A stretch of 63,864 nt of DNA, filler included, from Ministeria vibrans ATCC 50519 (Eukaryota; Protista; Filasterea), in the NCBI GenBank assembly GCA_943704425.1. It is 9 parts of 9 records of this genome, joined end to end, with 100 filler letters (N's around TTAATTAATTAA, not from the genome) between each part and the next. Parts side by side here need not be neighbours in the genome. Positions count along the whole stretch, not along the records: positions 55,209 to 58,432 come from CALSCP010001987.1; 8 more parts are not named here. The stretch is one strand, 5' to 3'. This document shows, piece by piece, positions 1-63,864 of this stretch. The notes under the pieces are model-generated. The model saw nothing but the letters and a program-made list of their open reading frames with translations. It had not been told where the DNA came from and did no database searches. Both the position numbers and the translations under genes were made by a program. Position 1 is the first letter of the stretch, and the number at the start of each line of letters is the position of its first letter.

Positions 1-37
1 TTTTTTTTATACGTCAACTGATTTCTCTGCCGCTCAG

Positions 38-1382
38 CCAAGAAGCGTTTATGGAGAATTACTTTGCCAGTCAGCGTGATCACATCTTCCGCAACGTCGA
101 GGTAGGTTTGGGAACGGTGTGCCATCAGCCCTGTCACGCTCACGCTCTCTCTCTCTCTCTCTCTCTACTTGTGTCGCAGGTTCTCATTTATGTCTTTGAC
201 ATTGAATCACGCGAACTTGAAAAGGATATGCACTACTACCAGTCGTGTCTCGAGGCAATTCTTCAAAATAGCAAGGACGCCAAGATCTTCTGCCTCTTGC
301 ACAAGATGGATTTGGTCCAGGAGGATCAGCGTGATCTGGTACACCGAGTAATGTTTCGACGCTGCCACACTGACAGTTTCCGTGTGACAGATATTCGCTG
401 AAAGAGAAGCGGAACTGAAGTGCCGGTCTCTGCCGCTGAACATTACCTGCTTCAAGACGAGCATCTGGGACGAGACGCTCTACAAGGCCTGGAGCGCCAT
501 AGTCTACTCTCTCATTCCGTACGACACTATTAATTTTTATTTTTTCTTGCTAGTATTGGTTGTGTTTTGGTCTCTCATTGAGTTATCTACGTGCTTACTT
601 GTTTTCTGTTCAGCAATGTGCAACAACTCGAGCTCCATCTTAAGACCTTTGCGGAAATTCTCGAAGCAGACGAGGTAAGGACCAAATCTTCAAAGTCAGT
701 CAGTGCATCAATCACGAGTCACCTTCTCTCTCCCTCACAGGTTGTTCTGTTTGAACGAGCGACCTTTCTGGTCATTTCGTCGGCGACTCGTCAGCCACAT
801 TTGGACATTCATCGCTTTGAAAAGATTTCAAACATTATCAAACAGTTCAAACTCAGTTGCAGGTTCGAATCGGTGTCCAACCTTTCTTTTGTTGTCTGCC
901 TTTTTAAACCCACCCGTTATGTTTGTGGTGTGTAGCAAATCACAAGCACAGTTCCAATCAATGGAGATCCGCAATGCAAACTTTGCAGCGTTTATTGAAG
1001 GATTCACACTGAACACTTATGTGCTGGTTGTGCTGTCAGACCCAAAACTCCGTAAGCACTCACAAATTGTTTGATCACTCACTCAACTCTCAATCGATTG
1101 ATTATCATTCAATCGATTGAATGATAATCAGTCGATTGTTTTGTCATTTAATCGATTCTTTTATCTCTCAATCGATTGTTTTATCATTCAATCGATTGTT
1201 TTATCATTCCATTGATTGTTTTATCATTCAATTGGTTGTTTTGCACTCACCACACTCTTTCATTTTATCTCAATTAAACTTTTTGATCGCTCGCACTCAC
1301 TGGTCTCTCTGTTTTAGCGAGTGCTGCAACTCTGATGAACATTAGAGCAGCACGAAAGTCCTTTGAGGGGATGGAAGCATAA
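38..1382 (+). CDS. RRAGA: Rag GTPase A/B (Gtr1/RagA), 5'-truncated, about 7 exons visible
   Basis: Spliced translation gives [74 protein letters not shown] and [21 protein letters not shown], all matching RagA/Gtr1 motifs. Introns are GT-AG. Stop TAA at 1380-1382. Confidence 0.95.
1088..1245. repeat. Degenerate ~20-nt minisatellite (TCAATCGATTGTTTTATCAT-like) in the last RagA intron
   Basis: About 7-8 imperfect copies, each centred on the palindrome CAATCGATTG. Confidence 0.8.
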
Positions 1383-1490
1383 CCACCAGAATAGAAGAAT
1401 ACACAACAAAAGACATACTTTTTCTCACAGACACAAAAACAAGATTGACTGCGATAAATAGAAAATGAGTTACGATGGGGAGTTGTTCCC

Positions 1491-3290
1491 TTAGTGATGT
1501 ACATTAAGAATGGCGGCAAGAGCCGGAAGAGGCAAGGCATCCGTCGGGGTGCGGGCCATGTCGAGCAGCGTCTGGCGGTAAGTCGCAATGTCCGCCAGCG
1601 CCAGTGTGCGGTGGTTGCTGCCTCGCTGGGCCGACAGCAGGTCTCGCACGAATGCAGTAAGGTCGGCCCCCGACAGTGCGCCGCGCTGGTCCAGATCGTA
1701 GTGCTCCGCAATGCGTCCAAACTCGGCGGGTGTCAAGCCTGGCTTGCCGCTCAGGTGCGTCTCGAGAAAGTTGGGCTCCAGCGGAAGCAGACGGGCGAGA
1801 CGCGACAGCGAGAGCACACCACTGCCCGCGACATCGCCGGTGTTCGGCTGGTCGTCATTGGGTGAGGTACCCACAGACTGCACCAAACGCAGCAGTACTG
1901 GCACGTGCACTCGCTGCTTAGTAGCCCCCTCAAACATCTCGTTGAAGAGGTGGCGCAGCGAGTGTGTGTCCGACGTGGCGATTTCGCCGTCGTGATCAGT
2001 GTCGGCCGACATAAAGGCACGCACAAAGCGCACCGAGTGCACCTGCGGCTCAGTCAGGGCGCGCCGCACGTCTTCTTCAAGCATCAGCACTTTTGCCATG
2101 TGTGCAAGCGACAGCCACTGCTTGCGCGGGTCAGGCACATGGTCTGCCGTGCCGGTGCGCCCGAAAAGCGATAGCAGCGCAGTGCGGTGCGCAACCACAT
2201 CCGTCTGCTCCACTTCGGTGCGCCCTTCGTAGAGCAGCAAGTCACGCAGTAAGGCAAGTAGTGCATTCCCTCCGACCGCCCCCAGGTTGCGTGAGTCGTA
2301 GTAGGCCCACACCTGGCCCAGCAGCTCGGCGGACAGGCGCGTGCCCTGCGCCACCTGCGACAGAGGCCCCCCCGCGCCCGCCTCGGCCCACCGTGCTTTG
2401 CGCTTGGGCGGTGTTGTCGGTACTTCCGCCAGGTACTCGGTTTTTAGCAGCTGTTGCGGCGCTGCGAATCGCACATGTTTCTTTTTGGTGAGAGGTGCAT
2501 CGGTGGCGCGGGCACTCAGCGATCGCTGTTTCGACGACGTGGGCGAGCCGGTGCCGGTGCCTTGTGGCGGTGCCAGAGAGGCAGGTGTGGGCTGTGGTTG
2601 CATGGTGGAGGAGGAGGAGGAGGAAGTACGAGCGTGATGCTTCATGGCGGACGACGAAGGCGCTCGTGGTGAGGGGGATGGTGAAGGAGAGCCGCCGGGC
2701 ACAACAGGCCGCGCGTGCATAGAGCGTTCAGTGCCCGGCGACGAAGCCAAGTCGCTACTGGCGCGCGGGCGTGACGATCGGGGCGGTCGCAGGGATTGGG
2801 GCCGTGACGCCTGACGCGTGGTGGGTGCATCCTGGCGCGGGGAAGGGGCGCGAGCGGCGGACGACGCAACGGAGGGCATCGACGACTGCGGGCGCTGCTG
2901 CTTCTTGGGTTTGCGGTTGGTGCTGGAGCCACCGCTGGCGCTCGAGGACGTCGACGCGCCACGTTCGCGTCTCCCTGCCACCGTGGGCGACGGCGACCGG
3001 CGGTGCGGGAGAAGGTGCTCTGCGTCAACGGGAAGTCGCACAACAATTTTGTCGTCGAGCGATGCAGTGCGATTCCGCACATCCGTCACAGACACCGCCA
3101 CTTGCGCGGGATGCTGCATCTGCGCGGCCACATAGCGGCCATACTCGTCTGGGGAGTCGACCACCTGAGCCCCGCGACCGCTCACCGGCGCAAACGACTG
3201 CTGGCTCTCCTGCAAGTTTGGCGTCGCTTCATTCAGCAGCGGCTCGTACAGGCCGGACTCCCCGGCAGGGCGTCCAAAGCATGTGCCCAT
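1491..3290 (-). CDS. Multi-EF-hand protein, calbindin/calretinin/secretagogin-like, with a long Ser/Pro/Arg-rich N-terminus and an MGxC lipidation motif
   Basis: Single 599-aa ORF. C-terminal half has VWAYYDSRNLGAV, FMSADTDHDGEI, LSLSRLARLLPLEPNFL (cf. the calbindin/secretagogin ARLL...ENFL linker) and HYDLDQRGALSGADLTAFVRDLL. Starts MGTC. Confidence 0.75.
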   Translation of the reverse strand: MGTCFGRPAGESGLYEPLLNEATPNLQESQQSFAPVSGRGAQVVDSPDEYGRYVAAQMQHPAQVAVSVTDVRNRTASLDDKIVVRLPVDAEHLLPHRRSPSPTVAGRRERGASTSSSASGGSSTNRKPKKQQRPQSSMPSVASSAARAPSPRQDAPTTRQASRPQSLRPPRSSRPRASSDLASSPGTERSMHARPVVPGGSPSPSPSPRAPSSSAMKHHARTSSSSSSTMQPQPTPASLAPPQGTGTGSPTSSKQRSLSARATDAPLTKKKHVRFAAPQQLLKTEYLAEVPTTPPKRKARWAEAGAGGPLSQVAQGTRLSAELLGQVWAYYDSRNLGAVGGNALLALLRDLLLYEGRTEVEQTDVVAHRTALLSLFGRTGTADHVPDPRKQWLSLAHMAKVLMLEEDVRRALTEPQVHSVRFVRAFMSADTDHDGEIATSDTHSLRHLFNEMFEGATKQRVHVPVLLRLVQSVGTSPNDDQPNTGDVAGSGVLSLSRLARLLPLEPNFLETHLSGKPGLTPAEFGRIAEHYDLDQRGALSGADLTAFVRDLLSAQRGSNHRTLALADIATYRQTLLDMARTPTDALPLPALAAILNVHH

Positions 3291-3464
3291 ATATTAGGGA
3301 GGTGGGTAAAATCAATTGAGTTGTTCGATAACCAATTCAAGAAGAGATCTGAGAATTGAGAACGAATGAACTTTTAAATTTCGGATTTCTCTCTTGTGAG
3401 TTCACTTTACTTTTTTTTTCTCGCTCTGTGTTTGACTTTTATTATCAATCATCCGTCTCCCTTG

Positions 3465-3902
3465 ATGACGACTCGAAGAGGGTTTGTCATGTACGTGTTC
3501 CCCGACCGTCACGCCGAGTACAAGAAGCGCCACGAGTACGAGAGAAGAAGGAAAACGGAAAGAGTCAGTGTTTGTTGTTGATCAATGTATATCATCCACT
3601 CCACAGCGAAATCTGGCCGGACATGACGGCGGCTTTGACGGCCGCTGGCTTTCGGAATTACAGCATCTTTCTGAACGAGGCGACAAGGTGGGCTGTTTTG
3701 TAGGAGCAGCGGAGTGATCTGACGACTGTTGTGCAGTCAGCTGTTTGGGTACTATGAGTGTGACAGCACGGCACACACAGACACGATCAGTGCAACGGCG
3801 GTGTGCCAGAGATGGTTTGCCCACATGGCAGATGTGATGGAGACCAATGCCGACGGAACGCCTCGCTCGACGGAACTTCGCAGTGTATTCTTCCATCAAT
3901 AG
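3465..3902 (+). CDS. rhaM: L-rhamnose mutarotase, 3 exons
   Basis: Removing two GT-AG introns gives MTTRRGFVMYVFPDRHAEYKKRHDEIWPDMTAALTAAGFRNYSIFLNEATSQLFGYYEC...VCQRWFAHMADVMETNADGTPRSTELRSVFFHQ*, which carries the RhaM motifs EYxxRH-xIWP, NYSIFL and CQRW. Confidence 0.92.
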
Positions 3903-4003
3903 CAGAACGAGTTGTGTGTATTGGGCCATCGCTCTCTCCCTCTCCCTCTCTCTTAAGAACGCTTGCAAATAATAATTATCATCATTAGTATTATTAGAAT
4001 CGT

Positions 4004-4512
4004 TTACAGCTTGGAGGGGCAGACGTCGGCGGCATCGAGCGAAGCAATCCACGATAGAAGCGCACCACACAGCTCCTGAGGCTGCTCCATCTGCACCCAA
4101 TGGCCCGTGTGCTCAATGTGTGCGCGCGTCAGTTGTGGACAGTACCGCTCCATATCCTTTGCAGCAGCCGGCGGCAACACTGTATCTCGTCCGGCCGTCA
4201 CCATGAGAGTGGGCACAGTGAGCTGGTCACTCGCATTGCGGATTTTGCGCAAAAATTGCCAGTTTCGCGTCACGTTGCGATAGTAACGAGCGGCGCCAAG
4301 GAAGCCGGACTGGCGAAAAAGGCGCTCGTACTCATCGAGGGCAGTGCAATCGAGCCCACCATCGGACAAAATGCGAGGCACAGAGGGCTCTGCAGGGAAG
4401 CCCACGAGAAACCCACCGCGTGCGCGCACGTTGCCCGTCGACACATCGCCCTCCGTGGGCAACTAAAAGAAAGAGGAGAGGAAAAGAGACAAAGTGTTAA
4501 AGAGAGAGTATA

Positions 4513-4555
<43 letters not shown>

Positions 4556-6101
4556 GTGGGTGCGTGCGTGTGTGTGAGAGAGGGTCGAGTGAGTCCACCG
4601 CGTGTCTGTAAGTCATTCTGAGTGTGGCGTACGGATTCATCGTAGCCACGGAGCATCACTGAGAGAGTGCGGCGAACGTTGGCTTGAAGTTCGTGGACAC
4701 TGGCATCGTCCATCAGATAGAGTTGGTAGTCGAAGCGGCCAGGTCGTGCGTGCATGCGGGGGAGAGGATCGGATGTTGGTGCAGGTAGGAAAGGCGTGCA
4801 AATGGACGCAACGCCTGCCACACGCGACGGACACGCCTGCGCCATTGCCAATACCGACGCACCGCCCCAGTCGTGTCCAATAAACGTCTGCGCAATAATA
4901 TTCGCGATTAATATGAACTTTCCACACATGAGAGGTCATACTGCGCGAGGAACGCCAATGGCATTGAGGAGCGCCCGGAAATCATCCACAATGCGCTCTA
5001 GAGCGCACGACGCATCGCCGTCTCTATCACCCAGCGCCGCACTCGCACCATACCCAGCCATGTCCACTGCAATCACTCGATGGCCCGCAAGTGCACTGTG
5101 ACCAACACAAAGTCAGTCGGTCAGCTTCAGTCCAGCAGCCTGTGAGTCTCATTATAATGATTCTTTCACTCTCTCACTCTCGTTGCGTACAGTGCCGGCA
5201 TCACATGTCTCCATGTCAAATGGGTGTCAGGAAAGCCGTGTGCAAGAATCTACAATGAATCTCAGGAGAATAACGTTTAAAAGCAAGCATGCACGCAACT
5301 TACAATCGTGCGAGGACCCGAGCCCAACTCGGCATAGTGCAGCCGCCCGCCGTGTACCGGCACGCTTGAGTATTGGACATCGCTGGGGCGTATGGGCGGT
5401 GGATACACACCCATGAAGGTGCCCGGGGTGGCGCGAGGCAGAGGCGCAAGCGTAGCAGGTATGTTGAGACGCTGCAGGAGTTCAACGCTCGACTGTGCCG
5501 GCGACTTGACATGCATCGCTTGCAGACCTGCCGCCTCAGCACCCCGTACATTGTGCAGGAGATCGTCCAAGAAGAGTGTTTCGGCGGGTGCCGTGCCAAG
5601 ACGGGTGCAGGCCACCTCGAAAATGGTCGAGTCTGGCTTGCGCACTCCGACCCGACACGACTCCACAACTTCATCAAAGAACAACGCAAGGCCGCTCATA
5701 AAGCGACTCTCGTCCGCGCGACGCTCCACATACACGTCGTCAATCCAGTTGTTCGTCAGGACGCCCGTGCGGAAGCCGGCAAGGCGCAGTGCCCGCGCAG
5801 CCGCAAACATCTCCGGCACCGGCTCCACAAGCGTCATTTCGCGCCACAATTGCTGCACGTCCACCCGCTGCGCCCGCTCCCCAATCCGCTCGTCCACCTC
5901 CTGTTGAAAGTCGCGCAAAAACCGCGACATGACGACCTCGCCGCGCTCCAGACGGGCAAACGAACCGTCATCGCCACTGTCGCGAATCAAGCGCGCGAAA
6001 AACAGGTCGGGAAGGCCCAACGTTCGCTCGTAGCGCCGCAGCGTCTTCACTGGCGACGACACAAGCACTCCTCCAATGTCAAACAGCACCGATCGAATCA
6101 T
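4004..6101 (-). CDS. EPHX2: Bifunctional soluble epoxide hydrolase-like protein (N-terminal HAD domain plus alpha/beta hydrolase), 5 exons, C-terminal PTS1
   Basis: Exon 1 has FDIGGVL, LTNNW, ESCRVGVRKPD and FLDD (HAD). Spliced downstream exons give ILAHGFPD, RVIAVDMAGYG, FIGHDWGG, YYRN, GRDTVL and GHWVQMEQP. Protein ends SKL*. Confidence 0.88.
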
Positions 6102-6261
6102 AAGTAAGTGGAAGAAAATTGTGAAATGTAATAATTATGATCTAAGTTTGTGGGTTAAGGGTTTGTTTAGAATTTGTTTATCATTAAAAATAAAAAATAA
6201 TTTAGATTCTGCGCCAAACAGACGTCAGACAGAGGTTAATGTCTCAGCAGTACTACTACTA

Positions 6262-6851
6262 CTAGTCACATGGTAAATTCAACCAACAACAGAGGGTCGT
6301 GAGTGGGTCATTCGTATATCGTACTTTCACAGACAGTCCAATGCCCTTCAACTTTCCGTCTTGGTCCACCTTCACCGATTGGCCTCCAATGGCCCTCACC
6401 AGTGTCACCCCACTTGTCCGACTAGAGACGTATTCAATAGTCAACCGTCCAATTCCGGTGGGGCGCCCTCTGTCGTCGTAAGTAACGGGACTTTGATTGA
6501 CAGACGCAAGACGACTGCGCTGATCATGTCCAAATGGTTGCCAGGTCAACGGTAAGCCGCCAACAGCACGCGCCTCTTCACTGGCGCCTTCCTGGTAGTC
6601 CACTCGATGTGGCCCTGTACATGCACAGACAATGTGAGTAGTGTGCCAACCCCCCCCCAATAGATTGAAATGTGAAATGCAATACCTATAAACTCGACGC
6701 GTTGTCCTTCCTCAGCGCTCCTTCGAAAGAAATGGTAGCCAACGCGACGCACAAGCGCACGATCGTCTGAAACATCCACGTGGAATAGTCTTTCTCCGGT
6801 CTGCGATACGATCAGCAGCACTGCGAGAGAACGCTGTAAGTCCGCATCCAT
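6262..6851 (-). CDS. Hypothetical protein of about 170 aa, 2 exons
   Basis: ORFs 6546-6854 and 6262-6660 join in frame across a GTATTG...GTACAG intron. The product has repeated R-x-x-x-IG/VG beta motifs. The region lies between AT-rich intergenic linkers. Confidence 0.6.
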
Positions 6852-6952
6852 CAATCAAAGAAAAAGTGAATATATTTGTGTCGCACTTTCAGTAAGATCA
6901 TACTGCATTCAGAATTAAAAATAATAACTAATAGATTAAATTGTAAGTCTGG

Positions 6953-9900
6953 TCACATGACAACGGAAACAAAGGCCCCAGGAAACCTCGCGCGCAACAC
7001 GGACTGTTGGCGCGGCGGACCGTCGTCACCCGTGGCTCTACAAAAAGAAGACAAACATCCCGTTACCAAACCAAAAAAAAAAAACAACAATACAAACAAA
7101 ACTTCATCTCCGTACTCGGCAGCAACCACACGCACACGCGACAATCGACGAGTGCCGGCCATCACACGCGACAGGCCATCAACCACATTGGGCGTCGCAC
7201 TCTCCGACATGTAATCTCCAGCGTACTGGAGATCGTCGTCGAGGCAATCGCAGTGCAGCACAAGTCGCTCTAATCGTGTCCAGGAGCGCAAAAGACTGCT
7301 CCAGCCGCGCTGGCCCTTGCGCTTTAGTCGTCCTTCCACAAGTAGTCCGTACGGCAACGTTGCCTCACGCACCTGTGCGCACCCTTGCGTCAGCACCTCC
7401 AGCACCGGCGTTCCGTCCGACGCGTCGTCGTCCATTCCATGCCACACAGCGCTCAAGTGAAGAACCGCCACATTCGTGCAGTGTCGCCCAATCGCTAAAA
7501 GACCCTCACGACCCACACTAAAACCACATCCAAGTTCTCGAAGCTGTCCACCCACACACGTTCCTTCGCCCAACAGTGCACAGAGCCCGTCGGCGTCAAA
7601 GCGCGCGCCCCCATCACGCAACACCCGAAGACACACACATCGTTCGCCTACAAGTCGCATCATGGCCGCACTCAGCGCATGCTGTGGTCCTGTCTGTGCA
7701 TGCGCAAACGACAGCTCCTCAATCACACCGCACACACGCTCCAGCAGACAAGTCAGCCCAATTTCCGTTACGCGAGAAGGCACACAGAACACACGCAGTG
7801 TGTCGCCGCAGTGACGCGCAACACTCGTTGCAAACGCATCAGTGAGCTGTTCAATGGGGCACACTAGCTCTTCAAGCGACCCCATGCGCTCCACAAAGGC
7901 AACCACCACTGCGTCAGTCAGCGCCGCGTCCCACTGCTGCGATGCGTCCGGCAACAACAGCGCACGCACAGTCGTGGGCAAAGACGTAAACAGAGCCGGT
8001 CCAATGACACTTGAGCTGACTCCATCACGTAAATCAACACGCACCAGACCCGCCAGGTCAAATGTGTTTAGCAACGCTTGCAGCTGTGCGGTGCTACCGC
8101 GTCCTCCACGACCATAGCCAAAGGCATCGCGGCCCATGCGCGGGACCGTCACCTCCCGCACCTGACTCTCATTGGCCGACAGTGCCTTTCGCAAATCGGT
8201 CGGTCGCACTCCCGCGTACGTCGCACTCGCGTGACTCTGCACAAAACGCATCACGTGCACTTGCTTCGCCAGTGCCACCAACGACGCACCCGTTTGTTGC
8301 TTCGATGGCCCAAAAGACACTTCTCGCAGTTGAGTCCAGCCACGAAGACGAGCGCACAGTCCGTTGACATTGACACGATCACGATACAAACACGCCTCCA
8401 TAGCACGCCCATAGCCCTCCTCGTCGTTGTCCTCATACTCGTCCTCGTACAGACCCTCATCATCGCCATCGTCACTACCACCATGACGACCACCGCGCAT
8501 CAGGACCTCGGCCATCATTTCGTTCTCAAACAACTCATCAAATTCCTCCTCGTCGTCCTCTTCGTCCTCCGCATATTCCTCCTCCTCCTCTGCTTCTTCC
8601 TCCTCCTCAGTCGCATTCCATTCTTTCTCCCTCTCCTCATCATTCGCAGGCGCGTTCCCTTCTCGTGCTCCCTCGTTCCACTGGTCTGCCTCCGGGAAGT
8701 GAAATACCTCAACCGCAGGACACGCACGCACCAGTTCACCCATCGCGTGCTCGGCTCTCTCAAGCAACACTTGCGACGTGCACGCTGCAAGGGAGAGCAC
8801 ACGCAGCGTCTCGCCGGCACACACGCGAGAAATTGTCCCAAACACATCGCTTGTCACCCATTTCCCGCCCAGATACAGCTCTTCAATAGGCCCCGCACAC
8901 TGTTCAATGGTGCGCACAACGCGTCGCATTGACGCATGACGAAGAAACGGTCGAAAATCTAGCACCCCACCGTCATACGTAGCATACTCCTCTTCTTCTT
9001 CCTCCTCTTCCGCCGGCTCCACCTTCATGTCCATCGGCGCGGAACCATCACTCGGACCAAGATGCGGCACATCCTCCACGCGCTCAAGGGTCACTCGAAA
9101 GACATCACGAAAAACCATCTAAAAGAATATAATTATCCTTGTGGCTCATTCATTGTATTATTATTTTCTTACCTCTTGGTTTTCGGGTGCCATTCCACCC
9201 ACAAAGCACCACTCTTGCAGCCCGCCAAGGCGCGTTACAGTCGCTCCAATGCGCCCACGCACACTAAGCGGATCTCCATCACTTGTACGACACGGCGCGA
9301 ACGCCCACTTGTATGTCTTTGTCGGCAGCATCAGCTCAAGCACAATACACTCACTCATTGCAGTGGGACGTAGCAAGACATTGTCGGCAGCGAGAATCGC
9401 GCCACCCACAATAGCCAGACGTACCCGTTCTGCCGTGTGCTCAAGCACAATTGCGTTGCCTCGATGATACCCCATAGGCAGTGGAGGACATCCAACCACG
9501 ACGGTGTATTCGTCGCAACGGCCCGGTACCGAATCCTCGTCGGTCATGCCATCGCCAAGGTGAACGGCAAACACGCGTGGCGTCAAGCGAGTTCGCTTCC
9601 CTTGCGCCCCCAAGCTCACACCCACCACAAAGACCGCCATGGACAGGCCGTCAACCGCAGCGGAAGTCGGCACGTCCCACACAAAGGGAAGAGTCACCTG
9701 CGACACGCCACGCCACACTGCATGCTCCTTATCGTCAAGACACAGCGCTGCCAGCCGGTCTCCAGTCGAAACAAGCACACGCGCACCAAGACTTACGCAA
9801 GCACGTCCTTGCGACGACCAGCTCACATCAACGGCGGGACACGATTCGGCCGTGCGCAAGGGGACTGAACGCCACACACCCGTTTCAGTCGCGAGAGCAC

Positions 9901-12900
9901 TGACGACATCGCCCTCAACGACGTCCGCTCCATGACCATTCATGCCGCCCGTCACCAACACATCACGACCGCCACACACTATTCCCACAACAGCTCCCAC
10001 ACGACCGTGCGGATCGTGAGGTTGCGCTTTGCGTCTCTTCCCGCCGTCGGTGCCCACCGAAGACCACACTCCCTCCGCGGTAAGTGTGAAAGGCACCCCG
10101 AGAAAGTCCATGGCGGTATGACCACCATACACAAACAGTGGCCAAGGCAATGCAGAGCTACCTGACGAAAGAAACGACGCCACATGATCCGCTCGTTCAC
10201 GGGAGGGTCGCAGCGAGGGCACAGCGGAACGCGTTGGCATCGAACGAAAGTACAAACACACATCGTCACGTCGCGGCGCCTCGCTCAAAGCCGTCTTCTC
10301 ACGCTCAACGAGCCGCTCCGCTTCCTCCTTCTTCTCACGAGCGATTCGCTGTTGCTCACGCTGCTGCTCTTGGGCAAGCTGTTGCTGAGCCACACGCGCC
10401 GCCTCTATTGCCTTTGGAACGCGAATGCGTGACCAAACGGCGTCGGGGACGTTGGGCGCGGCAAGTCGGAGTGCATCAAGACCGTGCTGTGTCATTTGTG
10501 ACGACGAGACCGACAAACTCGTGAGGTTTGGAAGCGAGCCAGGCGCCAGTTGCACCGGTGCAGAGATGCTGTTTGATTCGACATTGGCAAGAGTGGCGCC
10601 ACGACAGACACGCAAGAGCGCACAAAAACCTTCATCGTCAATGGTCGGCGACCCTTGTGTCTGAACCGACACACTACGAATGGAGTGGTTTTCGGGCACA
10701 TCGTCGGCCCAGCTGGATCCAATGAGAGTCATGTTAGGCTCGGACAGGACGAGCGACAGACATTTAATGGGCGCACCGGAGCAAAGGAGCTCGCGCACAA
10801 ACAAGCGTGTGATGCCTGATGTATTGCGCACATCAAACTCGATGCACTTTAACAGCGCATTTGGCGGCACAGGAGCCATGGTAGACGGAACCACCGACTG
10901 GAGGAGACTCACCTTTTCGAGGTTCAGAGCGCGCGCAAGAATACCATTCAGAAGCGTCGCGGTGACCCCAACTCCTCGAAACCCCTGGAGCGTCACGGCG
11001 GTGAGAGCAAGAGGTCCTCCTTCGTTACAGCTAGCAGTGAACGCCGACGATGCCTCTCCGGTGATCTCCGTGAACTGAATCACGAGCGTGCGCAGCGACG
11101 GTGTGAGGGTGAGCACAAGCGAGTGAAGTGTGTCGACATTCATGCGCAAGGGTGACATGGTGAGAGACGTAAGAGCGTGCAAAGGGTGCGAGAGCGGTCC
11201 CTGAAGTGTACCGCAACGAGTGCCAATGGAGAGAGATTCAAGGCATGGCGAGAGGGTACCAACAAGAGAAAACATCTCGGTAAGGTTGTCGGGGAGAGAG
11301 GGAGCGTCGAGAGAGCGCAGATTGGGAAACGCTGCGAGGATGACACGTAGCTCATCGAGCGACTCCAGTCCCATCAGCCACAGCGTTGCCATGTGTGTAG
11401 CAATGTCGGCCGGGAGTTCGCTGATAGGCGACGAGTGGGAGGAAGGTGGAAGAGTGAGGACAAGGTTGCGAAGACGCGGCGCAGCATAAAGGAGCGACAG
11501 AAGCAACAAGGTGTGCATTTGAAGGTTGTCGTTGGGCGGATATTGCAGGTGTGAGAGGGACGGAAGGCTCTCACGCGGAGGCTGATGGATTTTGTCAAGT
11601 GCCGTTCGCAGTTGCACGGTCGTGGGATACGCCAAAGGAGACTTGGGCAAGAGGAGTTTTGTAAGTGCGGGGGCGTGAGACGCGAGCGAGCACACCACAT
11701 CGAGCGAGAAGAGACCGCGGTGCTTGGAGAGGTCACAGTTCATCAGCGAGAGGTATTCGAGTCGCTCGAGACTGTTCACACACGGAGGAAAGTCAAACGC
11801 AGCGGCAGTTTGCACTTCAAAGTGGGTGAGAGTAGCAGCGGCGGTGTACAGCACTTGCGCGGCAATCTCGCGAGTGAGCGGACCAGCAGCATCCCACATC
11901 GAGAACTGTTGCAGATTTGGGAATGGCATTAGGGCGCGCGGAGGCAAACGACGGGTATTGACTTGTAACTCGAGTCGATGCGTGTACTGTGCAAAGGAGA
12001 GCAAGGCGTGGTACGAGTCGGGCGTGAGCGTTGGTGGCTGGAAGTTGCTGAGAGACATCTCGTGCAGAGACTGCGGTGGCGCACAGTCCACCAGAAACTC
12101 CGTAAGCGCCCCACACTGACTCATACGCACAGTGTCGAGTCGTGCACAGGTTTCCGCCGCATCGCTTTCAATACGCACACTCGTCATGGATGGGCACGTG
12201 AGCAAGAGATGCGTCAGAGAGGCAAACACAGGCGAGGAGTCAGCAGACACCACGCAAAAATCCCACGCAGGCGCGTCCATCGTTGTCTCGACGGTGAGCG
12301 ACTCCAGCGCACACGCCGATAGTGCACGCACAATGGTCGATGTCTCGGCAAGTTGGCCAAGGCGCCTACAAATTCAAAGCGAGTGAAATTGATAAAAAAA
12401 AAAATTAGTACAATGTCTTACAGGCTTTTGAGGTGATGGCTAGAGGAAAATGCAGATTTGAGCGACAAGGCGGTCGTGGATGAAGACGAAGCTACTGCGG
12501 CCGCTTCAGACATGTCCAAACGACGGCGTTTCAACTCAGCTTTGCCAATACTGCGGACGCCGCCTCCGTCGAGATTGTAAACACGGCGTCGCGCGTAGGG
12601 TGAGGTCAGAGAGACATCAAGATGCGTAAGCTCGGGAAGAGACGTAAGCAACGTCTCAATCTGCGCAATACCCATGTCATCGGCAGTCAGGGTCAAGTGG
12701 CTCAGTTGGGGCTGGTGCTGGGCAAGAAAAGCCGAAATGGGCGAGGGGAAGCTGTCCGCGATAATGTAGTCAAGGCCAAGCCGGCGAAACCGTCTCTGTG
12801 GCGACTCAACCAGACCACGCATGTACTCACCAACACGCGCGCCCGCCTCGTCGTTGGCAACCACACCGTACAGCTCGAGAGCTTCAACGCCACGATCACA

Positions 12901-13410
12901 CAGCACTTGCACGACGGGTTCAAGTGAGAAGGCAAAGGGCGATGTCAGCTTTGCACTGAACAGTCGCAATCGAGGAAGAGCGCTCACAAGCGCCAGAAGA
13001 GAGTCGGGTGCCACAAGATGACAGCTAGTCAGACGAAGCGTTTCTACCTGAGCAAAGACGCCGGGGCGCGCGTCCATGGCGTGCACGAGCGACGCAAGAA
13101 TCTCGTCGCTTGCCTGTCGCAAATGCAACTCGGTTGTGTCCGCCGGCAGCAGCGCAGCGTGCGACCGTGCCGCCGGCACCCCATCCGTAGCGTCCATGTT
13201 TAGCAGCAGCTCGTGGATCCGCGCACGGTCTTCAGGCAGCGTGGGCGCCAGCAGAGCAAATGCTTCGATCGGTGTCATCGGGCCGTACAGTCGCCAGGCG
13301 ACCTCGACAATGCTCTCGGTCACGGGCGTCCCGTCGACACCGGCAACCAGACATGTTTCGCCGCGATGGCGTTCGCGTAGCTCGTTGAGCGACGCCGATT
13401 TACTGAACAT
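6953..13410 (-). CDS. Large (~2,100 aa) protein: LRR solenoid, coiled coil, Kelch-like beta-propeller, acidic tract, second RNI/F-box-type LRR block; 4 exons
   Basis: Three long ORFs (12418-13482, 9161-12331, 6953-9118) splice in frame: KSL|RLGQ (GTAAGA...GTAG) and NQE|MVFR (GTAAGA...TTAG), plus a last GTACGG...GTAG intron. LxxLxL repeats, Kelch-like VYGG/VTGG/IVGG/FVGG motifs and poly-Glu are present. Confidence 0.8.
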
Positions 13411-13690
13411 GAACAAAAAGAATTGAAAAAAAAAAATAATAATGATAATAAACACTGCCTTTTTGGGGGAGTTGAGATCCAAGATCGATCACAGATCGAT
13501 CATAAAAAAATCTATCCCCCTTGGGCTTTCGTCTTTCTTCAATCATATTTCTTATTAATTTTAAACTGTCGCTGTCTCACGTGAAGAAACATCTAGATAC
13601 TAATTTTTTTTTATTTTTAAATATTTTATGGAAAGGAACACACGAAACACGCACAAACAATATAATAATAAACAATCATACGAAACCCAA

Positions 13691-16600
13691 CTACGCAATA
13701 GAAGGCTCAAGATCAAATCCTTGAATAGAAACAGGTCGAGCGCTCTGTCGGTTGAAAGACAGGGCTGTCGAAGAGCCACCGACCGTGTCAATGACACGAT
13801 CAAAGGCCGGGCGATTGTCCAACATGCCCAACTCAATGGTAGGCTCGTCAAACACTTGGGAAGTAACAGACGCGAGCGAGCCGGATCGCTGCTCCGCCAA
13901 GTTGTAGCCAATGGAGCCGTCGCGACCAAACTTGGCACGCGTTTTGTTGCGACGCGAGCGATGCAACAGAAGCAAGACAATGAAGAGCGCCAGTAGCACG
14001 AGCGGCACAATTACATAGACGGCAATGAGACCAGACGACACAGCGGTGTTGCCCGCGATTCCCACGGTCACCTGTGACTCACAAAGCTCGCCTGTGTGCG
14101 TCGCATCGCAAGTGCAAGTAAACTGCGTATCGCCATCGACACAGGTGCCGCCGTTGAGGCACGGTGACGAAGCACACTCGTCAACAGCACCCACAAAGAT
14201 GTAGCCTGAGCCAGGAACACCGCCACAGATGCTGCCGCTGGGACACGTCGTGCGACGACGCCCGAGCACGCTAGCCACAACGGTGTACGGCTGTCCAGCA
14301 CCCGGCGAGTAGTACATGCGCAGTCCTGACACGCCCGGATTGGCCGTCACCGCAATGGTCACGGTCACGTCGCCCGTCACCGACGCACTGATCACAAGCT
14401 CAAAGACCGATGTGACAATGACCAGAGTCGCTGGCACGGGCGGAATGCTCAGTGATGCGGCCGAAAACGTCTGAATATTCACCACTGTTCCAGCGGGCAC
14501 ATTGGAAGTCGTAAAGAGGAGCGAGAGCGCACTTGTGGTTGGCGAGATGACTCGCCCACCCACCGGTACCACATAGCCCTTCTGGGTGCACAGGGTACCG
14601 TGCGTTCCGTCCACACAATCGCATGTGAAGCCGTTCACTCCATCCACGCAGGAGGCGCCCGATGCACAGGGAGCACTTGAACACTCGTTCGTGTTCGTCG
14701 CACACACAGCCCCCTCATACCCGGCGGCACACGTACACGAAAACTGGTTAATTTCATCGACACAAGTCGCGCTGTTCTGACATGGCGAAGACGCGCACTC
14801 GTCTGTGTTCGCATCACATGCACTGCCCGTGAATCCAGCCACGCAGGCGCATGCATACGCACCCTCCGAGTCTGTGCAAGTACCGCCGTTCTCACACGGT
14901 GCACTCGCACACTCGTTGATGTCGCTCTCACATGACACCCCAGTGTACCCGCTCGAGCACGCACATTCGTAGCCGCCACCCACAGACGACGTGCACGCGC
15001 CATTAATGCACGGCGACGACTGGCAAACGAGCACCAGCGTCTCGCACAGTGTGCCGCCAAACGCATTCGCACATGTACACGTGTAACTGTTGACACCATC
15101 AACGCAAGTAGCGCCATTCTGACAAGGAGACGACGGACAGTCGTCAACATTTACCTCACAGTTGTTGCCGGTAAATCCAGCTGCACACACACACGAGTAT
15201 GCGTCAACACTGTTTGTGCAGGATCCGCCATTCTGACACGGTATGCTCGCGCACTCATCCACATCCGCCGCACAAAGCACGCCAGTGAAGCCCGAGGCAC
15301 ATGTGCACGAGTAACCATCAATAGTGTCCAAACAAGTACCGCTGTTCTGGCACGGGCTCGAAGAACATTCGTCCGTGTCCGACGCACACAGGGAGCCAAA
15401 AAATCCGCTCGCACAAGCGCATGAGAAGCCATTGACTGCCTCAAGACACGAAGCACCATTTTGGCAGGGCGAGCTCACACACTCGTTGATGTCGGATTCG
15501 CACGCAGTACCCGTAAAACCCACAAGACAGGTACACGCGTGCTCTCCAACGGCGTCCACGCATGTGCCTGCATTCTGGCAGGGTTCGCTCAAACAGTCGT
15601 CAATGTCCGTCTCGCACAGTGTGCCGGTGTAGCCCACGGCACACACACACGTAAACGCGTCAACTTCATTCAAGCACGTCGCTCGGTTGAGACATTGTCG
15701 CGAGGCACACTCGTCAATGTCCGACTCACAACTGCTACCAGTAAATCCGGCCGCACACACGCACGCATAACCGTTTGCCGTATTCACACACGTCGCAACC
15801 AAGGAACACGGACTTGAGGCACAATTGTCTGTCGCCGCCTCACACAATGCACCAAAGAATCCAGAAGCACAGATACACGTGAAGACATTCACAGACTCAC
15901 TGCAAGTTGCGCCGTTCAGACAGGGAGTGCTCGCACACTCGTCAATGTCCGACTCGCACGTGTCCCCAGTGTACCCGGTCACGCACACGCACGAGTACAT
16001 CGCTACGCCATCGACACAAGTCGCCCCGTTCACACACGGACCACCGGCGCAATCGTCAACGTTTGTCTCACACATATCGCCTGTGAATCCCTCGGCGCAC
16101 GCGCATGCAAACCCATTCACTGCGTCACTGCACGTCCCTCCATGCACACATGGACCGCTGTCGCACTCGTCAATGTTCGACTCGCACGCGTCTCCAGTGT
16201 ACCCGGTCACGCACACGCACGAGTACATTGCGAGGCCATCAACACAAGTCGCCCCGTTCACACACGGACCACCAGCGCAATCGTCAATGTTTGTCTCACA
16301 CACATCGCCTGTGAATCCCTCCGCGCACGCGCATGCAAACCCATTCACTACGTCACTGCACGTCCCTCCATTCTGACAAGGACCACTCGCACACTCGTCA
16401 ATGTCCGACTCGCACGTGTCCCCAGTGTACCCGGTCACACACACGCATGCTACAGCGTCAAGTTGATCTTGGCACGTCGCTCCATTCTGACAAGGACCAC
16501 TCGCACACTCATCAATCTCCGACTCGCACGTCCCGCCAGTGTATCCCCCCATGCAAACACAGGTGTGCCCGTTTACAATGTCAACACATGTCGCGCCATT

Positions 16601-19600
16601 CAAACAAGGATCGCTCGCGCACTCATCCGTGTCTGCTTCGCATGACACGCCGAAAAAGCCGCTCATACACACACACGAGAACGATCCAACCTCATTCGAG
16701 CAGGTTGCTCCATTGACACACGGAGTGCTCGCACACTCGTCAATATCCGACTCGCACGTGTCTCCAGTGTACCCGGTCACGCACACGCACGAATACATTG
16801 CGACGCCATCANNNNNNTATCGACTCGCACGTGTCTCCAGTGTACCCGGTCACGCACACGCACGAGTACATTGCGACGCCATCAACACAAGTCGCCCCGT
16901 TCACACATGGACCACCAGCGCAATCGTCAATGTTTGTCTCACACACATCGCCTGTGAATCCCTCCGCGCACGCGCATGCAAACCCATTCACTGCGTCACT
17001 GCATGTCGCTCCATGCACACATGGACCGCTGCCGCACTCGTCAATATCCGACTCGCACGTGTCCCCAGTGTACCCGGTCACACACACGCATGCTACAGCG
17101 TCAAGTTGATCTTGGCACGTCGCTCCATTCTGACAAGGACCGCTCGCACACTCATCAATCTCCGACTCGCACGTCCCGCCAGTGTATCCCCCCATGCAAA
17201 CACAGGTGTGACCGTTTACAATGTCAACACATGTCGCGCCATTCAAACAAGGATCGCTCGCGCACTCATCCGTGTCTGCTTCGCATGACACGCCGAAAAA
17301 GCCGCTCATACACACACACGAGAACGATCCAACCTCATTCGAGCAGGTTGCTCCATTGACACACGGAGTGCTCGCACACTCGTCAATATCCGACTCGCAC
17401 GTGTCTCCAGTGTACCCGGTCACGCACACGCACGAGTACATTGCGACGCCATCAACACAAGTCGCCCCGTTCACACATGGACCACCAGCGCAATCGTCAA
17501 TGTTTGTCTCACACACATCGCCTGTGAATCCCTCCGCGCACGCGCATGCAAACCCATTCACTGCGTCACTGCATGTCCCTCCGTGTGCACACGGACCGCT
17601 GTCGCACTCGTCAATGTCCGACTCGCACGTGTCCCCAGTGTACCCGGTCACGCACACGCACGAGTACATTGCGACGCCATCAACACAAGTCGCCCCGTTC
17701 ACACACGGACCACCAGCGCAATCGTCAATGTTTGTCTCACACACACTGCCTGTGAATCCCTCCGCGCACGCGCAGTCAAACCCTTCTGAAGAATGCTGCA
17801 CACAGGTGCCGCCGCTCAGACAGGGACCACTGTCGCACTCGTTGAAAATCGACTCACAATGAACTCCGGTCATTCGTAGAGGGCAAGCGCACGTGAATCC
17901 ACCGCCTGATTGAAGTAGACACGTCGAGCCAGTCGTGCACGGACTTGACAAGCACTCGTCCACGTCCGTCTCGCACAGAGAACCAATGCGACCGGCCGCA
18001 CATAAACACGAAAAGCTCAAGTGGCCATCAATACACGAGCTCGCGCCTGCACATGGCGCACTTGTACAGTCATCAACGGACTCGTCGCACATAAAACCGG
18101 TCCATCCAGCTTCACACAGACACGTAAATGACTGTGTGCCAACGACGCAAGTGCCTCCATTCATGCAAGGTACCGAATCGCACTCGTCCACATCTGTCTC
18201 GCACAATGGGCCCGTAAAGCCCACCGCACATGTACACAAGAACGAGTGGCCACTCGCGTCATCGCACGTCGCGCCGTTCGCGCACGGCGACGAAATACAA
18301 ATGGGAATCCACAAAATGCGAATGTCATATGTCTCAACGCGAAACGTCGACAAATGATCCACAAAGTGCAAAAGATCAAACGTCACATCAGGTGTGTTCT
18401 CGTTGTGCTCAATGCGGAAGTTTGCCCAAGTGTTTGCATCAAGCAACACAGTGCCATCGCTTACTCGCGTCACCGACACAATCGAGGGAGCCTGGTGTGT
18501 TGTCGGGTTGTGCAAGCGCACATAGACAAATCCGTCGGCGGGACTGGGCGTCTGCACACGAATCGTACTGAGTCCACCCGAGTCGGCGGTCACAACGACT
18601 CCCTGCAGCGAGGACGAGTTGAACGCAGTACATGGATATACGTTGATGCCATCACTGCTGTACACCATGTCCGGCATGCCTTCCGCGTCCAGCACCTCAT
18701 CTGCCAAAAAGTCCAACAAACCGTCGTTTGGCGACAGGACCGACGTGGGAATCTCCATTGTATGCGTGAGTGCCAAGAAACGAAACTCGTCAATCAAAGA
18801 CAGTTCCGTATCACCCAGCGGATTCACATTTTCAAACGTCGCTAAGAAACTCAGCATTAATAAGAAAGCAACGACTGAACAACAAAAAAAAAAACAAAAT
18901 TGCATACCTTCGTAAGAGATAAACTCTCCCTGCAAAGAACAAGTCATCTGCCAGTACACAACAACAGAAGACAGAGGCACAACGTCGCCCAGTTCAGCCG
19001 TGAGACTAGGGCTCACCACACCATTGTTCACTTGCGTCCTACAAATCAAACAAGCGCGCAAGGCACAAACATAACAACAACAACAATATTATTAAAAATA
19101 ATAATAATAATTATTATGAATTATTATCATTGCATTATTGATGACTTACGACTCAATTTGGAAGTCAATGAGCAGACCCTTCTCGTTGTCGATAATCTTG
19201 GGCTGTGACGACGTAATGGCCATGTCACGAGCAGTGCCGTAGCCATTGTTGAGGAGCAGCAAAGCAAGAGTAAACGGTTCGCGCGTCTCTTGGTTCGCAG
19301 TGAAGGGATCGTCACTGAAGACTATAAAGAACACAATAAAACACATTTTATCGTCCGAATATTCACTCTTGCAAGACAAGTCTACATTCCATTTTACCTT
19401 GGCGCTGCAAGAAATACGTAATGTTGAGCCGTGGATCGGGTGACACGGTAATTTGGTCCGGATACAGAGTGTTGGTGAAGCGATTGCCTAAAATTTCCCG
19501 GGAAAAAAAAAACAACAGCAACACAATCATTAACAGACAATATAACTCGGATTTTCTTTCTGTGGTGCTTACCATCTGTGGTGTACTCAAATACACCACC

Positions 19601-22600
19601 CACCGTGTAAATGGTGTCGACGATGGGAGCGGCTGTACGTCGCGGGATAATGAGCCACGAGGCATCACCAGACGTCTTGGCCGCAAGGGTGCCGTTGCCT
19701 GTCACACCAGTGATACCCACCAGTTCAGCATTGCCCATGGCAAAGTGTACGTCAGCCACATCGCCAAGTGAATCCTTAATCTCCAGCACCACCCGCAGAT
19801 TGGTCAGCGGCACGTCACCTCCATTGCTCACTTCCAGCTTTGCAGTAAACGCCGCGCGTGTGAGCACCAGTTCCTGTGAAATTTGAATCTTCACTGTTGC
19901 GCACACACCCGACTTGCCGGAGGTCGCCTCGGTCTTGAAGGTTTCCTGGCTCGCCACAAACGCACTGAAATAGTCTGTACGGACCTGCTTATCCGTTGTA
20001 AATTGCGCCAACTGCGCGTTAAACAAGTTCGCATCAATGAAGTCGACCGACTCGCCCGCCTGCACATTGCTGGGCGAGCTTATGCCCAGATCCCAGTTGC
20101 TGATGCTGCGGTTGTAACGGTCCAAAAACAGGGTAGTCTGGCTCAGCTCGAGGCCTTCGGGCGAAAGTGCTAACAGCGTATTGTACTAAAAATCGTCATC
20201 GAGCAGTTAAGCACATCAACATGCACAAGAGTAGAAACACAATAAAATAATATAGGTGCAAAAATAACACTACAACAACAAAGACAAAGAGAACACAACA
20301 CCTTCCGATTTACAAGTAAAAACAGTCGCAGATATCACAAAAGAACATCGAGATTTTGCCTACCTCATTCGCATCAAGTGCTAGACCTAGCGCACTCTCT
20401 TCGGCACCCGCTGCCTTGAACGCATCCGCAAAGGCGGTGCTGTTGACTGCGAGCCACGACAAGTCGCCAAAGACATTCTCAAACATGTCCATGGCGTTTG
20501 CGGCCATAATGGAGTTGTCTACCACTTGCTCGCCTACCTGCGCTGCCGAGCGACGACGACCAAACAGCGACGAAGCGCACTTCAACAGCGATTTGCCGCA
20601 GTCCCACACTTTCTTCCACTTAAGAATGGTCTTGGTGACCTTGATTACCTCCGTAACAAGCTTCTTGTACGGTCCCTTGGGTGTCCCAACAGAATCGGCG
20701 ACAATGCCAATGACGCCTGACGGCGCAGGTGGAGGGTTGTCCCACACATCAATAAGAAAGGTGATCGTCTCAAGCACAGTAATCACAGTCGAAATTGGAG
20801 TGAACGTGATCACACAATCCAGCACTACGCATAAAAGAAACAGAGTAAGAAATAGGCGGGAGCAGCGGCAACTTCACATTTGTAGCAAAATGAAACAATT
20901 ACCTCCTTGGACACACTCGTTACAAATGAGGCTCTGCGAGAACGACTGAGGAGTCGAGTAGTCTGTGGTGGGAACAAAACGGCAACCCGAACAGCCGTTG
21001 CCAGTCCATGGATACGTCTTAAGACGCCCACCGCAGTTGGTCGTGCAGCCCGATGACGATGGCGTACACGGCGATCCACCATTGCTGCAGCGGATAAAAA
21101 TAAATATTATAATCATTTAATTTAGTTTTGATGTATGCATATATGTGAAGTATTGTAGACGTTACGTGATGATGGGAATAGAGATTTTTCGATTCTGGTC
21201 GCCACATCTGAGAAAAAAAAANNNNNNNNNNAAAAAAAAAGTACCGGTAAAAGTAGGCAGCACCCAATTTAAAACAGGACGTGCCACCGCGCGCCATGCG
21301 AGAGCGTGGGGTGTTGGAGTCGATGGGCAAGAGATTAGCCGAAGAGAAGTCCAGACCGTCACGTTCGGCCTGCTCGAGAGCACGACGGCGCAGAGTGGGC
21401 GAACGCGAGTCGGTGATTTTGACGGTGAGTGACACGGACGTGTTGGCGGCCACCGTGATATTGTCGAGGGTCTGGGTGCCGTCGGTGACAAGAGTGAAGC
21501 TGAGGAAAGGGTGTGACTTAGGCAGGCTCATGCTGAGACCGTCGGCACGAATAAGACCATGATTGGTGTACACAAAGACAATCTCGGGCACGGCACCCGT
21601 CTCGAGCAGGTCAAAGTCAACGGTGTTTGGCGAGACTGTTACCACCGGCTGTGGCACATTGACTTCAAAGGTTGGCTCAAGTTTGATCACATACACATCC
21701 TTGATGGGAGTCGGTGTCACTGTGAAGACGTACGACACGACGGCGCGGTGAAGGAAAGCATAGAGGGGCGGTGAGTTGGGTGTCACTTGAAGGACACTGC
21801 GGAAACTGTCGTGTCCCTTGGCCTGCGCCGTCACCGTGTAAAAGTCCTCCAAGATGTTGAAGAAGGTGATGTTGCCTTGGGCGCTGGTCTTGAGCGAGTA
21901 GCGCGCTCGACTCGTCTTACCCACCAGCGTCACCGTCGCGTCGGCCAGGTAGGGCCGCAACGCCGTGAAGTAGGTTGCTTCGTCCTCGCAGAACACAGTG
22001 AAATTAAGGTTGAGCGACGAAGAGACGGTGTAGCGATAGGACACGGTGATGGCAGTGATATTGGAGCGCACGACAAACGAGCCGGAACCGTCGCCGAGTG
22101 GAAAATCGGGAGGAGGACTGAAAATCAAATCGAGAGTTGTCTGGTTGCCGCTGAGTAGTGCTGGCAAACGAGCGGGTGTCGATAGAGACACCACCGGTTC
22201 GTTCGATGGCATAATGACCTCCAGAGGGAACGTGGTCACCTCGCCCGTGTTGGCAATGGTAACGCGACGCAACGTCTGCGTGCCGCGCGTCACACTGACG
22301 CGAACCGACGAGGGAGACGCCGCGAGTTTCGGCAAGCGGGGACGCATGTCCACTCCAACACGCAGCACCACAAACACGCCTTGGTCGGTATCAAATCGCA
22401 CGTCCATGTCGCGTGCAAAGCCTGACGAGGGCGCGGCAAGAGTCACGTCCACATTGACCGAGGACGTCCCGCCGACCGTCGTGCTACTCAGTGACACGTC
22501 AAACTGCGACAGAGGACCGAGCGACGTCATAACGGTCGCGGTGAGTCCCGTCAGCGGTACATCGCCCAGATTCTGCACTTGCGTGACTGTCTTGAGCGTT

Positions 22601-25600
22601 GTTGTACCGGGGTAAACAAGACGTCGCGCATACGAGCGCGAAAGATCCATCTGAAGCACAGTGAAAGAGTCTTGCACGGGCGCGTACGCGACCACAGCGG
22701 GGTGACGAGCACCCACCGAGAAAACACCGGCGTCGTTGCTCACCGGGTAGAATGTCTTACGGAACACACCGGTGGGTGCGGTGGTGGTGGAAAGGAGGCG
22801 TTTGTAGCCGCGCACGTTGACCCACACTTGCACGGGAACGCTCGCGGCAGGCTGGAGCGTGTCCAAGTCTGTGGCATAACCTTCAAAAAGTACCGGTGGC
22901 GACGGACCGAGCGTCAGCGAAGAGCCCGTCATCCACACGGTCACATTGTAGCTGGGTGGTACATTGAGGCGCCAGCTGTGCTCGTCGATGCCAGCCGAGT
23001 TGGACACACGCACAACGACAAGGTACTCGGCAGCACGCGCCACGGCAGACGGCCACGAAAGCACTCCCGTCTGCTGATTGACCGTCATGCCGGAGGGTCC
23101 CGACTCAAGCGACCATTGCAACGGACGAGAGCCAAACGACACGTTCATGTGAAGCGAATACGACGTAAACTCGGGCAGGGTCGACAGTGAGTTGGCCGAG
23201 GGCAACTGGGTCGTGGCAATGAGAGGAGAAATCACGGGAACCGTGCAATTCTCGCCTTGCCACTGAGCAAAGCACGAACAGACACCAATGATGCAAGTGC
23301 CATGTGTCACACCACCACAACCGCTGGTGCACGTGCCGTAAAAGTCAAATGTGACTCCATTGTAGCTGAGCCACGATCCACCATCCTGCGAAATCTCCAC
23401 AAGACGCTTCCCGGCTGCAAATGGCGGTGTCACACACACAATGTGGCGCGCATTAAACGGATCGACGCTGCCCGAGACAATGGCGCCATTGTCCTGACCA
23501 AACCGACAGCGGTATGTGTACTCCGTGGTGTTCACATTGTCACACACCACCACCACAGTCGTACCACCCAAGTCACGACCTTCGCCCGGACCAATGCCTA
23601 GAACAGCAGGAACAGCCGTGCAGGAAGAACCATAACGGTGAGGCGCACACTCATTGCACAGACTGCCGGTCCAGTCGGCGTCACAGACACACGTGCCGGT
23701 AGTAGTGCAAGAACCATGCGAGCCGCACGATGGGCAACGGCGGCAGTCGAGCGGACCCGCCTGCCAATAGCCCGATCGACAACCAGTGCAGTCAGCGCCA
23801 GCAAAGCCGCCGGTACACTGACACACGTCGGGTGCGACGCATGAACCCACACCATTGCATTCCGACACACCCACGCACGAGGCAACAGCACAATTGGGCG
23901 CCAGGTAGCCCGTGTCGCAGCTGCACACGTCGTTGCTTGCGCACACGCCATGCCCATGGCACTCGCTGTGCGCGGGACACGTGGGCACTGTGCAGTTGTC
24001 GCCGCTCCAGCTGTAGTCACAGTCACACGTGCCTGGCCAAACACACGATCCACGGTTCGAACAATCATTGCGAGCGGTACAGTCAAAGGGCACGGACGAC
24101 TCACAGTGGTCGCCGACGTAGCCACCGCGACACGAGCAGGTGTACGAATCGATGCCATCGAGGCAAGTCGCCCCATTCAAACAGGGTCGCGATGCACAGT
24201 CGTTCACGTTGCTCTGGCACTTGGTGCCCGCATAGCCGGCCGCACACACACATACATAGGCACCGACAACGTCGAGGCACGACGCGCCATTCTGACATGG
24301 CGACGACGCACATTCGTCGAGATCCCCTTCACAGTGCGTGCCAGTGAACCCCTTGGCACACACACAGGAGTATGACGTGACGCCGTCCTGACACGAAGCA
24401 CCATTACTGCACGGCGACGATGCACAATCATCAATGTTCACTTCGCATAACGCACCCATGTACCCGGGGGTACACACACAGCCCTGAAACGTCCCGGTCG
24501 ACGCATCCGACTGACACGTGGCGCCATGTTGACACGGCGCCGACCCGCATTCGCCAATAAACGTCTCACACAGCTCACCCGTGTACGCGACGGGACAGAT
24601 GCACTGTACGGGGGTGTCCACCGGTATGAGGGACAGGGTAACATAGGCGCCTGAGCAGAAACTGTCGACAGCCGACGAGAAGGACACAGAGAAGGAGATG
24701 GTGCCGCCCGATCGCATTTGCGCGGTCTGTGTGGCACTCAGTGACTGAGAGATTGACTGTGTGGTGCAGTCGCTTGCCGATTGGACAAAGGCCCGCAACG
24801 AGTAGCCACCGAGAAGCGACGAGACGGTTAAGTATTCGGACGACTGACCCAAGTCGGTGTTGGACGAGACGAGAAGAGTGTAGTCGACGGCGTCCATGTC
24901 GGGAAAGCTGAAAGTCATAGTTGTCGGATAGAACGCCCGGGTTTGTGTCTGGGTGACGGCACGTCCCTGGCCGCAGTTCCCGCCGTTAAAACACGGCGAC
25001 GACAGGCACAGATCGGTGATGTCGCAAAGAGGGCCGCGGAGACCCAGGGGGCAATCACATGAGAATCCATTGACAACATCCGTGCAGGTAGCGGTGCCGC
25101 CGCACGGAGATGAGGCACACTCGTCGATATTGGTCTCACAGTGAGCACCAGTGAATCCAGGCGCGCACAGGCACTGGTAGGAAACGAGGCCGTCACGACA
25201 CGAAGCGCCGTTGAAGCAGGGCGACGAAGCGCAGTCGTCAATGTTCTGCTCGCACTGCACACCCGTGTAGCCAGCAACACAAGTACAGGCAAAATGGTCA
25301 ATTTGCTGTGTCGACTGCGTACACGTTCCCTCGTTGCGGCAGGGCGCTGAAGCGCACTCATCAATGTCAACACTGCACGTCGGACCAGTGTATCCCGCAA
25401 CACACGCGCACACGTACCCATCAACCTGATCGGTACACAAATTGTTGACGCCTTGACATGGCGATGAGGCGCACTCGTCGACTTGTTCCTCGCACGCGGC
25501 TCCCGTAAATCCCGACGCGCACACACAGCCAAACTCTTCGGGTTGCGCAATGTGAAGTGCGACCGAGGCGTACTCGTCGGCACATGTGGCATCGTTTACA

Positions 25601-28600
25601 TTTTCAAAGCTCAACTGCACCACAAGCGTTCCATTGGCATAGCGCATTGCCGCTACTTGAGCTGGTGTCAATGTGACTGGGAATGTACGCGGTGTGCAGT
25701 TAGGAAGAGATGCTTCGGCAGTCTGATTCGCATGCAAGGTAACAGAGAAAGCGCCGCGTGTCGAACTCACAACAATGGCTTCGTTCGCATCGTTGACCAG
25801 ATCGGCATTGGACTGGATCACAAGTTGTGCATCGGTAGCGGTACTTGTAATGGCAGGGACGTGTTCAAAGATAAATGTGAGTACGTTGGTGCCAAATGCA
25901 TTCCATTGGTTGGGAGCGGTGTAGACATAGCCGCTGGTTGAGGTGCACGAGCCGCCGTTTGAGCAGGGTGACGAGACGCACTCATCAAAGACCTGACACA
26001 CGACACCTTCGATGCCAGGTGGACACGCACAGGTAAATCCATTAATGCCGTCGCTGCACGTTCCACCGTTGCTGCACGGTGATGATTCGCACTCGTCAAT
26101 GTTGGTCTCGCACAGCATGCCGCTGAATCCTTGGGCACACACACAGGAAAACAAGTCAAGTTGTGCGGCGGCCGTCACACAGGTGGCACCGTGGTGGCAC
26201 GGTTGCGATGCACACTCGTCAATGTCCGACTCACAATGGGCACCAGTGTAGCCGGCAAGACAAGCACAGACAAACATGCCGGGAAGATCAGAACAAGGCG
26301 CCGCGTTGGCACAGGGCGAACTGTCGCACTCGTTGAGGTCGGTCTCGCACAGGTCGCCGCGGAACCCCGCGGGACAAGTGCAGGCGAAGGAGTCAAGCGT
26401 GTGTGAACAGGTGGCACCATTCTGGCAGGGATCCGACGCACACTCGTCAAAGTCCGTCTCGCAACGACTGCCCACGTAGCCAAGCACACAAGCGCACACA
26501 AAGGTACCGGTGGGACCTTGGCTGCAGGTGGCGCCATTCTGGCAGGGAGTTGAGGCACACTCGTCTATGTCCGACTCGCAGTGAATGCCGGTAAAGCCCG
26601 GCACACAGTCGCACACAAACAGGTCGGCACGAGATCCGTGGTGGCATGTAGCGCCATTTTGGCACGGCTGCGAGTGGCATTCAATAATATCTGACTCACA
26701 CACTGCACCACTGAAACCTTGTGCACACGTACAAGAAAATGAATTGGGCGTTAGGGTGTCGTGGAAGCACGTGCCGCCGTGAAGGCAGGGCACCGCCAGA
26801 CATTCGTCGACGTCCGCCTCACAGTGCACACCGGTAAACCCGACGACGCAGGTGCAAGCAAAAAGGTTGGGCGAGGGTGTAGCGCACGTGGCACCATTGA
26901 CACAGGGCGACGAGTCGCACTCGTCGATGTCGACGGTGCACAGAGCGCCGCTGAATCCGGCGGCACAAGAACAGGAAAATGTATCGGGCTGTGTCGATTG
27001 AACGCACGTCGCGCCATTGCTGCAAGGCTCGACAGCGCACTCGTCAATGTCCGTTTCGCACTGAACACCAGTGAAACCCGGAGGGCAAGAACACTCAAAA
27101 TGGTCGGGTTGCAGACTATGGTCGCAGGTTCCTCCGTTGAGGCACGGTGCACTTTCACACTCGGCAATGTCCGTCTCACATGTGTCTCCAGCAAATCCCT
27201 GGACGCAAGAGCACACATGACTGACAACGCCGTCCAGACAGGTACCGCCGTTCGCGCACGGCGTCGAGACACAATCATCGATGTTGCTTTCGCACTGAAG
27301 TCCCGTGTAGCCTGCATGACAAGCGCAAGCAAACGCGCCCGCCAAATCGGAGCAAGTGCCGGCGCTCAGGCAGGGATCCGACAAACATTCATTCACATCC
27401 GTCTCGCACACGACGCCAAGAAATCCCAACGGACACTCGCACGCATACGCATCGACCAGGTCGACACACACGCCGCTGTTATGACAGGGCTCCGAGACAC
27501 AGTCGTCGACGTTTGTCTCGCAGTAAATCCCTGTAAAACCAGGTAGGCACGTACAGCCCGCAAATGCCCCCGTGATCCCCGTGGTAGAGCAATTTCCACC
27601 ATTCATACCTGAAAAATAAAATAAGAGTGAGAAAAATTGAAACTGATGAATTTGCTTTTCTTTTTTTTTCGTACAAGGCTCGGAGTAGCAGTCTCCAACA
27701 AAAGTATCGCAAGTGAGACCAATGTAGCCTGCAGAGCAAGTGCACACCTGAACATCGTCACTTGAGAGTGCGACACGCACGTTGTCGGTGGAAGTACAGG
27801 AGCCGACATTAGAAGAGGGAGTCACCTGAACGTTAAGCTGGCCCGTTCCGCGTGTGAGCTGTGCCATTTGCGCGGCCGAAATGCCCAGTGTCTGTGCTGA
27901 CGAGGAACAATCGGCACCGGTGGATGCAAAGAGAGTGAGAGGAAACGGTGCGGACGCAGGCACGCTGGTGATGGTGAGTGTTGCGCTCAAACTGGCAAGG
28001 CGAGCAAGTGCTGTGAGCGTGACGGTCATGGCGCCAGAGGGAATGCCGCTAAAGGTGAAATTGAGTGCCGATGTGGTGCCCGCCGGAAGTATTTCCGTGA
28101 GTTGAGCGGCAAACGACGTGTCGCATGAAGCTCCATTGGCACACGGCGAAGAGGCACACTCGTCGAAATTTTGGCAGAATGTTCCAAAAAAACCAGTGTG
28201 GCACGCGCATGCATACTGATTGATCTGATCAATACACGTGGCCGCATTTTGGCAGGGCATCGAAGCACACTCGTCAATGTTGGTCTCGCAGTAGACACCT
28301 GTGAAGCCAACAAGGCAGAAGCAGGAAAACTCATCGATCAGGTCGGTACAAGTGGCGCCGTTCAAGCACGCGCTCGAAGCGCACTCGTCGATTTCCGACT
28401 CACAAAAGTCGCCGGTGAAGCCGGGGGGGCATAGACACATGTCGAGGGTTCCATTGGTGTGGATAGTGCAAGATCCGTTGTTGGTGCACGGGTACGAAGC
28501 ACACTCACCGAGGAACGTTTCACAGGCGTCACCGACAAACCCGCTGGCACACACACATCCCACAAGAACTTCGGACTGTTGAAGAGTGATGGTCACGTCT

Positions 28601-30617
28601 GAGGGAGTGCAAATATTGTCGACGGCGGGCGATAACGAGCCAGTGAGCACCAAATTTCCAGTGGCAGGGTCGCGCATAGACGCAATCTGTGCGGCCGTCA
28701 GCAAAACGGTCGTGGTGACGCCGTTGCAGTCGTTGCCGCCGGTTTCGAAGAGAATCGTCGAGTACGTGGGCGCCGAGAGGGTCAAATATTCGTTGGTGCT
28801 CAGAAGATCAGCGGTAGAGTAGACGACGAGCGTGGTGGGAAAGATGGGCACATTGGTAAAGGTGAGCGTGAAAGGACTGGTTGCCGCATAGCGATTCGCA
28901 CTTGTGACTGTTTGAGTGGCAGACGTGTGAATGCACGATGCACCATTTGCACAAGGTGACGAGACACACAAATCGACAAGGTCACAAAGTGTGCCACGAA
29001 AACCCAGGGTGCACGAGCAATTGAAGCTGAAGTGAAAAGACAGGTAAGAAGGGGGGATAGTGAAGAAATAGTGTAAAAAAAAAATTAGTATGATGGGATT
29101 AGACACAAAAGAAAGAAGACTCTATTACCCATTGACTTGGTCCACGCAAGTGCCATTGACACAAGGTGACGAAGCGCACTCGTTGATGTTGGTCTCACAA
29201 AAGATTCCAGTAAATCCGGCGGCACAAGAGCAACTACACACACACAACAATTTAAGTTGAATCGGTTTTCTTTTTTTTTTGGATTTGCTTGTTTTCTGTT
29301 CTTTTTTCGTACTTGTGCGAGTCGACAAGATCAAAACACACCCCCGCATTGAGACAGGGCGACGAGGCGCACTCGTTAATGTCCTCCTGACAGAAGGTGC
29401 CGGTGTAGCCAGCAATACACGCACAAGAGTCAAAGGCACCACTCTGAGGCGCAGTGATGCAGGTGCCGCCATTGGAACACGGGACAGAATCGCAATCGCC
29501 CACAAACGTTTCGCAAAAGTCACCAAGATAGAAATTAGGACAAGTGCAAAAGAAAATGTTGGAGGCGGCTTCGGTCGTGAGCTGCGCCGACACATACGCA
29601 TTGGCGCAAAAGTCGTTGACAGCACTACTGAAGGTGATGGTGAACGTGATGGAATCTGTGTCAGAGCGAATGGCTGCAATGGTGCTCGAAGAGATCACTT
29701 TCTTTTCCGTGTGCACTCCGCAATCAGTAGCGCCCTAAGCAAATGTATAATATATAATTATTATAATATAAATCATAATTATATTGTGTGTGAGCAGAAC
29801 TATAAAAATTAATCATAATAATAAGACGTATAGTATTATTATTATTATAATAATAGAATAAGGTACCGAGACAAAGAACTGCTGGCTGTAACTTCCAGAG
29901 ACAAACTGGACATACTCGCTGGTGCTTGCCAAGTCAGTGTTGGAGGTGACCGTCAACGTCAAGTCGGCCAGAGGCACATCGGTGAAGACCATTGTCAGAG
30001 TCGACGGGTAGTAGGCGCTCGTTTTGGTCTGTGCACAGAAAAACAGAACAAAGAAGAACAAAGAAAGAAACAAGTTCAAGGGTTATACAACTCGACGTTC
30101 GGTTCGGTACGATGAGTGGGGAGGCGTAATCAATGGCGCAAGTGGCACCATTCGAGCAGGGTGACGAGGAGCATGCGTCAAAGATTTCACAGTGGGTGCC
30201 GACAATGCCATAGGTGCAATTGCACGAGTAAGCGTCAATCGCATCGACACACGTGCCGTTGTTCTGACACGGGTTGGACTCACACTCGTCAATGTCACTG
30301 TCGCAGTAATCGCCAGTGTAACCAGCTGCACAGGTGCACAGATACGAATTGACGTCGTCAGTGCACGTGCCGCCATGGTTGCAGGGCGATGAGGCGCACT
30401 CGTTAATCTCAGACTCGCAGAATTCACCGGTGTATCCCGCTTGACATGCACACGCAGAAAAAGTGCCGAATTCATCGTCGATACATGTTGCAGCGTTGAT
30501 ACACGGCTGAGAGTTGCAATCCCCAACAAAAGATTCGCAAAAGTCGCCGGTATAAGCAAACTGGCACGCACAGAAGAAGATATTCGAGGCGGCTGCGGTC
30601 GACAATTGTCCAGACAC
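13691..30617 (-). CDS. Giant single-pass EGF-repeat surface protein (about 5,000 aa or more, 5'-truncated): calcium-binding EGF arrays, tenascin-like EGFs, IPT/Ig-like and other beta-sandwich modules, TM helix, short tail
   Basis: Dozens of D-[IV]-[DN]-[ED]-C-x-S-x-P-C-x-N-G-[AG]-T-C repeats over ORFs 29934-30662, 29252-29716, 21019-29106, 16809-19061 and 13691-16798, linked by AT-rich GT-AG introns and small N gaps. TM segment [22 protein letters not shown] is followed by HRSRRNK. No ankyrin tail. Confidence 0.85.
15930..17775 (-). repeat. Recent internal tandem duplications of EGF-coding units (114-nt modules; a ~570-nt five-EGF block seen twice)
   Basis: Near-identical nucleotide blocks (e.g. 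GAGCAGGTTGCTCCATTGAC at about 16698 and 17341). Sequence overlaps on both sides of the N gap at about 16812. Confidence 0.85.
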
Positions 30618-30667
30618 TAAAGAGAATTCAAAATTCAAAGGGTGAAAAAAGAGAATGACCACTATTG

Positions 30668-30671
<4 letters not shown>

Positions 30672-30708
<37 letters not shown>

Positions 30709-30714
30709 TTTGTC

Positions 30715-30805
<91 letters not shown>
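30672..30805. repeat. (GT)n microsatellite at contig end
   Basis: Direct inspection. Confidence 0.95.
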
Positions 30806-30905
30806 NNNNNNNNNNNNNNNNNNNNNNNNNNNNNNNNNNNNNNNNNNNNTTAATTAATTAANNNNNNNNNNNNNNNNNNNNNNNNNNNNNNNNNNNNNNN
30901 NNNNN
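30806..30905. other. Artificial contig spacer (N-run, TTAATTAATTAA, N-run); also at 47764-47863, 50051-50150, 52827-52926, 55109-55208, 58433-58532, 59896-59995 and 62119-62218
   Basis: Identical 100-nt structure repeated eight times. The central 12-mer gives stops in all six frames. Confidence 0.97.
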
Positions 30906-31256
30906 AAGCTGTTCTGCGAGAGTGGCACGCCCACGATTACGACGCAGAATCACGAGGACAGCGACAACGCCATCACGGTGGGTGGCTCGTCGTCGGCGTT
31001 GTTCACGAGTACGCTCATTGGTACGGGCATCACAGTGGTTGATCTTGATGCGTTTGGTGTCAACCATTCGCTCGGCTCGAGCGACTTTACGCTGACGCTC
31101 CTGATCGACGGAAATGCAGTGATGGATATTCACGAGACGCGCACGTCGTTCGTGTCGAGCTGTGAATTCCAGGCCGCTGGTGGCGGTGGCGCCGTGACCA
31201 CTGGTCAAACGCTTGGCTCCTGCACCGTGCTGCGCATCACTACGAATGTGACTTAA
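30906..31256 (+). CDS. 3' end of an unidentified Ser/Thr/Gly-rich, beta-rich protein (partial)
   Basis: Open from the contig edge (KLFCESGTPTITTQ...) to TAA at 31256, followed by an AT-rich intergenic stretch. Confidence 0.55.
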   Translation, partial: KLFCESGTPTITTQNHEDSDNAITVGGSSSALFTSTLIGTGITVVDLDAFGVNHSLGSSDFTLTLLIDGNAVMDIHETRTSFVSSCEFQAAGGGGAVTTGQTLGSCTVLRITTNVT

Positions 31257-31376
31257 AAGAAAAGAATATAATAGAATAAAATTCTTCCGAGCCCGATCAT
31301 TTCAAATCATCAAAATAAATTATTATTTTAATAAATATAATATTATATTATAATTATTATATTTTTTTCAATCTGT

Positions 31377-46314
<14,938 letters not shown>

Positions 46315-46445
46315 AGATAAGAGTGACCTTTTTTTTTTGTTCAAATTTTTTGTTCAAATTTTGATTTTTTTTGTTCAATTGGGGGACGCAAAAGAGGTCA
46401 TACAAAAGGGGGGGGTTGTTGGATTGTGGAGGAGGGGGTTGCTGC

Positions 46446-47487
46446 TTAGTTGCGGATGACGTGCCAGACACGGATGTGGTTGTCGGTGTAGCCGGCAAAG
46501 AGAGTCTGGCCATCGGCGGACCAGGCGAGGCACAGGCACTCAGGCTGGACACCCGACTTGTCGGCGGCAATCTCCGGCTGGAGCTCGTCGACCTCGGCCT
46601 TGGACTCGAGGTCCCAGATCTTGATCTTGGGGCCAGCGGCGGCGCAGAGCCAGTAGCGGTTAGGCGAGAAGCAGAGGGCGTTGATGGAGTCGGTGGCCTC
46701 GAGGGTGCACAGGTGCTTGCCCTCGTTGAGGTCCCAGAGCATGGCCTTGCCGTCCTTGCCGCCCGAGGCGCAGAGCGACCCATCGGGCGAGACGGTGACC
46801 GTGTTGAGGTAACCTGTGTGTCCGACGTGGTCCGTGCGCAGCTTGCAGTTGGCCAGGTTCCACACCTTGACGTTCTTGTCCCAGCCGCACGAGACAATGT
46901 TGGGGTTGGCAACGTTGGGCGAGAAGCGCACGCACGACACCCAGTCGGAGTGGCCCTTGCGGTTGGAGTCGTCGTCAATGGTGAACTTGCACTGACCGAG
47001 CGTGTTCCACAGCTTGATGGTCTTGTCGCGCGAGCCCGACACAATCTGACGGTTGTCGGTCGAGAAGGCAACCGACAGCACGTCGCCGGTGTGGTCGACA
47101 AAGCGACGCACGCACTCGCCCGAGTTGATGTCCCACAGGCGCAGGGTCTTGTCCCACGAGCCCGAGAGGGCGAACTGACCGTCCGACGAGATGACAACGT
47201 CGCTACAGTGAAGAGAATGGAATGGAGGAGAGTCAGAAAAAAAAAAAAAAAGGGAAAGAAAAAAGGCAAGAGAATCGATCAACAGGCGTGAGGTGTGAGA
47301 GACAAGAACATGAAGATGACAAGGGGCGTGGTCGTGGGGAAGGAGGGAGAGATGAGAGAGTTTGAGAGAGAGCGAAAAAAGAAAAAGGACTTTACCTCAC
47401 GAAGTGGCTGTGGCCAGTGAGACGACGCTTGGGGACACCGTAGTTGTCCTCACCGCGCTTGAGGTCCCAGACCATGATGGACTTGTC
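46446..47487 (-). CDS. RACK1: RACK1 / Asc1 WD40 ribosomal scaffold (5'-truncated)
   Basis: DKSIMVWDL...[15 protein letters not shown]|[25 protein letters not shown]...[17 protein letters not shown]...[11 protein letters not shown]. Confidence 0.97.
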
Positions 47488-47529
47488 TGCAGGGAAGGAG
47501 GAGACACAGCAGGGTGAGCGGACGGAGTA

Positions 47530-47563
<34 letters not shown>

Positions 47564-48029
47564 AATGTTGACAAGTGACGTGAAATCGAAAGAGATGCCG
47601 CCGACGGGCCTTTTGGCACCATGCTCCACCATGGGTGTAGTGCATTTGGGCCGCAGCGAGCGACAAAAGAAGGAAACGGCAAAAAAGCGAGAGAGAAAGA
47701 AAATTCGACTACTTATAGACTAAAACTGATCCTTATGACCTATATATTTTGGGCCGCATTTGTNNNNNNNNNNNNNNNNNNNNNNNNNNNNNNNNNNNNN
47801 NNNNNNNTTAATTAATTAANNNNNNNNNNNNNNNNNNNNNNNNNNNNNNNNNNNNNNNNNNNNGGGGGGGGAGGGGGGAGGTGGCCAGGTGGGGACTTCA
47901 GTACCTCAGGAGCACCTCAGTAGCAAGAGGGTGTACGCGAATACAGCAGAAGTGTTTTACTACATCAATTTTAACTTTATCTTTGTACTTTGTAGAATTG
48001 TTTTTATTATTGTTGTGAAACGACAAAAG

Positions 48030-48624
48030 ATGATGGTATAATAATAATGATTATAGTATTATTATGGTAACAATGTGTATTTTTTTTCTGTCAGCTGAAA
48101 ACCTGCTTCCTGTTGCTTGCTGTCGTTGCCTCGTGTTGCAACGCACTGCATTTTTGCAAGTTTGAGGTACGTGTAGACAGGTTTACCTAGAGAATAACGA
48201 GAATTGTATCTCACTACTCATCACTTACTCACTCACTCCCTCGCTTTGTTTCCAGTTTTACTGCACTGGTGCGCAATCTCCGGTTGAGCCCACTCAAGAG
48301 GGTTCAGCTTCTTACTTTGCTGACGGAGCTTGTCGTCTGGTAAAGAAGTGTAGAGTAATTAACTTATTATTATTATTTTCTCGTTTGTAGATGAGTTCTG
48401 GAAACTACCGATGCTCATACACGCTGTTTGGTACGGATGAGACCTCATCTCAGCAGGGATACCTTAAGCAGATGGGACAAACAGCGGTCCAGCTGGATTT
48501 GTTCTCCTCGGGCGCCTGCCAGGCTCGCGATACTGACATTTTCGGCGTGGGTAGCTCGAATACGCCCTCTGGCGATGTCTCGGCTACCTGCACACTCTAC
48601 CACATGCGCTACACTGTCGTCTAA
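48030..48624 (+). CDS. Small secreted Cys-rich hypothetical protein (~130 aa), 4 exons
   Basis: Phase-0 splicing of 48030-48035, 48095-48166, 48256-48339 and 48391-48624 gives MMLKTCFLLLAVVASCCNA (signal-peptide-like) followed by LHFCKFEFYCTG...CTLYHMRYTVV*. Confidence 0.65.
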
Positions 48625-49835
48625 AGTGGCCAGATTTGATGTGCGAAGTGAAGAAGAGGAATACATCGCGATTTACAATTGAAATGGCCCTCCAGGCGAC
48701 TCAGACACTCAGTACCCAAGCAAGGGGGATGGATGATGGGAATGGCAGGCCAGATCAGACCTTTTGTGGCTTGTTGAAAAGCGTTCCTCTGCAACATTTA
48801 AACAAGGAAATTTTAAACAAAAACCAAATGACACCTTGTTTGCACACAGAGAGACACGGTCTCACAAGAAGACGCACACATTCAAAAAAAGCAATACAAA
48901 TTTATTTGATGAGTTTGATCAGTATTTGCAGAGGACTATGTTCATAGACGGCGGCAAGCAGGGCACAAGCGAGAGTCAAGCGTCAGAAGTCAGAACTCAG
49001 AGCCCAAGCATTTTAGCAACGAATTACGAAAGACTTTCACTCATGTTCGAAGATAGAGAATAATTGTACATAAATTTACTACCGCGCAACACATTACGGC
49101 TCACTGGACAGTGTTCACTGGCACACTGTTGTACATTGTACAATGTGGATAATTGGATATTGGCAAATGGCAATTGGATAGTCATTTATTATTATCTGTC
49201 AATGTACAACTGCAGTGGAGCGCTTTTTAGAATTGTTCGATCGTCCATGATTATTAAAAAACTCTCAAAATTGGGAAATCCTTTTTTTTTGTTGCAACTA
49301 AACTAGGTAGGGACTTGTTTGCACTACTAACATCAACATCATCAACGGCAGACCTTTGCTGCAGCATCCGTGTGCTATTTACGCTTGATAGCAAAAAAAA
49401 AAAACTTGAAATTCGTTGGTAGCACTGCTGTCGCTCTCGCTTCTGCTGGGGTGCATGTACACTGTACGAGTGATAGCAATGGCAGGCTTATCTGCGGCTG
49501 TTCCCTGCTGCTAGACGCCTCTTTCCCTGTTGGCAAATTGTTCTTCGTTCGATCCCCACACGACCGCGTGTTTCTCTGGCTCTTTGCGCGCGTTTCCCGG
49601 CCTCTCCTTGCCACCCGCTCCACAGAGTGCCCTTCCGGTGTCCCTTCCGCCGCCGCCCTGCGCCAATCGTGCTCGCCATCCTCGTCAAGTCCCGCTTCTT
49701 GTGCGCCTTGACTTGCCCCTCTCGCCTCTGCAGCGCCTCCTCACGCCGCTCATTCCTTTCACCCCATCGTGCTGTCCTTGTGTGGCATACTTGCCTTGTC
49801 CCAAGTCGTGTTTGCCGTGTTGTGCACCATTCTTT

Positions 49836-49867
<32 letters not shown>

Positions 49868-50150
49868 GACATGGGCTCTCTCTTGCGCTGGGCATTGTGC
49901 GCCACGACTTGCTTTCGCGGACCCTACGTGCCTTTTGCCCATGGACTATGCCAGTCTGCCACCATTTGATCCTGTTCTTTGTTACCAATGAGCGCTGGTT
50001 TTTTTTTTGTCCTCTCACATTGAATGTGTTACGATTGTCGTTTATCATCCNNNNNNNNNNNNNNNNNNNNNNNNNNNNNNNNNNNNNNNNNNNNTTAATT
50101 AATTAANNNNNNNNNNNNNNNNNNNNNNNNNNNNNNNNNNNNNNNNNNNN

Positions 50151-51244
50151 GTAAGCTTGATCGCCGTCCAGTCTGCCGAGACAAGGACATTCTGTGGCTT
50201 CACATCCAGATGCACCAGCTCCTGTGCGTGCGTAAACTGCAGTCCTCGCGCCATACTCCTCACGACGTGTGTCCACCGAGTCTGTCGTGCGGCCTCCCTC
50301 ATGTCGAGCGAGTACATCTCGCCCGCTGCCATCATCTCGTCCAGGTCGCACGAGTTCTCCATGTACTCCATCATGATCACCGGCAGCCCATGCATCAGAT
50401 CTGCCTCGAAGCACGTGACAACGTTTGGGTGGCCCTCTGACAGTTGAAGCCAGTGGATCGCTTCGCTCTTCACATCGGCGACCGTCCAGGCGGACTGTGA
50501 TGGGCGTGACGTTTCGCCGTTCGCACGACACACCTGCTTGTGTCCGACCTTGATGGCCATGGTGATTCCCGTGGCGCGCTCGTGGGCGCGCAGCACAACG
50601 CCAAAGCCCCCGTCGCCAAGGCAGGCGTCGAGATGGAATCGCGTCGGCTCAACACTGCGCCCGTACAGACAGTGGAAGGGCTTCTTCTTGTGCTTGTGCG
50701 CCAGTGCACGCTGCGCAAGCCTCTTGGGCGTCTCTGCGGCCAGCGAGCGAAGGGACTGCACAGCGGCGCCGGTGTCGAGGGCGTCAAGGGCTGCGTTGAC
50801 TGTGGAGAGCACACTGTCGCGCAACTTGGCTTCTGCAAAGAGCACTTCCCAACAAGGCTCTCCGTCCGCGAACGACACCGTTAGCGATGGGAACCCCTTC
50901 TCCTTGTATGCCATCGTGCTGCTGCCAACGCCTGTGATTGACCCAAATGGCGCACAGGAGACAGACTGAACGGATGAAAAAAAAAAAAAAACGAACGCGT
51001 CAAAAAAAGAAAAAAAAAAAAACGATGTGCGGTCGATTACCCCATCCGGACCCACGCACATTGTCAGGGTCTTGGCAAAGACGTCTATGTAGAGAGAAAC
51101 GGGTCGGTCTGCAAGGCACGAGCGGAAATGATGAGAATTGAGCGACTTGTTTGCGACTGGCTGACTTTCACGACTGCAGCCTCCGGTGAGGCAGACGAGT
51201 CCATTGTACGCTTCGGCATATGCAGCAGGGGCGGCGTGCGGCAT
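50151..51244 (-). CDS. Ser/Thr protein kinase with possible N-terminal PH-like domain (3'-truncated, 1 intron)
   Basis: LGDGGFGVV (Gly loop), AIK, EAIHWLQL-HPNVV, MEY and VHLDVKPQNVL. A poly-T stretch at about 50970-51030 marks an intron. Confidence 0.85.
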
Positions 51245-52261
51245 CGTGACAATATTAAGTGATGGATTGAACTCATTGAAAAAGAAGACATTTCCAATTT
51301 AATCAATCACAAACGACAAGCGACAACACGAACAGCTCAGAACCACTCTCTACGCTACGGAAGCGTCGAGACTCGAGAGGGAGCGGAGATGGGTTTGCTG
51401 ATAGCCAGGCAAGTGACGCGATAGGCACCAGATACATCATCATATTATAATGAGTTATTGAATGTGACTCATACCAGCCTTGTATAATATTCTCAGACGT
51501 CTGGCAACTACGATCATTCTGAAATTGCCTCCACCAAGCTGCAAGCACAACATGATACATGGCTGCCCGTTGATAATTGATAAAGGAAAGATCAAGACGT
51601 AGAGTCTCTGCACATTGCATGGCGGTGAATGGCGGTCTTCGTTACTTGACTTGTTACGCTGAATTTATCCATGAATTATCCACTTCTGAGCACCTCTGAC
51701 CGCAACGGCGCTACTTTAAGCGTATCCGCCTATCCGGTTGTTGGTGGATAGCATGAGTGGAATGGAGTTCACACATTTTATTGATATGGTGTGGGGAGGG
51801 GAGGTGGAGATTTGGTGCCCGATCGTTTCAGTTGTTTACTGTAAGAAGTGAAACGCTCTCAACTTACTCTCAACCCCAAGAAGAATGAGATTGAGCACCC
51901 ATATAAATAATTCTCGTAGCAGGGAAACTTGCTGGCGCCGTTTCCGAGTATTTGCATCAAATAATGATCAAAGGGAAGGAATACAAAGAATAAATGAATA
52001 AAGAAAGGCATTGTGAAGACGCAGAAGGGGGAAAAGAGTATTCGACAATGGACATTTCTTCTCGGGTTAAAAATAAAGAAGAACTCGACCTATGTATGTA
52101 ATTTTAATGTCAACTCCAACCCGAATTCTAATTATAGAATATAGGAATCCAAAGCCGACATATTTTTCAACATTCATTACTAATCTTTTTTTCATTTCAT
52201 TCTATTTGTTCTCCTTGTTCAAAAAACCACTCCCCTCCAACAAGCAGAAGAACAACTCAAC

Positions 52262-52805
52262 ATGCCCAACTCTTGGAACGCTTTCCAGTCCGCTCACGCC
52301 GGCCAGGGACTCAGTCGCAGTGGTAAGAAAGGAAGAACAATAAAATCGGTCGAGCAACTTCCGAGTAACTCCTTTGTATATACTCACTCCAAAACAAATA
52401 GATATATCCCAGGCATACCACGCCTCCTGCAGTAGCAGTAGCAGCTCCAGCTCTTACTGCGTCTCGACCGACAGTGGTCCTGCCTCTGCGCCAACCCCAG
52501 CCTATTCAGCCGCAGCCTCTCCCTCCGTTCGAGCCACGACCGCAGGTGCCTCTGCTCCCAAGGCCGCTGCAGCCTCCGCCATGGACGCGACTCCGACCTC
52601 AAAGGCCGCAACAGCCTCCACTAAGAGCACTCCCTCCAAGGCCTCCGACTGGAACGCGTACCAGAAGGCCCGTAGTGACGCTGGTGACTACACCACGCCC
52701 GAGAAGGTGGCCAGGGACTTCAAGGAGTCCAAGACGCCCTTCAGCGAGACAACCCGTGCCACCATGGATGCGCTCCACCCGCGCACGAAGAAGGGTAGCG
52801 ACGAG
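52262..52805 (+). CDS. Low-complexity Ala/Ser/Thr protein with two short helical W-N-A-[FY]-Q modules (partial)
   Basis: Exon 1 MPNSWNAFQSAHAGQGLSRS, intron GTAAGA...ATAG, exon 2 DISQAYH...SDWNAYQKARSDAG...KVARDFKESK, then a GTCAGT donor before the contig end. Confidence 0.6.
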
Positions 52806-53210
52806 GTCAGTCCCCCCCACCCCCCCNNNNNNNNNNNNNNNNNNNNNNNNNNNNNNNNNNNNNNNNNNNNTTAATTAATTAANNNNNNNNNNNNNNNNNN
52901 NNNNNNNNNNNNNNNNNNNNNNNNNNCGACGAGAGAAGAAGGGAAGGGGAGGGGGCGGGGCGGGCGGTGGGGAGAGAGGGAAGGGACGCAGACACAGGGG
53001 CGGACGGCGACTCCAAAAAGAAGAGAGAAACAAACGAGAAAAAAAGGCAGAGACGAGTGCGGCGGCAACGGAGTAGAGAGCAACGCATGGGTGCAAGAGG
53101 GTGGCGGCAATCGATGCCGCTAGGGTGCGGGTTGGAGCGCAGGAAGACGTCGACGTCATGGATTCTTTCTTTTTTCTTTTTTTTTTTTTTCTCTCTCTCT
53201 TTTCTCGTAC

Positions 53211-53415
53211 TTGAGCTTTCTGGAAGCGAGCGACCGCGCGCATAGCACGACAGACGCCATGTGTCGGCATTGAAGATGTAACGACGCTCCTGCGGCTTGT
53301 TTTTCACCAGCAAACGAATCATGTCGGAACCCGATTTCATCGCTTCGAGTGTCGCAGGCGACAGATCCGCCGCGTCCAGCGTCTTCGACCCATCCTTCAC
53401 CTTCTTGCGAAGCAT
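53211..53415 (-). CDS. First exon of a gene divergent from the MST kinase, possibly a PLC-type PH domain start
   Basis: MLRKKV...LEAMKSGSDMIRLLVKNKPQERRYIFNADTWRLSCY loosely resembles PLC PH-domain N-termini. A GTACGA donor follows. Confidence 0.35.
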
Positions 53416-53701
53416 AATGAGCCAATGTCTTGAATTGAATTGGTTTTGACTTTTGACTTGATGATTAAGGAACGTTTGTTTGGTAATATAAATACATACA
53501 TTTCAGTGCCAACGGCACGAGGTGCTTTATGATATGTGTACTGTGCAGGGACTACTGAGTAACCAGTAGACGACTAGACGAGTAGAGGTAGTAGTAAGAT
53601 CAAGGTCTGAGAGACGGAGACTGCGAAGAGTCAATCAACAAAATACATAAAGACGAATAGTTTACTCCACCCACAAAGCACAAATCACAATTATTTCCAC
53701 G

Positions 53702-54995
53702 ATGACGACGTCGACGTCACTGCCCCCCATGCTGAACGACGAGAGTCTCAGTCGGAAACCGGAGGAGGTCTTCGATATCATTGGCAAACTTGGTGAAGGG
53801 TGAGTGGCCGTTCTTTTTTTACTCTTCTGCAAAAGGGAGGAGAGTGCCGCCCTGGAATGGCACCGCTCGCTTGCCCTGCCCGCTCGCCATTCTTGCCCCA
53901 GATCCTCTTCCGGCCCAAGCGCCGTCGCCCAGCGTCTCCTTCTCATGCTATGCACCCAACTGTTTACGTCACCCCCTTTGGGTCTTTGATGCGACTCCAT
54001 CTCAGGCCCCATCCTCCCCTATTCCAGCCTGCCTCGATCCCAATGCGTCACACACGCCCACTCCTCTCTTCATGCCTGTGCTGTCGAGCCGCTACCTTTT
54101 TTTATGCTTCTTTATGTCTTTTTTTTATCCATTTTTTGTCCCTCTCTCTCTCTCTGCGCTAAACCAAGTTGCTTCCCCTAGGTCTTACGGTGCGGTGTAT
54201 AAGGGACGTATGAAAGAAGGCAACGATATGATCGCCGTGAAACAGATTCCTATGGAGAATGATTTGGAGGACATTTTAAAAGAGGTACAATAGACGACGT
54301 CTTCGTGTTGAGCAGTGTTGACAGTCGAAGGATGACAACCCTTATATTGCTTATATTGCGTGACGCCGTCTTTCCTGGTGTGTGTAGGTCAGCATTATGC
54401 AACAGTGCCATCATCCTCACATTGTGAAATACTACGGAAGCTACTTCAAAGGAACAGATATGTGGGTATGGCACTTCGCTCTCCACTGCAGATGTGCACA
54501 CCACATGAGCGCTGAGGCTCTTCTTTTCGGTCTTTGTAGATTTGTATGGAGTTGTGTGGTGCTGGTTCTGTCACAGATGTGATGCGCCTTCGAAAGAAGG
54601 TTTTGAAGGAGCCTCAAATAGCCAACATTTTGTATCAGACTTTGTTGGTAAGATTTATTTTTTGTTTTGTTTGGCATGCACTTAATCGTGTCGGTGTATC
54701 ATAGGGACTGGACTTTTTGCACACGAAGAAATTGATGATTCACCGTGACATCAAGGCGGGCAACATTCTACTGAACACCAAAGGGATTGCCAAGCTGGCG
54801 GACTTTGGGGTGACGGGTCAGCTGCAGGATGCCACGAGCAAACGCAACACAGTCATTGGGACGCCTTTCTGGATGGCCCCTGAAGTCATCCAGGAAATTG
54901 GTCACGACACCAAGGCCGATATTTGGTCACTAGGCATCACCATCATCGAAATGGCCCAGGGCCGTCCTCCCCATTCTGATGTCCATCCCATGCGG
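53702..54995 (+). CDS. STE20-family MST1/2 (Hippo-like) kinase, 3'-truncated, 5 exons visible
   Basis: [21 protein letters not shown]|SYGAVYK...AVKQIP...DLEDILKE|VSIMQQC...KYYGSYFK...[13 protein letters not shown]...[12 protein letters not shown]...[21 protein letters not shown]...HPMR, closely matching STK3/STK4. Confidence 0.92.
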
Positions 54996-55213
54996 GTCAG
55001 TTGTTGTCGTTGTTCTTTCTCGTTTTTCTTAGTTGTTGTTCACACTAATATCATCATCGCATTGTTGTTGTCGTTGTTCTTTCTCGTTTTTCTTAGTTGT
55101 TGTTCACGNNNNNNNNNNNNNNNNNNNNNNNNNNNNNNNNNNNNNNNNNNNNTTAATTAATTAANNNNNNNNNNNNNNNNNNNNNNNNNNNNNNNNNNNN
55201 NNNNNNNNTATGT

Positions 55214-58200
55214 TTAGGGACATGTCCCCCACTTGGGAAGATTTGAAGCCTTAAAGCCTTCGGCAAAATATTTTGGGCCGTATTTAATTCGAGGAACGCA
55301 CCATTCACTGAGACTAAGAAATGACGAGAAGAAAATGAGTAGAGAAGGTATCGACTTTTAGTGTCGAACTCTTGTTTGAAGGATGATGCTCCATCGAACA
55401 TGTAAGACATATCAGTGACACTCTACAGAATGGAGTAAGTGAGATGTGTGACGTATTCAGAGTGCCACTCACTGAAGTGTCAAACGTCAGTGGTTGATTG
55501 AAAAATGTTGCTCCACGGAACATGGAATACATAGAAGTGACACTCTACGGAATGGAGTAAGTGAGATGTGTGACGTATTCAGAGTGCCACTCACTGAAGT
55601 GTCAAATGTCAGTGGTTGATTGAAGGATGATGCTCCACGGAACATGTGAGACATAGAAGTGACACTCTACGGAATGGAGTAAGTGAGATGTGTGACGTTT
55701 TCAGAGTGCCACTCACTGAAGTGTCAAACGTCAGTGGTTGATTGAAGGATGATGCTCCATCGAACATGTGAGACATATCAGTGACACTCTACGGAATGGA
55801 GTAAGTGAGATGTGTGACGTATTCAGAGTGCCACTCACTGAAGTGTCAAACGTCAGTGGTTGATTGAAGGATGATGCTACACTGAACATCCAAGACATAT
55901 CAGTGACACTCTACGGAATGGAGTAAGTGAGATGTGTGACGTTTTCAGAGTGCCACTCACTGAAGTGTCAAACGTCAGTGGTTGATTGAAGGATGATGCT
56001 CCACTGAACATGCCAGACATAGAAGTTACACTCTACGGAATGGAGTAAGTGAGATGTGTGACGTATTCAGAGTGCCACTCACTGAAGTGTCAAACGTCAG
56101 TGATTGATTGAAGAATGATGCTCCACTGAACATGTGAGACATATCAGTGACACTCTACGGAATGGAGTAAGTGAGATGTGTGACGTTTTCAGAGTGCCAC
56201 TCACTGAAGTGTCAAACGTCAGTGGTTGATTGAAGGATGATGCTCCACGGAACATGTGAGACATAGAAGTGACACTCTACGGAATGGAGTAAGTGAGATG
56301 TGTGACGTATTCAGAGTGCCACTCACTGAAGTGTCAAATGTCAGTGGTTGATTGAAGGATGATGCTCCACTGAACATGGAAGACATAGAAGTGACACTCT
56401 ACGGAATGGAGTAAGTGAGATGTGTGACGTTTTCAGAGTGCCACTCACTGAAGTGTCAAACGTCAGTGGTTGATTGAAGGATGATGCTCCACTGAACATG
56501 GAAGACATAGAAGTGACACTCTACGGAATGGAGTAAGTGAGATGTGTGACGTTTTCAGAGTGCCACTCACTGAAGTGTCAAACGTCAGTGGTTGATTGAA
56601 GGATGATGCTCCACTGAACATGGAAGACATAGAAGTGACACTCTACGGAATGGAGTAAGTGAGATGTGTGACGTATTCAGAGTGCCACTCACTGAAGTGT
56701 CAAACGTCAATGGTTGATTGAAGGATGATGCTCCACTGAACATCCAAGACATAGAAGTGACACTCTACGGAATGGAGTAAGTGAGATGTGTGACGTATTC
56801 AGAGTGCCACTCACTGAAGTGTCAAATGTCAGTGGTTGATTGAAGGATGATGCTCCACTGAACATGGAAGACATAGAAGTGACACTCTACGGAATGGAGT
56901 AAGTGAGATGTGTGACGTATTCAGAGTGCCACTCACTGAAGTGTCAAACGTTAGTGGTTGATTCAAGGATGATGCTCCATCGAACATGGAATACATATAA
57001 GTGACACTCTACGGAATGGAGTAAGTGAGATGTGTGACGTAGTCAGAGTGCCACTCACTGAAGTGTCAAACGTCAGTGGTTGATTGAAGGATGATGCTCC
57101 ATCGAACATGGAATACATATAGGTGACACGCTACGGAATGGAGTAAGTGAGATGTGTGACGTATTCAGAGTGCCACTCACTGAAGTGTCAAACGTCAGTG
57201 GTTGATTGAAGGATGATGCTACACTGAACATCCAAGACATATCAGTGACACTCTACGGAATGGAGTAAGTGAGATGTGTGACGTTTTCAGAGTGCCACTC
57301 ACTGAAGTGTCAAACGTCAGTGGTTGATTGAAGGATGATGCTCCACGGAACATGTGAGACATAGAAGTGACACTCTACGGAATGGAGTAAGTGAGATGTG
57401 TGACGTATTCAGAGTGCCACTCACTGAAGTGTCAAACGTCAGTGGTTGATTGAAGGATGATGCTCCATAGAACATGGAAGACATAGAAGTGACACTCTAC
57501 GGAATGGAGTAAGTGAGATGTGTGACGTTTTCAGAGTGCCACTCACTGAAGTGTCAAACGTCAGTGGTTGATTGAAGGATGATGCTCTACTGAACATGTG
57601 AGACATAGAAGTGACACTCTACGGAATGGAGTAAGTGAGATGTGTCACAAATTTAGAGTGCCACTCACTGAAGTGTCAAACGTCAGTGGTTGATTGAAGG
57701 ATGATGCTCCATCGAACATGGAATACATATAAATGACACTCTACGGAATGGAGTAAATGAGATGTGTGACGTATTCAGAGTGCCACTCACTGAAGTGTCA
57801 AGCGCCAGTGGTTGATCGAAGGATGATGCTCTACTGAACATGTGAGACATATCAGTGACAGTCTACGGAATGGAGTAAGTGAGATGTGTGACGTTTTCAG
57901 AGTGCCACTCACTGAAGTGTCAAACGTCAGTGGTTGATTGAAGGATGATGCTCCATCGAACATGGAATACATATAAGTGACACTCTACGGAATGGAGTAA
58001 GTGAGATGTGTGACGTATTCAGAGTGCCACTCACTGAAGTGTCAAATGTCAGTGGTTGATTGAAGGATGATGCTCCATCGAACATCCAAGACATAGAAGT
58101 GACACTCTACGGAATGGAGTAAGTGAGATGTGTGACGTATTCAGAGTGCCACTCACTGAAGTATCAAACGTCAGTGGTTGATTGAAGGATGATGCTCCAC

Positions 58201-58432
58201 GGAACATGCGAGACATAGAAGTGACACTCTACGGAATGGAGTAAGTGAGATGTGTGACGTATTCAGAGTGCCACTCACTGAAGTGTCAAGCGCCAGTGGT
58301 TGATTCAAGGATGATGCTCCACTGAACATGGAAGACATAGAAGTGACACTCTACGGAATGGAGTAAGTGAGATGTGTGACGTTTTCAAAGTGCCACTCAC
58401 TGAAGTGTCAAATGTCAGTGGTTGATTGAAGG
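55214..58432 (-). CDS. DUF285/BspA-type repeat protein encoded one repeat per exon (at least 26 repeat exons plus a C-terminal cap exon); 5'-truncated
   Basis: 72-nt exons read SVTxMxxMFxxASSFNQPLTFDTS, separated by 50-nt GTGAGT...GTAG introns. The last repeat exon splices over a 56-nt GTTCGA...TTAG intron (55314-55369) to give FKQDLSEWCVPRIKYGPKYFAEGFKASNLPKWGTCP*. No stops or indels in any exon. Confidence 0.88.
55370..58432. repeat. 122-bp tandem array (~25 units) made of exon plus intron
   Basis: Intron 3' ends (plus-strand CTAC) recur at 55423 + 122k, for k = 0-24, through 58351 with no length variation. Confidence 0.97.
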
Positions 58433-58668
58433 NNNNNNNNNNNNNNNNNNNNNNNNNNNNNNNNNNNNNNNNNNNNTTAATTAATTAANNNNNNNNNNNN
58501 NNNNNNNNNNNNNNNNNNNNNNNNNNNNNNNNCACACACACACACACACACACACACCCACCCACCCACACCCACACACATATACGGTCTCTCTCTGTCT
58601 CGCTCACCAACTCGCTCTCTCTCTCTTTCTCTCTCACTTTTTTTTTTTTTTGGTGGGGCATTTGGTAG

Positions 58669-59137
58669 AGGTTCGCTCAAGTGGTACATCCGACTGACGG
58701 TAAAGTTCAAGACGACGCCTGCGCACCACGTGACGGAGTCGACGGGACTGCCTGCGCATCTGGTGACGACGGCCAAGGGTGATGTGCTCTTTGAGGATGA
58801 GAATGTGCGCGTGTGGCCCGTCACGCACTTCCCGCAACCCGCTGTCAACGCCGCATCCGACCGCATGGTCACTGAGGCCGTCGCCAAGTTTGCCAGTGAG
58901 GTCAGTCCCACCCTTTTTTGATCCGTCCCTATACCTTAACCTCCCCGCTCACCCCCACCCCCCTCCGTGTAGCGCATCCTGCGGCAGCGGCAGTCCATTC
59001 GCGGCGTGCCCATTGCCGAAGTGAGTGCTGTCTACAAACAGGGTCCCATCCAGGTCTTCTGGGTCTATGGCCATGGCCACAGTGTCCATGCCCCCCAGTA
59101 TCCCCAGAAAGTCTGCTGGGGCTGCACCATTGTCTAA
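58669..59137 (+). CDS. SSUH2: SSUH2 homolog, C-terminal two exons (58669-58900, 58973-59137), ending in a CaaX motif
   Basis: GSLKWYIRLTVKFK...GDVLFEDENVRVWPVTHFPQPAVNAAS...|RILRQRQSIRGVPIAEV...FWVYG...YPQKVCWGCTIV*, matching the SSUH2 C-terminal domain. Confidence 0.85.
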
Positions 59138-59209
59138 CCCCTCTCCCTTTGATGAGTACACTTTCATATTCAACACCATCCACTGTTTCCTTTGATGTTC
59201 ACTGAGTGT

Positions 59210-59784
59210 CTACCTACGATGGCGTCTCTCTCTGTCTCTGTCGCGATCTCTGTCTCTGTCGCGATCTCTGTCTCTGTCGCGATCTCTGTCTCGTTCGCGG
59301 TCGCGGTCGCGGTCGCGATGTCGACGGTACTCCTTGTCACGGTAGTCTCTGTCGCGATCCCTTTCGCGGCTGCGACTGCGACTGTGTCTGCGACTGTGGC
59401 TGCGACTGCGCCGCGACGACCGCCCCTCGCCGGCACCGTCGTCATTGGTAGGGCCGTCATCCTTGCCGTCCCCCTCAGACTCGCTGTCGCTGTGGTCCAC
59501 GCGCCGTGCCATCATTGCCTCTCGTCGCTTCACAATCTCCATCGCTCGTTCGATCTGGCGGCTTTGTGCCACCGGCAACTGGTTCGCTGGCTTCACCACC
59601 GCGTTCTTCGACGGACCCACCTTGCACGGTCGGTCCCCGAGAATCGCCCCAGACAGCATCAGTGCCCGTTGTAGTCCTTCTTGCGTCTCAAACTCCACAA
59701 AGGCAAACCGCGTCGACTGAGTCATATCGCCCGATAGTCGGCAAAACGCCACTTTGCCACAGCCGGAAAAGTACTTGACAAGCT
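59210..59784 (-). CDS. SREK1/SRSF11-like splicing factor (RRM plus RS/RD-rich tail), last exon
   Basis: YFSGCGKVAFCRLSGDMTQSTRFAFVEFE...LSGAILGDRPCKVGPSKNAVVKP followed by RS and (RD)n repeats. Confidence 0.85.
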
Positions 59785-59786
59785 CT

Positions 59787-59895
<109 letters not shown>

Positions 59896-60040
59896 NNNNN
59901 NNNNNNNNNNNNNNNNNNNNNNNNNNNNNNNNNNNNNNNTTAATTAATTAANNNNNNNNNNNNNNNNNNNNNNNNNNNNNNNNNNNNNNNNNNNNACGCA
60001 CAGGAGTTTGCTGGGGAAGGAAGAAATGAATAAAACTGAA

Positions 60041-60100
60041 CCCTAACCCTAACCCTAACCCTAACCCTAACCCTAACCCTAACCCTAACCCTAACCCTAA
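60041..60100 (+). repeat. (CCCTAA)10 telomere-type repeat, interstitial
   Basis: Ten perfect copies, flanked on both sides by non-telomeric sequence. Confidence 0.95.
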
Positions 60101-60101
60101 G

Positions 60102-61870
60102 AACGGCCATTCACGGTGCCCAAGTGTTCCTCAAACACACGTGTGTCAGCCGTGTGGTCCAGTACGTCATTGACAGCTCCAAGAGGCTTGCGGCCAACCT
60201 GAAGAAGATGAACACTCGCAACGGCCTTGTGGCGGACGAGGAGGACGAGGAAGGCCTGTACGCGCAAAGTCAAAAGCGTTTCTACTCCACACACACCGTA
60301 CACACCACCCATACCACCGGCCGCCCGTGATGCTCTTCCTCCCTTGTCTTCTGCTCCACCCACGCCACCCACACCATCCACCGCTCGCAAACCTCTTCCT
60401 TCCTTGTCCTCTGCTCCACCCACACCAACCGCACCATCCACCACTTGCAAGCCTCCGTCTCCCTTGTTTCCTGCCCCACCCACATCACCCACACCATCCA
60501 CCTCCCGCAAACCTCCGTCTCCTTTGTCCTCTGCTCCACTCACATCAACCGCGCCATTTACCACTTGCAAGCCTCTGTCTCCTGCTCCACCCACACCATC
60601 CGCCGCTCGTAAGCCTCCGTTTCCCACCTACACTGCCCCACCCACATCAACCGCATCATCCGCCGCGCGCAAACCACCGTCTCCCTCCTCCCCTGCTCCA
60701 CTCACATCACCACCCACATCAACCGCCCGCGAACGTCTGTCTCCTTACTCCCCGACATCCTCTCCTCTGTCCTCTCCCTCTCTTTCCCAGACAGAAGATG
60801 TTGTGGAAATAGGCTCGGCTCTGGACGATGGGGTGCGTCGATTACCGCCCAGTTTCTTTACCGACGAGCATCTTCTTCGTGGAAGCGAGGATGAAGACGA
60901 CGGAGATTTAGTAGAGCACAGCGATGACGACGAGAGCGAGGCGTACAGGGACTCTGCTGTCCGAAGTGTGGAGCGGCGGCGAAAGCTCGCAGAACAAAGG
61001 GCCGAGGAAGAGAAAAAGAAGGAGCGGGGTGAAGAGGGTGAAGAGGGTGAAGAGGACGAAGGGAACGAGAAGAGAGACGACGTGGACCGTACTCTGACTG
61101 CTCATCGTCACTGTCCGACACTTTCGACCGAACGCACGACGACGCCTTTCCAACCGCTCGACAGACAGTCTATGATGCCATCCTCTTCGAGTGTAGCAGC
61201 GGGCTTGCCGTCGACGACGACACACTTCTCGCACGGCAGGTAGAGAGAGCCGACGGTGAGCCTGTGGTTGTGCTCTCCGTCGACGACACACTTCGCGCAC
61301 GGCAGGTAGAGAGAGCCGACGGTGAGCCTGTGATTGTGCTCTCCGTCGACGACCAAACACCTCAGGGAGCCGACGGTGAGCCTGTGGTTGTGTTCTCCGA
61401 CGACCAAACACCTCACAGAGCCGTCGGTGAGCCTGTGGTTGCGCTCGGTGGCGACGGCGGCGCTCCCAGGTGGACAGTGTGTGTGGACTTCCACACCTGC
61501 TCTGTCTCAGTCAGCGTAAGGATGCTATTTTCTTGGTGGCCAGCTGATCCGTCTTCTGTGTAGAACGACAACTGTACCTACTTCACGCCCTTTCAGCTCA
61601 ACCAGACAAACGCGGCGTGTGCGGCCTACTGCTGCATTCTGTTCATCTGCTTCTCCTATGACTGGAAGGCAGTGCCTCTCGGACAGATGCAGTCCTTCTC
61701 CGCGTCCCTCACCGACTCGCTGTACGAGCTTGTGCGTCTGCGCTATGGAGAGCACCGGTGTCGTCGAGCGAGGCTCACCAACCGCATGCTCACGCGGACC
61801 CAGTCTCACCCTCACGAGACAGTGGTTGTACGACGCCGCGGTGGAGAGATCGAGTTCTTTGTGCAGCTGC
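60102..61870 (+). CDS. Hypothetical multi-exon protein with Pro/Thr/Ser 20-aa repeats, an acidic tract and ADGEPVV repeats; exon structure uncertain
   Basis: A 60-nt tandem repeat (about 60330-60760) reads PPTxPTPSTxRKPPSPLSSA. Plausible introns at about 61089-61168 and 61516-61563 link to the ADGEPVVVLS repeats and a Cys-containing exon. Confidence 0.45.
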
Positions 61871-61881
61871 ATGTGGCGATG

Positions 61882-61884
<3 letters not shown>

Positions 61885-61968
<84 letters not shown>
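61885..61968. repeat. (CT)n microsatellite
   Basis: Direct inspection. Confidence 0.95.
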
Positions 61969-61972
<4 letters not shown>

Positions 61973-62036
61973 CTTAAAAATAAAACAATAATAATATTAT
62001 TTTTTTCACTCAAAAAGAAAAACAACAAAACATCAA

Positions 62037-62118
62037 TCACTTCTCCTCACACCACTCGTTCTCCTTCTTGACCTGCGCCGCTTCCTCGGGCGTAAAGTCA
62101 TCGACAATATTGAAGGTC
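62037..62118 (-). CDS. SKP1: SKP1 C-terminus (partial)
   Basis: Reverse strand reads TFNIVDDFTPEEAAQVKKENEWCEEK*, the diagnostic Skp1 C-terminal helix. Confidence 0.9.
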
Positions 62119-62218
62119 NNNNNNNNNNNNNNNNNNNNNNNNNNNNNNNNNNNNNNNNNNNNTTAATTAATTAANNNNNNNNNNNNNNNNNNNNNNNNNN
62201 NNNNNNNNNNNNNNNNNN

Positions 62219-63708
62219 GAATGCAGCGACGTGCGTGGATACTCTGAATGGCTTTATGTGCGTATGCTTGCCTGGGTTTACAGGGGACAACTGTGCGAGC
62301 GATATTGACGAGTGCGCGTCAAACGCGTGCCAGCACAGCGGCACTTGCCAAAACCAAGTGAGTGGCTTTGTGTGTGTCTGTTCGATTGGCTACACAGGGT
62401 TGCTGTGCGAGTCTGACATAAACGAGTGTGCATCCAACCCTTGCACGAACGCTGGCTCGTGTACCGATGTTACAGGAGGCTTTGTGTGTGTGTGCGCATC
62501 GGGATTGACAGGTGTTCGTTGCGAGTCGGACATTGATGAGTGTGCCTCAAGTCCATGCACGAATGGTGGCTCGTGTCACGAATTGGCGACTGGCTACCAG
62601 TGCACATGTGTGATGGGATGGACTGGTGTACAATGTGAATCGAACATGGACGAGTGTGCCTCGTCACCCTGTGCAAACGGCGCCACTTGTGAAAATGGCG
62701 CTGGGAGCTACGCGTGTGAATGTCCCTGTGGCTGGACAGGCACACGCTGTCATGAGGCCATTGATGCTTGTGCTAGCAATCCATGTGAGAATGATGGGAC
62801 GTGCGTGTGGGATGCGAGTGCGCCCTGTGGCTTCACTTGCGAGTGCTTGCCCTACTATAGGGTTCACGACGATGTGTGTCGGGGCACGTGGGAGATCACC
62901 GTGCCCGCCACACCTGGTCAGCCCACAGTGAGCGCACCGGCACTCTTTCCCACTCTCACGTCCCCAACGAACGTCACCATCATGTTTGAAAGTCCCACTG
63001 GCACTTGCAATGTGTTTGGCTCTACCTCTGCAACCACCTTTGGCGTCCCTCCGATTCCGCCGTCCATCTCGGGCGCTGGTACTGGCAATAATATTTTCTT
63101 AAAGGTTGACGTCCCGTCCAACGGTAGTGTGACCACCGTGACGTTTTCTCCGGGGCATGGGAGGGAAATCTACGCATATGAGAGTCCCATCTGGAAGTTA
63201 CACCTTGTGCCAGCGCGCAGGCGAGCCGTTGGGGATGGACCCTTGAGCATTACCATCAGTACATCGACTGTGATGGCCCTTGTGGACAAGGACGAGTGTG
63301 CCGACAACGCAACCATGACATGTGCCAGCACCAGTGACTGTGTCAATCTCACTCCATCGTACAATTGCACTGCATGTCCCGCCGGTTTCGCTGGCTCCCA
63401 GTGTTTGACCAACATTGACGAAGTAAGAGAAAAACGTAAAACGACTTGATTGTATTGTGTATAATAGTGCAAATAAATAATGTTAATCCTTGTTAATATA
63501 ATTACATCTTAGTGTGCGTCCAACCCCTGTGCCTCAAACTCAGTCTGTGTTGACCTTGACAATGGGTACCGCTGCGACTGCATATCTGGCTCACCCGGTT
63601 GTCCGTCGTTGCAACCAAGCAACGCATCGTCCGCCACATCCACCATTGTGGGTGTTGTGGTCGGCGTTATCGTTCTGGTGATTCTCGTCGTTATTGTCAT
63701 AAAATGTC
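62219..63708 (+). CDS. EGF-repeat single-pass membrane protein (partial at both ends)
   Basis: Tandem calcium-binding EGF repeats, a beta-rich domain containing RRR, two more EGFs across an intron (about 63420-63512), then TM segment IVGVVVGVIVLVILVVIVI followed by KCR. Confidence 0.85.
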
Positions 63709-63782
63709 GGTATGGTTTTCACTCATTCTCTCACTCTTACACGCACTCACGAATACCTACATTTTCGCCTCACACTCAAAGG

Positions 63783-63785
<3 letters not shown>

Positions 63786-63857
<72 letters not shown>
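63786..63857. repeat. (AC)n microsatellite
   Basis: Direct inspection. Confidence 0.95.

Positions 63858-63864
<7 letters not shown>

Follow-up and report, generated by a model that had tools for sequence, protein, structure and literature searches.

The region from 55,214 to 58,432 of the window (the whole stretch of 63,864 nucleotides that was analysed, from the Ministeria vibrans ATCC 50519 assembly) has the appearance of a satellite with a 122-bp period, and the question raised by this locus is whether such a satellite is a protein-coding gene. The original prediction resolved the repeat on the minus strand into a 72-nt exon, encoding one repeat of the DUF285/BspA type, and a 50-nt intron. 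The analyses described here indicated that the locus is probably the 3′ portion of a genuine nuclear gene, belonging to a marine microalga and encoding a long DUF285/PARCEL repeat protein with a conserved cap. This gene model is supported by the Pfam matches of single exons, by the conserved cap and by the detection of spliced contigs while DNA-like runs keep the introns.

Anatomy of the tandem array

A single array, located at 55372-58432, was detected by Tandem Repeats Finder, with a period of 122, 25.1 copies, 94% matches and 0% indels. Parsing of the minus strand yielded 25 introns, each of exactly 50 nt with GT..AG ends and with starts spaced exactly 122 nt apart, and 24 complete repeat exons, all of 72 nt, in phase 0-0 and with zero stops and zero indels. 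Repeat finding and parse were in agreement with the proposed division of the satellite and with the predicted numbers, lengths and phases of its introns and exons. All 25 of the 50-nt introns start with GTGAGTGG and finish with TAG, and these introns are ~98% alike across the array. Translation of the consensus of the 72-nt exon gives SVTSMSSMFSGASSFNQPLTFDTS. The GC content of the introns (0.48) exceeds that of the exons (0.42). A higher-order period was absent from the array, with mean unit differences remaining flat over lags 1 to 12.

The array had also been predicted to splice into an intact C-terminal exon. The cap, the stop codon and the splice were all found, but the junction is made through a 53-nt exon and a 56-nt phase 2 intron and not through a 50-nt intron (Table 1). 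The terminal repeat exon has a GA/GT donor, and splicing of the 56-nt intron, as predicted from the sequence, restores a canonical FxQDLSxW junction reading ..FKQ-D-LSEWCV..WGTCP up to the TAA. The predicted solenoid comprises 24 complete repeats and two partial repeats, giving at least 26 coils.

Table 1. Coordinates of the features of the array and of its 3′ end in the window
Feature	Position	Strand	Remark
Repeat exon, 3′ part (..FNQPLTFDTS), truncated at edge of DNA part	58401..58432	-	5′ end of gene lies beyond
24 tandem 122-nt units, each a 50-nt intron then a 72-nt phase 0 exon (one 24-aa DUF285 repeat)	55473..58400	-	
Unit k (k = 0..23)	intron 58351-122k to 58400-122k; exon 58279-122k to 58350-122k	-	
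First 50-nt intron (GTGAGTGG..CCGTAG), example of 25	58351..58400	-	
Exon 15, consensus-type; top single-exon Pfam DUF285 match (E 5.5e-5, 23.3 bits)	56571..56642	-	
Intron 23	55545..55594	-	cover present in X1 and X4 (DNA-like), absent in X3 and X17
Intron 24, last 50-nt intron, variant ..TTCTGTAG	55423..55472	-	uncovered in X3 and X17
Terminal repeat exon, 53 nt (SVTDMSYMFDGASSFKQ + 2 nt of split codon)	55370..55422	-	
Terminal 56-nt intron (GTTCGA..TCTTAG), phase 2	55314..55369	-	skipped exactly by X3 and X17 contigs
Last coding exon: 1 nt of split codon, then 32-aa C-terminal cap LSEWCV..KWGTCP	55217..55313	-	
Stop codon TAA	55214..55216	-	
3′ untranslated region, first bases	55209..55213	-	run contigs extend past here

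As had been anticipated, such a gene is missed by ORF callers: a mechanical ORF listing produced just fragments of 47 to 61 aa, each crossing from exon into intron, and no ORF of >42 aa on the plus strand. An exact 55-aa unspliced ORF had no record and no relatives in a word-indexed protein search, indicating that the array is not represented there as called ORFs. A search of Rfam detected no known RNA family within the 55,214 to 58,432 region. When a single unit was folded as RNA, its intron start paired with the 3′ splice site and with the start of the next exon. As the folding energy of the unit was not clearly beyond that of the shuffles (z of -1.7, with 10 of 200 shuffles equally good), no claim is made for an RNA structure.

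Family membership and splicing

Assignment of the motif VTxMxxMFxxAxSFNQ to the DUF285/BspA repeat was upheld by exon-by-exon Pfam searches and by the family cap. Six single 24-aa exons each matched PF03382 with scores of 19.3 to 23.3 bits (E of 5.5e-5 to 1e-3), which for single exons sit slightly below the 25-bit whole-protein cut-off of this family. The only other Pfam match of single exons was a weak one to an APC repeat (E of 1.5), while the PARCEL-type NCBIfam models TIGR02167 and NF045896 gave weak matches to the exons (best E of 0.05) and comparison by sequence of the exon profile with solved structures gave nothing meaningful. Positions V2, M5, M8, F9, A12, Q17, L19, D22, T23 and S24 of the repeat are invariant, and T20, D22, T23, S24 and S1 vary little or not at all from coil to coil. 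The C-terminal exon matched DUF285 loci from metagenomes, with 56% identity to one of these (L071; E of 5e-9) and matches to six further loci. The cap (xSxWCV..PxWGTCP) matched 85 library proteins (best E of 1.7e-17), often several times per protein, and a cluster look-up found the best of the cap-bearing proteins to be named solely "surface protein."

Splicing was examined in contigs of sequencing runs. Runs X3 and X17, from two studies with two organism labels, were guessed to be RNA by the tool; their contigs skip exactly the 56-nt intron and have zero cover on the 50-nt introns. A complete splice joint was seen for the 56-nt intron only, while removal of the 50-nt introns rests on missing cover and on exact loose ends of 9 to 11 letters in short contigs, with the loose ends reading as the end of an exon at 55422 and as the start of one at 55595. 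Introns are retained in X1 and X4, which are DNA-like, and a 110-nt contig of X4 spans exon, intron and exon; in both of these runs, unique sequence is joined at 55427. The gene is probably transcribed, and its introns are removed in the run contigs. As every tested exon matches DUF285, the tail matches the family cap and the run contigs show the splice, the agreement is far beyond chance. The share of the array's sampled words per run was ≤0.37, even though X1 agrees perfectly with the unique 3′ end. The variable part of exon 24 (55497-55528) was covered by none of four runs.

Variation between repeats, structure and related loci

Codons 4, 6, 7, 10 and 11 of the repeat exhibited a pi of 0.27, compared with 0.034 for other exon sites and 0.022 for introns. 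Distinct variant codons had a non-synonymous-to-synonymous ratio of 12:0 at these five codons versus 11:6 elsewhere, and outside the variable codons pN was lower than pS (0.026 and 0.062, respectively). The Fisher p values for the excess of non-synonymous change were 0.03 and 0.0007, as obtained from few, related sequences and not from a phylogenetic codon model. Variants at the five codons include multi-nucleotide, amino-acid-changing substitutions, and the residues encoded are S, Y, D, H, W, R and G. The same repeat positions are variable in intronless relatives and in a further array, L067. Non-coding satellite DNA is contradicted by the absence of stops and indels, by pN being below pS outside the variable codons and by the spliced contigs.

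Units 9 and 18 are identical across all 122 nt, as are units 10 and 21, and four-gamete violations were found between variable codons. The identical non-adjacent units and the shuffled states of the variable codons show apparent reshuffling in the germline. Exon 24 contains unusual changes (ATFF).

An AlphaFold model was available for an intronless relative of the same 24-aa subtype (L006:2137-2784) and formed a solenoid, with a pLDDT of 86 and a pTM of 0.83. The solved structures closest to this model were of the TpLRR/BspA LRR type (6mlx, 4h09, 4fs7 and 4fdw), with Z scores of 14.2 to 14.4 (14.4 for 6mlx), rmsd values of 3.1 to 3.2 Å, 185 to 203 residues aligned and identities of 10 to 15%. 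These LRR matches came from a wide structural search only, a Foldseek search against PDB with the same model giving nothing below an E of 0.1. The TpLRR/BspA structures belong to Pfam LRR_5, a family separate from DUF285. The best reading is that the product of this gene would, like the modelled relative, adopt a BspA/TpLRR-like solenoid, along which the variable residues may form an exposed stripe. An amphipathic helix at repeat positions 3 to 12 was dropped, as the model of the relative is without a helix there.

Among the 159 related loci fetched, 156 were intronless, and 1805 of 1814 neighbouring repeat pairs were contiguous and in frame. Three loci on GC-rich marine metagenome contigs (L067, L033 and L069) likewise have one repeat per predicted 72-nt phase 0 exon. 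These loci resemble this gene in having the subtype AFNQPL[TS]FDTSSVTxMxxMF, intron ends that are conserved per array and the same variable codons. They differ in the site of the intron (between codons 10 and 11 in the repeat numbering of this gene, rather than between 24 and 1), in having introns that are longer (85 to 144 nt) and far more diverged and in GC content (0.66 versus 0.44). A layout of one repeat per exon was not found in the DUF285 papers that were searched, introns or exons are mentioned nowhere in the PARCEL paper (PMC2996958), and the intron 24-mer was missing from JGI metagenome contigs and IMG/VR viral contigs.

Origin of the array and role of its product

DUF285/PARCEL repeats are known from Mycoplasma surface lipoproteins of the LppQ/LppC type (Roske et al. 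2010, PMC2996958), and homologues are present in Ostreococcus, Micromonas, Phaeodactylum, marine metagenomes and giant viruses (PMC2996958). Shared by these proteins and this gene are tandem VTxMxxMFxxAxxFNQ repeats with variable hydrophilic positions between conserved hydrophobic ones, a dyad symmetry (an exon closes with TGACACT and the next opens with its reverse complement, AGTGTCA) and the C-terminal WCV..WGTCP cap. The repeat of this gene has 24 residues and is of the FNQPLTFDTS subtype, whereas the canonical repeat has 25, and the main difference is that each repeat here is a separate exon.

The likeness to brown-algal ROCO genes drawn in the original prediction proved apt, one LRR per 72-nt exon being found there too (PMC3341825). 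In the ROCO (LRR-Roc-COR) and NB-ARC-TPR genes of Ectocarpus, each repeat occupies a 72-nt (24-aa) phase 0 exon (Zambounis et al. 2012, PMC3341825; PMC11378527), and brown-algal ROCO genes exhibit exon shuffling, alternative splicing and positive selection at a few repeat positions (PMC3341825, PMC11378527). This gene is similarly built, each exon holding a single repeat and 24 of 24 complete exons sharing the same length and phase 0, a layout that permits shuffling. However, the Ectocarpus ROCO repeat is a classical LxxLxLxxN LRR of a different family, and brown-algal loci have repeat-like sequences scattered within their introns whereas the present array is a compact 122-bp satellite in perfect tandem. 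Published descriptions portray the Ectocarpus ROCO proteins as GTPase-coupled receptors (Roc-COR); no Roc-COR, NB-ARC or kinase domain was found at the 3′ end of this gene, whose protein terminates in the DUF285 cap.

Lamprey VLRs are assembled from an incomplete germline gene and flanking cassettes, whereas this gene is contiguous with normal splice sites and nothing suggests assembly of the VLR type. The introner elements of Micromonas (PMC3879977) also provide many introns of one sequence per genome, but introners are dispersed copies at unrelated sites, whereas every copy found here lies within the tandem unit and the intron 24-mer was missing from the metagenome and viral contigs searched; the likeness of the introns is accounted for by duplication of the whole exon-plus-intron unit. 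The short introns and 44% GC content recall the outlier regions of low GC content in Mamiellales (PMC3491373), in which, however, introns are AT-rich relative to exons, while the GC content of the introns here exceeds that of the exons.

The array probably arose when a single repeat acquired an intron and the resulting 122-bp unit of exon plus intron was then amplified. The units would be kept alike by unequal crossing-over or gene conversion, while five codons per repeat would diverge, probably under selection, through amino-acid-changing substitutions. Judged by analogy with the surface proteins of bacteria that carry DUF285, the protein is most likely secreted or exposed at the cell surface and has a role in binding or adhesion. 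We know of no eukaryotic DUF285 protein with a known binding partner or location.

It is quite improbable, in our judgement, that the array is an active generator of diversity, in which exon skipping or frequent array rearrangement (somatic or between clones) produces a repertoire of recognition proteins. The symmetry of the exons and the near-identity of the introns are real, and phase symmetry permits skipping; Y, S, W, H, R and D are frequent among the variable residues, the duplicate units are non-adjacent with variable codons in shuffled states, and shuffling and alternative splicing do occur in the ROCO genes of brown algae, which have LRR exons of 72 nt (PMC3341825, PMC11378527). The word shares of ≤0.37 per run could mean strain-to-strain differences in the array but are also explicable by contig building in repeats, and splice sites that are all strong and alike speak for constitutive inclusion of every exon. 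The run contigs, which are too short to reveal such events, contained no skipped-exon junction, isoform or somatic variant. A related and rather unlikely proposal is a cassette system, in which array length and exon order would vary by clone or strain and some exons would be skipped in part of the transcripts. Many versions of one solenoid recognition protein, directed for example against viruses, bacteria or mates, would then be present in a population or even in one cell line, and a GC-rich lineage of algae would have evolved the design separately, with its intron at a different position in the repeat.

A similarly low probability attaches to a real gene whose product is no specific binder but a structural or physical surface protein, such as a coat component or an ice-binding/antifreeze-like solenoid, with variable codons that are merely tolerant. 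In diatoms and other phytoplankton, transcripts of DUF285 peak at high latitudes, and the solenoid has been likened to antifreeze proteins (PMC11992049); in this gene T20, D22, T23, S24 and S1 would form a regular Thr/Ser-rich face. No ice-binding family was matched, however, the closest folds to the relative's model are ligand-binding LRR proteins, and the multi-nucleotide non-synonymous excess with zero synonymous variants at five codons is more than tolerance predicts. Decay of the locus into a transcribed satellite or pseudogene, with the coding appearance as a relic, is very improbable. The 5′ end lies beyond the sequence, and exon 24 carries the ATFF changes and was absent from each of the four runs, but 24 exons are without a stop or indel, 25 of 25 GT..AG pairs are intact, spliced contigs were present in two runs, the non-variable codons are conserved and both cap and stop are intact.

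The preferred reading, a real DUF285/PARCEL gene, concerns a family of unknown function whose transcription in marine phytoplankton ranks with the highest for such families (PMC11992049). Genes of this type can hide as an apparent 122-bp satellite to which ORF-based callers are blind, as probably are many eukaryotic pipelines that mask repeats. As such genes are invisible to callers, counts of the DUF285 family may be too low. Tandem amplification of the repeat unit alone can multiply an intron at least 25-fold, a clean and datable case of growth in intron number. The 72-nt symmetric-exon layout, familiar from candidate immune receptors of the LRR type in brown algae, has emerged anew in a repeat family unrelated to theirs, apparently twice. 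With five hypervariable codons in an otherwise almost frozen unit, introns included, the array provides a compact protist test system for diversifying selection, concerted evolution and the tolerance of exon skipping.

Structure of the 122-bp array and its 3′ end

Tandem repeat analysis detected a single array with a period of 122, 25.1 copies, 94% matches and zero indels. On the minus strand, each unit could be divided into segments of 50 and 72 nt. All 25 of the 50-nt segments started with GTGAGTGG and finished with TAG, their starts being spaced exactly 122 nt apart, and one frame of the 72-nt segment was open in all 24 complete copies, with SVTSMSSMFSGASSFNQPLTFDTS as the translated consensus. 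The original prediction of a minus-strand array of 72-nt exons and 50-nt introns was, therefore, upheld. As also predicted, the array escapes ORF callers: an ORF listing yielded only fragments of 47 to 61 aa, running from an internal ATG through the intron to an out-of-frame stop in the next exon, and a mechanical listing for the plus strand of the array contained no ORF of >42 aa.

Within the array, GC content was higher in the 50-nt introns (0.48) than in the exons (0.42) and was 0.375 in the 56-nt terminal intron; the 50-nt introns are unlike the AT-rich short introns of low-GC outlier regions in Mamiellales (PMC3491373). In any unit (e.g., 56607-56728), the exon end TGACACT and the following exon start, AGTGTCA, are reverse complements of each other. 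This symmetry is the dyad symmetry of PARCEL, the repeat name used for DUF285 proteins, with the intron placed one base off its center. The intron start AGTGGCACTCT is able to pair with the 3′ splice site and the following exon start; the fold energy of the unit (z of −1.7 versus shuffles) was not clearly beyond that of the shuffles.

In the last repeat exon, frame 0 continues into non-protein-like sequence, and another frame downstream encodes LSEWCV..KWGTCP followed by a TAA stop. Sequence prediction indicated that a donor within the last repeat (GA/GT) and an acceptor (TCTTAG/T) were needed to join the two frames, generating FKQ-D-LSEW, the canonical DUF285 junction. Splicing of the array into an intact C-terminal exon was thus borne out with respect to the exon, which carries the WCV..WGTCP cap and the stop, but the joint involves a 56-nt phase-2 intron and not a 50-nt one. 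As the start of this intron lies within a homologue of the usual exon tail (GTTCGACACT versus GTTTGACACT), the donor of the terminal unit seems to have moved 14 nt upstream, such that former coding sequence (FDT..) is now intron.

Positions in the window of the piece holding the array and of features within it
Feature	Position	Strand	Remarks
Piece containing the tandem array	55209-58432	minus	
Terminal intron	55314-55369	minus	56 nt, phase 2; predicted from sequence, matched exactly by run contigs
TAA stop	55216-55214	minus	
Exon 24, variable part	55497-55528	minus	..MYSMFRGATFF..
Unit 9	57253-57374	minus	
Unit 10	57131-57252	minus	
Unit 18	56155-56276	minus	
Unit 21	55789-55910	minus	

Intron-bearing and intronless forms in sequencing runs

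Contigs of four sequencing runs were compared over 55209-55666, a segment with three repeat exons, the unique 3′ end and three introns (one of 56 nt, two of 50 nt). Runs X3 and X17 come from separate studies with differing organism labels, and their RNA status is an automatic guess; X1 and X4 are DNA-like. One contig each from X3 and X17 skipped exactly the terminal intron, whose ends are CT..AC on the plus strand (GT..AG on the minus strand), and in these runs zero cover was detected on both 50-nt introns and on the 56-nt intron. Where the last repeat exon begins (55422), contigs of X3 and X17 ran into the reverse complement of the exon end TTGAYACTTCA, and where exon 23 ends (55595), into the reverse complement of the exon start AGTGTCACT. 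The introns were covered in X1 and X4, with a 1144-nt contig of X1 being identical to the window over 55209-55390 and a 110-nt contig of X4 crossing the exon 24 start, intron 23 and the exon 23 end. As X1 and X4 cover the introns and X3 and X17 lack them, both forms exist: the exon-intron arrangement is present in independent DNA data and the intronless form in RNA-like data, the latter as short contigs in which only the last intron is a full joint. The locus is shown to be a multi-exon gene whose transcript loses its introns and encodes at least 26 DUF285 coils plus the cap, the 5′ end lying beyond the piece.

Runs carrying the labels algae, marine plankton or marine metagenome contained parts of the array. 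The highest share of the array's sampled words in any run was 0.37, though X1 matches the unique end perfectly; such low shares could result from strain differences in the array or from contig building in repeats. The variable part of exon 24 had no cover in any of the four runs, although its flanks did; it may be strain specific or an error in assembly. A further contig in X1 and X4 (1840 nt in X4) matched the last repeat exon at 55372-55427. Its 3′ side was ordinary repeat (..CCACTGAC) and its 5′ side was 5 nt of intron and then at least 255 nt of unrelated sequence. The contig probably holds the opening exon of this array or a sister one, preceded by a unique region.

Variation within the array

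Nucleotide diversity was 0.27 at codons 4, 6, 7, 10 and 11 of the exon, 0.034 at the remaining 57 exon sites and 0.022 in introns; 10 of 15 sites were variable in these codons versus 9 of 50 in introns (Fisher P = 0.0007). All 12 distinct variant codons at the five positions change the amino acid, several requiring two or three base changes, as compared to 11 nonsynonymous and 6 synonymous variants in the other exon codons (P = 0.03), where pN (0.026) was lower than pS (0.062). The variable positions use S, G, D, Y, R, H, W and V. Intronless relatives (consensus xVTxMxxMFxxAxAFNQPLxFDTS) and the array of metagenome locus L067 vary at the same positions.

Units 9 and 18 were identical over 122 nt, as were units 10 and 21, and units 13 and 15 to 17 had one or two base differences; comparison of units detected no higher-order period. 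That the identical units are not neighbors is a sign that duplication or gene conversion took place recently within the array. Four-gamete violations occurred between variable codons, with five between codons 7 and 10 (9 nt apart). Taken together, these site counts and unit comparisons fit a young or homogenized array that has been reshuffled and in which five residues of each coil are under apparent diversifying selection.

Family, relatives and proposed function

Six exons searched one by one each matched Pfam DUF285 (PF03382; 19.3 to 23.3 bits, E of 5.5e-5 to 1e-3), with no other Pfam family except a weak APC repeat (E of 1.5), and matched NCBIfam models of PARCEL-repeat surface proteins weakly. 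The predicted DUF285 identity was thus confirmed with single exons as queries. The 32-aa last exon resembled the C-terminal ends of metagenome DUF285 genes (L071, 56% identity, E of 5e-9; also L035, L040, L034, L046 and L057) and matched 85 proteins in a library of 1.8 billion (best E of 1.7e-17), often repeatedly per protein. Many long DUF285 proteins among these (P0001-P0085; up to 2624 aa) contained the cap three to seven times; it is therefore a module that closes each DUF285 repeat block and not just the protein end.

Nine intronless repeat blocks were aligned and used to obtain a confident AlphaFold model of a relative, L006:2137-2784 (pLDDT 86, pTM 0.83). The model was a solenoid without helices, in which repeat positions 4, 14-15 and 19-21 form short strands. 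Foldseek detected nothing significant with this model; a wide structural search had TpLRR (6mlx) and BspA-type LRR proteins (4h09, 4fs7, 4fdw) as top matches (Z of 14.2 to 14.4, rmsd of 3.1 to 3.2 Å over 185 to 203 residues), and thus the DUF285/BspA-type label was reasonable at the fold level.

An exon-alignment search collected 80 metagenome and 79 viral-collection loci, in which 1805 neighboring repeat pairs were contiguous and in frame, with just 9 exceptions. In loci L002, L004 and L006, repeats of the array's own 24-aa FNQPLTFDTS subtype lie in ORFs without interruption (1086 aa in L002, 1168 aa in L006), with DUF285 scores reaching 1053 bits. Neighbors of these genes (L002:7105-7941, L006:5664-6413) included a DUF285-RING-finger fusion and an MT-A70 methyltransferase, and the L002 and L006 contigs may derive from giant viruses or picoeukaryotes. 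IMG/VR contigs likewise carry the subtype, and giant-virus bins contain DUF285 repeats, in agreement with the reported movement of DUF285 between algae and their viruses.

One-repeat-per-exon DUF285 arrays were also detected in three contigs of GC 0.65 to 0.66 from three marine metagenomes (L067:1-3789, with ∼18 units; L033:400-1300; L069:780-900). Their 72-nt phase 0 exons (xAxAFNQPL[TS]F[DN]TSSVTxMxxMFx) have conserved splice sites on both sides, the acceptor ..GGACTCGGCAG and the donor GTGCGCTC, the latter resembling the canonical Micromonas donor AG/GTGCGT (PMC3879977). The introns are 85 to 144 nt, and exons of the L067 type (pi of 0.18) are better kept than intron flanks (0.29 to 0.35). 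L033 includes a fused pair of repeats with no intron between them. These introns lie between window codons 10 and 11, as opposed to 24 and 1 in the window array, which indicates that one repeat per 72-nt exon has arisen at least twice in the FNQPLTFDTS subtype. Two origins at different positions argue for gain of an intron in one repeat and subsequent amplification of the unit.

The DUF285/PARCEL family is already known, as is the layout in kind, from Ectocarpus ROCO genes with one 72-nt exon per LRR (PMC3341825). The PARCEL paper never mentions introns (PMC2996958), and a literature search found nothing relevant on introns in DUF285 genes. New are the use of this layout in DUF285, its recurrence in a second lineage with a different intron position, and an extremely compact form, namely a perfect satellite of 122 bp in which the 50-nt introns are ∼98% alike.

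As the DUF285 proteins of bacteria are lipoproteins of the cell surface (PMC2996958), the product would be a long secreted or surface solenoid, on which a putative stripe of variable Y, S, D, H, W and R residues may serve binding; it may otherwise be an ice-binding or coat protein (PMC11992049). Unequal exchange between 122-bp units would make the array grow, shrink and homogenize; the frame would always survive, as a complete symmetric exon travels with every unit. The same design would leave room for exon skipping and for differences between clones.

Follow-up and report, generated by a model that had tools for sequence, protein, structure and literature searches.

Nearly identical exon-intron units with five hypervariable codons in a DUF285/PARCEL repeat gene of Ministeria vibrans

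Architecture of the repeat array

The window analysed, a stretch of 63,864 nt assembled from nine joined parts of the M. vibrans ATCC 50519 genome (GCA_943704425.1), carries a tandem repeat array on the minus strand of the part derived from CALSCP010001987.1 (Table 1). TRF reported it as a single array (55372-58432) with a period of 122, 25.1 copies, 94% matches and 0% indels, and the splice-site anchors occurred 25 times each with a spacing of exactly 122 bp. In each unit, read on the minus strand, 50 nt of intron (GTGAGT...CGTAG) preceded 72 nt of exon, whose 24 codons in phase 0 encode the repeat SVTxMxxMFxxASSFNQPLTFDTS, in which V2, M5, M8, F9, A12, Q17, D22 and T23 were invariant among the repeat exons. 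The units were 94.2% identical among themselves (mean of pairs), while the mean pairwise identity of the repeats at the protein level was 84.5% (24 x 24 residues), with 94% in the framework and 48% at the hypervariable positions. The initial annotation had recognised 25 repeat exons alternating with nearly invariant introns; the register and the exon-intron anatomy were confirmed by TRF, anchors and translation, and the 72-nt exon holds for units 1-24, while exon 25 proved to be shorter, ending at 55370 according to the RNA contigs.

Table 1. Coordinates of the array and its flanking exons along the window.
Feature	Coordinates	Strand	Remarks
3' part of upstream repeat exon (FNQPLTFDTS), truncated by the edge of the piece	58401..58432	-	array goes on past 58432
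Array, 25 units x 122 bp	55351..58400	-	TRF and splice anchors; all introns GT-AG, phase 0
Units, k = 0..24	intron donor G 58400-122k, last base 58351-122k; exon 58350-122k to 58279-122k	-	
Repeat exon 1, S-SS-SG (positions 4, 6, 7, 10, 11)	58279..58350	-	plus L15, A20-L21
Repeat exon 4, cassette Y-YS-DG	57913..57984	-	again in exons 6 (57669-57740), 11 (57059-57130) and 12 (56937-57008); private singletons in each
Repeat exon 9, cassette S-SH-RG	57303..57374	-	again in exons 18 (56205-56276) and 23 (55595-55666)
Hypervariable block, example of exon 9	57342..57365	-	codons 4-11, 24 nt
Repeat exon 10, cassette D-SW-SV	57181..57252	-	again in exon 21 (55839-55910)
Exons 13-17 with introns	56327..56886	-	4 of 5 exons S-SS-SG (commonest cassette); exon 14 S-SW-SG
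Intron 25	55423..55472	-	depth contrast between run types
Repeat exon 25 (last), 53 nt	55370..55422	-	SVTDMSYMFDGASSFKQ plus 2 nt of a split codon; cassette D-SY-DG
Terminal intron, 56 nt	55314..55369	-	GT-AG
Final coding exon	55217..55313	-	first base finishes split codon GA|T (D), then LSEWCVPRIKYGPKYFAEGFKASNLPKWGTCP
Stop codon TAA	55214..55216	-	3' UTR extends beyond the piece

The order and number of the units were taken from one assembly, and the array might partly be a construct of it, with real unit types placed in an arbitrary order and number as a collapsed repeat was traversed. The piece is a contig of 3.2 kb ending inside the array, neighbouring units were no more alike than distant ones and no higher-order repeat structure was found among the 25 units; in public k-mer contigs the array was fragmented to pieces of 50-110 nt, and the summed intron depth was about 130 times (run X1) and 18 times (run X4) that of the unique flank, values which hint at more than 25 units but do not represent a copy number. 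The five hypervariable codons of every exon, however, are confined to 24 nt (exon start minus 9 to minus 32), which is below any read or usual k-mer length, so that a single read or k-mer spans each combination, which precludes chimerism within an exon. The recurring cassettes, moreover, differ by private singletons, and the 122-bp register is exact all along the array. We regard an artificial order or number of units as unlikely, albeit with a sizeable chance of being true.

Splicing and expression

Depth and junctions were examined over 55209-55544 in four sequencing runs, two of DNA (X1 and X4) and two of probable RNA (X3 and X17), the latter assignment being a guess backed by the missing intron depth. 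Both probable RNA runs had zero depth at 55425-55472, inside intron 25, while the DNA runs were deep there and kept the introns. The loose ends at 55422 and 55473 in the probable RNA runs ran straight into adjacent exon ends and starts, and record 13 of X17 matched exon 25 exactly and continued into an upstream exon end. A joint 55313>55370, skipping 56 nt (CT..AC on the plus strand), was seen in both probable RNA runs and in neither of the DNA runs. Exons were thus joined at the splice sites predicted, in agreement with the exon-intron reading of the initial annotation, and what the piece holds is the 3' end of an expressed, spliced nuclear gene, whose 5' part with the N-terminus lies outside it. 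All exons are symmetric in phase 0, and exon skipping could therefore add isoform diversity.

A period indivisible by three (122 bp) and the lack of a long ORF would also suit a non-coding satellite with periodic variation mimicking codons. Against this stand the intronless, exon-joined probable RNA, the matches of the tested exons to DUF285 with thousands of protein relatives, and the reading frame past the terminal intron, which reaches a stop after restoring in LSEWCVPRIKYGPKYFAEGFKASNLPKWGTCP, together with two Cys, the canonical family motif F-x-Q-D-L-S-x-W; the probability left to a satellite is practically nil. The intron with its exon edges folded no better than shuffles (z = -1.25) and an Rfam search of the sequence gave no family; no structured-RNA role is claimed.

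Family membership and predicted fold

Four single exons matched PF03382 (DUF285) on their own with E-values from 8e-5 to 6.5e-4 (exon 1, 6.5e-4; exon 4, 3.8e-4; exon 9, 8.4e-5) and 20-23 bits, the latter being below the whole-protein cut-off of 25 bits because only one repeat was scored. A phmmer search with a 59-aa translation from the window recovered 9814 multi-repeat relatives (best E = 1e-73, with 31 matched stretches), among them P0106 and P0104, which scored 208 and 316 bits, respectively, against PF03382 and both matched TIGR02167 ('PARCEL repeat'). Neither a 55-aa read-through ORF nor P0104 led to any contigs in exact look-ups, exact patterns of the intron core and exon core had no matches in metagenome contigs, and a homologous-protein search with the 59-aa translation returned no candidate within a length window that excludes long relatives.

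The family (PF03382, TIGR02167; 'BspA family LRR surface proteins'; PMC2996958) forms many-unit tandem arrays and has in common with the Ministeria repeat the motif V, M, MF, A, F-N-Q, (W/F)-D-x-S, including variable hydrophilic residues between the conserved ones at the same five positions. Other family members had identities of 0.76-0.96 at the framework, but of 0.11-0.48 at these positions. As judged from these alignments, positions 4, 6, 7, 10 and 11 correspond to the generic variable positions of DUF285/PARCEL repeats, so that their hypervariability is a trait already described for the family (PARCEL, Röske 2010). The exon-exon junction D-T-S|S-V-T is flanked by a dyad with 7-nt arms, GACACTT/AAGTGTC, which pair in the predicted fold and match the palindrome of a Mycoplasma consensus (PMC2996958, Table 1).

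The array also departs from the described family: the canonical period is 25 residues against 24 here, and nearly every domain is unique in PARCEL arrays (PMC2996958), whereas the present units are nearly identical in DNA. In the array, furthermore, every repeat is a separate exon, and homogenisation extends to introns and exons alike; introns are mentioned nowhere in PMC2996958 (0 occurrences). A bacterial array of the DUF285 family had a pS of 0.24 among its repeats against 0.06 in the array, indicating that this homogeneity is not a general property of the family. PARCEL repeats occur in marine microalgae (PMC2996958), and in ocean diatoms DUF285 was reported to be the one domain whose function is unknown within the 100 Pfam families of highest transcription (bioRxiv 10.1101/2024.06.08.598090).

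The fold was approached through P0106, which has 17 of 19 framework residues in common with the array repeat. Its model reached a pLDDT of 98 in the repeats and aligned with LRR structures in VIA-align at Z-scores of 20.4 (RPP1 LRR) and 19.1, while Foldseek against the PDB returned weak LRR rows (E at least 4e-3) and a PDB sequence search with the exon profile gave chance matches only. DSSP assigned to the model single-residue bridges only, at repeat positions 4 and 19. In an in-register sequence alignment with a plant LRR kinase, V2, M5 and M8 fell on core leucines. The array-encoded protein is accordingly predicted, by way of this homologue, to be an LRR-type solenoid with one turn per exon, and we infer that the five variable positions would form its surface recognition face. 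Variable residues between the core positions are likewise found in the xxLxLxx segments of LRR receptors (plant NLR/RLP, lamprey VLR), but canonical LRRs have LxL where DUF285 has the M-F pair and the local geometry differs.

Diversity and selection at the five codons

Re-reading of the exons reproduced the residue sets proposed by the initial annotation, namely S/D/Y (TCT/GAT/TAT) at position 4, S/Y at position 6, H/S/W/G/Y/R at position 7, R/D/S/Y at position 10 and G/V/R at position 11, as well as the 15 distinct combinations among the 25 exons, the DSWSV cassette at 55839 and 57181 and the fourfold YYSDG. The alphabet is fixed in the sense that each residue has one codon per position. The five codons (15 nt) accounted for 58% of all diversity: the per-site diversity was 0.272 in the hypervariable nucleotides compared to 0.034 in the rest of the exon and 0.021 in the introns, and non-singleton variable sites occurred at 10 of these 15 positions and at 6 of the other 107 (Fisher P = 1.4e-7). 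Most introns had been said to differ at a single A/T site, and indeed 12 were identical and 8 more differed only at intron nt 18.

The excess was nonsynonymous. The pN of the five codons was 0.35, while pS at the other codons was 0.062 and the introns diverged by 0.021; pN exceeds the neutral proxies 6- to 16-fold, whereby the 50-nt introns may be constrained and inflate the upper ratio, the ratio to synonymous sites being 5.6. All alleles could be explained by 15 minimal mutational steps, every one of them nonsynonymous; most neighbouring alleles were 1 nucleotide apart, differences of 2-3 nt per codon also occurred, and synonymous variants were absent from the five codons. These comparisons support the proposal of diversifying selection, according to which selection would favour diversity at codons 4, 6, 7, 10 and 11.

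The five positions might, on the other hand, simply be unconstrained and neutral, with purifying selection acting elsewhere. Purifying selection is indeed seen at the framework codons (pN/pS 0.41), the five positions are variable throughout the family, and their neutrality has been left open in the family at large (PMC2996958). However, neutral sites interspersed in a homogenised segment of 24 nt should have become as uniform as the introns and synonymous sites; those observed exceed them in diversity, with differences of 2-3 nt per codon and no synonymous variants, and we consider neutrality very unlikely. The variation extended over every codon position and every base, instead of adenines alone, and DGR-like mutagenesis was rejected on this ground.

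Proposed reassortment among units

The initial annotation proposed that the five codons reassort combinatorially, on the basis of all four pairings at positions 4/7 and 4/10, and every example was found where it had been placed. Four-gamete incompatibility extended to 55 of 120 informative site pairs, with at least 5 recombination events (Rm), so that the failures are real, but the reassortment was far from free: the 15 haplotypes compare with 20.9 expected under independent shuffling (P = 5e-5), linkage was significant for position pairs 4-6, 4-10 and 6-10, and a PHI-type test gave P = 0.036 at the narrowest window and no significance at wider ones (up to 0.18). Combinatorial reassortment is therefore partly supported. 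Short-tract conversion, which had also been invoked, is unneeded, since a tract end falling between codons suffices.

With a PHI result this marginal, parallel mutation within a limited, selected set of residues has to be weighed: whole-unit duplication and selection would act without any exchange between units, and the mosaics would arise by recurrent point mutation. The short mutational paths between alleles, as well as the strong linkage of positions 4, 6 and 10, agree with such a course. The presumably neutral intron A/T site, in contrast, was four-gamete incompatible with 10 other sites, which without exchange demands repeated A<->T hits at this one site of an intron in which 42 of 50 sites never vary; near-identical introns over 25 units, moreover, need ongoing homogenisation or a very recent amplification. 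Parallel mutation as the sole source of the mosaics appears rather unlikely.

Comparison with known repeat systems

In Slit one LRR is encoded per 72-bp exon and in ribonuclease inhibitor one repeat pair per exon, both with old repeats and long diverged introns. Exon and repeat boundaries coincide in symmetric phase in these genes as in the array, whose introns, in contrast, are 50 nt long and nearly identical; symmetric phase makes in-frame duplication or skipping of exons possible. Plant LRR repeats are not known to be homogenised at the DNA level, and the diversity of lamprey VLRs is somatic, the expressed gene being assembled from donor cassettes; nothing in the sequencing runs examined pointed to such assembly in the array. 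TALEs are intronless bacterial effectors with helical repeats of 33-35 residues, each recognising one DNA base through the RVD at positions 12/13. Their pattern of near-identical tandem repeats with few hypervariable residues for specificity is similar to that of the array, whose repeat is, however, of 24 residues and of the DUF285 type, with a homologue modelled as an LRR-type solenoid. What is unusual in the array is the combination of one exon per repeat with near-identity of everything outside five codons.

TALE and VLR, both invoked by the initial annotation, are fair analogies, while the closest precedent is provided by the HIC WD40/ANK/TPR repeats of fungal NLRs, such as het-d, het-e and the nwd family (Paoletti 2007, PMC1805685; Dyrka 2014, PMC4986451). 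Those repeats have about 85% mutual identity and undergo concerted evolution, while diversifying selection acts on three to five codons in each repeat and cassettes are reshuffled; the array would resemble them in these respects, its mean of 84.5% lying just under the 85% or more that defines HIC repeats over a length of 100 residues or more. By analogy, its pattern agrees with concerted evolution accompanied by positive selection, as in these repeats. In fungal NLRs the repeats follow an N-terminal NACHT/NB-ARC domain and vary in number among strains; for the Ministeria gene the piece begins downstream of the 5' part, and other sequencing runs were covered as k-mer contigs. It differs from them in the predicted LRR-type solenoid, in belonging to another lineage and in the introns within the homogenised unit; LRR was not found among fungal NLRs (Dyrka 2014, PMC4986451).

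Proposed mechanism and implications

Taken as a whole, the locus is probably a spliced DUF285/PARCEL solenoid gene in which the units are homogenised and five codons are kept diverse by selection. The 122-bp exon plus intron would be the unit of both duplication and homogenisation, the latter proceeding by unequal exchange and/or gene conversion in register and holding the introns and framework codons at about 98% identity; 20 of the 25 introns indeed fall in two classes one base apart. Selection favouring diversity would retain nonsynonymous variants, and spread them, at the five positions that vary throughout the family. Over successive turns these positions are predicted to line up as a single stripe of the solenoid, which probably serves as a ligand-recognition face. 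Cassettes would be copied whole with their units, in keeping with the shortage of haplotypes and the private singletons of recurring cassettes, while occasional exchange or parallel mutation might produce the mosaics. Such thorough mixing fits the lack of an adjacency effect, but so does a mis-ordered assembly.

More speculatively, the gene, perhaps as part of a family with more than 100 units per genome, might represent a recognition repertoire evolving like the fungal NLR repeats, a suggestion to which we attach a low probability. Shuffling and homogenisation would then act on the exon plus intron modules, and five surface residues in each LRR-like turn would diversify, with targets that may include, for example, viruses, bacteria or mating partners.

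Against a near-frozen framework the five selected positions stand out and mark the probable functional face, and the array offers a natural library of about 15 cassettes for testing. Homogenised repeats with hypervariable codons are known from fungal NLRs and TALEs; the Ministeria array would add a third setting, an LRR-type fold with introns in the unit.

Array structure and splicing

The piece 55209-58432 is dominated by a tandem array with a period of 122 bp (25.1 copies, 94% matches, indels 0), in which the donor-like GTGAGTGGCAC and the acceptor-like CCATTCCGTAG each occur 25 times on the minus strand at a spacing of exactly 122 bp, every unit reading on that strand as a GT-AG intron of 50 nt followed by an exon of 72 nt. 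The exon holds 24 codons in phase 0, translated as SVTxMxxMFxxASSFNQPLTFDTS. Because the period is not divisible by three, the array has no long ORF, and read-through ORFs end after about 55 codons.

Contigs of four public runs, two of DNA (X1, X4) and two guessed by the tool to be RNA (X3 from organism B, X17 from organism A), were aligned to 55209-55544, a stretch running from the unique tail through exon 25 and intron 25 to exon 24. The sequence also occurs in algae and in marine plankton metagenomes, so it comes from a marine alga. The depth at 55425-55472 was zero in X3 and X17 and maximal in X1 and X4. RNA-run contigs stopping at 55422 went on with the plus-strand image of the last bases of an upstream exon, and those stopping at 55473 with the image of the first 18 bases of an exon; in these continuations, exons are joined to exons exactly where the GT and AG had been predicted. 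Record 13 of X17 was an exact match to exon 25 over its first 41 nt, the unique TAC codon among them, before passing into the end of an upstream exon. The direct joint 55313>55370, skipping 56 nt (GT..AG, minus strand), was shared by the two RNA runs and missing from the two DNA runs; therefore, exon 25 ends at 55370 and the next exon starts at 55313. The array is a real, spliced gene. With the codon GA/T, split across the terminal intron, the frame regains F-K-Q-D-L-S-E-W, which is how the family motif reads in its canonical form. The tail after this intron has 32 non-repeat residues with two cysteines (…EWCVP…WGTCP) before the stop and might cap the solenoid at its C-terminus.

Features at the exon junctions and the 3' end of the gene
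Feature	Position	Strand	Remark
Junction arms, example	57303-57310 with 57368-57374	minus	GACACTT / AAGTGTC
Terminal intron, 56 nt	55314-55369	minus	joint in X3 and X17; absent from the initial annotation
Final coding exon	55217-55313	minus	reads LSEWCVPRIKYGPKYFAEGFKASNLPKWGTCP; frame after terminal intron
Stop codon	55214-55216	minus	directly after final coding exon

At all exon-exon junctions, the end of one exon and the start of the next are reverse complements, and the spliced junction re-forms the palindrome that has been published for PARCEL genes of Mycoplasma, with the intron at most 1 nt from the palindrome axis. Predicted pairing of the junction arms was no better than that of shuffles (z = -1.25).

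Hypervariable codons

Reading exon by exon reproduced the residue and codon sets initially listed for positions 4, 6, 7, 10 and 11, the 15 combinations among 25 exons and the recurring cassettes (residue sets at the five positions), and the four-gamete examples were found in place. The introns were indeed nearly invariant, 20 of the 25 falling into two classes split by intron nt 18 alone (12 identical, 8 others with A for T). Over 24 full units, the diversity per site was 0.272 at the 15 hypervariable nt, 0.034 at other exon nt and 0.021 in the introns, with 58% of the diversity concentrated in 12% of the sites; non-singleton variable sites made up 10/15 in the hypervariable codons vs 6/107 elsewhere (Fisher P = 1.4e-7). 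By Nei-Gojobori proportions, pN was 0.35 at the five codons, while the other 19 codons had pS 0.062 and pN 0.026, and intron p was 0.021, placing the five codons 6- to 16-fold above neutral sites. Because neutral sites lying between homogenised ones should share their uniformity, this excess argues for selection favouring differences between turns at the five codons, as proposed initially. The alleles are linked by at least 15 mutational steps, every one nonsynonymous, and each hypervariable position uses a single codon per residue.

Probable homogenisation and possible exchange between units

The pS among repeats was 0.06 in the array vs 0.24 in a bacterial array from the same family, which leaves the former much more uniform at neutral sites. 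Its exact register and its two intron classes suggest that the whole 122-bp module is still being homogenised or was amplified very recently. In the four-gamete test, 55 of 120 site pairs were incompatible (Rm at least 5), which suggests exchange between units; the intron A/T site was incompatible with ten others. A PHI-type test gave a marginal signal (P = 0.036) that was confined to the narrowest window. The combinatorial reassortment claimed by the initial annotation is backed by the incompatibilities but not by the haplotypes, 15 observed vs 20.9 under free reassortment (P = 5e-5), nor by the significant linkage of positions 4-6, 4-10 and 6-10. Its observations held item by item, and its interpretation stood in part. 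The recombination signal is limited, and the picture is of whole cassettes copied with occasional mosaics, rather than free combinatorics.

Five changes cluster within 9 nt of intron 7 (57619-57668; …CTAAATTTGTGAC…), and the exons of units 1 and 5 (58279-58350, 57791-57862) have another small cassette in common, A20-L21 (GCG CTT) in place of T-F; both resemble small patches of imported sequence. The intron nt 18 classes strictly alternate in units 18-24 (55545-56326; T A T A T A T) and once more across the four units 8-11, a pattern that may reflect a 244-bp dimer as the duplicating unit. A lag-2 signal was absent from whole-unit differences, and the array had no higher-order period.

In the assembled order, neighbouring units were as dissimilar as distant ones; the lack of an adjacency effect and of a higher-order period fits a well-mixed array but also a mis-ordered assembly. 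Chimerism cannot have produced the combinations within an exon, as the five codons together span just 24 nt. Summed contig depth of the intron (55425-55472) relative to the unique flank (55209-55352) was about 130-fold in X1 and 18-fold in X4, which is not a copy number. The genome may hold many more units than the 25 assembled, in the same gene or in paralogues. Longer contigs of RNA and DNA runs (610-1894 nt; records 11, 18, 25, 26) carry about 50 nt of repeat and then unrelated sequence, with loose ends at 55388 and 55423-55430; they are probably other, less repetitive genes or transcripts with the same repeat type from the same organisms.

Family membership and predicted fold

Four single-exon translations each matched Pfam DUF285 (PF03382; E 8e-5 to 6.5e-4). 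A 59-aa translation (one exon plus read-through) had 9814 matches among 1.84 billion representatives, the top ones being long proteins with 20-40 matched stretches each. The Prymnesium parvum protein P0104, named 'BspA family leucine-rich repeat surface protein', as well as the relative P0106, scored 316 and 208 bits with PF03382 and also matched TIGR02167, 'PARCEL repeat-containing surface protein'. By membership, the array product is a DUF285/PARCEL protein. In the 45 listed relatives with the most conserved framework, repeats of one protein were 76-96% identical at the 19 framework positions and 11-48% at the other five (one outlier, 88%); therefore, the hypervariable positions of the array are the generic variable positions of the family, for which hydrophilic residues that vary strongly between conserved hydrophobic ones have been described (Röske et al., 2010, PMC2996958).

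The framework nearest to the 24-residue 'FDTS' subtype of the array (18/19 positions) was found in P0079, P0153, P0154 and P0106, proteins of assemblies of uncultured marine prokaryotes (in some cases labelled Nanoarchaeota MAG), which would agree with the reported horizontal transfer history of the family. P0084, a 1557-aa DUF285 protein from a bacterial metagenome contig (L001:3001-7674), has 19 perfect 25-residue repeats whose same five positions draw on a similar alphabet, S/Y/D/G/H/W/R. Its gene is followed immediately downstream by one for a transposase (rve); a nearby transposase is noted for some taxa in the PARCEL paper (PMC2996958).

A sequence search of the PDB returned no DUF285 structure. 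The homologue P0106 was folded (repeat NVTSMxxMFxxAxSFNQPLNFDTS, 17/19 framework residues common to the array repeat), giving a mean pLDDT of 88, and 96-98 across the repeats. VIA-align matched the model to LRR structures, namely that of RPP1 (Z 20.4) and a BspA-type one from Bacteroides (Z 19.1), and Foldseek gave only weak LRR rows. A phmmer alignment placed the repeats in register on the ectodomain of a plant LRR kinase (E = 7e-5), V2, M5 and M8 falling on core leucines. At repeat positions 4 and 19, DSSP assigned bridges of a single residue. The five positions would form one exposed stripe, given that equal positions stack in a solenoid and that these are hydrophilic, and by analogy with LRRs.

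Precedents and putative function

The closest precedent by mode of evolution would come from fungal NLRs, whose highly internally conserved WD, ANK and TPR repeats are about 85% identical (84.5% in the array), evolve in concert and are under diversifying selection on three to five codons per repeat at the binding surface (PMC1805685, PMC4986451). TALE RVDs and the variable residues of LRR/VLR proteins are looser analogies for the five residues. New relative to the literature searched are a homogenised module of an exon plus its own intron, with one repeat per exon, and such a mode in an LRR-type fold in an alga; introns are unmentioned in the PARCEL paper (PMC2996958), and DUF285 was not found paired with this structure in that literature. 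A preprint (bioRxiv 10.1101/2024.06.08.598090) lists DUF285 as one of the top 100 transcript families in diatoms, with enrichment at high latitudes, and likens its solenoid shape to antifreeze proteins; ice binding is a low-probability alternative for the array product, whose putative function is most likely that of a recognition or adhesion surface.
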